Position numbers and translations under genes: made by a program. A stretch of 32,000 nt of DNA from Caedibacter taeniospiralis (GTDB lineage Bacteria; Pseudomonadota; Gammaproteobacteria; Francisellales; Francisellaceae). How positions within the stretch are numbered: position 1 is the first letter of the stretch; each line of letters begins with the position of its first letter. Shown one piece after another: positions 1 through 32,000 of the stretch. The DNA lies in assembly GCF_002803295.2 (NCBI RefSeq), contig NZ_PGGB02000013.1:1-32000 (forward strand), written 5' to 3'. The notes beneath the pieces were generated by a model. That model saw nothing but the letters and a program-made list of their open reading frames with translations, did not search any database and was not told where the DNA came from.

Positions 1-352
1 AACAGCTCGTGAGCGTTAAAACTATCCTTGATTTAAGTCTGCGCCCAAAAGGCGCTCCCAATGTCAAATGCAGATTACTTCGGGCGCATTCCAAGTTTGT
101 GGACGATTGTGCATTCTTGCTCCCACGCGGGAGCGTGGGAGCAAGAATATAAGTCGCGTTACTTGAACCTGTGAATTTGATTTTGGCTACACATTCACCG
201 CGGGCAATAAATTTACTGCGCCATTTGCTAAAAGAGGCTTTGGTGACTCCTTGCTGCTCACAAAAGAGCGTCTGTGTTAATCCAGATGTTTCCCAGTCTT
301 TGATCAGTTGTAACCACTTCGTTTCTGTTTCGCTCATCGCTGCTTGCTTCAT
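1..352 (-). CDS. IS66-family TnpA-like helix-turn-helix accessory protein; only the N-terminal ~55 aa look native, and the frame stays open to the window edge
   Basis: Minus-strand ATG at 352-350. My translation is MKQAAMSETETKWLQLIKDWETSGLTQTLFCEQQGVTKASFSKWRSKFIARGE... This shows the W..L(I)..W..SGL(T/S)Q..FC...G(V)....F..WR pattern I associate with IS66-type orf1/TnpA proteins. The distal part reads through a 36-bp perfect palindrome, so it is probably not genuine coding sequence. It is absent from the ORF track because no stop falls inside the window. Confidence 0.4.
   Translation of the reverse strand, partial: MKQAAMSETETKWLQLIKDWETSGLTQTLFCEQQGVTKASFSKWRSKFIARGECVAKIKFTGSSNATYILAPTLPRGSKNAQSSTNLECARSNLHLTLGAPFGRRLKSRIVLTLTSC
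113..148. repeat. Perfect palindrome with 16-bp arms and a 4-nt loop (ATTCTTGCTCCCACGC-GGGA-GCGTGGGAGCAAGAAT)
   Basis: Read directly from the sequence: the arms are exact reverse complements. A smaller GCGCC-CAAAA-GGCGC hairpin lies at 41-55. Confidence 0.9.
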
Positions 353-379
353 GTTTTAATATACACAAGCATAGTTTGA

Positions 380-553
380 CAACTAAAAACTCAGAATGTT
401 AGACGGGGTTCTTGGAGCGCTTACGATCATTCGAACATCAAGCGCCGAACTAATCCTATGTTGGGATTTAAGTCGTGGGATTCAATGGAGTCAACAATTG
501 CTGGATATGAACTGGTGAAAAGGAAGCATAAAACGGGTCTTGTGATCAGTTAA
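380..553 (+). pseudogene. IS6-family transposase, C-terminal remnant only
   Basis: The frame opening after TGA at 377-379 reads QLKTQNVRRGSWSAYDHSNIKRRTNPMLGFKSWDSMESTIAGYELVKRKHKTGLVIS*. This matches the conserved IS6/IS26-type C-terminus (..DH..IKRR..PMLGFKS......T..G.E.....RK.Q). There is no start codon and no catalytic N-terminal part. Confidence 0.55.
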
Positions 554-707
554 ACTATACTGCTTGTAAACCTGACTGCTCTATAAGTAGTCGGGTAAAA
601 TGATTCACGATTGGGCGAAAAGCGCTAGACAACTTGGCTGGCAAAATATAAACTCTGACCCTGAATTTTAATCTTGAAAAATTGTAGAGTGTAGATAAGG
701 AATAACA

Positions 708-2027
708 ATGCAAGTATCGGTTGAAAAAAAAGAGGGCATTCATTGCGTTTTAAGTGTCGAGCTGCCCGCTGCTGAAATTGATCAGGAAGTATCAAAGCGA
801 ATTGGTAAAATCGCAAAAACAGCTAAGATGGATGGTTTTAAACCTGGTAAGGTGCCTGCAGGGATAATTAAAAAAAAATATGGTGAACAAGTTCGCTTTG
901 AAGTGTTAGGTGATGTCTTACCCTCTAAATACAGTAAAGCAATTCAAGATCAACGTTTAAATGCCGCAGGTGTCGAGGTTGAAATTCTCAACAATAGAGA
1001 AGGTGAGGCGCTTAAATTTAATGTGAATGTCGAACTTTTCCCTGAAGTTAAAGTAACCAATCTTGATAAGATTGAGGTTGAAAAACCTGTGGTTGAGCTA
1101 GGACAAGCACAGATGGATAAAATGATCGACAATCTTCGTAAGCAACTGGCAACCTGGAAAGAGGTTGAGCGCGAAGTCAGGCTTGATGATCGTGTTATTA
1201 TTGACTTTGTCGGGCGCGTAGATGGTGAGGTCTTTGAAGGTGGATCGGCGAATGCTTCTGAAGTAATTATTGGTTCAGGTCAGATGATTCCTGGATTTGA
1301 AGATCGCATCATTGGGATGATAAAAGATGAAGAGAAAACCATTGAAGTTACTTTTCCAGAGGACTATCAAGTTGAGAAGTTAAAAGGCAAACCAGCACAG
1401 TTTGATATTGTTGTGAAAAACATCAAAGAGGCAGAGCTGCCAAAAATTGATGATCAATTTGTTGAGCAGTTTGGCATCAAAGGTGGTGTCGATGAGTTCT
1501 ATGCTGAAATTAAGCAAAATATGGCGCGTGAGTTAAAAAATGCCATTAATAAAGTGGTTAAAATTCAGGTTTTTGAGCAGTTAGTCAACCTGATTGAGTT
1601 TGATGTGCCGAAGGCGCTTATCCAGCGTGAAATCGACAAATCCAAGCATGACTTGATTGAGCGTATGGGTGGCGACAAGGCGAAGATGAAAGCAGAAAAT
1701 TTACCTGATGACTTGTTTAGAAAGAAAGCAGCATTTTCGGTGAAGTTGGGTTTAATTCTACAGGCAATCGTGCGTGATCAGAAGCTTGAAGCAGATCATG
1801 CAGGCGTCGATGAAATCATTGAAGAAATGGCATCTGTGTATGAAGATGCACAAGAAGTTCGCGATCATGTTAAAAAAAGCAAAGCAGAGCTTGATAATGT
1901 TAAAAACACGGTCATTGAGAACAAGCTGGTTGAGTGGGTGGTTGCCCAGGGAAAAACAACTGAAAAAGCAGAAGATTTTTTTGAGTTGATCAAGAAAGTG
2001 TTGCCACAAGGTGGGGTTCCCCACTAA
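708..2027 (+). CDS. tig: Trigger factor
   Basis: 439-aa ORF. The N-terminus MQVSVEKKEGIHCVLSVELPAAEID and an internal FKBP-type PPIase segment (DFVGRVDGEVFEGG...IPGFEDRIIGM) fit trigger factor. The position upstream of clpP-clpX-lon is the classic synteny. Confidence 0.97.
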   Translation: MQVSVEKKEGIHCVLSVELPAAEIDQEVSKRIGKIAKTAKMDGFKPGKVPAGIIKKKYGEQVRFEVLGDVLPSKYSKAIQDQRLNAAGVEVEILNNREGEALKFNVNVELFPEVKVTNLDKIEVEKPVVELGQAQMDKMIDNLRKQLATWKEVEREVRLDDRVIIDFVGRVDGEVFEGGSANASEVIIGSGQMIPGFEDRIIGMIKDEEKTIEVTFPEDYQVEKLKGKPAQFDIVVKNIKEAELPKIDDQFVEQFGIKGGVDEFYAEIKQNMARELKNAINKVVKIQVFEQLVNLIEFDVPKALIQREIDKSKHDLIERMGGDKAKMKAENLPDDLFRKKAAFSVKLGLILQAIVRDQKLEADHAGVDEIIEEMASVYEDAQEVRDHVKKSKAELDNVKNTVIENKLVEWVVAQGKTTEKAEDFFELIKKVLPQGGVPH

Positions 2028-2086
2028 AACAAGCCATTTTGTGCCAGTGAAGTACTTGAGAAAATGAATGAATCAACTTAAACTGG

Positions 2087-2108
2087 AGCCACGACTGTGG
2101 CTTTTTTA
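2087..2108 (+). terminator. Rho-independent terminator after tig
   Basis: AGCCAC-GACT-GTGGCT stem-loop followed by a T run (TTTTTTATT), about 60 nt after the tig stop. Confidence 0.65.
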
Positions 2109-2165
2109 TTGATAACTTTACATGTGCTTACGCACTATAACGATATGGATATAAGGTGAGAATTT

Positions 2166-2777
2166 ATGATTACGAACAATTTAGTGCCCATGGTGGTTGA
2201 GCAAACGTCACGCGGCGAGCGATCTTATGATATCTACTCACGCCTCTTGAAAGAGCGCATTGTGTTTTTAAACGGTGAAGTGAATGATACTTCTGCCAAT
2301 TTGGTCATTGCTCAGTTGCTATTTTTAGAATCTGAAAATCCCGATAAGGATATTTATTTCTACATTAATTCGCCGGGTGGATCGGTGACCGCTGGCATGG
2401 GAGTCTATGATACCATGCAGTTTATTAAACCCAATGTAAGCACGATTTGCATTGGCTTGGCAGCGAGCATGGGTGCCGTGTTATTGGCAGCTGGCGAGAA
2501 AGGTAAACGCTTTAGCTTGCCACATTCGCAAATTATGATTCACCAGCCGTTAGGTGGTTTCAGAGGTCAAGCGTCAGATGTTGAAATTCATGCGCGCAAT
2601 ATGCTTAGAATTAAAGAGCGTTTGAATAAGGTGCTAGCACGCCATACCGGACAAAGCTATGAGCAAACGGTGAAAGACACCGATCGTGATAATTTTATGA
2701 TGGCGGAAGAGGCAAAAGAATACGGTTTGTTAGATCAGGTAATCGAGTCAAGATTAAGTATTCCAAATGCCAAATAA
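2166..2777 (+). CDS. clpP: ATP-dependent Clp protease proteolytic subunit
   Basis: 203 aa. Motifs [40 protein letters not shown] (catalytic Ser) and MIHQPLGG (His) are present. Confidence 0.97.
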
Positions 2778-2808
2778 AGGTATTGGGACAATATCTTCGC
2801 CGATAATG

Positions 2809-2871
2809 ACGTATTGCGCAGGGGCGTATTGCATACGCCTTTCTAAAAATGGGCGGAAATTCTGGCAAGGC
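2809..2871. repeat. Repeat module in the clpP-clpX spacer: GC hairpin GGGGCGTATTGCATACGCC plus a MITE-end-like TGGGCGGAAATTCTGGCAAGGC
   Basis: 2821-2839 is identical to 12588-12606. 2850-2871 resembles the right ends of the MITE copies at 12549-12571 and 29797-29819. A partial CGTATTGCGCA duplicate precedes it at 2810-2820. Confidence 0.6.
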
Positions 2872-2954
2872 GCAAATAAATAGCCTGAATTTCTGTTAGT
2901 GGGTTTCATCTCTTTGGGCAATTTTTGATTATTTTTATTGATAGCGAGGATGGT

Positions 2955-4265
2955 ATGGCAAGAAAAAAACGTGGCGGCGGTGATGGTAGTGAAAAAATTC
3001 CTACGCTTCATTGCTCATTTTGTGGAAAGACTCAGCACCAGGTGCGTAGGCTCATTGCAGGACCTTCTGTTTATATTTGTAATGAATGTGTTGCTTTGTC
3101 TACTGAGATCATTAATGGTAGCAGTACACATGATTTTTCAATGCCAGATTCATCAACCATAGAGGGAAATAAACATTTGCCAAAGCCAGTTGATATAAAG
3201 AAACACCTGGATGCGTATATCATTGGGCAAGATGAACCTAAAAAGATTTTGTCGGTTGCGGTATATAACCATTACAAACGGATTTACAACAAGCAAGGGC
3301 AGGATGATGATGTTACCTTAGCAAAGAGTAACATTCTGCTTTTAGGACCAACAGGTTCAGGTAAAACACTCCTGGCACAAACGTTGGCTAAAATGTTAAA
3401 TGTGCCCTTTGCAATCGCTGATGCGACGACGTTGACTGAAGCTGGTTATGTTGGTGAAGACGTTGAAAACGTCATTCAAAAACTACTACAAAATGCGGAT
3501 TTTGATGTTAAAAGGGCAGAGCGTGGCATCGTTTATATTGATGAAATTGATAAGATTGCACGTAAATCAGAAAATCCTTCAATCACCAGAGATGTTTCTG
3601 GCGAAGGGGTTCAACAGGCGCTATTAAAGCTTATTGAAGGCACCGTGGCGTCTGTGCCACCAAAAGGTGGGCGTAAGCATCCCAATCAAGACTTAGAGCA
3701 GGTTGATACCACGAATATCTTATTTATTTGTGGCGGTGCCTTCGCTGGAATTGAGTCGATTATTCAGCATCGAACTGAGAAATCAGGCATTGGATTTGGC
3801 GCAGAGGTATTTGGTAAAAACGATCAAGTCTCACACAATCGTCTATTGAAACAGGTTGAACCAGAAGATCTGATTAAATTTGGATTAATTCCTGAATTAA
3901 TTGGACGTTTGCCTGTGATGGCAATTTTAGAAGAGCTGGATGAGGCGGCGCTTTTAAAAATTCTAACAGAACCTAAAAATGCACTGATTAAACAGTATAC
4001 TAAGCTATTTGAAATCGAGGGTGTTAAGGTTGAATTTACACTCGAAGCGATTAAGGCTACTGCACACAAAGCAGTTAAACGTAAAACGGGTGCAAGAGGT
4101 CTAAGATCGATCCTGGAAAATGCGTTACTTAATGTCATGTTTGAAGCGCCATCGATCGATGATGTTGCGAAAGTTGTGATTGATGAAGCGGTCATTCACG
4201 GTCATGAAGAGCCATTGATTGTGTTAAAGGATCAGGCAAAATTTAGATTGGTGTTAGGTCAATAA
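2955..4265 (+). CDS. clpX: ATP-dependent Clp protease ATP-binding subunit ClpX
   Basis: Zinc-finger N-terminus [28 protein letters not shown] and Walker [17 protein letters not shown] prefer the ATG at 2955 (GAGGA 6 nt upstream) over the track start at 2925, whose extra 10 aa lie in the repeat-containing spacer. Confidence 0.96.
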
Positions 4266-4278
4266 GGTTAAATTTTTC

Positions 4279-6630
4279 ATGCAACTATATTCCAATGAAA
4301 AACAAAGTGTAGAAGAGTTGGTGCCTGTTGTGCCACTAAGAGATATTGTGGTCTATCCGTATATGGCAGTGCCGCTTTTTGTGGGTAGAGAGAAATCTAT
4401 TGCTGCAATTAGTGAAGCGCATGCGACAAGGCAAAAAATATTATTGATGACGCAGAAAACAGACGAGGTGGATAATCCCAAAGTTAAGGATCTCCACACT
4501 ACGGGGACCTATGCCAGAATTTTGCAGTTAATGAAGCTGCCAGATGGCACCTATAAAGTGCTGGTTGAAGGCATTCGTCGCACAAAGGTGCTTAAGTATT
4601 ATGAGGAGGCTCCTTTTATTGCTGCTCAAATCGAGTTAATTGAGACCGTAAATGACTTAAGTGAGGCTGATGAAAGCGGTTTTGTGCGTGCAATTTTGTC
4701 AAGTTTTAAATCCTTGTCTGAAATGGGCGGGCAGATTCCAAAAGAAATTATATCCTCGATTTTGTCAGATACAAATTTGACTCGCCTGATTGATACAGTG
4801 GTAGCACAAGTGCATTCTCCAGTTGCCAAAAAACAGGAAGTGCTGGAGGCAGAGACTTTACAGCAACGCGCGGCTCTCTTGTTAAAACTGCTTATAGCTG
4901 AAACTGAAGTGCTGGAGCTTGAGCGTAATATTAAAGATCGCGTTAAATCACAGGTTGAGCGCAATCAGCGTGAGTATTATCTTAATGAGCAGATTAAAGC
5001 CATCTACAAGGAAATGGGGGATGTAGATGATATGCAGGAATTTGAGCAGCTAAGAGAAAAAATTGAACAAGCGAAAATGTCAACTGAGGCAACTGAAAAA
5101 GCTTTTTCAGAACTTAAAAAACTTAAGTCAATGCCTCCTGCTTCTGCTGAATCTTCGGTGTCACGTAATTACATTGATGCGCTAACGAGTCTTCCTTGGT
5201 CAAAGCGAACAAAGGTTAAAAAAGATTTACTGCAGGCTGAAAAGATACTTAACACTGATCATTACGGGCTTGAAAAAGTCAAAGAGCGCATTTTGGAATA
5301 TTTGGCTGTTCAACAGAGGATGCGTAAAATCAAAGGACCTATTTTATGCCTGGTTGGTCCCCCTGGAGTCGGTAAGACCTCTTTGGGGCAGTCTATTGCC
5401 AGAGCCACGGGACGTAAATATGTCCGTATGTCACTAGGTGGGGTTAAGGATGAGGCTGAGATCAGAGGGCACCGCAGAACCTATATTGGTGCGCTGCCTG
5501 GTCAGATCATGCAAAAAATCAATAAAGTACAGGTGAATAATCCATTATTCCTATTAGATGAAATCGATAAGATGGCATTTGATTTTAGGGGAGATCCTGC
5601 TTCCGCCATGCTTGAAGTACTGGATCCCGAGCAAAACAATGCCTTTAATGATCACTACTTAGACGTTGATTATGATTTGTCCGATGTGATGTTTGTTGCC
5701 ACAGCCAATAGCTTAAACATTCCAGATGCGCTTCGCGATCGGATGGAAATCATTTATTTGTCAGGTTATACCGAAGACGAAAAGAAAAACATTGCTAAGA
5801 ATTATTTGTTACCTAAGGCGATTAAAGATAATGGTCTGAAGGAAAGTGAGATTAGTATTGCCGATAAAGTCATTGAAGATATTATTCGTTACTATACGCG
5901 TGAAGCGGGTGTACGTCGTTTGCAGCAAGAGCTCAACAAGCTGTGTCGCAAAGCAGTGAAGCACATCTTACTGACCAAAGATGGCAAGAAGGTTTCCATT
6001 AATAGTAAGAATCTTGAGAAATATCTAGGTGTCAGGCGTTATGATTTTGGCTTGGTGCAACAGCAGGATAAGGTGGGACAGGTCACGGGTCTTGCGTGGA
6101 CGGAAGTCGGAGGAGATTTATTGACTATCGAGGCAGTTGCAACGATTGGCAAGGGCAAGCTTAAGACCACAGGAAAACTGGGGGATGTGATGCAGGAGTC
6201 TATCCATGCGGCTTTAACCGTTGTGCGAACCATTGCAAAGAACTACGGCATTGAAGATGATTTTTATGAGAAAAAAGATTTTCATATCCATGTGCCAGAA
6301 GGGGCTACTCCTAAGGATGGACCAAGTGCAGGGGTTGCGATGTGCACAGCGGTACTGTCATCATTGACGAGTATTCCAGTCAGAAGAGATGTTGCGATGA
6401 CAGGCGAGATCACCTTGCGCGGCGATGTGCTACCCATTGGTGGCTTAAAAGAAAAATTATTGGCAGCACTTCGTGGTGAAATCAAGACTGTGTTAATTCC
6501 TTATGATAATAAAAAGGATTTGCAGGAGATTCCGCAGAACGTTAAAGATGGCCTTGAAATTATTACCGTTAAGCGTATTGACGAGGTTTTAGAACGTGCT
6601 CTTTTGGTGAAAAAAGGCAGAAAAAGTTAA
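4279..6630 (+). CDS. lon: Lon protease (LonA type)
   Basis: 783 aa. LON N-domain, Walker [10 protein letters not shown] and the protease Ser motif [11 protein letters not shown] are present. Synteny after clpX supports the call. Confidence 0.97.
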
Positions 6631-6678
6631 AAAAAACCAAAAAAACGTTAAAAAATCGCGAATTAGCAATAAACCGTG

Positions 6679-6707
6679 TTGACGTGAGATAGCGCGCTTG
6701 CTATAAC
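6679..6707 (+). promoter_or_regulatory. Sigma70-type promoter for hupB
   Basis: TTGACG (6679-6684), a 17-nt spacer, then TATAAC (6702-6707), about 70 nt upstream of the hupB GTG start. Confidence 0.5.
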
Positions 6708-6775
6708 TTAGGCGACTTAAGCGGCAAGGCTTCGCTTAAATTAAGAGTTATTCAACAACGAAAGAGGAAAACATC

Positions 6776-7048
6776 GTGAATAAGAGTGAACTAGTAAAAG
6801 CAATCGCAGAAAAAGCTGATGTAACGAAGGACGTCGCTCAGCGCACGTTAGATGCAACGACTGAAGCAGTAACGGAAGCATTAAAATCAGGTCAAACGGT
6901 CACTTTGGTTGGATTTGGTTCATTCCAGGTTCGTGACAGGGCTGCTCGTGAGGGTCGTAACCCTAAGACAGGTCAAAAGATGAAGATTAAAGCTTCTAAG
7001 TCCCCTTCATTTAAAGCGGGAAAATTATTGAAAGACGCAGTGAACTAA
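6776..7048 (+). CDS. hupB: DNA-binding protein HU (beta-like)
   Basis: 90 aa: [27 protein letters not shown]...[48 protein letters not shown] start with a GAGGAAA Shine-Dalgarno sequence. Confidence 0.93.
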
Positions 7049-7064
7049 TATATAGTTTCGCACT

Positions 7065-7146
7065 CGTGGAAGTGCTTGGCTTAACTGCGAGAGCATCGCC
7101 CTTGCAGGGCGATGGGTCGGCGGTTCGACCCCCCGAGCACCCACCA
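7065..7146 (+). pseudogene. tRNA-Ala(UGC)-like relic, degenerate and probably non-functional
   Basis: The anticodon arm is intact: TCGCC-CTTGCAG-GGCGA (7096-7112, anticodon TGC, T33, A37). A GGTTCGACC T-loop and an AGCACCC-A-CCA 3' end are also present. However, the T-stem (GGCGG/CCCCG) has 2 mismatches in 5 bp, the D-loop is oversized, and no 5' strand complements the acceptor 3' strand. Confidence 0.35.
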
Positions 7147-7153
7147 CACATTT

Positions 7154-7182
7154 AAAGGCATGTTTCAAGCATGCCTTTTTTA
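7154..7182 (+). terminator. Rho-independent terminator after hupB and the tRNA-like relic
   Basis: AGGCATG-TTTCAAG-CATGCCT stem-loop followed by TTTTTTATTTT. Confidence 0.8.
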
Positions 7183-7257
7183 TTTTCGCTCCAGCATCTG
7201 CCATGCTAAGATGCGGCGACTTGGTTTAAGCTTAATGGAAACGGGTAGTGGCGTCAT

Positions 7258-8988
7258 ATGTTACAGTTGATAAATGACAAATTTAAAGGTTGGGTTACGT
7301 GGATCATTATCATCGCGGTAAGTGCCGTATTTGTACTAACAGGGATCAGTTATTTTTTTGTATCAAGTGGTGTGTCAGCTCAATCAGTGGCTAAAGTAGG
7401 TGATGTGCAGATTTCACAAAATAGTTATCAGCAGGCACTATCGCAGAACATACAGGTGCAACCTTCGCTGGGTCAAAAAACTTTGCAGCAAAAAACCCTG
7501 GATCAGCTTGTTGATCAAACGCTTTTGCAGCAGGATGCTAAAGCATCACATATTGTGGTTACAAACTCAGCAGTGTCCTCTGCGATTTTCCAAAACCCTG
7601 CATTTACTGAAAATGGTCAGTACTCAGCAAAACGCTTTGATGAGCTTGCCAAACTTTATGGTAGTGCCTCAAGTATTAAAGCGCTCATTGCAAATAATAT
7701 ACTCATCTCAAGCATTGTTACTCCTGTAATGCAAAGTCAGTTTGTATTGTCAAATGAGCGCAAAACCTTAAGCGCACTCATGGGGCAAAAACGTGAAATC
7801 AGCTACTATGAGTTTGCAGCAAGTGACTATGCTAAAAAATTAAAACCCACAGAAAAAGAGCTTGAGGCTTATTATGATCAGCATAAAGCGCAATATGAAC
7901 AACTTGAGCAGGCGATCATCTCTTATGTGAAACTCTCATCACAAGACTTTGTCACGAACGAGGTTTTGTCGCAAGATGACATCAATAGCTATTACCAGGC
8001 TAATAAAGACGCGCTCATGAGTCCAGAGTTAAGATCAGGTGAGGTAATCAGTGTTAAGAAAGATGCAAAAAATCGCAATGCCATCATTGAGAGACTTAAA
8101 GCGAACCAGGAATTAACGCCAGATGAGTTAAAAGGAGTTAATATTGAAGCAATCAAACCCTTATCACCATCTCAGGCTTCAAGCTTTACGCAATTCGCAT
8201 TGTTTAACTTAACGATGGAGTTGCCTATCAAAGAAACTTCTGATAATGAATTTGTGAAATTGACGAAAATTACGCCTCCAGCACCCATGGCATTGAATGA
8301 TGCGAAACCAGTCATTGAAAAAATTCTCAAAAATCGTGCGGCACTGACCAGGTTTAATGAGGTGTTGACGAGTATTAACAGCAATAGTTTTGATCAGGTA
8401 GTAAAAACGAACAAGCTTAAAGTTAATGTGACTAAAGCCTTTGACAAAAATACCATGGATTCAGGTGTTGAAGGCAATGCAAAGTTGCAGGAAGCGGTAT
8501 TTGATCAGCATAAAACGCAAGGTTTTATCGCGCAAGGTCAAACGGATGGCTTGATCTATAAGGTGGATAAAATCATTCCTAAGCATACTTTGTCTTTTGT
8601 TGAAGTTAAAGACAAAATTAAGGCAGCCTATGTTGATGAAAAGTCATTGAGTCTTGCCAAAGAACATGCTGATCAGGCGCTACAGACTTTACAAAAAGGT
8701 AAGACGCTGACCGCTGTAAAAGCAAAAACAGAGGAAATTACACGGGGCGACTTTGCCTTAGATTCTACGTTGAAAACGGCAATATTTAGTTATGCTCCAA
8801 AAGTCTATCAGCTGGCGCAAAATGGTCAGGCATATTGGGTTTACGAGGTCACAAAAGTGATAGACGGAAGCGATCAGCTACCAGCGCAGGTTTTGCAAAA
8901 TAACTATACCAATGCTGAGCTTAATGATTATCTGGTTGCACTTAAAAAACAATATCCCATTGAGATCAATCATCAATTGATTCAGTAA
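7258..8988 (+). CDS. ppiD: Periplasmic chaperone PpiD (membrane-anchored, parvulin-like)
   Basis: 576 aa. The N-terminal anchor MLQLINDKFKGWVTWIIIIAVSAVFVLTGISYF resembles PpiD, and the position after lon-hupB is conserved. Confidence 0.85.
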   Translation: MLQLINDKFKGWVTWIIIIAVSAVFVLTGISYFFVSSGVSAQSVAKVGDVQISQNSYQQALSQNIQVQPSLGQKTLQQKTLDQLVDQTLLQQDAKASHIVVTNSAVSSAIFQNPAFTENGQYSAKRFDELAKLYGSASSIKALIANNILISSIVTPVMQSQFVLSNERKTLSALMGQKREISYYEFAASDYAKKLKPTEKELEAYYDQHKAQYEQLEQAIISYVKLSSQDFVTNEVLSQDDINSYYQANKDALMSPELRSGEVISVKKDAKNRNAIIERLKANQELTPDELKGVNIEAIKPLSPSQASSFTQFALFNLTMELPIKETSDNEFVKLTKITPPAPMALNDAKPVIEKILKNRAALTRFNEVLTSINSNSFDQVVKTNKLKVNVTKAFDKNTMDSGVEGNAKLQEAVFDQHKTQGFIAQGQTDGLIYKVDKIIPKHTLSFVEVKDKIKAAYVDEKSLSLAKEHADQALQTLQKGKTLTAVKAKTEEITRGDFALDSTLKTAIFSYAPKVYQLAQNGQAYWVYEVTKVIDGSDQLPAQVLQNNYTNAELNDYLVALKKQYPIEINHQLIQ

Positions 8989-9001
8989 TTGTTTTTCTTT
9001 C

Positions 9002-9940
9002 ATGAATTCATTTTCTAAAGATATCTACGCTTTGGCAGGACCTACTGCCTCAGGTAAAACCGCATTATCGATTGAATTAGCTAAAAAGATGAATGCCGAA
9101 ATTATCAGCGTTGATTCGGCTTTGATCTACAAACGACTGAATATTGGCTCGGCTAAGCCCACCGTACTGGAGATGGATGGCGTTACCCATTACCTGATTG
9201 ATATTATCGAGCCCTGGTTAGCTTATTCAGTGAATGATTTTTTGGTTGATGCTAAAAGATTAATCACAGAGATTCATGCGCAAGGCAAAGAAGTCCTGTT
9301 AGTCGGTGGCACGATGATGTATTTCAAGGCGCTGCAAGAAGGAATTTCCAGGCTACCAGAGGCTGACGAAGCTGTAAGGATGCAGATAAAGCAAAGGTCT
9401 TTGGAATACTGGTATCAGTTTTTGCAACAGCAGGATCCTAAAACTGCGGTAAAACTTAATCCTAATGATCGGCAGCGCATTGAGCGCGCGACAGAGGTGA
9501 TATTGCTAACTGGGAAAGCTTATTCCAAGATGGTGGTACAAAATGCAAAAGAGGGTGGCTTAGGAGATTCACTCAAGCTTTGTGCGTTAGTACCAAGGGA
9601 TCGTAAAGCTCTCCACCAGCTGATTGAAAAACGCTTTTTGAGCATGCTTGAAAAAGGTTTTTTAGATGAAGTTCGTGGGTTAAAGCAGCTCAAGAATATG
9701 CACGCTGATTTGCCATCCATGCGTAGTGTGGGTTATCGTCAGGCCTGGCAGTATCTTAATGGTGAGTATGACTATCATGAATTTGTAGCTAAAGGGGTAG
9801 CAGCGACACGTCAGCTCGCCAAAAGGCAGCTAACCTGGATTCGCAATTGGCATAAGCCAATTTACCTGGTTGATGCCAATCAAAATTCTCAAATGAAGTT
9901 TGATCAGATTAAGGTGTTCTTCGATTGGGAGAGCTTTTAG
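9002..9940 (+). CDS. miaA: tRNA dimethylallyltransferase
   Basis: P-loop GPTASGKTALSIELAKKMNAEIISVDSALIYKRLNIGSAKPT and the C-terminal QLAKRQLTW motif. Confidence 0.95.
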   Translation: MNSFSKDIYALAGPTASGKTALSIELAKKMNAEIISVDSALIYKRLNIGSAKPTVLEMDGVTHYLIDIIEPWLAYSVNDFLVDAKRLITEIHAQGKEVLLVGGTMMYFKALQEGISRLPEADEAVRMQIKQRSLEYWYQFLQQQDPKTAVKLNPNDRQRIERATEVILLTGKAYSKMVVQNAKEGGLGDSLKLCALVPRDRKALHQLIEKRFLSMLEKGFLDEVRGLKQLKNMHADLPSMRSVGYRQAWQYLNGEYDYHEFVAKGVAATRQLAKRQLTWIRNWHKPIYLVDANQNSQMKFDQIKVFFDWESF

Positions 9941-10050
9941 GATGAGGCTTGCAATATAAGTTCAATTGGTAAGATGCTTTGTAGGTTTTATGCTGTACAT
10001 TTATATCAAATTCTTGGATCATATCTGGCGTTTAAACAGCAAGATAATAA

Positions 10051-11082
<1,032 letters not shown>

Positions 11083-11103
11083 AACAAACCTCAAGGAGTT
11101 GCA

Positions 11104-12366
11104 GTGATCAAACGAATAACTGCGTTAGCAAGCGTGTTATTATTATCTGGTTGTAGTGCGATTAATCAATTCTTCAATGCCAAGCAGCAAAGTGCCCCAG
11201 TTAAAAATATGCCGATACAACAAACGTATTATACGGTTCAAACAGGGGATACTTTGTATGAGTTATCGCGCCGATTTAATGTTACAGAGCGCACACTCAT
11301 TTTATGGAATCATTTGAAGTCTCCTTTTGTATTAAACCCTGGGAAAACCGTTCGAGTGGGTCCGTTGCCTGGTGAGAAAATTTCACGTGATGGTTATGTT
11401 TACACCTATCAAACAGGCAATGCAATGTATACGAAAGAAGCTGCCAGCGCGAGGGGCTTCAGTGATCAAGCAAAAATATCGGCATATATTGAGCGTGATA
11501 ATAATTTGCCAATGGTTGATCCTAATGCTGCTCCTGTAGGGGGGCAGGCAGTGCCAATTCCAGTACCAGACAAGGAGGTTGATCTTCACAACTTGGCACA
11601 GCAAAGCGATAGTGCTGCGCCGGCCCATCGAATTCAAAAGAGTACGACAGGATACTACACGGTACAAAGTGGTGATTCACTGCTTGAAATTGCTCAGGCA
11701 AATGAAGTGAGTTTCTCCGATCTGCAAGCATGGAATGATATTAAAGAACCCAGTGTACTTTATGTGGGTAAGCGTCTGCGTGTCAGGGCTCCAGTTAAGG
11801 AAACTAAAGGATTATCAGTAGCAGTACCAACGCCAGCAATGCTGAAGCCTGTAAACCTAAAACAGGAAAATAGTGCCTTAACAAAAGCGCCTCCAGAGAC
11901 ACAGAAAAACACCACAAAAGCTGTATCTGTAGCTAATAGATCAGATACTAATGTAACGGAAAAAGCTTCCATTACGGATAAAACGATTCCTTTGGGTCAA
12001 ACAGTTGCTGGAATTTCCTGGAAATGGCCATTGAAAATGATTGGTGACTTTGGCAAAGAAGGTGTTGACAATGAGCATGAGCTTGAAGTACCGGTCAATA
12101 CCCCAGTGTATGCAGCAGCAAATGGTGATGTGCTTTACGCAGGGGTGGGCATGGGGGGCTACGGTAAGATGGTGATTATTAATCACAAAGACGGCTACAT
12201 CTCAGCATACAATAATCTTTTAGATATTAGTGTTGATGAATCTCAGGGTGTCAGTCAAGGGCAAGCCATAGGCGTTGTCGGTAAGTTTAATGGGAAAAGT
12301 GTCTTGGGATTCGAAATCAGACAAGAGGGTAAAGTGCAAAAACTTTCTGATTTTTATACGTTTTAA
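11104..12366 (+). CDS. nlpD: LysM-domain / M23 peptidase lipoprotein (NlpD-like)
   Basis: Lipobox LLLSGCS. Two LysM repeats (YYTVQTGDTLYELSRRFNV and YYTVQSGDSLLEIAQANEVSFSDLQAWN). The C-terminal M23-like domain includes YGKMVIINHKDGYISAYNNL. Confidence 0.8.
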   Translation: MIKRITALASVLLLSGCSAINQFFNAKQQSAPVKNMPIQQTYYTVQTGDTLYELSRRFNVTERTLILWNHLKSPFVLNPGKTVRVGPLPGEKISRDGYVYTYQTGNAMYTKEAASARGFSDQAKISAYIERDNNLPMVDPNAAPVGGQAVPIPVPDKEVDLHNLAQQSDSAAPAHRIQKSTTGYYTVQSGDSLLEIAQANEVSFSDLQAWNDIKEPSVLYVGKRLRVRAPVKETKGLSVAVPTPAMLKPVNLKQENSALTKAPPETQKNTTKAVSVANRSDTNVTEKASITDKTIPLGQTVAGISWKWPLKMIGDFGKEGVDNEHELEVPVNTPVYAAANGDVLYAGVGMGGYGKMVIINHKDGYISAYNNLLDISVDESQGVSQGQAIGVVGKFNGKSVLGFEIRQEGKVQKLSDFYTF

Positions 12367-12447
12367 TGATGGGTTATGACTTATACTCACTGGCTCTCAT
12401 GTTGCATAGCCAAGGTCTGAAAATTATCATTATTGGATGAAAATTTG

Positions 12448-12571
12448 GGCTCCGACCATCTTCCCGCCCACTGTCACCCTGTGCGAGGTTGCAGGAGTCA
12501 TTTAAAAGCTGGATTCCCGCCTTCGCGGGAATGACCGTGACTTTTGTTTGGGCGGAAAATTTGCCTAAGCC
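12448..12571. mobile_element. MITE-like element (124 bp) with imperfect terminal inverted repeats and an 8-bp target-site duplication
   Basis: The element GGCTCCGACCATCTTCCCGCCCA...TGGGCGGAAAATTTGCCTAAGCC is flanked by AAAATTTG at 12440-12447 and 12572-12579. The ends match at 16 of 23 positions as inverted repeats. An internal hairpin ATTCCCGC-CTTC-GCGGGAAT lies at 12513-12532. It is homologous to 29732-29819. Confidence 0.75.
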
Positions 12572-12587
12572 AAAATTTGATTATGTA

Positions 12588-12607
12588 GGGGCGTATTGCA
12601 TACGCCC
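12588..12607. repeat. GC-rich hairpin repeat GGGGCGTATTGCATACGCCC (second copy)
   Basis: GGGCGTAT-TGC-ATACGCCC palindrome. The same 19-mer occurs at 2821-2839. Confidence 0.75.
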
Positions 12608-12660
12608 ATCCGGAAAGAAGCGGGGTAAATAAAAATAAAGAAACGCAAGGAGCTAGGTGC

Positions 12661-14040
12661 ATGAAAACGCGTAAAGAAACTGACAGCATGGGAGAGATTG
12701 AGGTTGATAATAGCAAATATTGGGGGGCGCAAACCGAGCGCTCCTTAGTCTATTTTTCTATTGGCAAGGAACGTATTCCCCACGAAGTTATCAAGGCGCT
12801 TGCTATCATAAAAAAAGCCTCAGCAATGGCAAATGCTGATCTGGGTATTTTGCCTGAGAATAAAAAGATCTTAATCACTCAAGCAGCCGATGAAGTTATT
12901 GAGGGTGAGCATGAGGATCAGTTTCCGCTTCATGTATGGATGACTGGCAGTGGCACGCAGTCTAACATGAATGTCAATGAAGTCATTGCTAATCGGGCGA
13001 TTGAAATCGCTGGAGGTACCTTAGGCAGTAAAAATCCAATCCACCCAAATGACCATGTGAATATGTCGCAATCCTCTAACGACACCTTCCCAACGGCGAT
13101 GTATGTCGCCGCAGCGATTGGTCTGAAAAAAACCTTAATCCCTGCAATCAATTTGATGTATGAAGGGCTTAACAAGAAAGCCAAAGAATGGGAAAAAATC
13201 GTTAAAATTGGGCGCACGCATATGCAGGATGCGGTGCCCCTGACCTTGGGGCAAGAGTTTTCAGGTTACGCTGAGCTGTTACATCAAAATATTAAGCGCT
13301 TAGAGTATGCACTTTTAGATGTCTATCAACTAGCCATGGGTGGTACAGCAGTGGGGACGGGGTTAAATGCACCAAAAGGATTTGCAGAAAAAGCATGTCA
13401 GCATATTGCTAAGATGACTGGTCTGCCTTTTGTGTCAGCTCAGAATAAATTTGCCGTACAAGGTTCACACGATGCGCTTGTTGCGATGATGGGACAAATT
13501 AAGGTGTTGGCAAATTCATTATTTAAAATCGCTAATGATATTCGCCTCTTAAGCTGTGGTCCTCGAGCTGGCTTTTATGAGTTGTTGATCCCCTCCAATG
13601 AGCCAGGCTCATCGATTATGCCAGGCAAAGTGAATCCTACTCAGTGCGAGGCGATAACTATGGCATGTGTGCAAGTCTTTGGACTAGAGCTTGCGGTGAG
13701 TATTGGAGGGAGCGCTGGTTATTTAGAGATGAACGTTTATAAGCCGATGATCATTTATAATATTTTGCAGTCGATTACACTTCTAGCTGATAGTTCGATT
13801 AACTTCACCCGATTCTTGTTAGAGGGCACCAGACCAAATAAGAAAAAAATCGATGAATATCTGCATAATTCCTTAATGCTGGTGACTGCATTAAGCCCTG
13901 TCATTGGATATGATAAGGCATCACAACTCGCGCATTATGCGGATGAGCACGATGCGTCACTAAGTGAAGCAAATAAGGTATTGAAGTTTTTATCACAACA
14001 GGAATTTGATCAAGTGGTTGATCCTTATAAGATGGTTTGA
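12661..14040 (+). CDS. fumC: Class II fumarate hydratase
   Basis: 459 aa. Motifs [43 protein letters not shown] and the signature [16 protein letters not shown] are present. Confidence 0.95.
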
Positions 14041-14043
14041 GTT

Positions 14044-14181
14044 ATGAAAGAAAAAAGGAGTATTGTTGAGTCTGTAAACAAGCAAAAATATTTATTAAGT
14101 GACTGGCTGACTGAAGTGACTGAAGAAAACTTGCAATCCGAAGTCGATTTTGGTCGTGAGCTGGATAATGGAAAATGGTAA
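14044..14181 (+). pseudogene. MazE/ChpS-type antitoxin, C-terminal remnant (45 codons, no AbrB-fold N-terminal half, no toxin gene)
   Basis: My translation is MKEKRSIVESVNKQKYLLSDWLTEVTEENLQSEVDFGRELDNGKW*. It aligns with the MazE tail ...[28 protein letters not shown]. It falls below the ORF-track length cut-off. Confidence 0.5.
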
Positions 14182-15101
14182 CACGCACTTTATTCTATCT
14201 CTTTAAGTATTTTATATTTTCTACTGTTCTAATTTTTGGTGCTCTACAATTGAGATGGTTATATGCTAATAACTCTAAAGCATTTAGAGTGATCTCTTTA
14301 TCACCCAATACCACTGCAATTATCCATGATGTGATTGAACTCGCGCATAAAGCTAATGAGCAGAGTACTAAGCTTATTGGCAGCATCTATTATAGAGGGC
14401 AGCCTGCGTATTACCAAAACTATCAAAACATTGGGTCTTTTCAAGCACTGAATGTAGAGCGGATTTTAAGTCTTACCCCCGATTTGGTGATTTCTTGGCA
14501 AGGACAGACGCAACCGCAAACCATTGAAGTATTAAAGCACTTTGGAGTTAAAGTTGCGATTTTTAGCGCTAATGACTTAGTGCAATTAGCAGATTCCTTT
14601 GTTGAAATTGGGCAAGCAATACATCTTAAAAATGCGGGAAAACAATTGCAACAAAACTTTTTAACTACACTAGATAAAATAATCAAAGAAAGCACAAATA
14701 ATGTAACAAGCATTGATGCAGAAAAGCCCAAAGTACTTCTGCAATTGGCAGAGAAGCCGATATTTGTCGCAGGTGGGCACAGTATTTTGAATGATATTAT
14801 TATGCGTTGTGGCGGGGTTAGTATTTTCCAATCATTGAAGAAAGCGAGCTTTGAAACAGATATAAATGCAGTGCTAGAGAAAAATCCGGCTGTAATTATT
14901 ATGATATCAGATTCAGATGGTTGGCGTAGGACATCGTCATCTATGTGGCAGCATTGGTCAAGTTTATCTGCGGTTAAAAATAAACATATTTTTCAATTAA
15001 GCTCAGATGGTATCTCGCAATTTTCCCCACAAATCCTCTCGGGGGTGAAAAATATTTGTGATATATTGAGTGCCGTCAATTCAGCGGCTATCAAAAAGTG
15101 A
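14175..15101 (+). CDS. btuF: Vitamin B12-binding periplasmic protein (BtuF/TroA-like cluster A substrate-binding protein)
   Basis: The blocks RVISLSPNTTAI, LNVERILSLTPDLVISWQG, CGGVSIF and SPQILSGVKNICDIL parallel E. coli BtuF blocks (RVITLSPANTE, MNLERIVALKPDLVIAWRG, CGGENIF, SPRIILAAQQLCNAL). The N-terminus is hydrophobic. Confidence 0.7.
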   Translation: MVTRTLFYLFKYFIFSTVLIFGALQLRWLYANNSKAFRVISLSPNTTAIIHDVIELAHKANEQSTKLIGSIYYRGQPAYYQNYQNIGSFQALNVERILSLTPDLVISWQGQTQPQTIEVLKHFGVKVAIFSANDLVQLADSFVEIGQAIHLKNAGKQLQQNFLTTLDKIIKESTNNVTSIDAEKPKVLLQLAEKPIFVAGGHSILNDIIMRCGGVSIFQSLKKASFETDINAVLEKNPAVIIMISDSDGWRRTSSSMWQHWSSLSAVKNKHIFQLSSDGISQFSPQILSGVKNICDILSAVNSAAIKK

Positions 15102-15115
15102 CAGGAGGATAATAA

Positions 15116-15853
15116 ATGTTACATTGTGCTTTTTCTGGGGAATTATTGGGATGCCTTGTTCTGATATTATTGGGTGGCGGGGTGGTTGCTGGTGTTTTAC
15201 TCAAACAGTCAAAAGCAGAAAATAGCGGCTGGATGGTTATTACCGCGGGTTGGGGATTTGCAGTGATGATGGCAGTGTTTGTGGCGCAAGCGGCAGGATC
15301 GCCACAAGCGGATATTAATCCTGCGGTAACCCTTGAGAAATACCTGCTAGGTGATATTTATTCATCTTTTCTGCAAGTGATTTGGTTATGGCTGGCTCAG
15401 GTTATTGGCTGCTTTTTAGGGGCTGTGCTGGTCTGGCTTGCCTACTATACTCATTGGCAATATACCGAAAACGCCCATTTTAAATTAATGATTTTTTCCA
15501 CTTATCCAGCTATGCGCCATAAGGGCAGCAATTTTGTCACTGAACTTATTGCCACGACTTTGCTTATTGTGTTTGTTGGAGCATTGATCAGTTATGGCAA
15601 CCAATTACCATTTGCTAATGGTTCATTACCTTATGTCTTTGGTTTTGCCGTTTGGGGAATTGGTTTATCTTTAGGTGGTCCCACGGGTTACGCGATTAAT
15701 CCCGCGCGTGATTTAGGACCCCGAATTGCCCATGCCCTATTGCCAATTAAAGGCAAAGGTTCAAGTGACTGAAGTTACGCATGGGTCCCGATATTGGCAC
15801 CCTTAGCAGGAGCAGTGATTGGGTTTGTATTAATTCGGCTTTTTATGTTTTAA
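15116..15853 (+). pseudogene. glpF: MIP-family aquaglyceroporin (GlpF-like) interrupted by an in-frame TGA at 15770-15772
   Basis: Both NPA boxes are present (NPAVTL, NPARDLGPR). The track ORF stops at ...KGKGSSD*. The same frame continues SYAWVPILAPLAGAVIGFVLIRLFMF* to the TAA at 15851-15853, which encodes the missing last TM helix. Confidence 0.7.
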
Positions 15854-16400
15854 AGCAAAGTAGGGGCGAAAAATGTTTCGCTTTTTATTAAATCTTCTTC
15901 CAGTGCGAGCAATGCCTTCTCAAAATTAATGACAAGAATTCCATCACTAAGATATCGATCTTCCTTGCCCATATAGAGAATCGTGCACTTAGCCATAGGG
16001 TAATCCTGTTTAAAATGCTTAAGACCTGTTGGCATTCTGCAGAAATGACGGGGTCAGGGCTGATTTTCGCACACTACCCCCAACAATATAATAATTGGAA
16101 AGTTTAAGTCGATCGATGAATTCAATCAAAACATCAGTAAAACCCTTTATGCTGTAGTACCAAGCATATTGATGGCAATCAACGTAGTTTGATAAACCAT
16201 GTCCAGGAAAATCGAGGCAAACCAAGTTGTACTGCTTTTAATAAATCGCAAAGTGGTTCATATGATGTTGTCGATGAATGAAAAGCATGTAATAACAGCA
16301 AAGTTGTATTTTTCCCAGATATGGCATTTGAGTAGTGTAGATTTCCAAATTTAAAATTCATAATATCTGACTGCATACTGATTAATTTTTTTACTGTCAT
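15850..16400 (-). pseudogene. Alpha/beta-hydrolase pseudogene (at least 2 frameshifts plus an internal deletion)
   Basis: Three consecutive minus-strand ORFs in three frames read as pieces of one protein: ...TTLLLLHAFHSSTTSYEPLCDLLK / (Q)YNLVCLDFPGHGLS...YYIVGGS / C-terminal piece. The first shift maps to the A-run around 16236-16240. The total span of 183 codons is too short for the fold. Confidence 0.75.
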
Positions 16401-17584
16401 ATGACCGCTCCCGCGATTAATGCCGATAAAAAGCTGACCATAGTGGCACCATATACTAAGCGCCAGCCATGGCGCGATACAAATTTAGCGCGTTCGCTAT
16501 TTAGTGCAGCTACTGCGCCAACGACGATACCAATTGAGCTAAAGTTGGCAAAAGAAACCAGAAAGATCGAGATAATCGCAACGCTATGTGAAGAGAATTG
16601 CGTTAAGTGTTCTTTTAAGTAAAGCATTGCCACAAACTCATTTGAGACGAGCTTAGTTGCTATAATCCCACCTGCTTGTACCATTTCATTAGCGGAGATT
16701 CCAAGTAGCCAGGCTAAGGGTGAGAAGATCAATCCTAAAAGTGACTGAAAGGTGAGACCAAAAATTCCGTTAAAAATCCCATTTAGCATGCTGATTAAGG
16801 CAATGAAGCCGATAAGCATGGCGCCAACAATAATCGCTACTTTAAAGCCGTCTAACGTATATTCACTTAGCACTTCAAAAAACGTTTGCTTCTTACCAGA
16901 ATGCAAACTCATATCTTCAAAACTTTGTTCTTGGCTTTGCTCATAGGGATTTAAAATATGCAATACAATAAACGTGCTGAGCATATTAAGGATGAGTGCG
17001 GCGATGATATATTTTGAGTCCAATATTTGCATATAAGAACCAACAATTCCCAGTGAAACGGTTGACATGGCAGTTGCCGCCATCGTGTACATTCGGCGTT
17101 CCGAGATTTGCGAGAGAATGTTTTTATAGGCAATAAAGTTCTCAGATTGCCCTAGAATCAAGGAGCTTAACGCATTAAAAGACTCAAGCTTACCCATACC
17201 GTTAATTTTTGATAAAATCCAGCCTCCACCGCGAATAATAAGTGGCAGAATTTTAAGATATTGCAAAATCCCGATTAATGCCGAAACCAGAACGATTGGC
17301 ATAAGCACATTGAAGAAAAAGACAAAATTATCAGGCACGACTGAGCCAAAGACAAATTTAGTTCCTTCCATGGCGTATTGCATGATATATTCAAAGCCCA
17401 GAGAGATAACATGAATACTGTTGGCGCCTGCTTCTGACTTTAAGAGAAAATAAGCAACAACAATTTCAATAATAATCAGTTGGATAACAAACCTGAATTT
17501 GATCTCTTTACGACTCATGCTGGTAAAATACAGCGCGGTGACCAGAATAATAAACGCAAGCAAAAAGTGTAGCAGTTTGGACAT
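16397..17584 (-). CDS. nupC: NupC/CNT-family nucleoside:H+ symporter
   Basis: 395 aa, polytopic. The N-terminus MSKLLHFLLAFIILVTALYFTSMSRKEIKFRFVIQLIIIEIVVAYFLL...EGTKFVFG parallels E. coli NupC. Confidence 0.9.
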   Translation of the reverse strand: MSKLLHFLLAFIILVTALYFTSMSRKEIKFRFVIQLIIIEIVVAYFLLKSEAGANSIHVISLGFEYIMQYAMEGTKFVFGSVVPDNFVFFFNVLMPIVLVSALIGILQYLKILPLIIRGGGWILSKINGMGKLESFNALSSLILGQSENFIAYKNILSQISERRMYTMAATAMSTVSLGIVGSYMQILDSKYIIAALILNMLSTFIVLHILNPYEQSQEQSFEDMSLHSGKKQTFFEVLSEYTLDGFKVAIIVGAMLIGFIALISMLNGIFNGIFGLTFQSLLGLIFSPLAWLLGISANEMVQAGGIIATKLVSNEFVAMLYLKEHLTQFSSHSVAIISIFLVSFANFSSIGIVVGAVAALNSERAKFVSRHGWRLVYGATMVSFLSALIAGAVI

Positions 17585-17750
17585 TCCTTATTTTTCCTTC
17601 AGGTTGATTTGGTGTGATAAATAAATTTAACCGCGCGCATGTTAATACTTTTGGATCAAATTGTCATGTAATTTAGGATGCAAGAGCACGATTAAAAGTG
17701 TTAGTTTTTTGAGTGCTCGGCGACATTGCCTTTCCCCTTGCCTTACCTTA

Positions 17751-17812
17751 CCTTACCACTCTAGAGAGGAGTGGTAAGGCTTGTGGGAGAGGTCGCCTTG
17801 CCAAGCAAGGCG
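17751..17812. repeat. Two hairpins (11-bp arms CCTTACCACTC/GAGTGGTAAGG; 7-bp arms CGCCTTG/CAAGGCG), with a CCTTA x3 microrepeat at 17741-17755 overlapping the first arm
   Basis: Read directly: hairpins at 17751-17779 and 17794-17812, CCTTA repeats at 17741-17755. They overlap the last ~17 codons and the stop of the DUF2063 gene. Confidence 0.8.
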
Positions 17813-18561
17813 GGTGGGGGGTAGATTACCCCTTCATTTAATAAATTCCACATTAAAGTCCGATTGCTTGCCATTACTTTTGCTACTTCCTTCTTATCCT
17901 TGATAAGCATTACTTGTCCAAGCGCCTGCTTGAGCGTTTGAGGTGTCTGTTTTAAATGCTGTAAAAATCTTGCGGTTAGCGCATTTAATTCAAGGGATTG
18001 AACTGCGTCTTTGCTATTGCGATAAATGCAAAAAAAAGTGGGCTTTTGATCCCCTATCTCAGGCAAAAATGTCGCGCTAATTTGATGCACAGGATAATGA
18101 TAAGCGACAATTTCAGCGACATCAGACACAGAATATATCGTGTGATTATCATCAATTTCTCGAGTCATTAAAGTCGATGGCGCCTCGCCTTCAGCCATTT
18201 CAATGACCATTTCCATCCACTCATAATGCGCAAGCTCCATTAAGAAAGGGTAATCTGTTTGCCACAGCATTTTATGGTGCAGTAAGAATTCAACAAAGCT
18301 TTGAGGAATTTCATAGAAGAAGGGGGATTGGCATGGATGCTCAGCATAGAATTGTGTGACTATTTCGTGCCACTTTTTTGAGGGTAGTGCATTTATACAG
18401 ATTGGAAAACAATTACTCAGCAATTCATTTATTCCGTTAAAAAAAGATTGCTCATACACTTGCATCCTTTGAAGCGGAATACCTTCAGGCAGAGGCACTC
18501 TATCTTTGTGACGTATGCGTCTGGCAAAGCTTTTTTGGGTGGCTTGAAATTCAAATGGCAT
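17761..18561 (-). CDS. DUF2063-family RiPP maturation partner (HvfC/BufC-like)
   Basis: 266 aa. FQATQKSFARRIR...QRMQVYEQSFFNGINELLSNCFPICINAL fits the DUF2063 N-domain pattern. It overlaps the upstream DUF692 gene by 11 nt. Confidence 0.8.
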   Translation of the reverse strand: MPFEFQATQKSFARRIRHKDRVPLPEGIPLQRMQVYEQSFFNGINELLSNCFPICINALPSKKWHEIVTQFYAEHPCQSPFFYEIPQSFVEFLLHHKMLWQTDYPFLMELAHYEWMEMVIEMAEGEAPSTLMTREIDDNHTIYSVSDVAEIVAYHYPVHQISATFLPEIGDQKPTFFCIYRNSKDAVQSLELNALTARFLQHLKQTPQTLKQALGQVMLIKDKKEVAKVMASNRTLMWNLLNEGVIYPPPALLGKATSPTSLTTPL

Positions 18562-19396
18562 AAGCTTTCCCCTCTATAAAACGCTGTTGTAATTGCTGAA
18601 GTTGCTTTGTCTCTTGTAGCAAAACCTCTAATTGAGGGACTTCATTATCGCGCTCAAGCAAAGTAGGCAAGAGCCCATGCTTTTGATAGGTGTAATTGAG
18701 CAGTTGCCAAACAGGCTCGATTACCTCATCACCATGGGTATCAATAATCAAATCGGGAGCCTTTTGCCAATGCCCTGCGATGTGGATATAGGCTATTTTA
18801 TTCGTTGGCATTTGATCGATAAATCGGTAAGCGTCATAGCCATGATTAACGCTATTGACGTACACATTATTCACATCGAGTAACAACAAACAATCCCCTT
18901 CACGAAGAATTGCGTTGATAAAGTCCGCCTCTGACATATCTCCCTTGGGTAAGGCGTAATAAGAGATGTTTTCCAAAGCAATGCGCTGCTGTAACGCTTC
19001 TTGGACCTGTTTAATCCGCTTGACCACATAACTCACCGCTTCTTCTGTGAAAGGAATAGGCATCAAATCATATAGCTGCCCCTGGCTGTCACTGCAAAAA
19101 CTCAAGTGTTCACTGTAAAGTTGAATCTTGTGGTTGTGGAAAAATCTTTTTAAAGATTCAATGAAACTTATGTCCAGTGGAACCAATCCACCAATAGACA
19201 ACGACAAACCATGGCAGATCATGGGATATTGCTCGCTATAGGCACGGAGTATTTTTTGGCGCTTGCCACCAATTCCCAGCCAGTTTTCAGGAACAATCTC
19301 AAGAAAATCAACAGGATGTGGCTTCATTGCTAATAATGGACCCATAAACTGGCGTCTTAAACCAAGACCGCATGTGCCAATATTGTCTAGTGACAT
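18551..19396 (-). CDS. DUF692 multinuclear non-haem iron oxidase (MNIO; MbnB/BufB/HvfB-like RiPP maturase)
   Basis: GLGLRRQF...VDFLEIVPENW...ICHGLSLSIGG...LYSEHLSF...LMPIPFTEEA...IALENISYY...LLLDVNNVYVNSVNHGYDA...IHIAGH...IIDTHGDEV...PTLLERDNEVP is the canonical DUF692 (TIM-barrel) motif string. I prefer the ATG at 19396 over the GTG at 19417. Confidence 0.9.
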   Translation of the reverse strand: MSLDNIGTCGLGLRRQFMGPLLAMKPHPVDFLEIVPENWLGIGGKRQKILRAYSEQYPMICHGLSLSIGGLVPLDISFIESLKRFFHNHKIQLYSEHLSFCSDSQGQLYDLMPIPFTEEAVSYVVKRIKQVQEALQQRIALENISYYALPKGDMSEADFINAILREGDCLLLLDVNNVYVNSVNHGYDAYRFIDQMPTNKIAYIHIAGHWQKAPDLIIDTHGDEVIEPVWQLLNYTYQKHGLLPTLLERDNEVPQLEVLLQETKQLQQLQQRFIEGKAYAI

Positions 19397-19416
19397 AGTA
19401 ACTTCCCTGCAACACA

Positions 19417-19746
19417 CTATTGGTCAGTATTGCTCGCACCGCAAGAACCGTCACTATCTTTCATGTTTGAGCCGCAAGCACCATCACTGTCTTTCATGTT
19501 GGCGCCACAAGATCTGTCTGCTTTATTACCCATTGAATCAGCACTTGCCCCATCCATGTTTTTCTGTTGCGTGCCCATTTTGTTTGCGCCGCATTTTCCA
19601 GCACCACATTGACCATCTGCTTTTTGCATGAATTGTCCTGAGCCCATTTGCGTAGCCTGCATAGTATTGGAGTCAGCATAACTTGCGCTCATTGCAAGAC
19701 TCAAAGCTAACCCTGTTCCCATAGCGATTAATGATTTTTTATCCAT
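19417..19746 (-). CDS. Secreted Cys/Met-rich low-complexity precursor peptide (HvfA-like MNIO substrate candidate)
   Basis: The ATG at 19746 has AGGAG 8 nt upstream. Sec-type signal MDKKSLIAMGTGLALSLAMSASYA, then DSNTMQATQMGSGQFMQKADGQCGAGKCGANKMGTQQKNMDGASADSMGNKADRSCGANMKDSDGACGSNMKDSDGSCGASNTDQ. All 5 Cys sit in a C-G-(A/S) context. It lies 20 nt upstream of the MNIO gene. Confidence 0.75.
   Translation of the reverse strand: MDKKSLIAMGTGLALSLAMSASYADSNTMQATQMGSGQFMQKADGQCGAGKCGANKMGTQQKNMDGASADSMGNKADRSCGANMKDSDGACGSNMKDSDGSCGASNTDQ
19439..19504. repeat. Imperfect 33-bp tandem duplication inside the precursor gene
   Basis: CCGCAAGAACCGTCACTATCTTTCATGTTTGAG versus CCGCAAGCACCATCACTGTCTTTCATGTTGGCG (28/33 identical by hand). 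These encode the CG(A/S)NMKDSDG(A/S) units. A third, degraded unit follows. Confidence 0.8.
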
Positions 19747-19924
19747 TTTATTTTCTCCTTTAATTACAGTTATGTAAAGAATCACACCAATGATGCAAGT
19801 GAAGGCGCACGCTTAGAGTGATCATTCCGAGCATTAGGCTATTATGATATTTTTTGATTTGCAATGGAAATACAAATTTATTTCAAGGTGATTGGTGAAC
19901 TATGGGATAAAGATGAAAGGACGA

Positions 19925-20131
19925 GGCGAAACTTTATAGTGCCACCCATAACTGCCGCTGCTTACATGGCTCTTGAACCCTCAAGAACCAAGTGGGTGCG
20001 CTCGCTGTTTCTTGGGCTTCTCAGTCATGCTGAGCATGCACGCCAAAACAAGTACTACGCTCCCGATATTTATACATCGGCTCAAGAATGTAAAGACTGG
20101 CTAACAGCACAGGCGACACTAAACTTCGACT
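19925..20131 (-). ncRNA. ssrS: 6S RNA
   Basis: The minus-strand transcript contains, in E. coli 6S order, GCCAGUC, UGAGCCGAU, GCAUGCUC, GAGAAGCC, CUUGGUUCUUGAGGGUUCAAG and GCGGC. The ends form a long closing stem: 5' CGAAGUUUAGUGUCGCC pairs with 3' GGUGGCAC(UA)U(A)AAGUUUCG. The ends are approximate, within about 10 nt. Confidence 0.8.
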
Positions 20132-20134
20132 TAG

Positions 20135-20163
20135 ATCATAGAAGTATCCGTGCTTGAGTGCAA
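20135..20163 (-). promoter_or_regulatory. Sigma70-type promoter for ssrS
   Basis: On the minus strand: TTGCAC (20163-20158), a 17-nt spacer, then TATGAT (20140-20135). This places the start about 5-8 nt downstream, at the base of the 6S closing stem. Confidence 0.5.
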
Positions 20164-20247
20164 GCGATTTGTCGTAAAAAAAATTTAGATAAAAATAAAC
20201 GACAATGATACGATGGGCGCATGCTGATTTTAATGACTTAAATAATA

Positions 20248-20823
20248 ATGGAAACAATACAAAAATATAGCTTATCTGATTATCAGGAAATTACGTATGC
20301 CTTAAGAAAAATAAACGCGCTGTCAGAGGCTTCGGAAGCACATGCTTTACTTTGTGCCTTGTTCACAGGTGGAGCTGAGGTTCGCATTCAAGCATGGATG
20401 GACTCTCTCATGGCTGAGCCCATTGAAGAGGGTGATGTTGTTGCAGAAGCTGCATTAAAAGTACTAAGCAATATGTATCAAGCAACCAAGGCGCAGTTTT
20501 TAGCGCATGATATGCAGTTTGATTTGTTATTGCCAAGTGATGAAGAAAAGTTTTATGTGCGCATAGATGCGCTTGCAATGTGGTGCCAGGGCTTTTTGTC
20601 TGGACTTGGGTTAATGGAAATCAACTACACCAAAGGATCTGCTGAAGTCCAAGAGGCGATTACAGATTTAATTGATATGTCGCGCTTGCAGTATGATGGT
20701 GAGATTACAGGGCAGGAAGAGGAAGAAAAAGCCTATACCGAACTTGTCGAATACACTAAAGTTGCGGTACTTCTTATCCACAGTGAGTTTGGGTTAAAGC
20801 GCTCATATGCAGAAAGCCAATGA
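20248..20823 (+). CDS. ygfB: UPF0149 family protein YgfB
   Basis: 191 aa. ASEAHALLCALFTGG...RIDALAMWCQGFLSGLGL...ITDLIDMSRLQYD...LVEYTKVAVLLIH parallels E. coli YgfB. Its position upstream of ubiH supports the call. Confidence 0.85.
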   Translation: METIQKYSLSDYQEITYALRKINALSEASEAHALLCALFTGGAEVRIQAWMDSLMAEPIEEGDVVAEAALKVLSNMYQATKAQFLAHDMQFDLLLPSDEEKFYVRIDALAMWCQGFLSGLGLMEINYTKGSAEVQEAITDLIDMSRLQYDGEITGQEEEEKAYTELVEYTKVAVLLIHSEFGLKRSYAESQ

Positions 20824-22054
20824 AATGAGTACGGATCATAAAGAGATTGTCATTATTGGTGGTGGCGCCGTTGGAATGCTTATGGCATTGGCGTTATCAA
20901 GCTTAGATAAAAAAATTACTTTAATTGAAAAACAATCAGTGTTGCAATCAGATAAAGTTGATAATCGTTCAATTGCACTTTCGTATACCTCAGTATGTGT
21001 GCTTAATGCCTTAGGTGTCTGGCAGAAAATTGAGCAGGATGTTGAACTAATCAAACAGGTACACGTATCGGATAAAAGGGGTTTCAGCCAAACTAATTTA
21101 TTCGCTAAGGACGAAGGTTTACCTTTTCTGGGTTGCGTTGTTAAACTAAGGCATTTAGTGCCAGTGCTTTTTGAATTACTGCAAAATCAGATGCAACTAG
21201 AGATATGGCAAGACACTGAGGTGGTTGATCTATGTGAACAAGGAGATGGTGAGTTTCAGTTATTGATAGCGAAAACGGGGCAAGAAACCAAAGTAAATGC
21301 CAGACTGATTGTTGCTGCGGATGGAGCTTGGTCGAAGCTTCGGACTAAAGCGGGCATTGCATCGACTGAATATGATTATCAGCAAAGCGCGTTGGTATTT
21401 GATATTCAGCTGCAAAAGTCACATCAGAATATCGCGTATGAGCGTTTTATTCATGACGGAGTTATGGCGATGTTGCCTGTGACCAAAAAGCAGATGGCGT
21501 GCGTTTGGAGTGTGGATCGTGAAAAAGTAGCGTACTGGCATCAGCAGAGTAAAAGCACTATTTTAAAGGAAGTTCAGCGCATTTTCTCCTATCGCTTGGG
21601 GCGTTTTGTAGATATCGGTGAGATCAGCAGTTTCCCACTATCCTTGATTCAAGCACAATCGCTTTTTTGTAAAAATTTACTGGTATTTGGTAATGCCTCT
21701 CATTTTTTGCATCCTATTTCTGGGCAAGGATTGAATTTGAGTATTCGTGATATTGGCATTTTGTATGATTTACTAAAGCAAGAGCACCATTTCTCGCATG
21801 AGAGCATTGAAAATATGCTGGCAGCATATCAGCGGCTAAGGCAATTTGATCACAAACGCACGGCGATGCTAACACACACTATGCTTCAGGTTTTTAATCA
21901 ATCCTCAATGCCGATAAAATTGTTCCGTGGTGTTCTGCTTCACTGTTTAGAACGTGATCAAATTTTTAAAAAGACATTTAGTAGACTGATGATGGGCAAA
22001 TATAATTATGGATCAACCTTGGCTCAGCAGGTGAATTTATGCAATATGAGGTGA
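20807..22054 (+). CDS. ubiH: FAD-dependent ubiquinone-biosynthesis hydroxylase (UbiH-like)
   Basis: The GxGxxG motif IVIIGGGAVGMLMA, the DG motif LIVAADGAWS and GNASHFLHPISGQGLNL are present. An alternative start at the ATG at 20825 lies 1 nt after the ygfB stop. Confidence 0.85.
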   Translation: MQKANEMSTDHKEIVIIGGGAVGMLMALALSSLDKKITLIEKQSVLQSDKVDNRSIALSYTSVCVLNALGVWQKIEQDVELIKQVHVSDKRGFSQTNLFAKDEGLPFLGCVVKLRHLVPVLFELLQNQMQLEIWQDTEVVDLCEQGDGEFQLLIAKTGQETKVNARLIVAADGAWSKLRTKAGIASTEYDYQQSALVFDIQLQKSHQNIAYERFIHDGVMAMLPVTKKQMACVWSVDREKVAYWHQQSKSTILKEVQRIFSYRLGRFVDIGEISSFPLSLIQAQSLFCKNLLVFGNASHFLHPISGQGLNLSIRDIGILYDLLKQEHHFSHESIENMLAAYQRLRQFDHKRTAMLTHTMLQVFNQSSMPIKLFRGVLLHCLERDQIFKKTFSRLMMGKYNYGSTLAQQVNLCNMR

Positions 22055-23211
22055 TTGTTGTTGGTGCTGGCATGGCGGGTCTTACGTGCGCGCTTGGCTT
22101 AGCGCAAAGTGGGTTTAAAGTGGCAATTATTGAGGCAAATAAAATAGCTAAAGATTTTGAAATCACTCAATCGATTAAGCGTGTCAGTGCCATCAATCAG
22201 GACTCGCAGCAATTGCTGCGAAAATTAAGTGTCTGGCAGGATATGATTGAGCTTAGAGCGAGTGATTACGTAGGCATGGAAGTATGGGATCAAAATTCAT
22301 CCGCCAAACTTGAGTTTAAGGCGCATGATTTTTCTTTGATGAGTTTAGGAACAATTATTGAGAATGATTTAATTGTCGCTAAGCTATATCAGCGTTTAAA
22401 GGCGATGGATGTCCATTTTTTTGAAGGAGTACATATTACTGAAGTTTCGCAATCTCACTATACAAACATGCTAAAGTTGGCAGATGATTTAATGCTTGAG
22501 TGTCAGTTAATCGTTGGGGCTGATGGGGCTCATTCTTTTATTCGTCAATTTTTTAGATTTAGTTGTAAACACATGCCCTACCAGCATCGTGCGATTGTTG
22601 CTAATATCAGGACACAAAAAAAACATGCTAATATTGCCTATCAGCGATTCTTACGTAATGGAGTATTGGCGTTTTTACCATTATCTCAGCCAGATGTGTG
22701 CTCAATCGTTTATTCGGTTAATACCCAACAGGCAGGCGATTTTTTGGCAATGAATGATGCTGCTTTTAGTGATCATATCAGCATTGCTTTAGAGGGTCGC
22801 TTAGGCGAGCTTAAGACCCAAAGTCCGAGAATGAGTTTTGAATTAATAGAGCGTCATACAGAGCGCTACTGTCAGGATGGCGTCGTGCTCATTGCCGATG
22901 CTGCACATACGATTCACCCATTGGCAGGGCAGGGCATTAATCTTGGTTTTGCTGATGTTAAAGCATTGATTGATGTCTTAAACGAGGCTAAGGCTCAAAA
23001 GCGCAATATTGCAGCGATGAGTACTCTGGCAAAATATGAGCGCAAACGTAGATTTGATAATCAATTGATGATTGAAATGATGCGCGGTTTAAAGCGGCTT
23101 TTTTGTAATGATAATCTTTTGCTTCGACCATTAAGGGAGCTCGGTATGAATCCGGTGAATAACAACAGGCTGTTAAAGCGCTTTTTTATTGAAAGAGCAG
23201 CAGGTTTATAG
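22039..23211 (+). CDS. ubiI: FAD-dependent ubiquinone-biosynthesis hydroxylase (UbiI/VisC- or UbiF-like)
   Basis: VIVVGAGMAGLTCA, LIVGADGAHS and ADAAHTIHPLAGQGINLG. It overlaps ubiH by 16 nt, matching the ubiH-ubiI order of E. coli. Confidence 0.75.
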   Translation: MQYEVIVVGAGMAGLTCALGLAQSGFKVAIIEANKIAKDFEITQSIKRVSAINQDSQQLLRKLSVWQDMIELRASDYVGMEVWDQNSSAKLEFKAHDFSLMSLGTIIENDLIVAKLYQRLKAMDVHFFEGVHITEVSQSHYTNMLKLADDLMLECQLIVGADGAHSFIRQFFRFSCKHMPYQHRAIVANIRTQKKHANIAYQRFLRNGVLAFLPLSQPDVCSIVYSVNTQQAGDFLAMNDAAFSDHISIALEGRLGELKTQSPRMSFELIERHTERYCQDGVVLIADAAHTIHPLAGQGINLGFADVKALIDVLNEAKAQKRNIAAMSTLAKYERKRRFDNQLMIEMMRGLKRLFCNDNLLLRPLRELGMNPVNNNRLLKRFFIERAAGL

Positions 23212-23292
23212 AGCAGCTGGTTTTGCCAATGATTCAACTACAGTAATCGTGTAACGTTTTAAAAATTAGAGTTAGTCCTGCAAAAAAATAGC

Positions 23293-24285
23293 TTATCCCA
23301 TTATGCTGTGATCGTTGCATTCTGATTCCCCAGTAACCTCTGCGGTATGCTTGTACAAGTAGGCTAATAATGCCTTTTCTTGCGTCGTAAAGTTGAGTGG
23401 TGCTTTGTTAAAACTTGACCTGGTATAGTAAGGCGTTACTTCTTTAATCCAGTGAGTCAGTTTCATATAGTGGTTTTGATCGTATGTATTAAGCTCAACG
23501 AGCTGACCGTTTTTAACTTCAAGAGAGAAGCTTATATTATTAAAAACAAAACGGCGACTAAAGGGCAAAGTTTTACCAAAACGCCATTGCCATGTGCGGA
23601 GAGTTTTTTGTTCTTTTACAATTAGGGGGTGGGATAGATTGTCTGGTAAATAGGTAATTTGCTGCTGAAATTGGTGTAGAAAGGCATTTTCAATAATGGC
23701 TATGGTTGTTTGTGTATTAATTTCACTGAGATTAATTACCTTTGAGCGATTGGATGGAACGCCTTTTGATGTAAGTGAATCATCTATCGTGTGGTGCAGG
23801 TAGTTATATAGCTTGCTTGTATCTGCATTAATCAGTAGCGTGCCATGGTGAAAGGATTTATCTCTGGTTTCACGGAAAGCGCTGCCTGAGATTTTGTAGT
23901 CAGTATTCTTATACGTAACCAGAATATCATTGTGTGGTGAGGCATGGGCATTAATGCCACAACACCTTAGGATATCAATGATTAGTGCCAAATTAGCCTG
24001 TTTATTATAATCCTCTGATTTTGCCATGATCGTATAGTTTAAATTACCCAGATCATGATAAACCGTGCCACCACCACTTTGACGGCGCACGATGGGGATA
24101 CGATCTTTATTTAAGGCATCGATATTACATTCACGCCATGGGTTTTGCGCGCGACCAATCACGACACAAGGGCTGTTTTGCCATAAATATAAAATAGGGG
24201 TGTCAGTCAGCATTTCACGAAATAGCCAGTTTTCAACAGCCAGGTTATAGAAAGGGTCACGACTTGTAGCGATATAGAGGTTCAT
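23293..24285 (-). CDS. lplA: Lipoate-protein ligase A
   Basis: MNLYIATSRDPFYNLAVENWLF...VVIGRAQNPWRECN...RRQSGGGTVYHDLGNLNYT...KISGSAFRETRDKSFHHGTLLINAD parallels E. coli LplA from residue 1. I therefore prefer the ATG at 24285 over the track's GTG at 24426. Confidence 0.9.
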   Translation of the reverse strand: MNLYIATSRDPFYNLAVENWLFREMLTDTPILYLWQNSPCVVIGRAQNPWRECNIDALNKDRIPIVRRQSGGGTVYHDLGNLNYTIMAKSEDYNKQANLALIIDILRCCGINAHASPHNDILVTYKNTDYKISGSAFRETRDKSFHHGTLLINADTSKLYNYLHHTIDDSLTSKGVPSNRSKVINLSEINTQTTIAIIENAFLHQFQQQITYLPDNLSHPLIVKEQKTLRTWQWRFGKTLPFSRRFVFNNISFSLEVKNGQLVELNTYDQNHYMKLTHWIKEVTPYYTRSSFNKAPLNFTTQEKALLAYLYKHTAEVTGESECNDHSIMG

Positions 24286-24436
24286 TTGTTTAGGTATTTT
24301 GTATTTTGAGGGTGGTAATTTTAGAGAAAAGTGAGAACTAAAGCCAATGTAAATTGGTTTAAACAAATATTCATGAATCGGAAGCTTTCCATAAAAGGCA
24401 ACGTAAGGGTATTTTGGCGAAAGCACATTAAGACCT

Positions 24437-24642
24437 TTATTTCAATTGTTTAAGCTCGTCCACACTTAAGCCAGTTGCTTTTGAGATTTGCTCATCTGTA
24501 AGACCCAATTGTTTTAAATTCTTCGCCACCTCAAATTTTCCCTTGAGAATCCCTTTTTCAATTCCTGTCTCTATGCCTTCTGCCCTGGCAAGCTCCATGT
24601 TCTGGATGTAGGCAGAATGCTCATCTTCGATTTTCTCATCTG
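24437..24642 (-). pseudogene. Rpn/YhgA-like (PD-(D/E)XK transposase_31) family protein, C-terminal remnant
   Basis: The minus-strand frame opens immediately after a TAA and reads ADEKIEDEHSAYIQNMELARAEGIETGIEKGILKGKFEVAKNLKQLGLTDEQISKATGLSVDELKQLK*. This is the characteristic C-terminal EG.E.G...GK.E.A..L...G....I...TGLS..E motif of Rpn-family proteins. The nuclease domain is absent. Confidence 0.55.
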
Positions 24643-24674
24643 CTTATTTTTAGACCTGCTGGGTAGTTACGTTT

Positions 24675-25856
24675 TTATAAACTCCCCTCAATCATCGCAT
24701 TTGCCGCCATTACCAAGGGTGAAATAACCTCAGTAGCTCCAAGTGATCTGGCTTTTTGGATATTGTTTTTCTGATTGATACGTATGGTGATTTTAGCTTG
24801 GTTTGATCCTGGGTTAGCTTGAAAAAACTCATTAATACTAAGCAAGGTCAGAATATTATCTGCATCTTTCTCAGATCCAATAATAATTGCATGTGCATCT
24901 TTAAGGCTTGCTTTATCCAGGATTTCGGGATCATTCGCATTGCCATGCAGTGTTACAGCCCTAAGTTCAGCGGTGTCAGCGTTTTCATTGTGCTCGCTGT
25001 CAATAATTAGAAATTTTTTACTTTGGTGTAGTAACTCACGAACAATAATGTGAGTCAGATCATTTAAGCCACAAATAATAATATGATCTTTCATATGTTT
25101 TTTCCCCTTGTTAAATGTTTGAAACAGGTTTTGCAAGCGATCAATAAACGCACTAACAATAAAAGTTAAAATGGCGGCAAAGGCGCCAAGACCAATAAAA
25201 ATCATCGATATTACAAATAAACGGGCTTCATTTGTAATCGGGGTGATATCGCCGTAACCCACGGTACTAAAAGTGACGACAGTAAAATAAATGGCATCAG
25301 ACCAATCCTTAATTCCATTGAATTGGTCACGCAATAAATAAGCTCCGATAACACCATATGAGAACGCAAAGATAAAAGACAGGATAACGATAAATTGTGG
25401 GTAACTGAGCTTTATGCTCTGTGAGTGGACATTAAAAACTTTCCAACTAACGGCAAGACCAAGTATTTCTATAAAGTAAAACCATGTCAAGAAACCTGAG
25501 CGTGAATAGACAAAAATATTAGTTAAAAATAAGGCGATAAGCATCAATAATGCCAGTATCCAGAAAAGTCGCAGGCGTCGGTATATACCTCGCCCAATGA
25601 GAAGCATTAAGTAACCAACAAGGCATGAGATGAGGGTATTAAACTCTTTAAATTCCTGTTCTACGATAATGTGATCCACAAACCGTACTCCCTCATCATG
25701 AATGGCAGCTTTGATAAAAGGAAAAACCCCAATTAAAATAGCAAAAATACCATTTAGAAACAGTAAGATGGCAAGGAACAAAGGAATGTTAAAACGTATG
25801 ATTTTCTTTTGGCAGAAAGTCAGCAATCTTTGCATAAGCGATCCTGGTTTGATCAA
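24675..25856 (-). CDS. Potassium channel with a C-terminal RCK/TrkA-N domain
   Basis: Selectivity filter FSTVGYGDITP, multiple TM helices, and the Rossmann-like HIIICGLNDLTHIIVREL after the pore. Confidence 0.85.
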   Translation of the reverse strand: MIKPGSLMQRLLTFCQKKIIRFNIPLFLAILLFLNGIFAILIGVFPFIKAAIHDEGVRFVDHIIVEQEFKEFNTLISCLVGYLMLLIGRGIYRRLRLFWILALLMLIALFLTNIFVYSRSGFLTWFYFIEILGLAVSWKVFNVHSQSIKLSYPQFIVILSFIFAFSYGVIGAYLLRDQFNGIKDWSDAIYFTVVTFSTVGYGDITPITNEARLFVISMIFIGLGAFAAILTFIVSAFIDRLQNLFQTFNKGKKHMKDHIIICGLNDLTHIIVRELLHQSKKFLIIDSEHNENADTAELRAVTLHGNANDPEILDKASLKDAHAIIIGSEKDADNILTLLSINEFFQANPGSNQAKITIRINQKNNIQKARSLGATEVISPLVMAANAMIEGSL

Positions 25857-25972
25857 AATAGGTGTTTAATTGCCTTTATACCTTAGATAACTCTACGCTG
25901 AAGTCAATAAAGATGTGTGTTTACGGTTTGTATTTCTTGCGGTGATCAGTGTTTTATCGTATGGCGGTAAAA

Positions 25973-26109
25973 TACTATAACCATCTTCCCGCCCATTTTA
26001 CTTTAAACACCCCGTCCGCACGCCTGACCACTTTGAAGTGGTCAGGCAAGTGTCCACCCCTCTTGGAAAGAGGGGAATTTAACGCAAGGGCGGGAAGACG
26101 GTCAGAGCC
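25973..26109. mobile_element. MITE-like element, variant copy with different internal hairpins
   Basis: The ends ...ACCATCTTCCCGCCCA (left) and GGGCGGGAAGACGGTCAGAGCC (right) are inverted repeats of each other and match the left end of the 12448 copy. Internal perfect hairpins are CCTGACCAC-TTTGAA-GTGGTCAGG and CCCCTCTT-GGAA-AGAGGGG. The left boundary is uncertain and there is no clean TSD. Confidence 0.6.
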
Positions 26110-26186
26110 AAATAACAAAACCTTAAAATTCAACGTACAGGTTGATAGCGCATGCTTTTGGTTGAATAGCTGCTGCTGTATCCCTA

Positions 26187-27650
26187 TTAATTCAACTGAT
26201 GACCAAGTTTTGAAACAAACTGCTCACTAGTGACTATCAGGAAAAAGACGATGGCAAGCATAATGGTCGCAATAATTGAACTGGCTACTAACATTAAAAC
26301 CCATAAAAACAGGGTAAAGCTTAATGCAAACCAGTTAAATCCACCTTGCTTTAGCTGCAATACTGCATAAACTGCCATCATGATCGTGATGGCTAAGTTA
26401 TTTAGTAGAAAATCTTTTACAGGCAAAGTTGCCAATAGCAACGCTAAAACAACAAACACGAACAAGGTCATGAACTTGGTCGATATTTTTTTACTTCCTA
26501 AGACAGCAAGTGATAAGGGTGCTCCCATGTAGCCAAGGACGTTAAAAGCTGTGGTTATTACCATCAAAGATGCCCAGCTCGCTGAGTTTAGTAGAACAAT
26601 AATGCCAATAATAAAGTTCAACAGTAGTGAACGCTTGGATAAGTGGTGCACAGGGCACAGCTTAGCGATCCAACGCGGCATTTGTCCTTTTTCTGCCATG
26701 GCATACAGCATTCTTGAGCATGATCCTAAATAAGTTAAGCCAGTGATGGATGGGCTGACAATAGAATCTGCGATCAATAAAATGGTCAAAAAGTTTAAGC
26801 CTAAAAGCATGGTTAAATTGACTAAAGGACTTGAGAAATTAAGAGCTGCCCAGCCTTTTTCTGCCACTTCCTGTGGCATTGCCGTCATAAAAGTAAACTG
26901 TAGCAGCATATAGAGTGCTAAAGTTATGGCAATGGAAATAATAATCGCAAGCGGAATGTTGCGTGTTGGGTTTTTAATTTCACTGGCAAAGGACGCAACT
27001 ACTTGAAAGCCATTAAAAGCGTAGACAAGACCTGCGCCAATCAAGGCGGTTTGAATAGAGCTTGCGTTATAATGATTGACGGCAAGATCAAGGTTTGTAG
27101 CATCAAAGTGCGCTACTAATAAGACAATGATGGTTAAGGTTGGAATGCTGATCTTGAAAACTGTCGAGACGTTATTGACATAGGCAAGCAACTTGATACC
27201 AAAATAATTGACAATAAAGTAGATTCCTAAGATAACAATGGCGAAAATCTTACCAGACCAGGTCAAACTGTTCCCGTGATATAGGGTTGTAAATTTAACA
27301 AAAGGGCTTAGATATTGTACCGTTGCTTGTGCTTCAGTGGGAATCATTGCCAATAAACCAAACCAGATAGCAAAGGCAAACACCATGCCAAAATCTTTAC
27401 CATGACTTAAGGATACACATTTTGCATTGAGTCCACGTTCTGGGAAAAGTGCACATAACCTGGCAAAGCACAACCCCACGATGATTGCAATAAACGCAGC
27501 AAGGATCCAGGCAATAAATGCGTAGTTTCCCGCAAGTTGCGCATTTAACTGTGCACTAAAAAGCCATCCTGAACCAACCATTGAGGTGACGGGAATGGCA
27601 ATGGCTGAAAACAGCCCTATCTTGTGTCTTTGCATTGAATAATCTCCCAT
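26187..27650 (-). CDS. APC-superfamily amino acid permease
   Basis: 487 aa, about 12 hydrophobic segments. The N-terminal SAIAIPVTSMVGSGWLF resembles the APC signature region. An alternative start is the ATG at 27635. Confidence 0.8.
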   Translation of the reverse strand: MGDYSMQRHKIGLFSAIAIPVTSMVGSGWLFSAQLNAQLAGNYAFIAWILAAFIAIIVGLCFARLCALFPERGLNAKCVSLSHGKDFGMVFAFAIWFGLLAMIPTEAQATVQYLSPFVKFTTLYHGNSLTWSGKIFAIVILGIYFIVNYFGIKLLAYVNNVSTVFKISIPTLTIIVLLVAHFDATNLDLAVNHYNASSIQTALIGAGLVYAFNGFQVVASFASEIKNPTRNIPLAIIISIAITLALYMLLQFTFMTAMPQEVAEKGWAALNFSSPLVNLTMLLGLNFLTILLIADSIVSPSITGLTYLGSCSRMLYAMAEKGQMPRWIAKLCPVHHLSKRSLLLNFIIGIIVLLNSASWASLMVITTAFNVLGYMGAPLSLAVLGSKKISTKFMTLFVFVVLALLLATLPVKDFLLNNLAITIMMAVYAVLQLKQGGFNWFALSFTLFLWVLMLVASSIIATIMLAIVFFLIVTSEQFVSKLGHQLN

Positions 27651-27783
27651 ATGAATTTCTTACTCAGACGCTCATATACTAATGACAAATAAGGAAATTT
27701 CACTATAAATTTTGGTGTTTTTTTACAAATATTCATGAGTGTATCTTAATTGTTCCTACCCATCTAGGTGGGCAGAAATTTAT

Positions 27784-29571
27784 TTAATTGCTTGCAATAA
27801 TTTGCAACAGCCATTTTTTGTTTTTGTTTAATAGTTCATATTGACTCAGTGGTTGCTGGTAAGCGACACCCATATACTGCAAAGCTTGCTGTGCAATACT
27901 GGCAAACACAGGAGCCGCAGACACCCCGCCAAATTGGTAAAAGTGACTTCCTTTGGGATTGTTGATCCAGACAACAATAGCAAGCCTTGGATTGCTGACG
28001 GGCGCAATGCCCGCAAAGATCGCATTGTATTGATCAACAAATTGACCATTGGCAACGCGATGTGAGGTCCCTGTTTTACCCGCAACCTCAAATCCTGGGA
28101 TATTGGCAAGAATTCCCGTGCCATGAATGCTAACAACGGTTTGTAGCATGGCAAGTACTTCCTGGGCAATGTTTTCAGGGAGGACTTGTGGGCATGTTAT
28201 ATCGCCTCGATGTTTGAGTTTGATAAGACTTACAGGGCATAGCCTGCCATTGTTACCAAAAATAGTATAAGCATGGGCAAGTTGTAAGGCGGATGTGTTG
28301 AGTGCATAGCCAAATGAAAGAGTTGCAAATTCAAACTCGCTTAATGAATTTAAGGTGGGCAAATAACCGTTGGTTGCCCGTGGGAAATTAATGCCTGATG
28401 GTTGACCAAAGCCTAATGTGGAAAGAAAGTTATACATGGCTTCTTTGTCTAGTGTCATGGTTACCTTGCTAACACCAACATTACTGGACTTCTCTAGAAT
28501 TTGAGAGAGGCTGATGTTGCCAAAGTTAGCGTCATCACGGATTCGGTGATGTTGCAAGAAATAGTAGCCTGGGTTGGTGTCGATGATACTATCAGGCGTG
28601 TATTTTCCTGACAAGAGTGCTTGTGAGATAAAAAATGGTTTAATGGTAGAACCTGGTTCAAACGTTTCGATGACAGGTTGCAAGGCAAGCGCATTACCTG
28701 TATGTTCATTGAAGTTGTTAGGATTAAAACTTGGGTAGCTGGCTAGTGCCAATATTTCACCGTTTTTTGGATCAATAACAACGGCAGCGCCGGCGTCCGC
28801 ATTGGTATCGATGACACCTTGTTTAAGTGCATTATAAGCAAAACTTTGGATGTTGCTGTCTATGGTTAAATGAATATTTTTACCTAAGTGATAATGCTGA
28901 GCTGTCCCATCAAAGGTAATGGCATGCGCTTTTCCATCTAACTCACTGGAAAGTGTACCTTGTTCCGCCTTAAGCTCAGTTTGATAAGCGAGCATCAGAC
29001 CATCCTGTCCCTGATTGGCAATATCAGTAAAGCCTACTAAGGGGGCAATTTCATCGGCTTTGGGATAATAGGTCCTGTTTTGATCTTCGATTTGAACACC
29101 AGGTATGTGCAATACTTTTAAATCATCAATTTTAGAAGGCTCGACAAATTGTGCTGCAATGTAATATGGTTTGTTGGGGTATTTTTGGATGAGCTCCTTT
29201 ATGTCAGCAAGAGACAAGCCATCAACATTGGCTTGATCAATTTTTTGGTAGTCATCAGGATGCTCTTTGAGGACCCTGATATCTAAAACGATCCTATAAA
29301 GGTTGGTACTCACTGCCAAGGGGATGCCATTTCTATCGTAGATAATCCCATAGGTTGCATTTAGATCAATGGTGCGGTGACTTTCGCTGTAACCACGATC
29401 GTTTAGAAACTTTTTATCGGTCGTCGTTAGATAAAACAAGCGATAAACAAGTGCTAGGAAAATGCTCACAATGATCAAGAAAGTAAAAAAGAAGCGCCAA
29501 ATGTGTCGTGGTTTTGGATTTTTTTGCAGTTTATTTATAGTTGTCGGGGAGCTTTTATACGCTTGCTTCAT
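27784..29571 (-). CDS. ftsI: Class B penicillin-binding protein / peptidoglycan D,D-transpeptidase (FtsI/PBP3-like paralogue)
   Basis: 595 aa with an N-terminal membrane anchor. The three motifs are GSTIKPF (SxxK), KSSNVG (SxN) and AGKTGTS (KTG). Confidence 0.88.
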   Translation of the reverse strand: MKQAYKSSPTTINKLQKNPKPRHIWRFFFTFLIIVSIFLALVYRLFYLTTTDKKFLNDRGYSESHRTIDLNATYGIIYDRNGIPLAVSTNLYRIVLDIRVLKEHPDDYQKIDQANVDGLSLADIKELIQKYPNKPYYIAAQFVEPSKIDDLKVLHIPGVQIEDQNRTYYPKADEIAPLVGFTDIANQGQDGLMLAYQTELKAEQGTLSSELDGKAHAITFDGTAQHYHLGKNIHLTIDSNIQSFAYNALKQGVIDTNADAGAAVVIDPKNGEILALASYPSFNPNNFNEHTGNALALQPVIETFEPGSTIKPFFISQALLSGKYTPDSIIDTNPGYYFLQHHRIRDDANFGNISLSQILEKSSNVGVSKVTMTLDKEAMYNFLSTLGFGQPSGINFPRATNGYLPTLNSLSEFEFATLSFGYALNTSALQLAHAYTIFGNNGRLCPVSLIKLKHRGDITCPQVLPENIAQEVLAMLQTVVSIHGTGILANIPGFEVAGKTGTSHRVANGQFVDQYNAIFAGIAPVSNPRLAIVVWINNPKGSHFYQFGGVSAAPVFASIAQQALQYMGVAYQQPLSQYELLNKNKKWLLQIIASN

Positions 29572-29632
29572 GTATGAATGGTATAGCTACTTGGTGTCGT
29601 TGGCACTGAGTGTACGGGAATTTGTGTCATAT

Positions 29633-29664
29633 AGCCAGGGGCGAAATATTTTTCGCCCCTGGCT
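29633..29664. repeat. Perfect hairpin with 14-bp arms and a 4-nt loop (AGCCAGGGGCGAAA-TATT-TTTCGCCCCTGGCT)
   Basis: Read directly. It lies in the divergent ftsI-like/tyrS intergenic region. No flanking T run occurs on either strand. Confidence 0.85.
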
Positions 29665-29731
29665 CAGGTGGCAATTGCCTTTTGTGGCTAATCTTGGTAT
29701 ACATAAGGGCGAAATTGAGGGTGAATAAAAT

Positions 29732-29819
29732 CGCTCCGACCATCTTTCCACGCAGTGGATTCCCGTCTCCGCAGGAATGACCGTGAATATTTTGTTTGGG
29801 CGGGAAATTTGTCTAAGTC
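29732..29819. mobile_element. MITE-like element (88 bp, internally deleted copy) with an 8-bp target-site duplication
   Basis: CGCTCCGACCATCTTTCC...GGATTCCCGTCTCCGCAGGAATGACCGTGA...TGGGCGGGAAATTTGTCTAAGTC is flanked by AATAAAAT at 29724-29731 and 29820-29827. It is collinear with 12448-12571 apart from an internal deletion of about 36 bp. Confidence 0.75.
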
Positions 29820-29849
29820 AATAAAATAAAACGAAGGTGACATATATCT

Positions 29850-31049
29850 ATGTATAGTATTGAGCAAACATTAGCGGTGATTAAGCGTGGTGCAGAAGAG
29901 GTTTTGTTGGAAGAAGACTTAGTTGCTAAGCTCAAGAAAAAGAAACCGTTAGTTGTCAAATTTGGCTGTGATCCAACGGCACCTGATATTCATTTGGGGC
30001 ACACGGTGGTGATTAATAAATTACGTCAGTTACAGGATTTAGGGCATGAGATCCATTTCTTAATTGGGAACTTTACCGCGCAAATTGGTGATCCAACGGG
30101 CAAAAATACGACTCGACCACCCTTGTCGACCAAAGAGGTTGAGGAAAATGCCAAGACGTATCAACAGCAGATTTTTAAAATTCTGGATCGTGAGAAGACC
30201 ATCATTAAACGCAATGGTGACTGGTTTGATCAAATGAGTGCCAGTGACGTGATCAAATTGGCTTCCAGGCAAACGGTGGCAAGGATGCTTGAGCGCGATG
30301 ATTTCTCTAAGCGCTATAAATCAGGACAAGGCATTGCGATTCATGAGTTTTTATATCCGCTGGTGCAAGGATATGATTCGGTTGAGATGAAGGCAGATAT
30401 TGAACTAGGAGGAACCGATCAGAAGTTTAATTTATTGATGGGTAGAGAGCTACAAAAACAGGCAGGACAAGAGCCACAGGTGATTATTACCATGCCGTTG
30501 TTAGCGGGTTTGGATGGCGTCAAGAAAATGTCTAAATCAGCGAATAATTACATTGGGATTGAGGAACCAGCAGATGAGATGTTTGGTAAAATCATGTCGA
30601 TCTCGGATGAGCTTATGTGGCGTTACTATGAACTGTTGAGCTTTAAACCCATGTCAGAAATCAATTATTTAAAACAAGCGGTGGCAGACGGCTATAATCC
30701 GCGGGATGTCAAGATTGCACTGGCGAAAGAGATCATTGCACGCTTTCATGATGAGGTGGCGGCGGAACAAGCCCATCAGCATTTTATTGATCGTTTTCAA
30801 AAGAATCAGATTCCGGAGGATTTGCCCGAGGAAACCATCCAGTTAGAAGAAGATAATATGCCGATTGCCAATGTGCTAAAGCTCGCAGGATTAGTTTCCA
30901 GCACATCAGAGGCGATTCGTATGATTAAGCAGGGTGCGGTTAAAATCAATGGGGATAAAGTAGAGAACCCTCAGCTTGCATTAAAGCAAAAAACCTCGGA
31001 TATTTATCAGGTAGGTAAGAGAAAATTTGCCAAGATTACACTGTCATAG
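29850..31049 (+). CDS. tyrS: Tyrosine-tRNA ligase (399-aa form with a C-terminal S4 domain)
   Basis: HIGH-type motif PDIHLGH, KMSKS present verbatim, and the C-terminal S4-like [29 protein letters not shown]. Confidence 0.95.
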
Positions 31050-31057
31050 GAGAAAAA

Positions 31058-31255
31058 ATGGAAAAGTTTATTCAAGAAGTTCTCGTCGTCTTTACAGCAT
31101 TAATCGCATTGGTGGTGTTGTATTATGCGTTTGTTTTTTTATTCTGGATTTTATTAGTTGCCATAATGGTAACTGCAGTTTATCGCATTATTAAATTTAT
31201 TGTTGGCTTATTTATGTCAAAGAGCAATCATGTGATTGAACATGAAGATCTATAA
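31058..31255 (+). CDS. Small two-TM membrane protein (hypothetical)
   Basis: 65 aa. AGGAG lies 5 nt upstream of the ATG. There are two hydrophobic stretches. No family was recognised. Confidence 0.45.
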   Translation: MEKFIQEVLVVFTALIALVVLYYAFVFLFWILLVAIMVTAVYRIIKFIVGLFMSKSNHVIEHEDL

Positions 31256-31273
31256 GCATTAAAAGAGGCATGC

Positions 31274-31906
31274 GTGATGAAGAAGTGCCACAGGCTGGTC
31301 TTAAGTGTATTGGTGATTATTCTTGCTGGTTGTGATAAGTATGAGCATAAGTTAGATAAAACAGACCTCAAAGAGGGTGAGTATGCCGATGAGATCCAAG
31401 CACACCTTAAGGTTCGTGAATCTCAGCTTGAGTTGTTATTTTCAAGCCAGCGTATTCTGCACACGCTTAAGCGCGCCAACGTGCGCTTGGCAGAAGAGAC
31501 ACCATTATCTATTGAGCGCTATCAATCACTGGATCAAAGTATGCAAAAATCGCGCGATACTTTTAATGTTCAACTCTTGCTTTATAATGCGTGCGCTATT
31601 GAGCTTAAGCAGTTTCAAGCGGAACATTCCGCCTTTGTCGAAATCTTTGTGACGGATTTATCTGGAATGAATGTCTGCCAGACAAACATGACGACGGATT
31701 TTTATCAGGCGGATGAGAGGTGGTGGCAACAAGCCTATAATGAGGGCAAGGGAAAGATTTGTTACGGTGAGATTAGCTATGATGCCAGTGCAGCAGAGAT
31801 TGTCGCACCGATTTATATGCCAATCTATGAAAAGCACAAATTGATTGGCTTGGCAAAGGCGTTGGTTTCTATTCATGACCTTTATAAAACTGAGTTTAGC
31901 CAGTAG
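31274..31906 (+). CDS. Lipoprotein with a Cache/PDC-like periplasmic sensor-type domain (hypothetical)
   Basis: Lipobox VIILAGCDK. The C-terminal segment FVTDLSGMNVCQTNMTTDFYQADERWWQQAY...YDASAAEIVAPIYMPIY...LIGLAKALVSI resembles single-Cache/PDC folds. No transmembrane or output domain is present. Confidence 0.5.
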   Translation: MMKKCHRLVLSVLVIILAGCDKYEHKLDKTDLKEGEYADEIQAHLKVRESQLELLFSSQRILHTLKRANVRLAEETPLSIERYQSLDQSMQKSRDTFNVQLLLYNACAIELKQFQAEHSAFVEIFVTDLSGMNVCQTNMTTDFYQADERWWQQAYNEGKGKICYGEISYDASAAEIVAPIYMPIYEKHKLIGLAKALVSIHDLYKTEFSQ

Positions 31907-32000
31907 TAATTAATTTGACTCACGTCGAACTCAGGTTAGGTAATGATGTAATTCTAAAATAATGACAAAAAGTCATGCAATTTTCTGGATTTTGAAATGA

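Follow-up and report, generated by a model that had tools for sequence, protein, structure and literature searches.

Do three tightly packed genes on the minus strand of a Caedibacter taeniospiralis contig encode a copper-peptide system of a known type, or a subclass of their own? A first-pass annotation of the surrounding 32-kb stretch of DNA (hereafter the window) had described them as a cassette of a signal-peptide precursor, an MNIO (DUF692) enzyme and a DUF2063 partner, and had suggested that the product may belong to an uncharacterised subclass. The cassette (window positions 19746-17761) is most probably an intact hvfABC-type operon of the oxazolin/captophorin family. The locus is a real, ordinary and already annotated member of that family with a lineage-specific precursor; the system itself is already named in public databases and nothing but the repeat motif of the peptide is out of the ordinary.

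Layout and family assignment of the cassette

The positions of the genes and associated features are given in Table 1. All coordinates and spacings reported in the first-pass annotation were reproduced: the gap between the precursor stop codon and the hvfB ATG is exactly 20 nt, and hvfB and hvfC overlap by 11 nt. A strong SD sequence (AAGGAG) is located 8 nt 5' of the precursor ATG. A longer precursor ORF can be read from an alternative GTG start at 19785; RefSeq likewise takes the 109-aa form. The three proteins have exact counterparts in RefSeq under C. taeniospiralis (WP_100550503/502/501), named as HvfA family, HvfB family and HvfC family, and the precursor is identical in sequence to WP_100550503.1 ('HvfA family ... 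RiPP metallophore'). These names largely remove the claim of an uncharacterised subclass.

Table 1. Features of the hvfABC-type cassette and its flanks (window coordinates)
Feature	Position	Strand	Remarks
Upstream non-coding segment, accompanies the cassette in close relatives that have it in another genomic setting	19747..19872	-	Synteny breakpoint 19872
hvfA-like precursor gene, 109 aa	19417..19746	-	ATG 19746, stop 19417
Signal-peptide-coding part of hvfA, MDKKSLIAMGTGLALSLAMSASYA, followed by D	19675..19746	-	Rule-based check only
33-bp tandem repeat, 2.2 copies, encodes 11-aa NMKDSDG(A/S)CG(S/A)	19439..19512	-	
hvfB, MNIO/DUF692, 281 aa	18551..19396	-	ATG 19396, stop 18551
hvfC, PME1 partner, DUF2063 N-domain and NGO1945_C/RRE-type C-domain, 266 aa	17761..18561	-	
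Perfect 11-bp inverted repeat with 7-nt loop, across the hvfC stop codon	17751..17779	-	2 matches vs 0.25 expected

The composition of the cassette was borne out by NCBIfam and Pfam matches. The middle protein matched the HvfB model NF003818 (409.6 bits, cutoff 360), the DUF692 profile PF05114 (E=1.6e-104) and PDB entry 3BWW (E=1.7e-68), while its partner matched the HvfC model NF050145 (232.4 bits, cutoff 142), the DUF2063 profile PF09836 (79.6 bits, E=2e-22), PF22106 (68 bits, E=1e-18) and PDB entry 3DEE, which is NgoC (E=3e-8). The iron-ligand set of the MNIO is complete, with H62, H97, E142, D174, N177, H205, H209, D219, H221, E248 and D250 invariant in comparison with FonB, HvfB and NgoB; the site-3 residues N175/D242/H244 of HvfB (bioRxiv 10.64898/2026.07.17.739211; PMC13097082) correspond to N177, D219 and H221.

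By homology to HvfABC, FonABC and NgoABC, we infer that the peptide is modified, exported and able to bind copper. HvfC (DUF2063 and RRE) would bind the 109-aa precursor in the cytoplasm and tune the iron cluster, and HvfB, an MNIO of TIM-barrel fold that would hold a mixed-valent diiron cofactor, would perform an O2-driven four-electron oxidation of each Cys preceding Gly. The expected product is a 5-thiooxazole (-4 Da per site, ~305 nm) at up to five sites (C47, C52, C80, C91 and C102). The modified peptide would be exported by Sec and cut by signal peptidase I after Ala24, to be released as a putative disordered, Met-rich periplasmic peptide of ~85 residues, the thiooxazole thiolates of which may ligate Cu(I) and buffer the cell against copper stress.

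The first-pass annotation had cited an oxidative rewriting of Cys for HvfA; the oxazolone/thioamide-like form of this chemistry is outdated, the modification having been re-assigned to 5-thiooxazole (PMC13097082; bioRxiv 10.64898/2026.06.05.730506). It is scarcely credible that the window peptide carries a methanobactin-like oxazolone/thioamide pair instead; the original HvfA assignment (PMC11252979) and the current NCBIfam/RefSeq product name speak for such a pair, but two independent groups moved oxazolin to 5-thiooxazole and identified this modification in fontiphorin and gonophorin as well, and the window MNIO scored 50.4 bits on the MbnB model TIGR04159 against a cutoff of 325. Membership of the methanobactin (MbnABC) group was rejected on this score, and also by a partner of the DUF2063/HvfC type rather than MbnC and by the presence of a signal peptide instead of an MbnA-type leader.

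The precursor peptide and the selectivity of its enzyme

The textbook Sec signal claimed for the 109-aa peptide was recovered by a rule-based check, which predicted a signal peptide of residues 1-24 with MDKK as the n-region, a hydrophobicity maximum in the 11-mer of residues 5-15, and S-Y-A as the -3/-1 site before the cleavage point, with D following. This N-terminal segment is conserved among the nearest relatives' precursors. Characterised members of the family have N-terminal Sec signal peptides, and bufferins are the only ones for which experiments have demonstrated Sec export in the native host (PMC11252979, PMC12452194).

The mature part (85 aa) is rich in Gly, Ser, Asp, Ala and Met and contains five Cys and eight Met. 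All five Cys occur in the context x-x-x-C-G-(A/S), namely DGQCGA (C47), AGKCGA (C52), DRSCGA (C80), DGACGS (C91) and DGSCGA (C102); no Cys is next to Pro or has a charged +1 residue. Four of the five lie in D-G/R-x-C-G without Lys, two of these within the 11-aa NMKDSDGxCGx repeat, while one is preceded by Lys and there are no EGKCG 5-mers. The copy number of the tandem repeat varies among close relatives, and P0002, the closest relative and a near-identical ortholog, has five DGSCG motifs.

Family precursors are characterised by repeated E-G-K-C-G 5-mers, usually as KCGExKCG twins. The window peptide exceeded the cutoff of the HvfA-family domain model NF050137 (24.3 bits, cutoff 19.5) through a single twin, GQCGAGKCG, the alignment spanning profile positions 1-13 of 29 only, and fell far below that of the HvfA equivalog NF050188 (22.2 bits, cutoff 95). 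The earlier statement that the precursor is not a canonical HvfA is correct as regards the equivalog and the atypical D-G-x-C-G repeat, but a place outside the HvfA type is not supported, given the NF050137 match and the C-G-x-G-K-C-G twin. P0002 has lost the KCG twin and is named 'hypothetical protein', which indicates that motif-based HMMs under-call this precursor lineage; annotation of the precursors thus depends on the twin motif. The failed equivalog, a family model half covered through one twin that P0002 has lost, and the missing Lys before four of the five Cys all weigh against the hvfABC-type assignment.

The motifs were compared with 461 x-x-x-C-G 5-mers from the precursors beside the 80 nearest MNIOs of the genome collection. 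None of the 461 was DGSCG, DGACG, DGQCG or DRSCG; EGKCG accounted for 85%, and Glu at position 1 for 98%. Neither DGSCG nor Caedibacter is mentioned in the partial supplementary text of PMC13097082 and PMC12452194, which counts as weak evidence. A scan of the collection with the window MNIO yielded 80 loci at 54-61% identity only, with no Caedibacter, Fastidiosibacter or Francisella genome among them.

In the window MNIO, the presumed catalytic Asp250 is adjoined by Asn251, where the characterised enzymes have Phe. The corresponding FonB-F250 has been shown by experiment to be a selectivity determinant, and ERDF is present in 76 of 78 MNIOs of the nearest-relative set. The GLGLRR motif, the RR pair of which binds the acidic position 1 of the substrate, is kept. 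The closest MNIOs (60-67% identical) group with ERD(N/S), and their precursors carry DG[KSHN]CG or SGKCG and a common N-terminus. The replaced selectivity Phe is a further point against the hvfABC-type assignment.

These observations, together with the absence of the D-type motifs from the 461 5-mers, would be accounted for by a lineage-specific subclass in which the Phe-to-Asn change co-evolved with a D-G-(S/A/Q)-C-G single-Cys 11-mer, with altered substrate selectivity, possibly another metal stoichiometry or preference, and a function differing from that of EGKCG captophorins; the Met-rich NMKDS spacer could supply thioether ligands. We regard this reading, in essence that of the first-pass annotation, as unlikely. 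The co-variation is anecdotal, being drawn from no more than about eight ERD(N/S) loci. It is suggestive in these, but EGSCG repeats are also found beside ERDF enzymes (L054, L039 and L029), and a coupling of the ERD-x residue to the motif of the precursor was rejected as a finding. FonBC already accepts Asp at position 1 and Ala, Thr or Arg at position 3, and requires a small residue at position 5; the Cys contexts of the window peptide, with Gly and then Ala or Ser after each Cys, agree with this tolerance, in favour of the hvfABC-type reading. The same 5-thiooxazole is made by every characterised MNIO-PME1 system, and in a published census 508 precursors are already classed as 'other repeat' and 2,681 as 'other Cys-rich'.

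A more elaborate version is improbable: that the Caedibacter/Thiotrichales branch forms a distinct captophorin subclass with an Asn/Ser MNIO and isolated D-G-x-C-G sites in an expandable, Met-rich 11-residue repeat, binding copper with a different stoichiometry or geometry (thiooxazole and Met-thioether) and adapting to life within Paramecium through rapidly gained and lost repeats and duplicated cassettes. Within the hvfABC-type reading, one experimental result also calls for caution. In vitro, FonBC modified a two-repeat substrate and left a one-repeat substrate unmodified, which speaks against that reading and means that the isolated single-Cys motifs need not be modified efficiently.

Flanking sequences and integrity of the locus

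The cassette presumably has its own promoter within the upstream non-coding segment. The one plausible -35/-10 hexamer pair, at 19870-19841, was not accepted as a promoter, since it does not exceed what shuffled sequence gives and lacks conservation in L081; promoter and terminator scans in general gave counts not above shuffled expectation. An Rfam scan of the upstream region for regulatory RNA found 6S RNA only, and no riboswitch or leader. A 97-aa ORF (19864-20157) was rejected as a divergent regulator, being antisense to the 6S RNA and disrupted in relatives. At the other end, the inverted repeat marks where the cassette stops in relatives (downstream synteny breakpoint 17780); it is not followed by a T-run and is thus not a canonical intrinsic terminator.

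The first-pass annotation had noted no adjacent DoxX, sigma/anti-sigma or copper-efflux gene, and none was found in the whole 32-kb window; for DoxX, there was no match among the 27 window ORFs scanned against Pfam. Related clusters in L088 and L091 do have a DoxX gene. DoxX (HvfX) is frequent in HvfABC/captophorin clusters and not universal, being absent from fon; its absence here nevertheless tells against the hvfABC-type assignment. A probable frameshifted pseudogene is present at 15850-16400, 1.4 kb from the cassette.

Losses have occurred in related genomes. In L084 and L087 (91-95% DNA identity, same UPF0149 context) the precursor is 5'-truncated and lacks a start codon and signal peptide, and in a more distant relative (L082 and L083) hvfBC is missing and an APH gene comes straight after a degenerate precursor. 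Metagenome contigs show the 2.1-kb cassette with four combinations of flanks, which may be true recombinants or chimeras of assembly. Together with the missing DoxX gene and the nearby pseudogene, the losses in L084, L087, L082 and L083 would fit a decaying or silent relic in an eroding endosymbiont genome, its ORFs open and the system unused. Such a relic is very improbable: the three window ORFs are intact, hvfA is preceded by a strong SD sequence, the ligand set is complete, a full-length precursor is kept by relatives in an alternative MurJ context, and the characterised fon cluster likewise has no DoxX gene. The dN/dS values of hvfB (0.16) and hvfC (0.25) fall within the range of housekeeping neighbours (0.09-0.32) and indicate purifying selection.

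Comparison with characterised systems

Oxazolin, fontiphorin and gonophorin belong to the well-studied family to which the window operon is assigned, and over 24,000 MNIO-PME1 loci have been published. Roughly one in two reference genomes of Pseudomonadota contains such a copper-peptide system (PMC13097082). The present locus adds an intracellular Paramecium symbiont to the hosts of these widespread systems and has little import beyond cataloguing. The selectivity rule that has been proposed, with Phe250 in contact with Lys3/Gly5 of the substrate, could moreover be examined on a naturally occurring counterpart, an Asn251 enzyme with DGSCG substrates.

Bufferins (BufABC) share the MNIO, the DUF2063 partner and a Sec-exported Cys-containing precursor, and likewise carry 5-thiooxazole and buffer copper. 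Their precursors are of the DUF2282 (Buf1) type or the Buf2 type with 6/12 Cys, whereas the window precursor has no Pfam match, DUF2282 included; the MNIO remains below the cutoff of the BufB model NF050167 (284.3 bits, cutoff 310), and sigma/anti-sigma and DoxX genes are absent from the window. Bufferin membership was accordingly rejected, in agreement with the first-pass annotation.

Oxazolin (HvfABC(X), nontypeable Haemophilus influenzae) follows the same three-gene logic and has a Sec signal peptide; the window proteins pass the HvfB and HvfC equivalog models, the iron ligands including site 3 are conserved with HvfB, and the C-G-x-G-K-C spacing of HvfA is present once in the window peptide. 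HvfA differs in its three AEGKCGEGKCG repeats and N-terminal disulfide pair, and the window peptide does not reach its equivalog. H. influenzae HvfB is 43% identical to the window MNIO, with a 23-residue insertion absent from the latter and Phe after the catalytic Asp, and the hvf cluster includes HvfX (DoxX), which the window lacks.

Gonophorin (NgoABC(X), Neisseria gonorrhoeae), which contains 5-thiooxazoles and binds 1-2 Cu, has the same order of signal-peptide precursor, MNIO and DUF2063/RRE partner. NgoA, like the window peptide, contains both single-Cys x-G-S-C-G-A repeats (QGSCGASKSAEGSCGASKSAEGSCGA) and K-C-G-x-G-K-C-G twins, the equivalents in the window being DGSCGA and DGACGS with CGAGKCG; its EGSCGASKSA repeats are a characterised precedent, and the mixture of xGSCGA repeats and EGKCGEGKCG twins speaks against placing the window precursor outside the HvfA type. 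Position 1 is Glu or Gln in NgoA, which has two EGKCGEGKCG twins; the window peptide has a single twin and Asp at this position (Ala in one motif, and Arg at position 2 in another). NgoB, an ERDF enzyme, shares only 45% identity with the window MNIO, and the ngo cluster has a DoxX gene.

Fontiphorin (FonABC, Fontimonas thermophila) is likewise encoded by three clustered genes, with no DoxX gene among them. Seven EGKCG/EAKCG sites are present in FonA, and Phe250 of FonB stands against Asn251 in the window enzyme. FonB is the closest characterised MNIO, with 54% identity, the same length class and the GLGLRR motif, and a post-signal S/A-G-Y/F-M segment is recognisable in both FonA and the window precursor.

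Layout and family assignment of the cassette

The three minus-strand genes lie exactly where the first-pass annotation had placed them, with 20 nt between the hvfA stop and the hvfB start, an 11-nt overlap of hvfB and hvfC, and an AAGGAG sequence 8 nt upstream of the hvfA ATG.

Coordinates of the cassette genes and neighbouring elements
Feature	Position	Strand	Details
hvfA precursor gene	19746-19417	(-)	ATG 19746, stop 19417, 109 aa
hvfB (DUF692) gene	19396-18551	(-)	start most plausibly ATG 19396, end 18551, 281 aa
hvfC (DUF2063) gene	18561-17761	(-)	266 aa
Perfect 11-bp inverted repeat	17751-17779		CCTTACCACTC / GAGTGGTAAGG, 7-nt loop, spans hvfC stop codon
6S RNA gene (SsrS, RF00013)	19939-20118	(-)	107 bits, gathering score 46.4

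The hvfB product matched the NCBIfam HvfB equivalog (409.6 bits, cutoff 360), while remaining under the BufB, ApyH, ChrH and MbnB cutoffs, and the hvfC product matched the HvfC equivalog (232.4 bits, cutoff 142). Together with the Pfam matches (PF05114 for hvfB; PF09836 and PF22106, an RRE-type NGO1945 C-domain, for hvfC), these profiles support the earlier reading of a putative copper-RiPP cassette comprising an MNIO, a DUF2063 protein and a signal-peptide precursor. Related solved structures were 3BWW (E=1.7e-68) for the hvfB product and 3DEE (NgoC) for the hvfC product. On alignment with FonB, HvfB and NgoB, the metal-ligand motifs HGLS, EHLS, EN, DVNN, HIAGH, DTHG and ERD were invariant, and the catalytic Asp and the equivalents of HvfB site-3 residues N175/D242/H244 were kept (PMC13097082; bioRxiv 10.64898/2026.07.17.739211); substitution of these site-3 residues abolishes HvfB activity (bioRxiv 10.64898/2026.07.17.739211).

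A rule-based check supported a Sec signal peptide in the hvfA product (MDKK, hydrophobic core at residues 5-15, S-Y-A|D after residue 24), the mature peptide of 85 aa containing 5 Cys, 8 Met and 14 Gly. The peptide had no Pfam match and is thus not of the DUF2282 type; it passed NF050137, the HvfA-family domain model (24.3 vs 19.5), with GQCGAGKCGANK as the only matching segment, and was under the HvfA equivalog cutoff (22.2 vs 95). All three products were found as exact sequence matches among RefSeq proteins of Caedibacter taeniospiralis, namely WP_100550503.1 ('HvfA family oxazolone/thioamide-modified RiPP metallophore'), WP_100550502.1 ('HvfB family MNIO-type RiPP peptide maturase') and WP_100550501.1 ('HvfC family RiPP maturation protein'). 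The uncharacterised subclass proposed in the first-pass annotation is therefore largely unsupported: the peptide is a recognised family member (RefSeq, NF050137), but no close match to H. influenzae HvfA. The locus belongs to the HvfABC/captophorin family, had been annotated before, and is apparently functional.

Cysteine motifs and the selectivity residue

The five Cys contexts of the precursor are DGQCGA, AGKCGA, DRSCGA, DGACGS and DGSCGA, the last two inside a tandem repeat (NMKDSDGxCGx) of 33 bp or 11 aa. For comparison, the 80 most similar MNIOs were taken from 185,579 species genomes, and precursors were compiled beside 65 of them: EGKCG made up 392 of their 461 x-x-x-C-G 5-mers, Glu occupied position 1 in 98% and Lys position 3 in 89%, and none of the window's four non-twin motifs (a twin being two Cys-Gly motifs at C-G-x-G-K-C-G spacing) was found among these 461.

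The enzyme itself carries ERDNEVP, where ERDFN(I/F/L)P was present in 76/78 of the nearest genome homologues and in FonB, HvfB, NgoB and 3BWW. Experiments support a role of FonB-F250 in determining selectivity around the Cys (PMC13097082). Asn or Ser occupied this position in the closest relatives from a larger protein collection (60-67% identity), which include Thiotrichales isolates 19S3-7, 19X7-9 and 19S11-10 and one Legionella protein. At four of their loci the precursors shared the N-terminus MDKK.LIAMG.GLALSL...ADS..NMQA with the window peptide and carried DG[KSHN]CG or SGKCG motifs; DoxX was present at two of the four. Co-variation of the Phe-to-Asn change with the motif is not clean and involves few loci, as EGSCG precursors also adjoin ERDF enzymes (L029, L039, L054).

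At several of the nearest MNIO loci, from Methylophaga and related MAGs (L001, L005, L006, L008, L012, L016, L038), a signal-peptide protein of ~250 aa, not an EGKCG peptide, lies upstream of the MNIO; an ad hoc script found a single conserved LCGCP motif (…ASLLCGCPI…), and the protein may represent another type of MNIO substrate or simply be encoded next door.

Selection, decay and genomic context

Compared with orthologues at ~91% DNA identity, dN/dS was 0.16 for hvfB and 0.25 for hvfC, within the range of nupC, UPF0149 and ubiH (0.09-0.32), which argues against the cassette being a relic, although decay is visible in relatives' precursors. Two metagenome contigs in UPF0149 context (L084:3826-3960, L087:3247-3381) retain only the last three DGSCG repeats, having lost everything from the promoter-proximal region through the first ~90 codons, start codon and signal peptide included (window ~19831-19518), with an identical junction in these independent metagenomes. 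A more distant relative (L082:268-1014, L083:133-930) has a degenerate 87-aa precursor, P0003, with 2 Cys, its later repeats having degenerated into GGSSSDSD and DGPSDSD; an aminoglycoside-phosphotransferase-like (APH) gene follows after 88 nt, and neither hvfB nor hvfC is present. The orthologous precursor P0002 (124 aa, five DGSCG units) has lost both twin Cys (DGQYGANK) and is consequently called 'hypothetical protein' by PGAP.

Among 91-95% identical relatives (L084-L087, L081), the 2.1-kb segment 19872-17780 (upstream spacer and all three genes) was flanked upstream by UPF0149-ubiH-ubiI, as in the window, or MurJ-LysM-154 aa, and downstream by NupC, as in the window, or APH-NDK. All four combinations were seen with an identical MNIO protein, which suggests two recombining cassette copies per genome or chimeric metagenome assemblies. 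The NCBI assembly L081 breaks exactly at the hvfB start, as expected for a repeat, and the inverted repeat coincides with the downstream breakpoint. GGTAAGG-like short direct repeats follow the inverted repeat, and the last ~18 HvfC residues fall outside the family profile. In L085/L086 (3936-4000), the hvfA-hvfB spacer (window 19397-19416) contains a 45-nt insertion with duplicated CAGGGAAG at its borders and a small hairpin (GGGAAGCTGATGAACTTCCC) inside.

The 6S RNA gene shares its strand with hvfA and precedes it by 192 nt, with no terminator-like site detected in the interval; read-through co-transcription of hvfABC may occur. As in E. coli, ygfB(UPF0149)-ubiH-ubiI is divergent from ssrS, and hvfABC thus occupies the slot that in E. 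coli holds ygfA/fau, co-transcribed with ssrS. A 97-aa ORF unnamed in NCBI (19864-20157, plus strand), antisense to the 6S RNA, without Pfam match and interrupted in L084 and L087, is probably a spurious call. The rest of the window is housekeeping (tig-clpP-clpX-lon, miaA, obg, fumC, nupC, ubiH/ubiI, lplA, PBP, tyrS); DoxX, sigma/anti-sigma and copper genes were found nowhere in the 32 kb. Three consecutive minus-strand ORFs at 15850-16400 (61, 68 and 73 aa, no Pfam match, alpha/beta-hydrolase-like motifs HGLS and LLLLHAFH) probably represent a pseudogene broken by frameshifts; relatives have lost more of this region, as would fit the erosion of an endosymbiont genome. The MIP/aquaporin ORF (15116-15772, plus strand) encodes 218 aa, against 245 aa in L084 and L085, and may be truncated or its start called differently.

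Comparison with characterised systems

HvfABC was characterised in 2024 (PMC11252979); a catalogue of ~2,000 'Buf_EGKCG/oxazolin' precursors followed in 2025 (PMC12452194), and the name 'captophorins' unified >24,000 MNIO-PME1 loci in 2026 (PMC13097082). A mixed-valent diiron cluster serves as the active cofactor and forms only with HvfC present. Oxazolin, fontiphorin and gonophorin have been assigned a 5-thiooxazole modification, not oxazolone/thioamide (PMC13097082; bioRxiv 10.64898/2026.06.05.730506), so the RefSeq product name is outdated, as is the chemistry given in the first-pass annotation.

Fontiphorin enzymes FonBC fully process DGKCG and accept Ala, Thr or Arg as the third residue, their main requirement being a small residue after Cys; 5/5 window Cys sites conform to these rules. 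The GLGLRR pair, which docks the acidic position 1 of the substrate (PMC13097082), is kept in the window enzyme on alignment with FonB, HvfB and NgoB. FonBC modified a two-repeat and not a one-repeat minimal substrate, and complete conversion of those Cys that stand alone in the hvfA peptide is therefore presumed. Gonophorin NgoA combines single-Cys repeats (QGSCGA/EGSCGASKSA) with EGKCGEGKCG twins, and the published census already counts 508 'other repeat' and 2,681 'other Cys-rich' precursors. Given the NgoA precedent, FonBC tolerance, these census classes and the unclean co-variation, the locus is ordinary despite its atypical motifs, and is distinguished by its lineage-specific D-G-x-C-G precursor and Asn at the selectivity position.

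Follow-up and report, generated by a model that had tools for sequence, protein, structure and literature searches.

A divergent HvfA-family precursor gene at the head of an hvfABC operon in Caedibacter taeniospiralis

The window, that is, the whole 32,000-nucleotide stretch of Caedibacter taeniospiralis DNA that was analysed, carries on its minus strand the three-gene operon hvfA-hvfB-hvfC, in which the precursor gene comes first (Table 1). The hvfA stop is separated from the hvfB start by 20 nt, and hvfB overlaps hvfC by 11 nt. The flanking genes are of the housekeeping type and specify a nucleoside transporter, MIP, UPF0149, UbiH-like enzymes and LplA. A Pfam scan of 22 window ORFs showed neither a copper regulator nor a gene for DoxX (HvfX), which is a frequent but not obligatory member of such clusters, and three short ORFs at 15850-16400 had no Pfam match. 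A promoter/terminator scan around the operon returned 10 promoter-like sites against 7.8+/-3.5 in shuffled sequence, which is not above expectation, and yielded no assignable copper-responsive operator.

Table 1. Features of the hvfABC region, in window coordinates
Feature	Coordinates	Strand	Basis
hvfC: DUF2063/RRE-type partner, 266 aa	17761..18561	(-)	NF050145, PF09836, PF22106
hvfB: MNIO (DUF692) maturase, 281 aa, ATG at 19396	18551..19396	(-)	NF003818, PF05114
hvfA-like precursor gene, 109 codons and TAG stop (19417-19419)	19417..19746	(-)	Translation, NF050137 match
Three tandem 11-aa single-Cys units	19420..19521	(-)	33-nt period and codon layout
Unit SDGSCGASNTDQ	19420-19455	(-)	Codon layout
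Unit SDGACGSNMKD	19456-19488	(-)	Codon layout
Unit ADRSCGANMKD	19489-19521	(-)	Codon layout
Cys-free linker with Met, MGTQQKNMDGASADSMGNK	19522..19578	(-)	
Paired site DGQCGAGKCGANK (Cys47, Cys52)	19579..19617	(-)	NF050137 match, residues 44-56
Leader, probable HvfC-recognition segment, residues 25-43 (DSNTMQATQMGSGQFMQKA)	19618..19674	(-)	Leader alignment
Predicted Sec-type signal peptide, residues 1-24 (MDKK / SLIAMGTGLALSLAM / SASYA)	19675..19746	(-)	n/h/c-region layout
Shine-Dalgarno AAGGAG	19755..19760	(-)	8 nt 5' of ATG; read from sequence

The hvfB product scored 409.7 bits on the HvfB equivalog model NF003818 (cut-off 360) and matched PF05114 with E=1.5e-104. On the BufB equivalog NF050167 it reached 284.5 bits, under both the 310 cut-off and its own HvfB score, and on the MbnB model TIGR04159 only 50.5 bits (cut-off 325). 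Its RR, HGLS, EHLS, LEN, DVNN, HIAGH, DTHG and ERD motifs align with those of FonB, HvfB and NgoB. The enzyme retains the Arg15/Arg16 pair and the catalytic Asp (ERD), which are active-site residues in FonB (PMC13097082), as well as the site-3 N/D/H, residues of DVNN and DTHG that correspond to the essential N175, D242 and H244 of H. influenzae HvfB (bioRxiv 10.64898/2026.07.17.739211). The residue following the catalytic Asp is Asn; in FonB this is Phe250, which contacts Lys3 and Gly5 of the substrate in the FonB model (PMC13097082). HvfC, a partner protein of PME type 1, scored 232.4 bits on the equivalog NF050145 (cut-off 142) and also matches PF09836 and PF22106 (DUF2063/NGO1945_C).

Translation of nucleotides 19417-19746 on the minus strand gives MDKKSLIAMGTGLALSLAMSASYA/DSNTMQATQMGSGQFMQKADGQCGAGKCGANKMGTQQKNMDGASADSMGNKADRSCGANMKDSDGACGSNMKDSDGSCGASNTDQ followed by the stop, the slash dividing a 24-aa Sec-type signal from an 85-aa remainder. 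The 109-aa peptide is identical to WP_100550503.1 (Caedibacter taeniospiralis; Thiotrichales, Fastidiosibacteraceae), which is named "HvfA family oxazolone/thioamide-modified RiPP metallophore" by NCBI. The ORF looks real, having a Shine-Dalgarno sequence, close spacing to the next gene and conservation in other assemblies. We discounted a 122-aa plus-strand ORF (19263-19631) that overlaps the gene, since it mirrors the repeat region, shows no match to the family, lacks a Shine-Dalgarno sequence and crosses the hvfA/hvfB boundary. The signal peptide, called from inspection and alignment only, comprises an h-region of 15 residues (mean Kyte-Doolittle hydropathy 1.72) and a predicted SPase I site between A24 and D25, with S at -3 and A at -1, and is collinear in the alignment with the signals of 40 family precursors. 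A preliminary description of this DNA had proposed a precursor with a signal peptide adjoining an MNIO gene, and this is borne out by the alignment and by the NF003818 match that lies 20 nt downstream.

On NF050137 (KCGExKCG_twice), a domain model of the HvfA family, the precursor scored 24.3 bits, a marginal pass of the 19.5 cut-off; canonical members score 40-90 bits. The match covers residues 44-56, equivalent to model positions 1-13 of 29 and to one pair, GQCGAGKCGAN, in agreement with the earlier suggestion that the first two Cys sites are HvfA-like. This Cys47/Cys52 pair is the sole canonical HvfA-like KCGxxKCG element of the precursor. The HvfA equivalog NF050188 gave 22.2 bits, under its cut-off of 95, against 128 bits for HvfA of H. 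influenzae. There was no Pfam match and in particular none to DUF2282, the domain of BufA1; precursors of the BufA family had been proposed at the outset for comparison along with those of the HvfA family. Other divergent precursors score lower still on NF050137: two from close relatives of this strain obtained 19.8 (P0002) and 18.3 bits (P0041), and one from Halothiobacillus 13.8 bits, P0002 being labelled 'hypothetical protein' though it passes the cut-off. The precursor is a divergent, already annotated member of the HvfA / Buf_EGKCG-oxazolin / captophorin family that sits near the detection edge of current family models, and existing HMMs under-call precursors of the single-site Ser-Cys type.

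Eighty loci encoding HvfB relatives at 54-61% identity were retrieved. In most of them the upstream precursor consists of a signal peptide, an A-x-A site, an NPFxMxELxSGYM leader and EGKCG units. The window precursor is collinear with about 40 such EGKCG-type precursors lying upstream of HvfB homologues, which answers the proposed alignment to HvfA-type precursors in the affirmative: SYA/D is paired with ANA/A, ADGQCG with AEGKCG, and SNTMQATQMGSGQFM with the leader motif, with F to M and L to M changes at two hydrophobic positions. Depending on the register, the Met of the leader motif falls on F or M in SNTMQATQMGSGQFM. The segment of residues 25-43 is a diverged form of the family motif NPFxMxELxSGYMxA. 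An exhaustive phmmer search returned only 35 proteins at E<=1e-3, among them the Halothiobacillus precursor and a clade (P0004-P0006) that shares the MDKK(S/T)LIA signal and carries DGKCGAGKCGANK units.

The 85-aa remainder contains eight Met and five Cys (residues 47, 52, 80, 91 and 102), each Cys followed by G and then by A or S; the counts in the preliminary description (85 aa after SASYA, five C-G-(A/S) sites, eight Met) proved exact. Its composition is otherwise dominated by G14, D10, S10, A10, Q8, N7 and K7, with a single F, and V, L, I, W and Y are absent. Since the chance of G-(A/S) after any given Cys is about 0.04 with the composition of the remainder, its occurrence after five of five is not a composition effect; the five sites are nevertheless non-independent events, because the repeats arose as duplications. 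All five have Gly at +1 and D at -3, four have G at -2 (R at Cys80), and the residues at -1 are, in order, Q, K, S, A and S. Tandem Repeats Finder reported a 33-nt period at 19439-19512 (2.2 copies, 82% matches), consistent with the original assignment of the last three Cys to a unit distinct from the pair. The mature peptide has a net charge of -2, and Lys makes up 9% of its core against a family mean of 23%. Met, at 7.5% against a mean of 3.3%, is in the upper quartile of the family and under the family maximum of 14%. The eight Met had been placed in a low-complexity mature region; judged by the leader alignment, three of them belong to the leader and not to the core, where the family has hydrophobic residues (F/M, L/M and M).

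That the peptide has a repeat grammar of its own, as had been claimed, is an overstatement. A profile of 168 single-Cys sites from 96 family precursors has E (79%) or D (18%) at -3, G (82%) at -2, K (67%) or S (18%) at -1, and K (63%) or M (21%) at +4, against a background Met frequency of 3.7%. The unit D-G-S-C-G-(A/S)-N-M-K falls inside this profile and brings together minority states found elsewhere in the family, with no separate grammar. It lies near the (Q/E)GSCGAS sites of NgoA and the units of a Halothiobacillus precursor that has four copies of SDSSCGANMKK, single sites only, and adjoins genes for an MNIO and HvfC. Met-rich linkers recur across a minority of family members; those of the form C-G-x-x-M are found in about 15-25%.

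Two possible correlates of these minority states were considered. Covariation of Lys loss at -1 with the MNIO contact residue (Phe250 of FonB) was rejected: N or S replaces this Phe in approximately 30 of the closest 120 MNIO homologues, DGKCG precursors are also paired with N/S-type MNIOs (P0051 with P0004), and the Halothiobacillus MNIO, with an SSCG substrate, retains Phe. As N/S is independent of substrate type, the Asn after the catalytic Asp is a trait of the neighbouring clade as a whole and not an adaptation to the substrate. Replacement of the second Cys of a pair by Met at +4 is weak at best. Met occupies +4 in 23% of single sites and 13% of those that close a pair or run (p=0.019 by Fisher's test, with relatedness ignored), and Met within +3 to +6 averages 0.41 and 0.36 per single and run-ending site, respectively.

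Biochemical studies of relatives bear on which of the five sites may be modified. For HvfA of H. influenzae, which contains three AEGKCGEGKCG motifs, mass spectrometry placed cleavage of the 24-aa signal in E. coli between residues 24 and 25; each of the six Cys in the motifs becomes 4 Da lighter, and the peptide so modified binds Cu(I) (PMC11252979). The modification, originally described for this family as oxazolone/thioamide, is now assigned as 5-thiooxazole (PMC13097082; bioRxiv 10.64898/2026.07.17.739211). The enzyme pair FonBC processes DGKCG fully, tolerates A, R and T at -1 and restricts the position after Cys to G or A (PMC13097082). In NgoA, which combines three single (Q/E)GSCGA sites with pairs, all seven Cys were modified experimentally (PMC13097082 Fig. 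S18). Compared with these data, all five window sites lie within Cys contexts accepted by characterised enzymes, in which the residue after Cys is small, that at -3 is acidic or neutral, and Pro is absent. FonBC did, however, modify a two-repeat minimal substrate and not a one-repeat one (PMC13097082), and isolated single sites might for this reason be poorer substrates. One could therefore propose that only the CGAGKCG pair is modified and that the three C-terminal Cys remain thiols or disulfides in a Cys/Met metal-binding or redox tail, as might also be supposed from the recognition of the pair alone by NF050137 and from the odd total of Cys. We regard this as unlikely: the three single sites of NgoA are all modified, the hvf-type locus of Halothiobacillus has a precursor with single sites only, and a close relative of the window strain, described below, has kept its maturase after losing the pair.

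A contig search with the MNIO gave relatives of at most 61% identity with Caedibacter absent from among them, and the close lineages were reached through exact-protein look-ups. Lineage A (the window and P0001) has hvfBC, the Cys pair and three single-Cys repeats. Lineage B (L087/L088; P0002, P0038 and P0041) has hvfBC, has lost the pair and carries four (P0041) or five (P0002 and P0038) repeats. Lineage C (L090; P0043 and relatives) is without hvfBC at the locus and retains a single DGQCG and one DGSCG, after which come Cys-less remnants. Together they constitute a small natural experiment.

The MNIO of lineage B is 96% identical to that of the window, its HvfC is intact and, in L087, the downstream synteny is that of the window. 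The precursors are 69% identical, with signal and leader DNA near-invariant. Both Cys of the pair were removed, through a 15-nt in-frame deletion and a TGT to TAT change. Relative to the window, each of the hvfA indels (15, 6 and 66 nt) preserves the reading frame. The 66 nt are two extra 33-nt repeats, repeat number turning over between lineages, and D-G-S-C-G is kept in every one of the DGSCGxNMKDS units. The restriction to in-frame indels and the invariance of Cys-Gly argue for selection on the repeats, and the retention in lineage B of the maturase together with a precursor that has single sites only argues that such sites are its substrates; taken together, the three lineages argue that the substrate sites under selection are the single D-G-S-C-G sites. 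The flanks of lineage C share 94-96% identity with those of lineage B, and approximately 550 nt stand in place of the distal precursor and hvfBC. The resulting 87-aa peptide has two Cys and then Cys-less remnants (NGGSSSDSDMK, DGPSDS), a loss that fits relaxed selection after the disappearance of the maturase from this locus. Conservation among orthologues, on which the first interpretation had been made to depend, is thus of two kinds: the ORF is conserved and Cys-Gly is kept in each repeat wherever hvfBC is present, but the pair is lost in lineage B.

These comparisons could also be read as the decay of a low-complexity, fast-drifting ORF in a reduced endosymbiont genome, a remnant that no longer yields a functional metallophore. 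The precursor has drifted to 69% identity where the MNIO remains at 96%, the pair has gone from lineage B and hvfBC from the lineage C locus, synteny breaks directly upstream of the operon, relatives have the locus rearranged or have lost it, and DoxX and a regulator were not found nearby among the 22 ORFs. Decay is nonetheless very unlikely in our estimation. The three ORFs are intact, with a strong Shine-Dalgarno sequence and operon spacing; every checked catalytic and metal-binding motif is kept in HvfB; the signal and leader DNA has barely changed and the indels preserve the frame; and Cys-Gly persists in every repeat as long as hvfBC is there.

The reading that we favour, and consider probable, is that the gene is the precursor of a functioning hvfABC RiPP operon, that all five Cys are likely converted to 5-thiooxazoles, and that the exported peptide binds Cu(I). 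From published relatives we infer the chemistry of the modification, the identity of the modified Cys, the order of export and modification, and copper binding. The precursor would be translated with its Sec signal peptide, and HvfC would bind the leader (residues ~25-43) in the cytoplasm and present the core to the diiron MNIO HvfB. HvfB would then oxidise Cys-Gly dyads to 5-thiooxazoles, at -4 Da each and with an expected absorbance near 305 nm, the likely targets being all five Cys, namely the CGAGKCG pair and the three D-(G/R)-(S/A)-C-G single sites. The peptide would be exported and cleaved after Ala24, and the product, acidic, Met-rich and presumably disordered, would sequester periplasmic Cu(I) via the N and S donors of the thiooxazoles. 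Met thioethers might help to hold Cu(I), a role as co-ligands that is speculative. The 11-aa unit may have arisen by lineage-specific drift of (E/D)-G-K-C-G, with K to S at -1 and K to M at +4, and its copy number would change through 33-nt slippage. The preliminary description, which had paired Met with modified Cys as a soft-metal ligand set, is largely right in its general interpretation; apart from the matter of grammar, its chemistry is outdated, the modification now being 5-thiooxazole (PMC13097082).

A product of HvfBC need not act on copper. Its ligand might be a different soft metal (Ag, Au, Hg, Cd or Zn), or the peptide might serve as a Met/thiol antioxidant in the Paramecium host. 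By a published account, which metals 5-thiooxazole peptides prefer is not yet settled, and gold and oxidative stress induce their clusters, as copper does (PMC13097082); moreover, the peptide is Lys-poor and net acidic. As every characterised relative (oxazolin, fontiphorin, gonophorin and the bufferins) binds copper, such a role appears highly improbable.

Within the copper-binding reading, the window peptide, its pair-less sister with four to five copies of DGSCGxNMKDS and the Halothiobacillus peptide may conceivably make up a 'single-site, Ser-Cys/Met' subclass of captophorins that has so far escaped recognition, a suggestion that we offer as doubtful. Should it be correct, Cu(I) would be held by one thiooxazole and a nearby Met, or by thiooxazoles of neighbouring repeats, and not by a KCGxGKCG pair, and metal capacity would be tuned between strains by slippage of the 33-nt repeat. 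The precursor leaves the picture of the family unchanged. It contributes one case of how far precursors of the HvfA/captophorin type may drift while paired with an intact maturase, here from Lys-Cys to Ser-Cys, from Lys to Met and to the loss of the Cys pair. Its main value is as part of a natural series in which lineages that keep the maturase also keep single Ser-Cys sites. Caedibacter, the host of the operon, is an obligate endosymbiont of Paramecium and reduced; that the operon has been kept in such an organism hints at a part for copper or oxidative stress within the host, which agrees with the role of HvfA as a virulence factor in H. influenzae.

One of the known systems compared is methanobactin (MbnA/MbnBC), in which an MNIO likewise acts on Cys to produce a copper-binding heterocycle. 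The methanobactin precursor, however, has a leader peptide and no Sec signal, its modification is an oxazolone/thioamide, and its function is copper acquisition and not sequestration. The bufferins BufA1 (DUF2282) and BufA2, made with BufBC, are, like the proposed product, Sec-exported, copper-binding thiooxazole RiPPs modified by an MNIO and a DUF2063 protein, and the MNIOs are related; the window precursor is a low-complexity repeat with no folded domain. With the Buf_EGKCG/oxazolin family (Leprevost et al., PMC12452194), the Lys-Cys captophorins of Gadgil et al. (PMC13097082), it shares the Sec signal, the NPF..SGYM-like leader, repeated (E/D)-G-x-C-G, and the MNIO with its DUF2063 partner, although most of its sites are without the eponymous Lys-Cys.

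The likeness to HvfA/oxazolin (HvfABC) of nontypeable Haemophilus influenzae extends to a precursor of about 100 aa, the 24-aa Sec signal, the precursor-MNIO-DUF2063 gene order, a KCGxxKCG pair and Gly after every Cys. HvfA has three AEGKCGEGKCG units, whereas the window peptide has one pair and three single-Cys D-G-S-C-G-x-N-M-K units and is Lys-poor and acidic; HvfA also has an N-terminal disulfide Cys pair, absent from the window peptide, and is accompanied by a DoxX protein (HvfX), for which no gene was found among the 22 ORFs scanned. NgoA/gonophorin of Neisseria gonorrhoeae likewise combines single Ser-Cys sites ((Q/E)GSCGAS, three copies) with KCGxGKCG pairs (PMC13097082). The single sites precede the pairs in NgoA and follow the pair in the window peptide. 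The NgoA repeats are 10 aa long with Lys at +4 (CGASK), those of the window 11 aa with Met at +4 (CG(A/S)NM). The catalytic Asp is followed by Phe in NgoB and by Asn in the window HvfB, and the ngo cluster includes DoxX, unlike the ORFs scanned here. At the level of the single site, the last unit of the window peptide (DGSCGAS) differs from EGSCGAS of NgoA only in having D for E.

By genome comparison, the hvf locus lies at a rearrangement hotspot, since synteny is broken upstream of it and the genes downstream of hvfC are not the same in all loci. The upstream break falls immediately 5' of hvfA, at window position ~19872, where the promoter region of hvfA has its upstream limit, and the same break is found at ~5836–5900 in L081, L087, L088 and L090. 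On its upstream side the window carries a 97-aa ORF (table) followed by UPF0149/UbiH-like genes; the corresponding place in the sister lineage that keeps hvfBC (L087, L088) and in the lineage that has none at this locus (L090) holds genes for MurJ and a LysM protein together with a 154-aa ORF. Downstream of hvfC, L087 agrees with the window in possessing a nucleoside transporter, whereas L088 has APH and NDK. In L090, ~550 nt (6073–6622) stand where the window has the distal part of the precursor gene, hvfB and hvfC. Inspected by eye, this segment contains reading frames, interrupted by stops, that resemble a GNAT acetyltransferase fragment.

Additional ORFs in and around the hvf locus
ORF	Position	Strand	Remarks
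Three consecutive short ORFs (73, 68, 61 aa)	15850–16400	-	resemble parts of one alpha/beta-hydrolase
122-aa ORF	19263–19631	+	antisense overlap with hvfA and start of hvfB
97-aa ORF	19864–20157	+	no Pfam match

The three short ORFs, which probably represent a frameshifted pseudogene, contain hydrolase-like stretches (LLLLHAFHSS..., DFPGHGLS..., GGSV); the fragments gave no Pfam match, and window 16009–16401 did not align to L087. The 122-aa ORF was rejected as a gene, being most likely a mirror artefact of a repeat-rich, stop-poor region.

At L001, L005, L006, L008, L012, L016 and L038 the HvfB homolog is not immediately preceded by an EGKCG peptide; the ORF in that position specifies a conserved ~250-aa signal-peptide protein with one CGCP motif (…ASLLCGCPI…). 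This protein may be another type of substrate for the MNIO, or else an unrelated neighbor. These loci are Methylophaga-like, with some others.

The residue following the catalytic Asp showed no correlation with precursor type. Among the 120 closest MNIO homologs it is Phe in 85 and Asn or Ser in ~30, one of them from Legionella pneumophila. In FonB, a characterized MNIO, this residue is Phe250, modeled as contacting substrate Lys3/Gly5; its equivalent in the window HvfB (18551–19396) is Asn, within ...LLERDNEVP.
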